From Planctomycetota bacterium (GTDB taxonomy: Bacteria; Planctomycetota; UBA1135), in assembly GCA_045047305.1 (NCBI GenBank), contig JASFYO010000028.1:1-24131 (forward strand): a stretch of 24,131 nt of DNA, given 5' to 3'. Numbering within the stretch: position 1 is the stretch's first letter; every line of letters starts with the position of its first letter. Below the pieces are notes generated by a model. It was not told the origin of the DNA and ran no database searches. It saw only the letters and a list, made by a program, of their open reading frames with translations. Shown in pieces: positions 1-24,131 of the stretch. The position numbers were made by a program, and so were the translations under genes.

Positions 1-1
1 T

Positions 2-1219
2 GAAAGCCAGCTTGCTAATGCGATTCAAGAGCGTTTGGATCAGGAGATTGCGGGAGAGGAGTCCTCTAAACATTTTTATCTATACATAGAATCGGACACC
101 AGAGTCATTGCCGGCAATTTAAGTCGTTGGCCCCGAGATGTCGAACTCGATGCAAGCGGAGACCCGCAAACGGTAGAACTCGACGCGAAATCGGGAGAAT
201 CTTTAGCGACCGTGTTTCAGCACCGAGCAAGAGTTCGTGTGGAGCTGTTGGGGAATGGTGGCAAGCTATTGGTCGGTCAAAACCTAGAGTCCCAAATCGC
301 TGGTCGTCGAGAGTTGCGTTTTGCGTTGTTTGGTGCAGGGCTCTTTATCCTTTTGCTGGCGATCTCAACCGGGCTGCTTATGAGCCAAAGCCTTTTGCGA
401 CGAGTCGGTGAAATGAACCATACGATCCTTCGGATTTTGAGCGGGAATCCGGAGGAGCGTATGCCTTATAGAAAAAAGGGAGATGAGTTCGATGAACTTG
501 CACACCATTTCGACAAGATGCTAGATGAAAAGGAACGGCTTATTTCCGGAATGCGCGCGATTTCCAACGACATTGCTCACGATCTGCGAACTCCGCTTTC
601 TAGGGTTTTGAACCAAGTGGATTTCGCCCTAGCGAGTGAGCCTGATTTGGGTGTGATGAAGACCACCTTGGAGCAAGTTCGAATAGATACAGTGTCCATT
701 TTGGCGACCTTCCATGAACTTCTTCGGATTGCGCAAATAGAAAGTGGGAGTGTCCGCGCACAAATGGAAAATGTGTGCTTGAACAGCATTCTTGATGAAG
801 CCGTAGAGCTGTACTTGCCGGTGGCCGAGGATTCTGGAATTTCTCTAAGCGTGTACTCTGAACCCTGCTCGGTGCGCGGAAATGCTCAGCTTCTTGCCCA
901 AGCCTGTACCAATCTATTGGATAATGCCATTAAATATGCGTCGCCGCAGGGAGCCGTCAGCGTAGATTTACAATGCGAAGCCGAAGAAGTTGTCCTGTCA
1001 GTCACTGATGACGGCCCTGGGATTCCGGCTGATGAAAGGGACCGCGTTCTCGAAAGGTTTGTTCGCTTAGATGATTCACGAGCCCTTCCAGGCACTGGTT
1101 TAGGTTTAAGTTTTGTGCGTGCCGTGGCTGGCCTGCATGAAGCCCAACTTAGCCTTGAAGACGCAAAGCCAGGGCTAAGGGTGCGCCTGCGTTTCCAGCC
1201 GGTTGAACCGCCGGAATAG
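2..1219 (+). CDS. Two-component sensor histidine kinase (TM-HAMP-HisKA-HATPase), 5'-truncated by the window edge
   Basis: Frame is open from base 2. TM segment, HAMP (GDEFDELAHHFDKML), H-box IAHDLRTPL, N-box NLLDNAIKY, G1 DDGPGI, G2 GTGLGL. Confidence 0.93.
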   Translation, partial: ESQLANAIQERLDQEIAGEESSKHFYLYIESDTRVIAGNLSRWPRDVELDASGDPQTVELDAKSGESLATVFQHRARVRVELLGNGGKLLVGQNLESQIAGRRELRFALFGAGLFILLLAISTGLLMSQSLLRRVGEMNHTILRILSGNPEERMPYRKKGDEFDELAHHFDKMLDEKERLISGMRAISNDIAHDLRTPLSRVLNQVDFALASEPDLGVMKTTLEQVRIDTVSILATFHELLRIAQIESGSVRAQMENVCLNSILDEAVELYLPVAEDSGISLSVYSEPCSVRGNAQLLAQACTNLLDNAIKYASPQGAVSVDLQCEAEEVVLSVTDDGPGIPADERDRVLERFVRLDDSRALPGTGLGLSFVRAVAGLHEAQLSLEDAKPGLRVRLRFQPVEPPE

Positions 1220-1229
1220 AGCACCATGC

Positions 1230-1439
1230 CTAGTCTTCGCGGAATTCCTCGAGCCAACTCATTTGAATGGCTTCGAGGATCTTTTCATTGCACTTGTCGC
1301 GTTCCCCAACAAATCCGGGGAGCGCCAAGACCTTGTCAATCAAGTCGGTGAAGCGAATCGCGAGCGGATCGAAGTTCGGTTCGGCTTGCCACAAGGCGTA
1401 ACCGATATCGTCGATGCTGGACCATTGAAGTTCATCCAT
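1230..1439 (-). CDS. iscX: Fe-S cluster assembly protein IscX (YfhJ)
   Basis: 69 aa from the ATG at 1439: LQWSSIDDIG...DPLAIRFTDL...CNEKILEAIQMSWLEE. Last gene of the isc operon, directly after fdx. Confidence 0.92.
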   Translation of the reverse strand: MDELQWSSIDDIGYALWQAEPNFDPLAIRFTDLIDKVLALPGFVGERDKCNEKILEAIQMSWLEEFRED

Positions 1440-1444
1440 GACGC

Positions 1445-1795
1445 TTACTCCTTCACCAAGTTGCGATTCCAAGATGGGATCTCCACCACTAAATCCTGGC
1501 TTCCATCGGGCACGGCCTGACAAGCGAGTCGGCTTTTCAGAGTTAAGCCCGGCGCGCTGTCGAGCATATCCTCTTCGTCGTCGCTAGCTTCAGGAATCGA
1601 ATCGCCGCCTTCTTGCACAATGACGTGGCAAGTGGAGCATGCTGCAATGCCACCGCATGCATGGTCGATGCCGACGTCGGCGTCGAGCGCGATTTGCAAC
1701 AGTCCACCACGCAGGCCGTCGCGTGGTTCTTGAAGGGAGTCAGGGTCAACCTCTACGGTTTTGCCCATAGGCTGAAAGGTAATGTGGTAGGTCAT
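1445..1795 (-). CDS. fdx: ISC-type [2Fe-2S] ferredoxin
   Basis: HACGGIAACSTCHV...SRLACQ adrenodoxin-type cysteine pattern. ATGA overlap with hscA. Confidence 0.95.
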   Translation of the reverse strand: MTYHITFQPMGKTVEVDPDSLQEPRDGLRGGLLQIALDADVGIDHACGGIAACSTCHVIVQEGGDSIPEASDDEEDMLDSAPGLTLKSRLACQAVPDGSQDLVVEIPSWNRNLVKE

Positions 1796-3690
1796 TCGTC
1801 GATGAGTTCGGAGACTTTGCGATTACGCACTGCTTCGGTGGCCACTTGATTCATTAAAAGTTCGGCAAGTGGATTGGCGGCTTCTTCGAGTTCGTCGAGA
1901 ATGCCCTTCAGCGGCCCTGGCTCGGTGATGTGATCGATCTCTTCCGCATCCTCAAAGGCATCTTCTAAGCGCTCTAGCGCCGTTGCATCCATGCGCTCCC
2001 GCGCGATGTCCAGGTGCTTGGCGACTGCATGGCGCACATTCTTCAGTTGCCCGCGCAAATCCCTGGCGCGACGTGTCACCAAATCCTCCTCTGCGTTTTC
2101 CCATGCATCGGCCAGCATCGTTTCCACTTCCGAGTCGGTGAGGCCATGCTTTGGTGTCACTACAGTTTCCGCTGCGACGCCGCTGCGTTCTTCCATCGCG
2201 CGTACATGCAGAACTCCATCGGCGTCTAGGTTGAAGCGCACACCGATTTGAGGCAAACCAGCTGGCTGCGGTGGGATGCCGCGCAAAACGAATTCGCCTA
2301 AAGTGCGGCAGTCCTTAGCAAGTTCGCGTTCACCCTGCACGATGGTGAACTTCACGGCGGACTGGCCGTCGACAAAGGTAGTGAAGCCTTCTTTCGCTTG
2401 CGCGGGAATCGAGGAGTTGCGGTTAATCAACTTCGAGACCGTGCCTTCGGCGGTTGCGATGCCTAGCGACAGCGGTGTGACATCAAGCAACAAGGCGTTA
2501 CGTACGGAGCCGCCGAGAACGCCTGCTTGAATCGCGGCGCCGAGTGCCACCACTTGATCGGGATCGAGTTCATCGTTCGCGGGTTGGCCAAAGAACTGCG
2601 CGACGGCAGCCTTCACCAGGGGGACGCGGGTCGATCCGCCGACTAAAAGTACATCGGAAATGTCTTCGGGGGTGACTCCGGCGTCTTGCAGGGCGAGTGC
2701 GCATCCATTCAAGGTGCGTTGCACTAGTGGCGTAATCCAAGTTTGGAACAAACGCCAATCAATTTCTTTGCGGTAGGCAATGCCTGCGGATGGATCGTGG
2801 TAAACGAATTCAGCAGATTCTGCAGCGGACAAAGCTTTCTTGGTCTTCTCCGCGATTAAACGCAGCGCAGTACGAGCGGCGGCATCTGCCAAGACATCGA
2901 TACCCGACTGTTGTTGGATTTCGGCTGCAACTTGCACCATGATGGCGCGGTCAAAATCATCACCGCCGAGATGGGTGTCCCCGGAAGTAGCAAGCACGCG
3001 AAACACACCCTCTTGCAGTTCTAGAACGCTTACATCAAAAGTACCTCCGCCGAGATCAAAGATGACAACTCGCGCGGCTTCCTTTTTGTCTAAACCATAG
3101 GCCAAAGCTGCAGCAGTTGGCTCCGACACCATACGCATGACTTCCAGTCCTGCAAGTTGCGCGGAGCGTCGGGTGGCTTGACGTTGCGCGTCGTCGAAGT
3201 AAGCAGGAACCGTGATGACCACGCGCTTTAATCGTTCGGCCGGAAGTTTTAGCTGTGCCACGGCGCGATCGCGACATGCTGCGAGTATTTGCGCACAGAC
3301 TTCTTGTGGCGTGATGAGGCGATCACCCAAATCGATCTTCACCATCTCGCGGTCTTCCGACTCCACCAAGTCATAAGGTAAGGTGGATTGCAGGGCCACT
3401 AGATCCTGTAGGCCTCGTCCGATTAACCGCTTGGCAGAAAAAATGGTGCGCTTAGGGTCGAGGCGCGAGCGTTCGATGGCGGCGCGGCCAACCACGGGGG
3501 CGCCATCTTGGGGATAACTCACCACCGATGGGAGTAGTGGATCGCCATCTTCCGCGCATAAAACACGGGCCTCGCCATGCTGAAACACCGCAACCAAACT
3601 GTGCGTGGTACCAAGGTCGATGCCGAGGATGGGGTCAGCCTCGGTGTCGGACGGAGTGGAGTCTTGCCCGTAAATAGGGAGCTCAATCAT
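1792..3690 (-). CDS. hscA: Fe-S protein assembly Hsp70 chaperone HscA
   Basis: GIDLGTT, TVPAYFDDAQRQAT, DLGGGTFDVS and LLLDVTPLSLG Hsp70 motifs. Lies between hscB and fdx. Confidence 0.93.
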   Translation of the reverse strand: MIELPIYGQDSTPSDTEADPILGIDLGTTHSLVAVFQHGEARVLCAEDGDPLLPSVVSYPQDGAPVVGRAAIERSRLDPKRTIFSAKRLIGRGLQDLVALQSTLPYDLVESEDREMVKIDLGDRLITPQEVCAQILAACRDRAVAQLKLPAERLKRVVITVPAYFDDAQRQATRRSAQLAGLEVMRMVSEPTAAALAYGLDKKEAARVVIFDLGGGTFDVSVLELQEGVFRVLATSGDTHLGGDDFDRAIMVQVAAEIQQQSGIDVLADAAARTALRLIAEKTKKALSAAESAEFVYHDPSAGIAYRKEIDWRLFQTWITPLVQRTLNGCALALQDAGVTPEDISDVLLVGGSTRVPLVKAAVAQFFGQPANDELDPDQVVALGAAIQAGVLGGSVRNALLLDVTPLSLGIATAEGTVSKLINRNSSIPAQAKEGFTTFVDGQSAVKFTIVQGERELAKDCRTLGEFVLRGIPPQPAGLPQIGVRFNLDADGVLHVRAMEERSGVAAETVVTPKHGLTDSEVETMLADAWENAEEDLVTRRARDLRGQLKNVRHAVAKHLDIARERMDATALERLEDAFEDAEEIDHITEPGPLKGILDELEEAANPLAELLMNQVATEAVRNRKVSELIDE

Positions 3691-4223
3691 GATTGAAACA
3701 GGAAGGAAACGCGCAGGCCATCGAGTGTGCGCTGCAGGTAAATCGCTTCAGTCAGCTGTGCACGCAGCGGGGTGAGCGTGCCGGGGCAGAAGTCAGCCTC
3801 CTTCCAAGCACGGAAGGAGCTCTTGAGGCCGTCGACGCGTTGGTCGATGTCGGCTTGGATGCGTGCACGCATTTTCCCGATGCGGTCGGGGTCTTGGCTC
3901 TGCTGCACCATGTCGGCCTCTTCCTTTAGTTCCATCATCTGCATGAGAAAGGCTGGAGAAGAGGTTTGATCGGTGCCTTCGCCTAATGCAAAACCGGAAA
4001 GCGCGAGCAGGGTTTCCGCACGGCGCAAGGGATGCGACAGCATGGCGAAGGCTTGGTTTAAGTCCGCCATATGTGCTTCAGCTTTATCGCGTTCCTCCAC
4101 CGAGGCCATCGCAAACCGATCGGGATGCCATTGCAGGCTCGCCTTAATCAACGCACCACGCAAAACGCAGTCGTCGAGGTCAAACCCGCGCGGCAGGTTG
4201 AGGAGCTGGAATGGATCGAGCAC
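3687..4223 (-). CDS. hscB: Fe-S assembly co-chaperone HscB (J-domain)
   Basis: J-domain WHPDRF, LNQAFAMLSHPLRRAETLL, FLMQMMELKE. Operon position. Confidence 0.92.
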   Translation of the reverse strand: MLDPFQLLNLPRGFDLDDCVLRGALIKASLQWHPDRFAMASVEERDKAEAHMADLNQAFAMLSHPLRRAETLLALSGFALGEGTDQTSSPAFLMQMMELKEEADMVQQSQDPDRIGKMRARIQADIDQRVDGLKSSFRAWKEADFCPGTLTPLRAQLTEAIYLQRTLDGLRVSFLFQS

Positions 4224-4243
4224 GGCAGGCTCAACGAAGGAAA

Positions 4244-4597
4244 TTAAACCGAGAACGATTCACCGCAGCCGCAAGAGCTGGAGGCGTTCGGGTTGATGAA
4301 CTGAAACCCTTTGCCTTGAAGGCCGCTGGTGTATTCCAAAGTGGTACCGCTGAGGTACAGCATGGACTTTGGATCGCAGAACAGGCGGACATCTTCGAAT
4401 TCAAAAATCTCATCGCCGTCGGCGGGAGCTGGATCGAAGTTCAAGGTGTAAGTAAAACCGGAGCAACCACCACCTTTCACTCCAACGCGTACGCCAGAGG
4501 TTGCCGGGAGGTCGTTCTCTTTGATTAAGCGCTTGACCTCGGCAATAGCCGTTTCAGTCATGACAATGCGCGTATCTTGGGTTTTCGTTTCAGACAT
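4244..4597 (-). CDS. iscA: A-type Fe-S carrier IscA (HesB family)
   Basis: GVKGGGCSGF and C-terminal CGCGESF. Confidence 0.95.
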   Translation of the reverse strand: MSETKTQDTRIVMTETAIAEVKRLIKENDLPATSGVRVGVKGGGCSGFTYTLNFDPAPADGDEIFEFEDVRLFCDPKSMLYLSGTTLEYTSGLQGKGFQFINPNASSSCGCGESFSV

Positions 4598-4599
4598 TT

Positions 4600-4980
4600 C
4601 TACTTCTCCTGCTTGCTCTGATAATCAGCAAGCGCTTGCTTGATGGCATCTTCTGCCAGCACAGAACAGTGAATCTTCACCGGAGGCAAGGCCAGTTCTT
4701 CGACGATATCCACGTTGCGGATTTCGGTGGCCTCTTCTACGGTTTTGCCTTTCAACCACTCCGTTGCAAGGCTGGATGACGCAATCGCGGACCCACACCC
4801 AAAGGTTTTGAACTTGGCTTCCTTAATCACTCCGTCTTCCACTTGGATTTGGAGTTTCATGACATCGCCGCACTCAGGAGCGCCAACAATGCCGGTGCCG
4901 ACGTCATCGGCATCCTTATCTAAAGACCCAACGTTGCGCGGGTTTTCGTAGTGATCAATGACTTTGTCGCTGTAGACCAT
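4600..4980 (-). CDS. iscU: Fe-S scaffold IscU
   Basis: YENPRNVG, GAPECGDVM, FGCGSAIASSS, LPPVKIHCS (HscA-binding LPPVK). Confidence 0.97.
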   Translation of the reverse strand: MVYSDKVIDHYENPRNVGSLDKDADDVGTGIVGAPECGDVMKLQIQVEDGVIKEAKFKTFGCGSAIASSSLATEWLKGKTVEEATEIRNVDIVEELALPPVKIHCSVLAEDAIKQALADYQSKQEK

Positions 4981-4983
4981 GAT

Positions 4984-6213
4984 TTAGTGTCCACTCCATT
5001 GGACCGTGGAGAGGTCGATGCCTTCCATCGCCATCTCGTAAAGGGGAGACATTGCGCGCAACTTGTTAACCGTTGCGATAGTGAGGTCAGCGGCGTGATC
5101 CACTTCTTCCTCGGTGGTGAAACGCCCGACGCTAAAGCGAATCGAGCTATGGGCAAGTTCATCGCCAACACCCAGTGCGCGTAGCACATAGGAGGGCTCC
5201 AAACTTGCCGAGGTGCATGCCGAACCGGAGCTGACTGCAATGCCGTGCATGCCCATCAACATGGATTCGCCTTCCACAAAAGCGAAGCTCAAGTTGAGGT
5301 TGCAGGCGAGGCGAGCATTTTCATCGCCGTTTAAATGCACGTGATCGAGCGCATCGGTTAGACGCTTTTGCAGGCGGTCGCGCATGCCGGCGACAAACTT
5401 CTGCTCGCCTTCGCGGTCTTCCAAGCACAACTCCAGCGCTTTGGCGAATCCGACAATGCCAGGAACATTCAAGGTGCCAGAGCGCGCGCCACGTTCATGC
5501 CCACCGCCGTGTTGGACGGGCTCTAGACGCACACGTGGATTGCGGCGACGTACATACAAAATGCCCACGCCTTTTGGACCGTACATTTTGTGCGCCGATG
5601 CCGACAGCAGGTCGATATTCATTTCCTGCACATCGATGGCTTCTTTGCCAAGAGTTTGGGTGGCGTCGGTGTGAAAGAGAGTGCCTTTTTCACGGCAAAT
5701 CGCACCAATCTCGGCAACCGGATGGATGGTGCCGATTTCGTTATTACCGTGCATGATGCTGACCAGCACGGTGTCCTCGCGGATTGTGGAGCGGAGTTCC
5801 TCTAAGTCGATGTGGCCCTTGGCATCGACACCAAGAATCGTGATATCCCAGCCTTCCTTGCCGAGGTACTGCGCTGGATCCAAAATCGCCTTGTGCTCGG
5901 TGGAGCATGTGATGATGTGCTTGCCCTTCGGCTTGTACATCCGTGCGACACCCAGAATGGCGAGGTTATTGGATTCGGTTGCGCCGGAAGTGAAAACGAT
6001 TTCACGCGCGGAAGCGCCAATGCCAGAGGCAATCGACTTACGTGCTTCATCGACACCTTTTTCCGCATCCCATCCAAAGGAGTGGTTGCGCGAAGCGGCG
6101 TTGCCGAAGGTTTCCCGAAAATAGGGGAGCATGGCATCTAATACCCGCGGATCCACCGGGGTGGTCGCTTGGTAATCGAGATAGACCAAAGGCTCGTTGG
6201 AGGAGTCAGACAT
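4984..6213 (-). CDS. iscS: Cysteine desulfurase IscS (PLP-dependent)
   Basis: [31 protein letters not shown] (PLP Lys), SSGSACTS (catalytic Cys), C-terminal MSPLYEM...W. Confidence 0.97.
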
Positions 6214-6650
6214 CAGACAGCGTAGTTATCTTCTTGCAGGGTAGCCTGCTGATTGGAGCCCGCCAGTTCGGCTAGGCTGTAAGTATCGAGCACCGATTTG
6301 ATGCGTTGCGCTACTACGTGAATCCCACTTTGAATGGTGCAGGAAGGGGAGAGGTCGCAACGCCCACCGTCGGTGCATTCGGCAACCTTGACCGGCCCTT
6401 CAAGGATTTCGACCACCCGAGCTAGGCTGAGGTCTTCTGGGGGCTGAGTCAGGCGATATCCACCGCCAGGGCCGCGTACAGCTTCAACTAGATTGGCCCG
6501 TGAGAGCTCTTTCAGCACCTCGGCCAAAAGGCGGCGTGGAACACCCAGATCGGACACAATCGACTTTACGCTGGTGTAAGCATCACCAGATTGCGCCATG
6601 TAGGCTAAAGCCATCAGGCCGTATTCGGATCGTTTGGTCAGTCGGAGCAC
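6213..6650 (-). CDS. iscR: Rrf2-family transcriptional regulator (IscR-like). Start is probably the GTG at 6650; the ATG at 6665 is the alternative.
   Basis: (M)[11 protein letters not shown]...RGPGGGYRL winged-HTH and three Cys ([14 protein letters not shown]). First gene of the isc operon. TGATG overlap with iscS. Confidence 0.85.
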
Positions 6651-6698
6651 ACCGTAATTTAGCATGCTTTTAGTGCTCTTTAAAGTGGAAAGCTCAGA

Positions 6699-7139
6699 TT
6701 ATCTCTTACGCCGACGCCCTTTTTTGTCCGCTGCAACCTTTTCCATGATCTCCAGGAAGGCCTCAGGCAAGATATGGGGTTTCTTCGTATCTCGTGTGAC
6801 ACAAGCAAGTTCCACCTCTCCAGTAGCACATAATCGTTGCGATTCTTGCTCGAAAACTTCAAATCCATAGCGGATGGTGGTGCGCGACCAGGCGGCAATG
6901 CTGGTGCGGACAATGGCGATTTCATCAAAGCGCAGGCCGTCACGATAACGGCATGTGGCCTCGGTGACGGGCAGCATAAGGCCCAAAACCTCTTCCATAT
7001 CACGGTAGGAGAAGCCCTGGGACCGCGCCCATTCAGTGCGACCCATTTCGAATAAATCCAGATACCGGCTGTAGTACAGCACGCCCATCTGGTCGATATC
7101 GCGGTAGAGGATGCGGTAAGGAGAGTCTTGAGCGACCAT
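6699..7139 (-). CDS. Acyl-CoA thioesterase, YbgC/FadM hotdog family
   Basis: YRDIDQMGVLYYSRYLDLFEMGRTEW motif. Confidence 0.9.
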   Translation of the reverse strand: MVAQDSPYRILYRDIDQMGVLYYSRYLDLFEMGRTEWARSQGFSYRDMEEVLGLMLPVTEATCRYRDGLRFDEIAIVRTSIAAWSRTTIRYGFEVFEQESQRLCATGEVELACVTRDTKKPHILPEAFLEIMEKVAADKKGRRRKR

Positions 7140-7145
7140 TGTTAG

Positions 7146-7151
7146 ATTCTA
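7146..7151 (-). promoter_or_regulatory. -10 element (TAGAAT) 6 nt upstream of the thioesterase ATG, leaderless-type
   Basis: Minus strand reads TAGAAT-CTAACA-ATG, with no Shine-Dalgarno. Confidence 0.55.
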
Positions 7152-7193
7152 GGCGTAGCGCTTGCCCCTCACATCTGAGACAATCTCCGCTTC

Positions 7194-8039
7194 ATGCCAA
7201 ACTCCCTGGCTCCAGATTCAAGCACGCGCGAGCGCATCATGGCGGCGGTCGGGTATTCCATCCTGATTCCCGGCCTTGGACACCTATTAGGCGGACGTCG
7301 TGGATGGGCGCTGTTTTGGTTTGCGACTTGTCAGATCACGCTGGTTCTCGGCCTTATCCTGGCTGGGTTCTCGCAGCTAGATTACGGTCGCAGCTTTGGC
7401 ATTGGCGATACCGATCTCATCCATTTCCTGATTCCAGAGGGTGGTAATTTTTTAGTGACGCAACTGCTGGCGCGCTTTTACGACAGCCTGGAATACGGCG
7501 GGGATTATCCCGATGCCTACCCTTTGCGTAACCTAGGTTTTCTGCTTTCCGGCATGTCTGGTGTGCTCGCTATATTTGGTGCGGCGCATGCTGCTGGCCA
7601 AGCCATCGCGGTAGGGCATCCAGTGCGTTCCACCATGGAAGTGAAGCCGATCAATCCTGGTCGCGCTGCCCTGTGGACCTTGTTGCTGCCTGGCCTTGGG
7701 CATTGGAAGACTGGGCGTAAATTTAAGGCCATTTTGCTCGGTTCCTGCATCCTAGGTTTGTTCTTTCTTGGTATGGCCCTTGGGGATTTCGCTGACTTCA
7801 ATCGCGAGCGCCATCCTTATTACTGGGTGGGGCAGATGTTTATTGGGGCTCCTGGCTGGCTGACTTCACTCATAGTCAGTGGCCGCAACTTCCATGCAGT
7901 GATGCCATACCAAGACGCCGGTTTATTGTTTACCACCTCTGCCGGATTCTTCAACGTGATTGTCGCGCTCGATGCGTTTCATCGCGCGGAAGATGATTGG
8001 CTGTCAGCAGGTGCGAAACCGAAGGAGGACCAGTCATGA
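7194..8039 (+). CDS. Integral membrane protein with two tandem PGLGH-containing domains (DUF6677-like)
   Basis: ILIPGLGHLLGGRR and LLLPGLGHWKTGRK each begin a hydrophobic repeat. The family name is recalled, not searched. Confidence 0.7.
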   Translation: MPNSLAPDSSTRERIMAAVGYSILIPGLGHLLGGRRGWALFWFATCQITLVLGLILAGFSQLDYGRSFGIGDTDLIHFLIPEGGNFLVTQLLARFYDSLEYGGDYPDAYPLRNLGFLLSGMSGVLAIFGAAHAAGQAIAVGHPVRSTMEVKPINPGRAALWTLLLPGLGHWKTGRKFKAILLGSCILGLFFLGMALGDFADFNRERHPYYWVGQMFIGAPGWLTSLIVSGRNFHAVMPYQDAGLLFTTSAGFFNVIVALDAFHRAEDDWLSAGAKPKEDQS

Positions 8040-8236
8040 CCAATCCCCTTGTCATGCTTTTGTTGCTGGTGGTATTCAGCTTGGTGCTTGCCTCGGTCCT
8101 GAGTTGCTTTCGTGAGGACGCTACCTCCGACATCATGCGTGGCATCGCGCGCCGCGCCGCAGTATTTTTCTCTGCGGTGGTTGGCTTTGCAGCGCTGGCT
8201 TACTTTGTCAGCGGCTTCGTGTTATTCCCGGCATAG
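8036..8236 (+). CDS. Small two-TM membrane protein (66 aa)
   Basis: GAAGGAGG SD, ATGA overlap with the upstream gene, two hydrophobic helices. Confidence 0.75.
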   Translation: MTNPLVMLLLLVVFSLVLASVLSCFREDATSDIMRGIARRAAVFFSAVVGFAALAYFVSGFVLFPA

Positions 8237-9903
8237 CCGAGTTCCGCTAAACGCGCCGCGGTCCATGGATCGATAGACGCATCTTGTCCTGGGCTACCTA
8301 ATCCGCTGAAGGGTAGATCCACCCAAGCATTTTTCTGTGAGTCCCAGCGCCGCCCACCCGTTGGTGCCCGATATAACGGATAAGCACTTTGTACCGTTCG
8401 GTTCGCCAGAGCCGATGTGCCTAGCGCCGATGGCGGAAGTTGATTTGGGATTTGCAGCTGTTCCAAAAGATAGGTGCCGAGGTGATGCGCAGGAACTTTT
8501 GTGCGGATGGTTTCTGCTTTAGCCGACGTCCCGTTGAGGAAAGCCAGAGGAACATGAGTCACGCTGTTATCGAAGTCGAAGCCATGTTCAAAGCCGCCGG
8601 CATCCCAGTGTTCTTCGCCATGGTCGGCGTAAATTAAAATGCGGCAATCTGGAGAGGAAGCACGGAGCTCGGTGATCAAACGTTGGAGTTCGGTATCTAG
8701 CTCTACCACTGCATCGCGGTAAGCGCGACGCACAGAATCGCGTTCCTCGGCGCTAAAGTCGAAGAAGGCGACGCGTTTTTCCGGACTCACGTCGAGTGCA
8801 AAGAAGTCCTCGACATCGCGGGAATCGAGTGCGGCAACTTTTGCGTTGGGCAGGTGCGGGGTCATGAAATGCAACATGAGGAAGCGGCTGCGGTTCGCGT
8901 TTTGTGCCCACCAACGAGTTGCAGGGGTGAAGTTGGCCGCACTGCGGTCAGCAGTACGTTGGTAGATTTCAAAGCCACGGTTCAAGCCGGTCCAGGCTTC
9001 CATAAACGGATTTTGATGCAGCGCGGCAGTTGCATAGCCAGCATTGCGCATGGCTTCGGCGATGGTCGGGACTTGATTGAGACTGCGGAAGTCACGCGCT
9101 GCTAGGCCACCGCTAGCTTGTGCAGGGAAGGGACCACGTCCGCAGCCATGTTCGCTGGGATCAAGACCAGTCAGTAAAGACGCCATCGATGGGAGAGTCC
9201 AGTTGGTTGGTACATAAGCTTGCTCCCATATCATGCCTTCCGCCATCAGCGATTGGAGGTAAGGCATGTTCTGCACGGCGTCGTAACGCAAAGTGTCGAG
9301 GGTAAGCAGGATGACGTCGGGCATCGTCGCGGCTTGCTTCGGTGCCAATGTCGGACGTTGCCATGCAAGTTCTCCTGCGGAGCGCGTGGCCATGCCGGGC
9401 GTTGACAAGCGCGAGGAAAACACCAGAACTCCAGCTGTTTTTGGCACCTCTACGAGCAAGTCAAACCAAGTATCTGTTTCTGCTGTCAGCGTCACGAACC
9501 CCAAGGACTGCAAGCCAAGCTCGTCGTCCCAAAACACTTCGCTACGGATTTCGCCGTCTTCACTTTGCTCCGCTCGACGCACGGCGGTAGTTAAAACCCG
9601 AGCCTCTTGACTGGCGCCGAGTGCAATCGAAAAGCGCGAAGGAGTAGAGGCATAAATCGCTGGGCGGGTATCACCCAAGATTTCTGGAGCATCCACGGAC
9701 CAAGCTGGTTGGCCAAACCACGATGTAATCCAACTACTTTCAGCATCTGCAATCTGACCTAAAACAACCGTGCAATCTTCAGCATGGAAATGCCTGATTT
9801 CCGCTTCCATCAATTGGTCGGCCGTTGCTTCTCCTCTACCACAAGACAAAACCGAAACCGATAAGGCAAGTAGTGCAAGGGGAATGGGGGGGCGGCAATT
9901 CAT
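8200..9903 (-). CDS. Sulfatase-like (alkaline phosphatase superfamily) lipoprotein
   Basis: Signal peptide with lipobox VLSC. DVILLTLDTLRYD, WTLPSMASLLTG, HFMTPHLP, ADHGE, FEHG, C-terminal LAELGY. ATGA overlap with the dprA stop fixes the start at 9903. Confidence 0.85.
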   Translation of the reverse strand: MNCRPPIPLALLALSVSVLSCGRGEATADQLMEAEIRHFHAEDCTVVLGQIADAESSWITSWFGQPAWSVDAPEILGDTRPAIYASTPSRFSIALGASQEARVLTTAVRRAEQSEDGEIRSEVFWDDELGLQSLGFVTLTAETDTWFDLLVEVPKTAGVLVFSSRLSTPGMATRSAGELAWQRPTLAPKQAATMPDVILLTLDTLRYDAVQNMPYLQSLMAEGMIWEQAYVPTNWTLPSMASLLTGLDPSEHGCGRGPFPAQASGGLAARDFRSLNQVPTIAEAMRNAGYATAALHQNPFMEAWTGLNRGFEIYQRTADRSAANFTPATRWWAQNANRSRFLMLHFMTPHLPNAKVAALDSRDVEDFFALDVSPEKRVAFFDFSAEERDSVRRAYRDAVVELDTELQRLITELRASSPDCRILIYADHGEEHWDAGGFEHGFDFDNSVTHVPLAFLNGTSAKAETIRTKVPAHHLGTYLLEQLQIPNQLPPSALGTSALANRTVQSAYPLYRAPTGGRRWDSQKNAWVDLPFSGLGSPGQDASIDPWTAARLAELGYAGNNTKPLTK

Positions 9904-10991
9904 GGGCGTGGTCCACAACGATGATAGCGCCCATCCGGCATGCGCATCACGCGACCGCGCAGTTCTAAATCGGTGAGGTCCAAGCGTACATGTTCTTCCA
10001 CCATTCCACTTCCCTGCGCCAGTTCCGAGATCCCACAGTCACCTTGCAGTAATAGTTGCATCAAGGGAGGTTCCCGTCCGAGATCTTCTTCGGTCACGCA
10101 ACGATCTAGCTCAGAGAGCATTTCTTCTGGGCCGAGTGCCAACCCGGCGCCTTCCGCCAACATGCGATTGGTTCCCGAGCATGCGATGTCATCCACCGGC
10201 CCGGGAAGTGCAAAGACTTCTCGGCCCAGGCCTAATGCCCAATCCACCGTATTCATAGTTCCCGATTTTGTTGTAGCTTGAATCACCAAAGTTGCACGGC
10301 CGAGTGCTGCGATCAGGCGATTACGCCGTGGAAAATTACCAGCGCGTGGTTCCGTGCCAAAAGGAAACTCCGACACGATGGCACCACCTTGGTGAACGAC
10401 GCGCTCCATTAATTCGATTCCCTCCTTCGGGTAGGGCTTGTCGAGGCCCGAACCGAGAACCCCAATCACTGGGCCGTCGGCCTCTAACGCGCCGAACATA
10501 GCAATCTGGTCTATTCCGCGCGCTGCTCCGGACACCAAGATCTCTCCAGCAAATGCAAAGCCTTTGCCAAAACGAAGAGCCTGGGCCTTTCCATAAGCTG
10601 TGCATGCCCTAGCCCCAATCACAGCAGTGCGCGCCTGGTTTTCACCGAACAGTTTTATGTTGCCCAGGACGTGCAGTACCGGCGGTGGGTCTTTTAAATC
10701 CAAGAAAACTTTTGGGTATTCATCTTCACCAATGCACAGTGTTTTTGCACCGCAAATATGGGCTCCCAATTCTTGTTCAGCCGCGATTCTCTCTAAAAAT
10801 GTACGCTCAGGCATGCGCAATATTCTTGGCTGAATCGCACATCCAGCATTAAGGGGGTGGCGCAAGACTTCTTCTGCAGACCCCATCGCAGACATGAGCT
10901 TGCGAATCCGCCTTGGGCCGAGGCCAGGTGCGGCATGCAAGGCGAGTAAAGCAAATCGTTCGGCAGCTTTCACTCCATGCAGACGCCTCAC
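9900..10991 (-). CDS. dprA: DNA-processing protein DprA (Smf); start uncertain
   Basis: DPPPVLHVLG, AVIGARACTAYG, VSGAARGID, NFPRRNRLIAAL, SGTMNT, REVFALPG, C-terminal wHTH LELRGRV. Confidence 0.93.
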   Translation of the reverse strand: MRRLHGVKAAERFALLALHAAPGLGPRRIRKLMSAMGSAEEVLRHPLNAGCAIQPRILRMPERTFLERIAAEQELGAHICGAKTLCIGEDEYPKVFLDLKDPPPVLHVLGNIKLFGENQARTAVIGARACTAYGKAQALRFGKGFAFAGEILVSGAARGIDQIAMFGALEADGPVIGVLGSGLDKPYPKEGIELMERVVHQGGAIVSEFPFGTEPRAGNFPRRNRLIAALGRATLVIQATTKSGTMNTVDWALGLGREVFALPGPVDDIACSGTNRMLAEGAGLALGPEEMLSELDRCVTEEDLGREPPLMQLLLQGDCGISELAQGSGMVEEHVRLDLTDLELRGRVMRMPDGRYHRCGPRP

Positions 10992-11028
10992 CCGCCCATC
11001 GACACATCCATGTTCTCTGTTCGAACCC

Positions 11029-11037
11029 TGCTAGAGT
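11029..11037 (+). promoter_or_regulatory. Extended -10 (TGcTAGAGT) 7 nt upstream of the MATE GTG, leaderless-type
   Basis: TGCTAGAGT-ACGCCGA-GTG, with no SD. Confidence 0.5.
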
Positions 11038-11044
11038 ACGCCGA

Positions 11045-12388
11045 GTGAAACGTTCCAAGCTGCTCGTTTTAGCCGGGCCGCTCGTCGTTTCCTTTTGGCT
11101 ACGCTCCGCCTTTGGTTGGATTGATACGATTTTCGCCTCCACTTTGGGTGATGGGCACGGCGGCAACCTAGGCGATGCCTCGATTGCCGCGATTGGCCTC
11201 ACTTTGCCGTTGGAGTTTTTGCTCACGGCTTGTTGGGTGGGTGCCTCGAATGGGCTTACCGCGCGCTTAGCCCGTGCGATGGGGGAAGGTGCCAACGAGA
11301 AGGTGGTGCAGCTCAAGCGCGCCGCCGTGCTCATCATCTGCGGCCTGGCTTTGTTCTTTGTCGGCGTCGCTGCCGTGGTGTGGTTCACCTCGGATGCCGT
11401 GGGGCTTGATCCTCAGCTTGCTCGTCAGTTTCAAATTTATGCCACGGTATTGATGGTGGGCTCTGCGATTTCAAGCTTCTGGTCGATTCTTCCAGACTCC
11501 TTAGTGAAGGCGCATCAGGATACGCACGCCACTATGTGGGCCGGGCTGGCGTCGAGCCTGACTAACATCGGCCTCAACGCGCTATTCCTATTCGTTTTTC
11601 ATTGGGGCATTTTCGGTATCGCACTTTCCACCGTACTCGGTCGTTTTGCCGGCCTAGCTTATGCTTGGCGCTGTGCGGCGAAACATGAAAGGTTGCGTGC
11701 GGCACGACCGGAGCAGCAGGTCGCTGGGAAAATCGCCCGCCCGATTCGTGGTATTTTGGCTTTGGCGATTCCGTCGGCTCTGGGATTTGTTTTGCTCGGA
11801 ACCGAATCGATGTCGGTAAACTTTATCTTGAAGGAGTTGCCGAATTCCACCTCAGCGATTGCAGCATGGTCTATTTTTGATCAGTCGGTCCGCTTTTTAG
11901 CGATGCCGATCATTGCTCTAGGGGTTGCACTTCTGCCCTTGGTTGCACGATTGCAAGGCGAGGGGCGCATGGCAGATATCCGCAAAGAGTTAAATGTGGG
12001 ACTGCGCGCTTCAGGCATATACATCTTGTTGTTGGTGCTGCCGTTCACCTATTTCTTCGGACCAGTGGTGGCCGAAGCCCTGACCGATTCCGACGTCACT
12101 AAAAAGCTGGCATTGAGTACCCTCATTTGGATGCCAATGGCGGTGGCCGGTCTCGCACCTTTCCTGCTTTGTCGCGCGACCTTCGATGGGCTGCAGCAGC
12201 CAAAACCATCGTTGATTGCAGCGGCCTTGCGCACTATAGGCCTTGTGATTCCACTCGTTTGGTGGGGGACGAGCCACAACCAAGATTTGGGTTTGACCGT
12301 GATTGGAGCTGCGTGTGTGGCTTATGTGATAGGCGCTGTGGTGTCTGGAATGGGCTTTTTCTGGTTCACAAGGCGTCGCTGTCTTTGA
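11045..12388 (+). CDS. MATE family efflux transporter/flippase
   Basis: About 12 TM segments. LAGPLVV...IDTIF, NIGLNALFLFVFHWGIFGIALST, LAIPSAL MATE-type motifs. The GTG at 11045 avoids overlap with dprA. Confidence 0.88.
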   Translation: MKRSKLLVLAGPLVVSFWLRSAFGWIDTIFASTLGDGHGGNLGDASIAAIGLTLPLEFLLTACWVGASNGLTARLARAMGEGANEKVVQLKRAAVLIICGLALFFVGVAAVVWFTSDAVGLDPQLARQFQIYATVLMVGSAISSFWSILPDSLVKAHQDTHATMWAGLASSLTNIGLNALFLFVFHWGIFGIALSTVLGRFAGLAYAWRCAAKHERLRAARPEQQVAGKIARPIRGILALAIPSALGFVLLGTESMSVNFILKELPNSTSAIAAWSIFDQSVRFLAMPIIALGVALLPLVARLQGEGRMADIRKELNVGLRASGIYILLLVLPFTYFFGPVVAEALTDSDVTKKLALSTLIWMPMAVAGLAPFLLCRATFDGLQQPKPSLIAAALRTIGLVIPLVWWGTSHNQDLGLTVIGAACVAYVIGAVVSGMGFFWFTRRRCL

Positions 12389-12471
12389 ATGCAATTTCCT
12401 GATGAAGCCCAAATAGATGGGGTAATCTTCGTCGAAGTGGGCGCTTTCTGCCTATTTTGACCAAGATAAGC

Positions 12472-12723
12472 ATGGAACAAGCCGTAGCAGCAATTTTTCT
12501 CGTCCTCTTTAGTGGGGGATCAGGTGGAGCAGAAAATCTCCAGTCACCGCCTGCGGTGGTGCAGAACTCTGGCGGCGGCCATGCCAATGGCGGTTCTGGT
12601 GGCGGCGGCGTGCCGATGAACTCCCCTGAGCCCATCACCATGATTGCGCTCGCTGGCGGTGCGGCTGCTGCAGGTGGCCTTGCGCGTCGCCGCAACCACA
12701 AGACCACCGACGGCAAGGAATAA
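12472..12723 (+). CDS. Small protein (83 aa) with a PEP-CTERM-like sorting signal
   Basis: Hydrophobic N-terminus, Gly/Ser/Asn-rich linker, SPEP-ITMIALAGGAAAAGGLA-RRR tail. Confidence 0.72.
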   Translation: MEQAVAAIFLVLFSGGSGGAENLQSPPAVVQNSGGGHANGGSGGGGVPMNSPEPITMIALAGGAAAAGGLARRRNHKTTDGKE

Positions 12724-12738
12724 GGCTTAACTACTCTG

Positions 12739-14010
12739 TTATTCGTGGCGCAGGGCTTCCACTGGATCCATCTTGGCTGCACGCCAAGCGGGGTAGATGC
12801 CGAAGAGTAATCCAATGGTTACGGAAATCCCGAAGGCGAGTAGGGGAGCGCTTGGTTGGACCAAGGTTTGCATGTCGGCAAAATGCTCCACTCCAAGCGG
12901 AATCGCGAGTCCAAGTGCAATACCAGCCAAGCCACCGCCAACGGAAAGCACCACCGTCTCCACCAAAAACTGCATCACGATATGCCGTTGCTTGGCACCC
13001 AATGCGCGACGAATTCCAATCTCCCGGGTGCGTTCGGTGACTGTGGCGAGCATGACGTTCATAATGCCGATGCCACCAACCAGCAAACTAATGCCGGCGA
13101 TGGAGCCAAGCACAATGTTGAAGATGCGTTTGGTTTCTTCCGCACGTGCCAAGAGTTCCAACGGCACCACTACCTCGTAGTCCTTTTCCTGGTGGTTGCG
13201 TGACAACATCTCACGACAAGCCGCCGCCGTACGCTCGACGTTTTCGGCCAAATCAACCTGCACAATGATTTCGTGCAACTGCACTTCTTCAATCTCACGA
13301 CTTCCAGCGCGCAGTTTTACTTGCATCTCGCCGAACCATCGCGCTCCCGTGGTCATCGGGATGAATACCTCGCCGGTGACTTCTTCACCTGGATTGGGTC
13401 GATCATCGCCGATAGGCACGCGAGGGAGCAAAATCCCAATCACTCGAAAGTACTCGGCACCAATTTTTACGTTTTTGCCTAGTGGGGATTCCAGCGGCAT
13501 CAGGCTGCGTGCTACTTCATATCCCAAAACACAAACGTTGGCCAGGGAGTCCTCATCCCGCTCATTAAGGAAGCGCCCCTCGTAGAGCAGGCGGCCAGTG
13601 GTGGTCTGGTAGCCAGCTTCCGTTGCCAAAATCCGTGGGCGAGCAAGGCGGTCCTGGTAGCGCACCTCCTGCTGCAACTGGCGCAGAGCCACGGCACTTC
13701 TTACCCATGGAAAAGTGTCGACTACCCTGAGGTAATCATTGTGGGTTAGGCCATAAGTGACTACGCGTGTTTGTTGGTCGCTGTTTGGATTATCCGGTGG
13801 CTTCACACTGCGCAGGATGACATTCTGACTTCCCAGCTGCTTGATCTGCTCTTGCGCGGCTTGACTTGCTCCTTCACCAATCGCAAGCATGGCAATCACA
13901 CTGCTTACTCCGAATAGCACGCCGAGAGAAGTGAGCAGACTGCGCAGCTTATGCAGCAACAAGCTTTTTACGCCCAACTGAATGGACCGCGTTAACGCGT
14001 TGCCTTTCAT
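12739..14010 (-). CDS. MacB/FtsX-type ABC transporter permease
   Basis: KLRSLLTSLGVLFGV, SLLVGGIGIMNVMLATVTERTREIGIRRALGA, PAWRAAKMDPVEALRHE. Confidence 0.95.
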   Translation of the reverse strand: MKGNALTRSIQLGVKSLLLHKLRSLLTSLGVLFGVSSVIAMLAIGEGASQAAQEQIKQLGSQNVILRSVKPPDNPNSDQQTRVVTYGLTHNDYLRVVDTFPWVRSAVALRQLQQEVRYQDRLARPRILATEAGYQTTTGRLLYEGRFLNERDEDSLANVCVLGYEVARSLMPLESPLGKNVKIGAEYFRVIGILLPRVPIGDDRPNPGEEVTGEVFIPMTTGARWFGEMQVKLRAGSREIEEVQLHEIIVQVDLAENVERTAAACREMLSRNHQEKDYEVVVPLELLARAEETKRIFNIVLGSIAGISLLVGGIGIMNVMLATVTERTREIGIRRALGAKQRHIVMQFLVETVVLSVGGGLAGIALGLAIPLGVEHFADMQTLVQPSAPLLAFGISVTIGLLFGIYPAWRAAKMDPVEALRHE

Positions 14011-14711
14011 CGACGGTTTTCCTCAATTCCTTCAATCAGACCATCCTTCAAATGAAGGATGCGCTCGGCGTGTTCGCCTACTTCCTTCTCATGGGTGACC
14101 AGAAGAATGGTTTTCCCTTCGTTGTGCAACTCATCGAACAACACCAGAATTTCATCTGTGGTCTGTGAGTCGAGATTTCCCGTCGCTTCATCAGCGAGTA
14201 ACAAGGGTGGATCATTAATCAACGAGCGTGCAATCGCTACGCGCTGTTGTTGGCCGCCGGAAAGTTCGTTAGGGCGGTGGTCGAGGCGATCGGCTAGGCC
14301 CAGTCGCTCAGCCAACATATGCGCGCGCTCGTTGGCATCGGGGCGCGGGTGGTCCTGATAGAACACCGGAACCAAAATATTTTCCAGCATGTTTAATTGC
14401 GGAATCAGATTGAAGGATTGGAAGATGAAGCCGATTTCGCGGCCGCGCATTTCCGAGAGTTCGTCATCATCTAGGGTGCTGATCTCATGGCCATTGACCA
14501 CATATTCGCCCGAGGTGGGCCGATCCACCCCGCCAAGAATGTTGAGTAGGGTTGATTTGCCGCTTCCCGAGCTCCCCATGATGGCCCAGTACTCACCGGC
14601 TCCGAAAACCACGTTGATCCCTTTTAGAGCATGCACTTGCGTGCTGCCCATGGTGTAGGTGCGACGAATATCGCGCAGTTCCGCGACCGGCTTAACTATT
14701 ATTGCTGCCAT
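14007..14711 (-). CDS. ABC transporter ATP-binding protein (MacB/LolD type)
   Basis: Walker A GSSGSGKS, LSGGQQQRVAIAR, Walker B LLLADE, H-loop VTH. ATG at 14711. Confidence 0.95.
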   Translation of the reverse strand: MAAIIVKPVAELRDIRRTYTMGSTQVHALKGINVVFGAGEYWAIMGSSGSGKSTLLNILGGVDRPTSGEYVVNGHEISTLDDDELSEMRGREIGFIFQSFNLIPQLNMLENILVPVFYQDHPRPDANERAHMLAERLGLADRLDHRPNELSGGQQQRVAIARSLINDPPLLLADEATGNLDSQTTDEILVLFDELHNEGKTILLVTHEKEVGEHAERILHLKDGLIEGIEENRR

Positions 14712-16218
14712 GCTTCTTGCTGTCGCGAGGATTGCTACCTTGACTCGGGTCGGGTTCGGGCGCAAAGCCCAGTGGTGCGGAAAGCTCCACAACTTCGCCT
14801 TCGGTTAAACCAGACACGATTCCCACCCACTGCTGACTGGCCCCGCCAACCTCTACGGTTCTCGGTTGGCCCTCGACAAAGCAGATTGATTTTCCGCCGC
14901 TGCGGAAAACCGCTTGAACCGGGACGAATAAGGTGTCGGGAATCTCTTTGACTAGAATCTCAACACTACAGGACATCCCAGGACGCATTTCCGGGGTAGC
15001 ATCTAAAACCGAAATCTGAGTACGGAATAGGCGCTGGTTGGGGTTCGCCCAATAACTGTTACTGTCGGGGAGTAAGGCGACGAATTGCACTTCACCTTGA
15101 AAGTCGGTTCCAGGAATAGCGTCTACATGAACTGTGACTGGCATGCCTTCTTTCACTTTCTTGATCACCGATTCATGAAGACTTGCTTGCGCCATCATGC
15201 CACCTGATTGTGGAATCGTAATGATGGCCTGGCGTTCGCGTACGGTTGCTCCTTCCTCAATATTGTTACTGGAGCGTCCCCATCCACCTTCTTGCCGGGC
15301 ATATACCACGTAGCCAGAAACTGGGGCGTAAAGCTTGGACTTACCAATTTGGTCGCGCAGCTTTTGTAGCTTTTCAGTTTCTAGCTCGAGACGGGCGGTG
15401 CTTGTCTTTACGGTGGAAGTTAAATCCACCAGGCGCGCATTCGCTTGCAAGTTGACCCGCTCCAGTTCACGCTTTGCTTCGGTAATCGCGGCAGCATAAA
15501 CAGCTTCCTGCTTTGGGTTGTCATAATCGATGAGCAGCACTTTTGCGCGTTTGGCCTGCTCATATTTGATTTGAACCCTGCTGAATGCCAACTTGTCGGT
15601 TTCGAGCTCGGTGCGGGTCAGGAATCCCTCTTCATTTAGCTTCTCGGACCACTCTAAGCGGTCCTTTGCCTGCACCACTTCTTCTTCAGCCAAGACAATG
15701 CTTTCTTCGGAAGCCTGCAAGCTTTGCGGCCAATCGCCCTCTAGGTATTTACGTTCATCGTCCTTGGCAAACTGAAGCTTCTGCTCTACCTGTGCGATAT
15801 CACTAGTGTTCTGACTCTTTTGAATCTCAAGAGCCTGCTCTGCTTTGGTGACCGCAGCTTGTGAGTTTTGCACCGAGATATCACGCGAGACCTCAAGGTC
15901 CTTAAAACCAGACGAGTCCAGGGTGACCACCAGGTCGCCTTCTTCAACAAAGGTACCCTCTGCAAGCAAGCTTAATATCTGAACATTGCCTTCGAGCTCA
16001 TTGATCATCTTGGCGCTGTTGATGGCAGTGAGGTTGCCGCGTTGCACCACCGTGATGCGTAGGGGGCCACGCTTCACGGTTTGTCCGAGGACTTCCGTTT
16101 TGCTTTCTTCGACCCACCATCCGCCTTCGCGCATGCCACCCCAAGCGGTGCCAGCCAAGGCCAGAACCACAACGATGGGGAGAATAGGATTCTTACGTTT
16201 CTTTGTGGTAGGTGTCAT
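14692..16218 (-). CDS. Periplasmic adaptor / membrane fusion protein (MacA/HlyD family) with a long coiled coil
   Basis: N-terminal TM, EGTFVEEGDLVVTLD and LYAPVSGYV lipoyl halves, MRPGMSC, VPVQAV. Confidence 0.9.
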   Translation of the reverse strand: MTPTTKKRKNPILPIVVVLALAGTAWGGMREGGWWVEESKTEVLGQTVKRGPLRITVVQRGNLTAINSAKMINELEGNVQILSLLAEGTFVEEGDLVVTLDSSGFKDLEVSRDISVQNSQAAVTKAEQALEIQKSQNTSDIAQVEQKLQFAKDDERKYLEGDWPQSLQASEESIVLAEEEVVQAKDRLEWSEKLNEEGFLTRTELETDKLAFSRVQIKYEQAKRAKVLLIDYDNPKQEAVYAAAITEAKRELERVNLQANARLVDLTSTVKTSTARLELETEKLQKLRDQIGKSKLYAPVSGYVVYARQEGGWGRSSNNIEEGATVRERQAIITIPQSGGMMAQASLHESVIKKVKEGMPVTVHVDAIPGTDFQGEVQFVALLPDSNSYWANPNQRLFRTQISVLDATPEMRPGMSCSVEILVKEIPDTLFVPVQAVFRSGGKSICFVEGQPRTVEVGGASQQWVGIVSGLTEGEVVELSAPLGFAPEPDPSQGSNPRDSKKHGSNNS

Positions 16219-17846
16219 GGAGTGGTCTCCGCTGCTCTTGGGAGTGCATTCGTGTCAAGCAAGATGCCAGTCGCATCAACGTCGAGTAATTCGAGGTCAC
16301 GGTAAAGGCGTAAGCGTGCCAAGGCGAAATCGATAAGCGCCGAGGTGGCAGCATTTTGTGCCGAGAGCAAATCCTCTTGGGCTTCCAAAACGTCGCGGGT
16401 GCTGGAACGTCCGGCTTCTAGCTTTAAAACAGCAGAGCGAACGCGTTTGTCGGCGAGGCTTACCGCCGAAAGCTGAATCTGATAGCGCTTGCTAGTGCTA
16501 TTGGTCTGGCGGAAGTCGTCGTAGACCCCAGCGAGAATCCGGTCACGACTGTCCTCTAAGGATCGCGTCGCGCGGTCATGGTTGAGTAGACTCAAGCGGT
16601 AGGCATTGCGTTCCGGTAGTTGGTCGACTGGGAAATCGAAACCCAAGGCAAAGGACCACGGCAAGGCGTTGGATTGATAGGCAAAGGGTCGGCCTTCTTT
16701 GCTATTGCCGCTGATGGAAGTTTGTATATCCAAACCCAAGCGCAAGGCATCGGCTGCTACGCGGGTGCGACGTTCAGCATCGATTTCCTGATCGCGCAGG
16801 TTCATCAAATCCAGGCGGTTTTGTAGGGCGAAAGCGCCAAGGCTGCCTTCTTGCAGTTGCAATAGGTCGGCGCCGTCGAGATCTTTGAGTAACTCCAACT
16901 CCGTGCGGTCCAGTGCAAGATTGGTTTCTGTCGGCAAACCGAGAAGAATCGCAAACTGGTCTAGTTGCAATCCATAATTTTCTTCCAAAAGCAGCAATCG
17001 GCTCTCGGAGCGCAACTCATCTTGTTGTGCTTGGTCAACCTGGATATCGGTCAACTTGCCGGCTTCCGCCAAGCGCTGGTTACGCATGCGCAGCAATTTG
17101 AGCGATTCATAGTTGGCTTTCACGTTGGCGATGTTGTCCAGCGTACGCAGCAAGCCGTAGTAGCTCCCAACCACATCAACTGCAAAACTGTGGCGGAAGC
17201 GCTCATAGCTGCGTACTGCATAGACCAAATCACGCTCCGCTTGAGTCAGCGGTTCTAAGACGACTTCCCGTGCAGACCCGCGTAACAAGGGGAGGGTGAA
17301 GGACAGACTTAAATTTTGGATTGCGTCCCAGCCATCTCCGCGATCAATCGCGCGGAGCAAGGTCGTGCCGATGTTGCCTAAGACTAAGGCGCCGCTGCCA
17401 AACAACTTGGATACTCCCAAGTCTGCGTCGACCGATGCCGATGCCGAGTCATTCCCGGTTCCCGAAACCCCAGCGCTGCCAGTCAGTGTGGATTGCCATG
17501 AAAAGCGCCAGCGCTCCAAAGTCAGATCCAAGGCGGTGCGGTAGAGGTTTTCGCGCTGATCCTGGTAGTTGCGATTATTCTCTGCAGCAATTTCAAGAGA
17601 GCGGAGGATGCTCAATTCAAGCTGGTCTGGCGCGGCTTGCTCTCCCAGTAGCTGCATGCGCAGGGCTTCCGGGCTACGCTCAACGCGAAATCCAGGCTCC
17701 ATCTCAAACAATTCTGCTCGCCGTTGATCCAAAAGCGCATAAACCTGGTCGTCGGCATCTGCGACGTGCTCTTCAGGCGTGGCGCACCCACCAGCTGCTA
17801 GCAGGGCGGTGCAGAGGAACAGTAGCCTGAGAGGGAGGGAACCCAT
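16215..17846 (-). CDS. TolC-family outer membrane efflux lipoprotein
   Basis: Lipobox AGGC. OEP repeats EAGKLTDIQVDQAQ and EAGRSSTRDVLEAQEDLLSA. Heads the MFP-ABC operon. Confidence 0.9.
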   Translation of the reverse strand: MGSLPLRLLFLCTALLAAGGCATPEEHVADADDQVYALLDQRRAELFEMEPGFRVERSPEALRMQLLGEQAAPDQLELSILRSLEIAAENNRNYQDQRENLYRTALDLTLERWRFSWQSTLTGSAGVSGTGNDSASASVDADLGVSKLFGSGALVLGNIGTTLLRAIDRGDGWDAIQNLSLSFTLPLLRGSAREVVLEPLTQAERDLVYAVRSYERFRHSFAVDVVGSYYGLLRTLDNIANVKANYESLKLLRMRNQRLAEAGKLTDIQVDQAQQDELRSESRLLLLEENYGLQLDQFAILLGLPTETNLALDRTELELLKDLDGADLLQLQEGSLGAFALQNRLDLMNLRDQEIDAERRTRVAADALRLGLDIQTSISGNSKEGRPFAYQSNALPWSFALGFDFPVDQLPERNAYRLSLLNHDRATRSLEDSRDRILAGVYDDFRQTNSTSKRYQIQLSAVSLADKRVRSAVLKLEAGRSSTRDVLEAQEDLLSAQNAATSALIDFALARLRLYRDLELLDVDATGILLDTNALPRAAETTP

Positions 17847-17858
17847 GATGAACCGAAC

Positions 17859-17867
17859 ATTCTATCA
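17859..17867 (-). promoter_or_regulatory. Extended -10 (TGaTAGAAT) 12 nt upstream of the tolC-like ATG
   Basis: Minus strand reads TGATAGAAT-GTTCGGTTCATC-ATG, just downstream of the clpC terminator. Confidence 0.5.
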
Positions 17868-17880
17868 GCGGTTTATTCCC

Positions 17881-17920
17881 TAAATAAAAGCAGACGGCCC
17901 GCGAAAAACGGGCCGTCAGC
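17881..17920 (-). terminator. Rho-independent terminator of mcsA-clpC
   Basis: Perfect 9-bp stem GACGGCCCG/CGGGCCGTC (17893-17917) with a 7-nt loop. After 3 nt it is followed on the minus strand by TTTTATTTA. Confidence 0.85.
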
Positions 17921-17963
17921 AATCATTTTCTGCCAGTAGATTTTGGCCTACTTTTTTCTCGTC

Positions 17964-20492
<2,529 letters not shown>

Positions 20493-20568
20493 GATTTCTA
20501 GCCCCCCCTTGGGACATCTTCCTTATCGGCATCGGCTCGGTGTGGCTTGATAAGCCCCAAATCCCAGC

Positions 20569-21090
20569 TCATTCCCCTGTAGGCTCTGAGCCCGTTTCCA
20601 GCTTCTGGATTTGGTCTCGGAGTCGCGCTGCGGCCTCGTAGTCCTCTGAGAGGACTGCTTGATCCATTTCGGCGCTCAATTGGTCGAGAAGACTGTCCTC
20701 TCTCCACTCTACATGCTGGCTGTGGCCATGCAGCCGTTCCAGCATCTCACCCACATAATCCGCAAAAACCTCGTAGTCGTTCGGGCACCCAAGTCGGCTG
20801 GTCTGGCGCAAATCGCGCAGGGTCCAACCACAATCGGGGCAGGTGAGATTATCTTGAGAATCGGGTGTGATGGGGGTGGCCGTTCCCGCAGATTCTTGCG
20901 GAAGGAAGGCCTTAGAAAGCATGGAAATGATTTTTGGGAAAGTGGCTGCTTTCGGAACAGGTAAGCCCGCTTTCTTGGCGCAAACCGCACAGAAGTCTCG
21001 CTCCGACACCTGAGCCTTCCCGCTGTCGTCGTAGACCACATCGAGTTGGTGCAAGGTCGCTTGCAGTTTCTGGCAGGATTGGCAAATCAT
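20569..21090 (-). CDS. mcsA: McsA-like protein (CxxC motifs plus UvrB/UvrC motif)
   Basis: CQSC, CAVC, CPDC, RLGCPNDY and AVLSEDYEAAARLRDQI. Directly upstream of clpC. Confidence 0.88.
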   Translation of the reverse strand: MICQSCQKLQATLHQLDVVYDDSGKAQVSERDFCAVCAKKAGLPVPKAATFPKIISMLSKAFLPQESAGTATPITPDSQDNLTCPDCGWTLRDLRQTSRLGCPNDYEVFADYVGEMLERLHGHSQHVEWREDSLLDQLSAEMDQAVLSEDYEAAARLRDQIQKLETGSEPTGE

Positions 21091-21123
21091 CGTTTCTCTC
21101 TCTAGGTCGTGAGTACGGGCATG

Positions 21124-22482
21124 TCACGCGATTTCGTGGTCCGCCTTACTCTTGTCTACGGGAACAGAGCTACAAAAAGTGAGGAAGATTCGAGCTCTAT
21201 CGCGAAAATTCCTGAACTCATCGTAGGAAGAAAAGGTTGGAGAAAAAAGTATTGTTTCGCCAGGAATCCAACTTTTGAGTGCTGCCACCATTGCGGCGCG
21301 ACAATTGTCAAAGACGAGAGGCTCCAAACCTAAAGAACGACACTCTCTGGCAAGGCGTTTGCCACCTTCTCCATGTAGGTAAAGACGTGCGCAACGGGCC
21401 GAAGTTCGGGATAATTGCTGAAGATTTAGCCCTTTGTCTTTGCCGCCAGCGAGAAGGACGACGTTTCCCTCTAAATGTTCCAGTGCCGCAGTGGTCGGTT
21501 CCGGATGGGTTGCGACTCCATTATCAATGATGCTGCGACCATGGGTATCGATGAATGTGTGCATGCGATGCGGCAGCCCAGAATAATTGTGAATCTGTTG
21601 GCGTAGGTTCGCGTCATCCAATCCGAGAAGGCGCGCGGCATGGAGGGCGGCAAGTACAGACGGCAAGCGATACGGTTCCGTGAAGGGGAGGTCCGCTGTT
21701 GTGAGTCCAAAGTCAGCGAGGCATTGAATGTCCAATCGTTCCACCTTGCCGTGCGCATTCTCACTCCAGCGTTGCGCTTCCTCACCATCTGGTGGAAGCA
21801 ACACGGTGCAAGTTTCATCCTGCGCAATCAACAACCGACGCTTGGCTTTGGCGTAGGCTTCTACCGTGTGATGGCGCTCTAAATGGTCGGAGCCAAAGCT
21901 GGTCAGAATGGAAACCTTGGGCCATCCTTCCGGTGCAACTAAGCGTTCGGTTTGGAAACTAGATAGTTCCACCACCAAGCGATCGCCCTTGCCGAGTGGC
22001 AACACTTGCTCTAGGAGGCATCCGCCTAAATTTCCGGCCAGCAATGTGGTGCCAGGAAGGGCTTCTAGGAGATGTGCACAGAGAGAGGCGCAGGTTGATT
22101 TCCCATGCGTCCCAGTGATGGCGATGGCGGGTAAATCGGCAACCAAAGTTAAGGCAAGATTCACTTCCGTGGTGAGTGCGCAGCCAAGCTCCCGCGCCAC
22201 TTGCAACCACTTCGATTCATTTGGGACCGCAGGATTGACCACCACGACGTCGGCCGCTTCGAACATCTCTCGGTGATGTCCATCCAGCTGGTATTGGATC
22301 GGTAGCCCATCCAGCAATTCGAGGGCTTCCTGTAGGGCTTCGGCTGGGCGTAAATCCGTGACCGTGACTTCGGCTCCAAGTTGCACCAGGGCTCGCGCGC
22401 ACCCAGCACCGCCACCAAAGGCACCTAAACCCATCACCAGGACCTTACGGCCACTTAATTCGGTGGGTAGGACGACTTCCAA
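21124..22482 (-). CDS. murD: UDP-N-acetylmuramoyl-L-alanine:D-glutamate ligase; start approximate
   Basis: VMGLGAFGGG, VVVNPAVP, ITGTHGKST, VELSSFQ, DHLERH, GLPHR, LAGGKDKG, FSPTFSSYDEFRNFRDR. Confidence 0.92.
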   Translation of the reverse strand: MEVVLPTELSGRKVLVMGLGAFGGGAGCARALVQLGAEVTVTDLRPAEALQEALELLDGLPIQYQLDGHHREMFEAADVVVVNPAVPNESKWLQVARELGCALTTEVNLALTLVADLPAIAITGTHGKSTCASLCAHLLEALPGTTLLAGNLGGCLLEQVLPLGKGDRLVVELSSFQTERLVAPEGWPKVSILTSFGSDHLERHHTVEAYAKAKRRLLIAQDETCTVLLPPDGEEAQRWSENAHGKVERLDIQCLADFGLTTADLPFTEPYRLPSVLAALHAARLLGLDDANLRQQIHNYSGLPHRMHTFIDTHGRSIIDNGVATHPEPTTAALEHLEGNVVLLAGGKDKGLNLQQLSRTSARCARLYLHGEGGKRLARECRSLGLEPLVFDNCRAAMVAALKSWIPGETILFSPTFSSYDEFRNFRDRARIFLTFCSSVPVDKSKADHEIA

Positions 22483-22493
22483 GTGGGTAAAAA

Positions 22494-22585
22494 TGGCGGA
22501 GAGAGAGGGATTTGAACCCTCGGAGCTGACAAATCAGCTCAACAGCTTAGCAAGCTGCCGCATTCGGCCACTCTGCCATCTCTCC
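22494..22585 (-). tRNA. tRNA-Ser(GCT)
   Basis: Acceptor GGAGAGA/TCTCTCC-G-CCA, anticodon arm GCAGC-TT-GCT-AA-GCTGT, long variable arm, T-loop GTTCAAATC. 92 nt. Confidence 0.96.
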
Positions 22586-22600
22586 GCTCAATCGGGGCAA

Positions 22601-22629
22601 AGTTTAGCCGTGGGGGGCTTGGTTGCCAA
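22601..22629 (-). promoter_or_regulatory. Sigma70-type promoter of tRNA-Ser(GCT) (and possibly murD)
   Basis: Minus strand TTGGCA-17 nt-TAAACT, ending 15 nt before the tRNA 5' end. Confidence 0.65.
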
Positions 22630-22655
22630 GGGTGTATGTGTTTATTCAGTGTCTT

Positions 22656-22734
22656 CGTGGTTAGCCCCCCGTTTTGTGCTTCGGGCAGGGGCGGAATACA
22701 CCCCAGACTTCGCAAAAACGGGGGGCTAACCACG
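22656..22734. repeat. 79-nt hairpin element with a perfect 20-bp inverted repeat
   Basis: CGTGGTTAGCCCCCCGTTTT (22656-22675) and AAAACGGGGGGCTAACCACG (22715-22734), plus an inner GGGG/CCCC stem. Confidence 0.85.
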
Positions 22735-22735
22735 T

Positions 22736-22881
22736 GGATGACTGGTCAATTGATGTCTTTAGGAAGTCCGTCCGCGGCTCCATCTACACGGTTTCGCGTC
22801 GTGGAAAAGGAATCGTCCACACCTGATATTCAGAGGACTCCCTCCTAGTTCAAATACGCAACCCTCTACCCGTTGTCATCC
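22736..22881 (-). ncRNA. Candidate structured non-coding RNA, family unassigned
   Basis: Closing stem GGATGAC/GTCATCC, inner stem GGGAGTCC/GGACTTCC, three small hairpins. Mismatches become G-U pairs on the minus strand. Confidence 0.4.
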
Positions 22882-22904
22882 GAGCCGGAGTAGAAAAGGA
22901 AAAA

Positions 22905-22992
22905 TGGCGGAGAGGGTGGGATTTGAACCCACGGTCCGGTGAAGGACGCTGGTTTTCAAAACCAGTCCATTCGGCCACTCTGGCACCTCTCC
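22905..22992 (-). tRNA. tRNA-Ser(TGA)
   Basis: Acceptor GGAGAGG/CCTCTCC-G-CCA, anticodon arm CTGGT-TT-TGA-AA-ACCAG, long variable arm, GTTCAAATC. 88 nt. Confidence 0.96.
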
Positions 22993-23012
22993 GCGCGGAA
23001 TCAAACGAGGGC

Positions 23013-23426
23013 TTAGCCGCCCGTCGAAGCTTGATTCCAGACTTTTTCGGTAATGTAAATCGGGGCTGACCCGCGTAAGGATAACGCGATGGCATCGGAA
23101 GGGCGACAGTCGATTCCGAAGACCTCGCCGTTACGCTCCACTCGCAGCTCGGCAAAGTAGGTGCCCTGTTCCAGCTCGTGGATGACCGTCTCCTTAATGC
23201 GGCCCGCCAGCTTCTCGATGAGAGAGTGAGTGAGCTGGTGGGTCATCGGCCGCGACGGATATTCGCGCTTCAAGCACTGGGTGATTTCCACCGCAGCATT
23301 GCGTCCAATCACCATCGTGAGGGAGCGCTTGTTGGGGCCAACACCTTCCTCGCTGAGCTGCATGTACTGCTGCTCATGGCCGTCCACCAGAATCAGGCGG
23401 GTAACGCGGGCTTCGGTGCGTTCCAC
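23013..23426 (-). CDS. Bifunctional nuclease domain protein (DUF151)
   Basis: VIGRNAA, RPMTHQL, GTYFAEL, IDCRPSDAIALSLR. The GTG at 23426 avoids overlap with ogt. Confidence 0.92.
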   Translation of the reverse strand: MERTEARVTRLILVDGHEQQYMQLSEEGVGPNKRSLTMVIGRNAAVEITQCLKREYPSRPMTHQLTHSLIEKLAGRIKETVIHELEQGTYFAELRVERNGEVFGIDCRPSDAIALSLRGSAPIYITEKVWNQASTGG

Positions 23427-23449
23427 GCCGAATAGGTTATCCTGGCGGC
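23427..23449. promoter_or_regulatory. Overlapping divergent -10 elements (bidirectional leaderless promoter)
   Basis: Plus strand TATCCT-6 nt-ATG (ogt). Minus strand TAACCT-7 nt-GTG (DUF151). Confidence 0.55.
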
Positions 23450-23974
23450 ATGGCAGACGTCTACGCAATGGTGGTTCCAACCGAAATTGTTGGCAAGGTG
23501 CGCTTCACCTTCATGCCCGACGGTTCTCTAGCGACGATTTCTCTGCGTTCCTGCGCAGTGCTCGGTTCTTCCAATGGCGAGTCAGGGCCACGTCCAAAGC
23601 AAGCGCCAAGTGTGGCTGCAGTAGCAAGGTGGCTACGCGATTACATGGCTGGAAACGCAGGTGATTTTCCTGGCGTTTGGGCGAACCCAGGGAAAACTGA
23701 ATTTGCGCAACGGGTTTACGCCGCTGTTGCCAAGCTGCCCGCTGGTAAAACCATGAGTTATGGCGAGGTCGCAGTTGCCGTGGGATCGCCTGGTGCGAGT
23801 CGTGCTGTTGGTACTGCCATGGGCAGGAATCCAATCCCACTGGTGGTGCCATGACACCGTGTTTTGGCGGCCAGCGGTCAGCTGGGCGGATTTACTGGTG
23901 GCACGGACTTGAAGATGGCCTTGCTCGCCGCAGAAGAAAGCGAGTTTAGTTTTGCAGAAGCTGGCCAGCGTTGA
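23450..23974 (+). CDS. ogt: O6-alkylguanine-DNA alkyltransferase (Ogt/MGMT) with an in-frame TGA (probable selenocysteine, residue 135) at the catalytic position; 174 aa with readthrough
   Basis: TEFAQRVY...GKTMSYGEVA...SRAVGTAMGRNPIPLVVP-[TGA]-HRVLAASGQLGGFTGGTDLKMALLAAEE, next stop at 23972-23974. Confidence 0.88.
23868..23888 (+). promoter_or_regulatory. Putative bacterial SECIS element
   Basis: CG-G-CCAGC [GGTCA] GCTGG-G-CG hairpin. The loop starts 22 nt after the TGA and begins with GGU. Confidence 0.65.
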
Positions 23975-24131
23975 AAAACACCAGCAGCATTGCGGCTTGA
24001 TAGACCAAAGTTCGTTGGCGTCGGATGATCTCGGCTTGGCCGCCAGGTAGGAAGCTCAGGATTAGTGCGATTCCAATTCCGACGCTGACGAGGACCATTC
24101 TCCCTATTGGTTCGGCAAAATTGCCGAACCA
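23946..24131 (-). CDS. C-terminal fragment of a probable membrane protein, truncated by the window edge
   Basis: Open frame ...MVLVSVGIGIALILSFLPGGQAEIIRRQRTLVYQAAMLLVFFNAGQLLQN* with two hydrophobic stretches. Convergent 29-nt overlap with ogt. Confidence 0.55.
   Translation of the reverse strand, partial: WFGNFAEPIGRMVLVSVGIGIALILSFLPGGQAEIIRRQRTLVYQAAMLLVFFNAGQLLQN

Follow-up and report, generated by a model that had tools for sequence, protein, structure and literature searches.

The window analysed here, a stretch of 24,131 nucleotides, is contig C28 of a 2.83-Mb planctomycetotal assembly (87.7% complete), and it carries near its end a plus-strand ogt/MGMT coding sequence (23450..23974) that contains an in-frame TGA codon (23852..23854) at the position equivalent to Cys145 of human O6-alkylguanine-DNA alkyltransferase (hAGT). 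Translated with table 11, the frame that opens with the ATG at 23450 stops at this TGA (position 23854) and gives a 134-amino-acid product, whereas reading through it gives U135, our predicted selenocysteine (Sec), then 39 codons up to a TGA stop at 23972-23974, and a protein of 174 residues in total. The frame described in an earlier, sequence-only reading of this DNA was thereby confirmed. Between 23849 and 23863 the plus strand reads CCA TGA CAC CGT GTT, and the active site is VVP-U-HRV. The divergent neighbour of ogt is a minus-strand gene of the bifunctional-nuclease family (BFN, PF02577; 23013..23480), assigned by profile match and with a putative start. On the other side lies a convergent minus-strand HupE/UreJ-family gene (PF13795; 23946..24131, 3′ end cut by the contig end), which overlaps the last 29 nt of ogt and was identified by tblastn to a full copy on contig C13. 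Just upstream of the BFN-ogt pair, two tRNA-Ser genes (anticodons gct and tga) are located on the minus strand at 22494-22585 and 22905-22992; the seryl link of these tRNAs to Sec synthesis is probably a coincidence. The assembly also contains a second BFN-ogt-hupE locus (C13:1-1134, 77% identical in DNA to window positions 22924-24017), where ogt has the same neighbours, the same TGA and the hairpin described below, and groups in the tree with the gene of another species. Two other contig-end pairs in the assembly overlap at 75-81% identity, and the stated contamination is 0.41%; C13 probably comes from a sister population, and the assembly probably mixes such contigs with its own.

With the TGA site read as Cys, the read-through protein matched PF01035 with 109.4 bits (cut-off 27, E 7.6e-32) and TIGR00589 with 102.4 bits (cut-off 46.4), the PF01035 match spanning the TGA and covering profile positions 1-80 of 81 (residues 84-163). 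The P-(C/U)-H-R nucleophile motif of Ogt and the active-site Tyr, Arg finger, Asn, Lys and Glu are all present. These matches and aligned residues bear out the proposal that the TGA falls on the alkyl-accepting Cys and that the motifs downstream of it are intact. In hAGT numbering, which we infer through the match to solved AGTs, with residue roles taken from published AGT work, Tyr104, Arg118 (the arginine finger, in RAVG) and Asn127 (23759..23830, plus strand) correspond to Tyr114, Arg128 and Asn137 and are invariant in 33/33 aligned rows. Frame and alignment place the residues that are made only by read-through at 23855..23935 (plus strand): His136, Arg137, Gly147-Phe148, Lys155 and Glu162, with His146, Arg147, Tyr158, Lys165 and Glu172 as their hAGT equivalents. 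Phe148 (23891..23893, plus strand), the counterpart of hAGT Tyr158 and of Tyr139 in Mycobacterium tuberculosis OGT, lines up with residue 139 in 4wxc, a Y139F structure and the top sequence match among solved structures. In its fold, its helix-turn-helix and residues Tyr104, Arg118, Asn127, His136, Arg137, Lys155 and Glu162, the protein resembles Cys-type Ogt, Ada-C and human AGT/MGMT, but it has Sec for Cys and Phe for the usual Tyr158. An AlphaFold2 model of the read-through protein with Cys at the site had a mean pLDDT of 85.5 (49.7-70.0 for the other four models); its top Foldseek matches were solved OGT/AGT structures (TM ~0.7), including 4wx9 (E 1e-13, TM 0.73), consistent with a two-domain AGT fold.

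Since TGA ends 153 of the 580 frames of at least 500 codons in the whole assembly, it is a normal stop and the code is standard. Genome-wide reassignment of UGA (codes 4/25) is excluded by this count and by the cca anticodon of tRNA-Trp. The six ATGA overlaps that the sequence-only reading had cited against a global code change all exist, five of them on the minus strand. Contigs from three sequencing runs cover the TGA codon, with 13, 76 and 98 differences from the window over ~1.2 kb; the 40 differences listed (136 further rows lie beyond those 40) leave 23852-23854 untouched.

To place the TGA codon among its relatives, we searched 49 genomes of the family. Matches were obtained in 46, and an orthologue whose active site is complete was present in 40 (42 genes); left out of the count were three genomes with no match, one in which the gene is cut before the site and five with only a longer, probably Ada-like paralogue. 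All 42 genes are syntenic, adjoining BFN and/or HupE genes (BFN in 40/42), and the nine nearest named Ogt records bear the title Planctomycetota, so that the organism probably belongs to this phylum. The catalytic codon is TGA in 20 of the 42 orthologues (19 genomes) and TGC or TGT in the other 22 (21 genomes); TGG was found in 0/22 of the latter. By genus, TGA occurs in 10/10 copies from nine genomes of the window's own genus (g1), 3/3 of g4, 5/5 of g15 and 2/3 of g17. The TGA is therefore not a singleton: the same codon is TGA in all eight other genomes of the genus, whose proteins are 54-79% identical to that of the window, which makes chance or assembly error unlikely. Across the ten genus copies, pN/pS is 0.25 over the 27 codons after the TGA and 0.28 before it, values that point to purifying selection downstream of the TGA, so that both the alternation of TGA with Cys codons and continued selection on the distal part of the protein are seen in relatives. 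In one TGA copy (L055, G050:C466), the otherwise near-invariant Gly before Phe is replaced by Glu (LGEFTG); an error of assembly or a damaged allele may account for this.

A SECIS-like stem-loop lies inside the coding sequence directly after the TGA (23855..23900, plus strand). Its lower stem is formed by 23855-23862 and 23894-23900 and its upper stem by 23868-23875 and 23881-23888, capped by the apical loop GGUCA (23876-23880), 21 nt after the UGA. The minimum free energy (MFE) is -21.7 kcal/mol for the 50 nt from the UGA (z -2.55; 6/200 shuffles as good), and the hairpin fits the published consensus model of bacterial SECIS elements (PMC13188914, Fig. 2A legend) in at least 99.5% of sampled structures. 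When codons were shuffled synonymously, 18/1000 shuffles were as good as the window hairpin, and 70-90/1000 for the weakest genus. In the ten genus copies, 78 of the 80 cells of the 8-bp upper stem are paired and two pairs have changed on both sides; 6/500 shuffles paired as well, a significance inflated by relatedness. Moreover, pS is 0.22 in the upper stem compared with 0.70 upstream and 0.89 downstream. Membership of the in-frame bacterial SECIS class was taken to mean a hairpin that follows the UGA by 16-37 nt and whose first loop positions contain G, and like members of this class the Ogt hairpin combines a 21-nt spacing with a 5-nt loop starting GG, an upper stem of at least 4 bp and an energy below -7.5. 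It also shares its G-U loop and spacing with the SelD SECIS of the same family. The loop lies 21, 24, 24 and 27 nt from the U of the UGA in the family genera, offsets consistent with separate origins or with remodelling. An Rfam search at the locus returned two chance matches and no SECIS family.

The published model, applied to the 50-nt MFE structures, was fitted by 19/20 TGA and 1/22 Cys copies in the family, by 92 of the 111 TGA genes listed from the wide scan described below as against 16/113 metagenome Cys genes, and by 25/30 SelD controls; with 63 nt the corresponding figures were 16/20, 1/22, 93/111, 11/113 and 26/30. The model is loose, since 19 of the 111 TGA genes listed fail it and 8 of 18 Nitrospirota Cys genes pass it at 50 nt. 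We preferred it to our first hairpin rule, which separated the family perfectly (20/20 TGA, 0/22 Cys) but had been set post hoc and had poor recall elsewhere (43/111 in the wide scan, 20/30 SelD).

A search of the assembly for the Sec machinery recovered all four components: selA (397.5 bits), tRNA-Sec (75.6 bits, cut-off 47, anticodon tca), selB (a 645-codon frame on C10) and selD, which itself contains an in-frame TGA. The sel genes are on contigs C29 and C10 and not on the ogt contig, and the bin may include sister-population contigs; selA and selD were also found in 8/8 other genomes of the genus. Among the 19 TGA-carrying family genomes, one (G055, 85% complete) had neither selA nor selD detected, which is likely to reflect incomplete assembly, as is the missing selA in 7 of 100 genomes from the wide scan. 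The sel genes, the tRNA-Sec, the recurrence of the TGA and the SECIS-like hairpin thus support the selenoprotein (PUHRV) reading first proposed from the sequence alone, and we estimate the probability that the gene encodes an intact, functional selenoprotein O6-alkylguanine-DNA alkyltransferase at about 95%.

A rough read-through screen of the assembly yielded 22 candidates, 12 of which were tested against Pfam. Nine of these have a domain typical of selenoproteins at or across the TGA (two MsrA-type, three thioredoxin-like, and one each of AhpC-like, deiodinase-like, DUF3179 and CMD/AhpD), and the remainder are two FG-GAP/ASPIC proteins and one case of two separate genes; as the screen missed SelD, the selenoprotein list for the assembly is incomplete. 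The assembly thus probably has nine or more additional selenoprotein genes of known types, the thioredoxin-like ones with UxxC, on C56, C33, C73, C23, C82, C55 and C3 (loci L282-L289). Separately, we observed large FG-GAP/ASPIC-UnbV genes in which an in-frame TGA lies within a D-L-U-S-x-F-W-R motif and is accompanied by a SECIS-like hairpin (C63:569 and 3738 on the minus strand, C17:160-597; loci L281 and L465-L494, identified by motif and hairpin), one of which has a thioredoxin-like tail as judged by motif. Every match listed, from 44/49 family genomes, has one TGA, and the SECIS model is fitted by 26 of the 31 sites checked, which include one spurious frame. None of the NCBIfam selenoprotein models fits these genes, and neither 'FG-GAP' nor 'ASPIC' occurs in the available text of a 2026 selenoprotein review.

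Alkyltransferase-like (ATL) proteins have a PWHR motif in which Trp or another non-nucleophile replaces Cys, and a hairpin after a stop codon can in principle aid read-through. Leaky or programmed read-through might place Trp or Cys at the UGA and yield an ATL-like damage binder or a low-level Cys enzyme, and ATL structures are indeed related to the Ogt model, though as the weakest of its true structural matches. We regard this as very improbable, since the 22 non-TGA family orthologues all have TGC or TGT and never TGG, the hairpin resembles the same-family SelD SECIS in its G-U loop and spacing, and TGA tracks selA across phyla while serving as a normal stop genome-wide. Membership of the ATL group itself was rejected on the lack of TGG in the 22 orthologues and on the full N-terminal domain of the Ogt, ATL matches covering only ~82 columns. 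The UGA could also act as a selenium-dependent switch, the 134-aa product persisting as a stable damage-binding protein when selenium is scarce. The fragment does keep the helix-turn-helix and Arg118, but by the structural model it would lack residues 136-171, which form the active-site loop and the last helix, and would therefore probably not be stably folded; there is, moreover, no sign of selection on a short form, and a switch seems very improbable.

To determine how widespread Sec-Ogt genes are, we carried out a single motif scan of species-representative genomes, with a pattern that required the active-site Asn and His-Arg, and obtained at least 119 loci. Of the 119 listed, 112 are Ogt genes with TGA at the Cys codon and seven are chance matches. 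The 112 TGA-Ogt genes listed are labelled Bacillota (34), Planctomycetota (19), Nitrospirota (16), Chloroflexota (10), Nitrospinota (8), Thermodesulfobacteriota (5), Myxococcota (3), Fusobacteriota (3), Sumerlaeota (2), Tectimicrobiota (1) and Pseudomonadota (1), with 10 unlabelled; these 11 phylum labels derive from record titles, and at least two look wrong, as the proteins cluster with other phyla. Among the wide-scan genomes tested, selA was present in 93/100 (47/50 and 46/50) compared with 1/14 control genomes and about one in four bacteria (PMC9312934), in a test set that omits 10 loci duplicating family genes and two within-genome repeats. These observations also bear on whether the gene is a pseudogene, created by a nonsense mutation or an assembly error and giving a 134-aa fragment. 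Such a product is what the public protein collection holds for this Ogt, in a look-up that is blind to records bearing U. However, TGA in 9/9 genus genomes, the purifying selection after it, the near confinement of the SECIS to TGA copies in the family, and at least 112 such genes, with selA in nearly all the genomes tested, make a pseudogene very unlikely.

Sec and Cys forms alternate at several depths. The family Ogt tree, with the site masked, requires three Cys/Sec changes and the family RpoB tree three to four, with a single Sec clade rejected (p-AU 0.0005); a 44-row tree of three lineages requires seven to nine changes and again rejects a single Sec clade (p-AU 4e-8), the Sec forms branching from within the Cys relatives of their respective lineages. 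The trees thus indicate that Sec-Ogt forms are not one clade and that Cys and Sec have switched repeatedly, with gain and loss indistinguishable in direction. In the family, 44/49 genomes have selA and 46/49 have selD, so that many genomes able to decode Sec retain Cys. Among the Nitrospirota (loci L435-L464, including L436, L442, L447 and L449), close relatives show a mixture of Cys and TGA versions, and one Cys gene is 94% identical in its core to a Sec cluster. The Nitrospirota Cys genes that retain a SECIS-like hairpin (8/18) are possibly recent Sec-to-Cys reversions, an event that is rare in bacteria according to the text available of a review.

The starkest difference seen between Sec and Cys forms in an alignment of 111 Sec genes listed and 113 metagenome Cys controls with the same pattern is at the Tyr158 position, which is Phe in 108, Tyr in two and Trp in one of the Sec genes and Tyr in 90 and Phe in 23 of the controls. 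When the Sec genes were clustered at 70% linkage, 37 of 40 clusters had Phe, and for 14 of these 37 the nearest Cys gene compared has Tyr. Similarly, in the order of Gudongella, the 29 closest Cys genes (from 121 genomes) comprise 27 with Tyr and two with Phe, while the Sec form has Phe. On the other hand, Phe is common in Cys relatives within the family (19/22) and among the closest Nitrospirota genes (16/18), implying that Phe often came first. The pairing of Sec with Phe was also tested by independent pairs on a tree of 311 rows and 91 columns, where the three pairs available (median p 1) gave no power. An RNA cause of the link through the SECIS was rejected, as the SECIS survives in-silico introduction of a Tyr codon (99 versus 99 of 118). 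The association is clear at the level of sequence but may reflect ancestry. None of the 20 family Sec copies has relaxed Asn127, His136 or Glu162. Longer, probably Ada-like paralogues with Cys and Tyr (PCHR...GYGGG) are present in six family genomes (L108-L113 in G043, G001, G042, G004, G024 and G049), five of which have a Sec + Phe Ogt, and are possibly a selenium-independent back-up; no Cys-type Ogt/Ada domain was found in the window's 87.7% complete assembly.

Sec-Ogt has been known as a predicted selenoprotein family since 2005, when it was described in Carboxydothermus hydrogenoformans and called unique to one species and very recent (PMC1287953). Surveys added two sequences from Olavius symbionts (PMC1976440) and one Sec form against 2,879 Cys homologues in the GOS data (PMC2398784), algal examples have been reported (PMC7539508), and the family is listed in reviews of 2022 and 2026, as far as the available text of these sources goes. 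The sequence-only reading spoke of a rare predicted bacterial selenoprotein; prediction and listing stand, but with at least 112 genes rarity does not. The present gene resembles that of C. hydrogenoformans (CHY0809, compared by description) in that a stand-alone Ogt has UGA for its active-site Cys, followed directly by a stem-loop, in a genome with the full Sec machinery, and differs in that its TGA is fixed across a genus and recurs in at least 112 genes under 11 phylum labels. What is added here is this breadth, the repeated Cys/Sec switching and the Sec-Phe pairing; in the literature searched, mostly the main text of open-access papers, we found neither a survey of Sec-Ogt breadth nor a mention of the Phe link, nor any biochemical study of a natural Sec-Ogt. 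An engineered counterpart, human AGT-U145, reportedly the work of Haruna et al., has Sec at the same position as U135; it is artificial, with Sec inserted at UAG without a SECIS into a human active-site loop and survival as the read-out. According to the available text, it protects Escherichia coli lacking ada and ogt from MNNG whereas the S145 form does not, and the N137A substitution inactivates the C145 enzyme but not U145 (PMC4150793). The earlier statement that biochemical characterisation is lacking thus holds, within the literature searched, for natural Sec-Ogt but not for Sec at this site.

In the mechanism that we propose, SelB with Sec-tRNA would insert Sec135 by binding the hairpin whose GGUCA cap lies 21 nt after the UGA, machinery and hairpin being present in the assembly. 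The 174-aa Ogt would bind DNA through its helix-turn-helix and flip O6-alkylguanine with Arg118, as described for AGTs, and the selenolate, ionised without help from neighbouring residues, would take the alkyl group in one substitution that leaves the protein spent. Single-turnover transfer by U135 is expected by analogy, as Cys AGTs transfer the alkyl group once and are then spent (PMC10814553). Without selenium, the 134-aa fragment, lacking His136-Glu162, could not repair. Sec and Cys have been swapped several times, almost only in proteins with Phe rather than Tyr at position 148. In simulation, Tyr158 takes part in a water chain with Cys145, His146 and Lys165 (PMC9515978), and in M. tuberculosis OGT, where Y139 corresponds to hAGT Y158, Y139F lowers the affinity for alkylated DNA with, in principle, little catalytic effect (PMC5751216). 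As Sec makes activating residues dispensable in engineered hAGT, we tentatively suggest, at rather less than even odds, that a pre-ionised selenolate makes up for the Tyr hydroxyl missing from the active-site water network. Against this stand the small catalytic effect expected in principle of Tyr-to-Phe and the unrelaxed Asn127, His136 and Glu162 of the family Sec copies. The main rival to this compensation step alone, with odds approaching even, is that Sec is inserted but near-neutral, that UGA and a cheap hairpin drift in and out, and that the Phe link is subfamily ancestry. Near-neutrality accords with Cys in 21 of 40 family genomes despite the prevalence of selA and selD, with sister genomes that differ (two TGA and one Cys in g17) and with Phe predating or accompanying Cys in two lineages, but it sits less well with the scarcity of Sec + Tyr (2 of 111 listed) when Tyr predominates in controls, with the 14 of 37 Phe-Sec clusters whose nearest Cys relative among those compared bears Tyr, and with the order of Gudongella.

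Returning to compensation by the selenolate, a broader and more doubtful extension is that Sec-Ogt is a distinct, convergent active-site type (Sec with Phe at Tyr158) in about ten phyla, in which the selenolate replaces the Tyr/water network and changes rate, pH range or lesion preference, and which makes alkylation repair selenium-limited. Because alkyl transfer consists of one nucleophilic substitution and involves no redox cycle, Cys/Sec sister pairs together with the Phe/Tyr link offer a clean test of a non-redox benefit of Sec, and the presence of Sec-Ogt in records whose titles name strains (Gudongella sp., where it is stored in the public collection as 121 aa, and Propionigenium maris DSM 9537) makes it testable. 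For 20 years Sec-Ogt was a rarity in selenoprotein tables, and these natural pairs bring the question of Sec beyond redox within reach of experiment. If our reading holds, Sec-Ogt is common and stored truncated in public collections; if the broader extension is true, selection in nature would here have favoured Sec solely for its action as a carbon nucleophile, in a reaction that is stoichiometric and non-redox, and the Sec-Ogt organisms, in some of which no Cys back-up was found, would be limited by selenium for DNA-alkylation repair.
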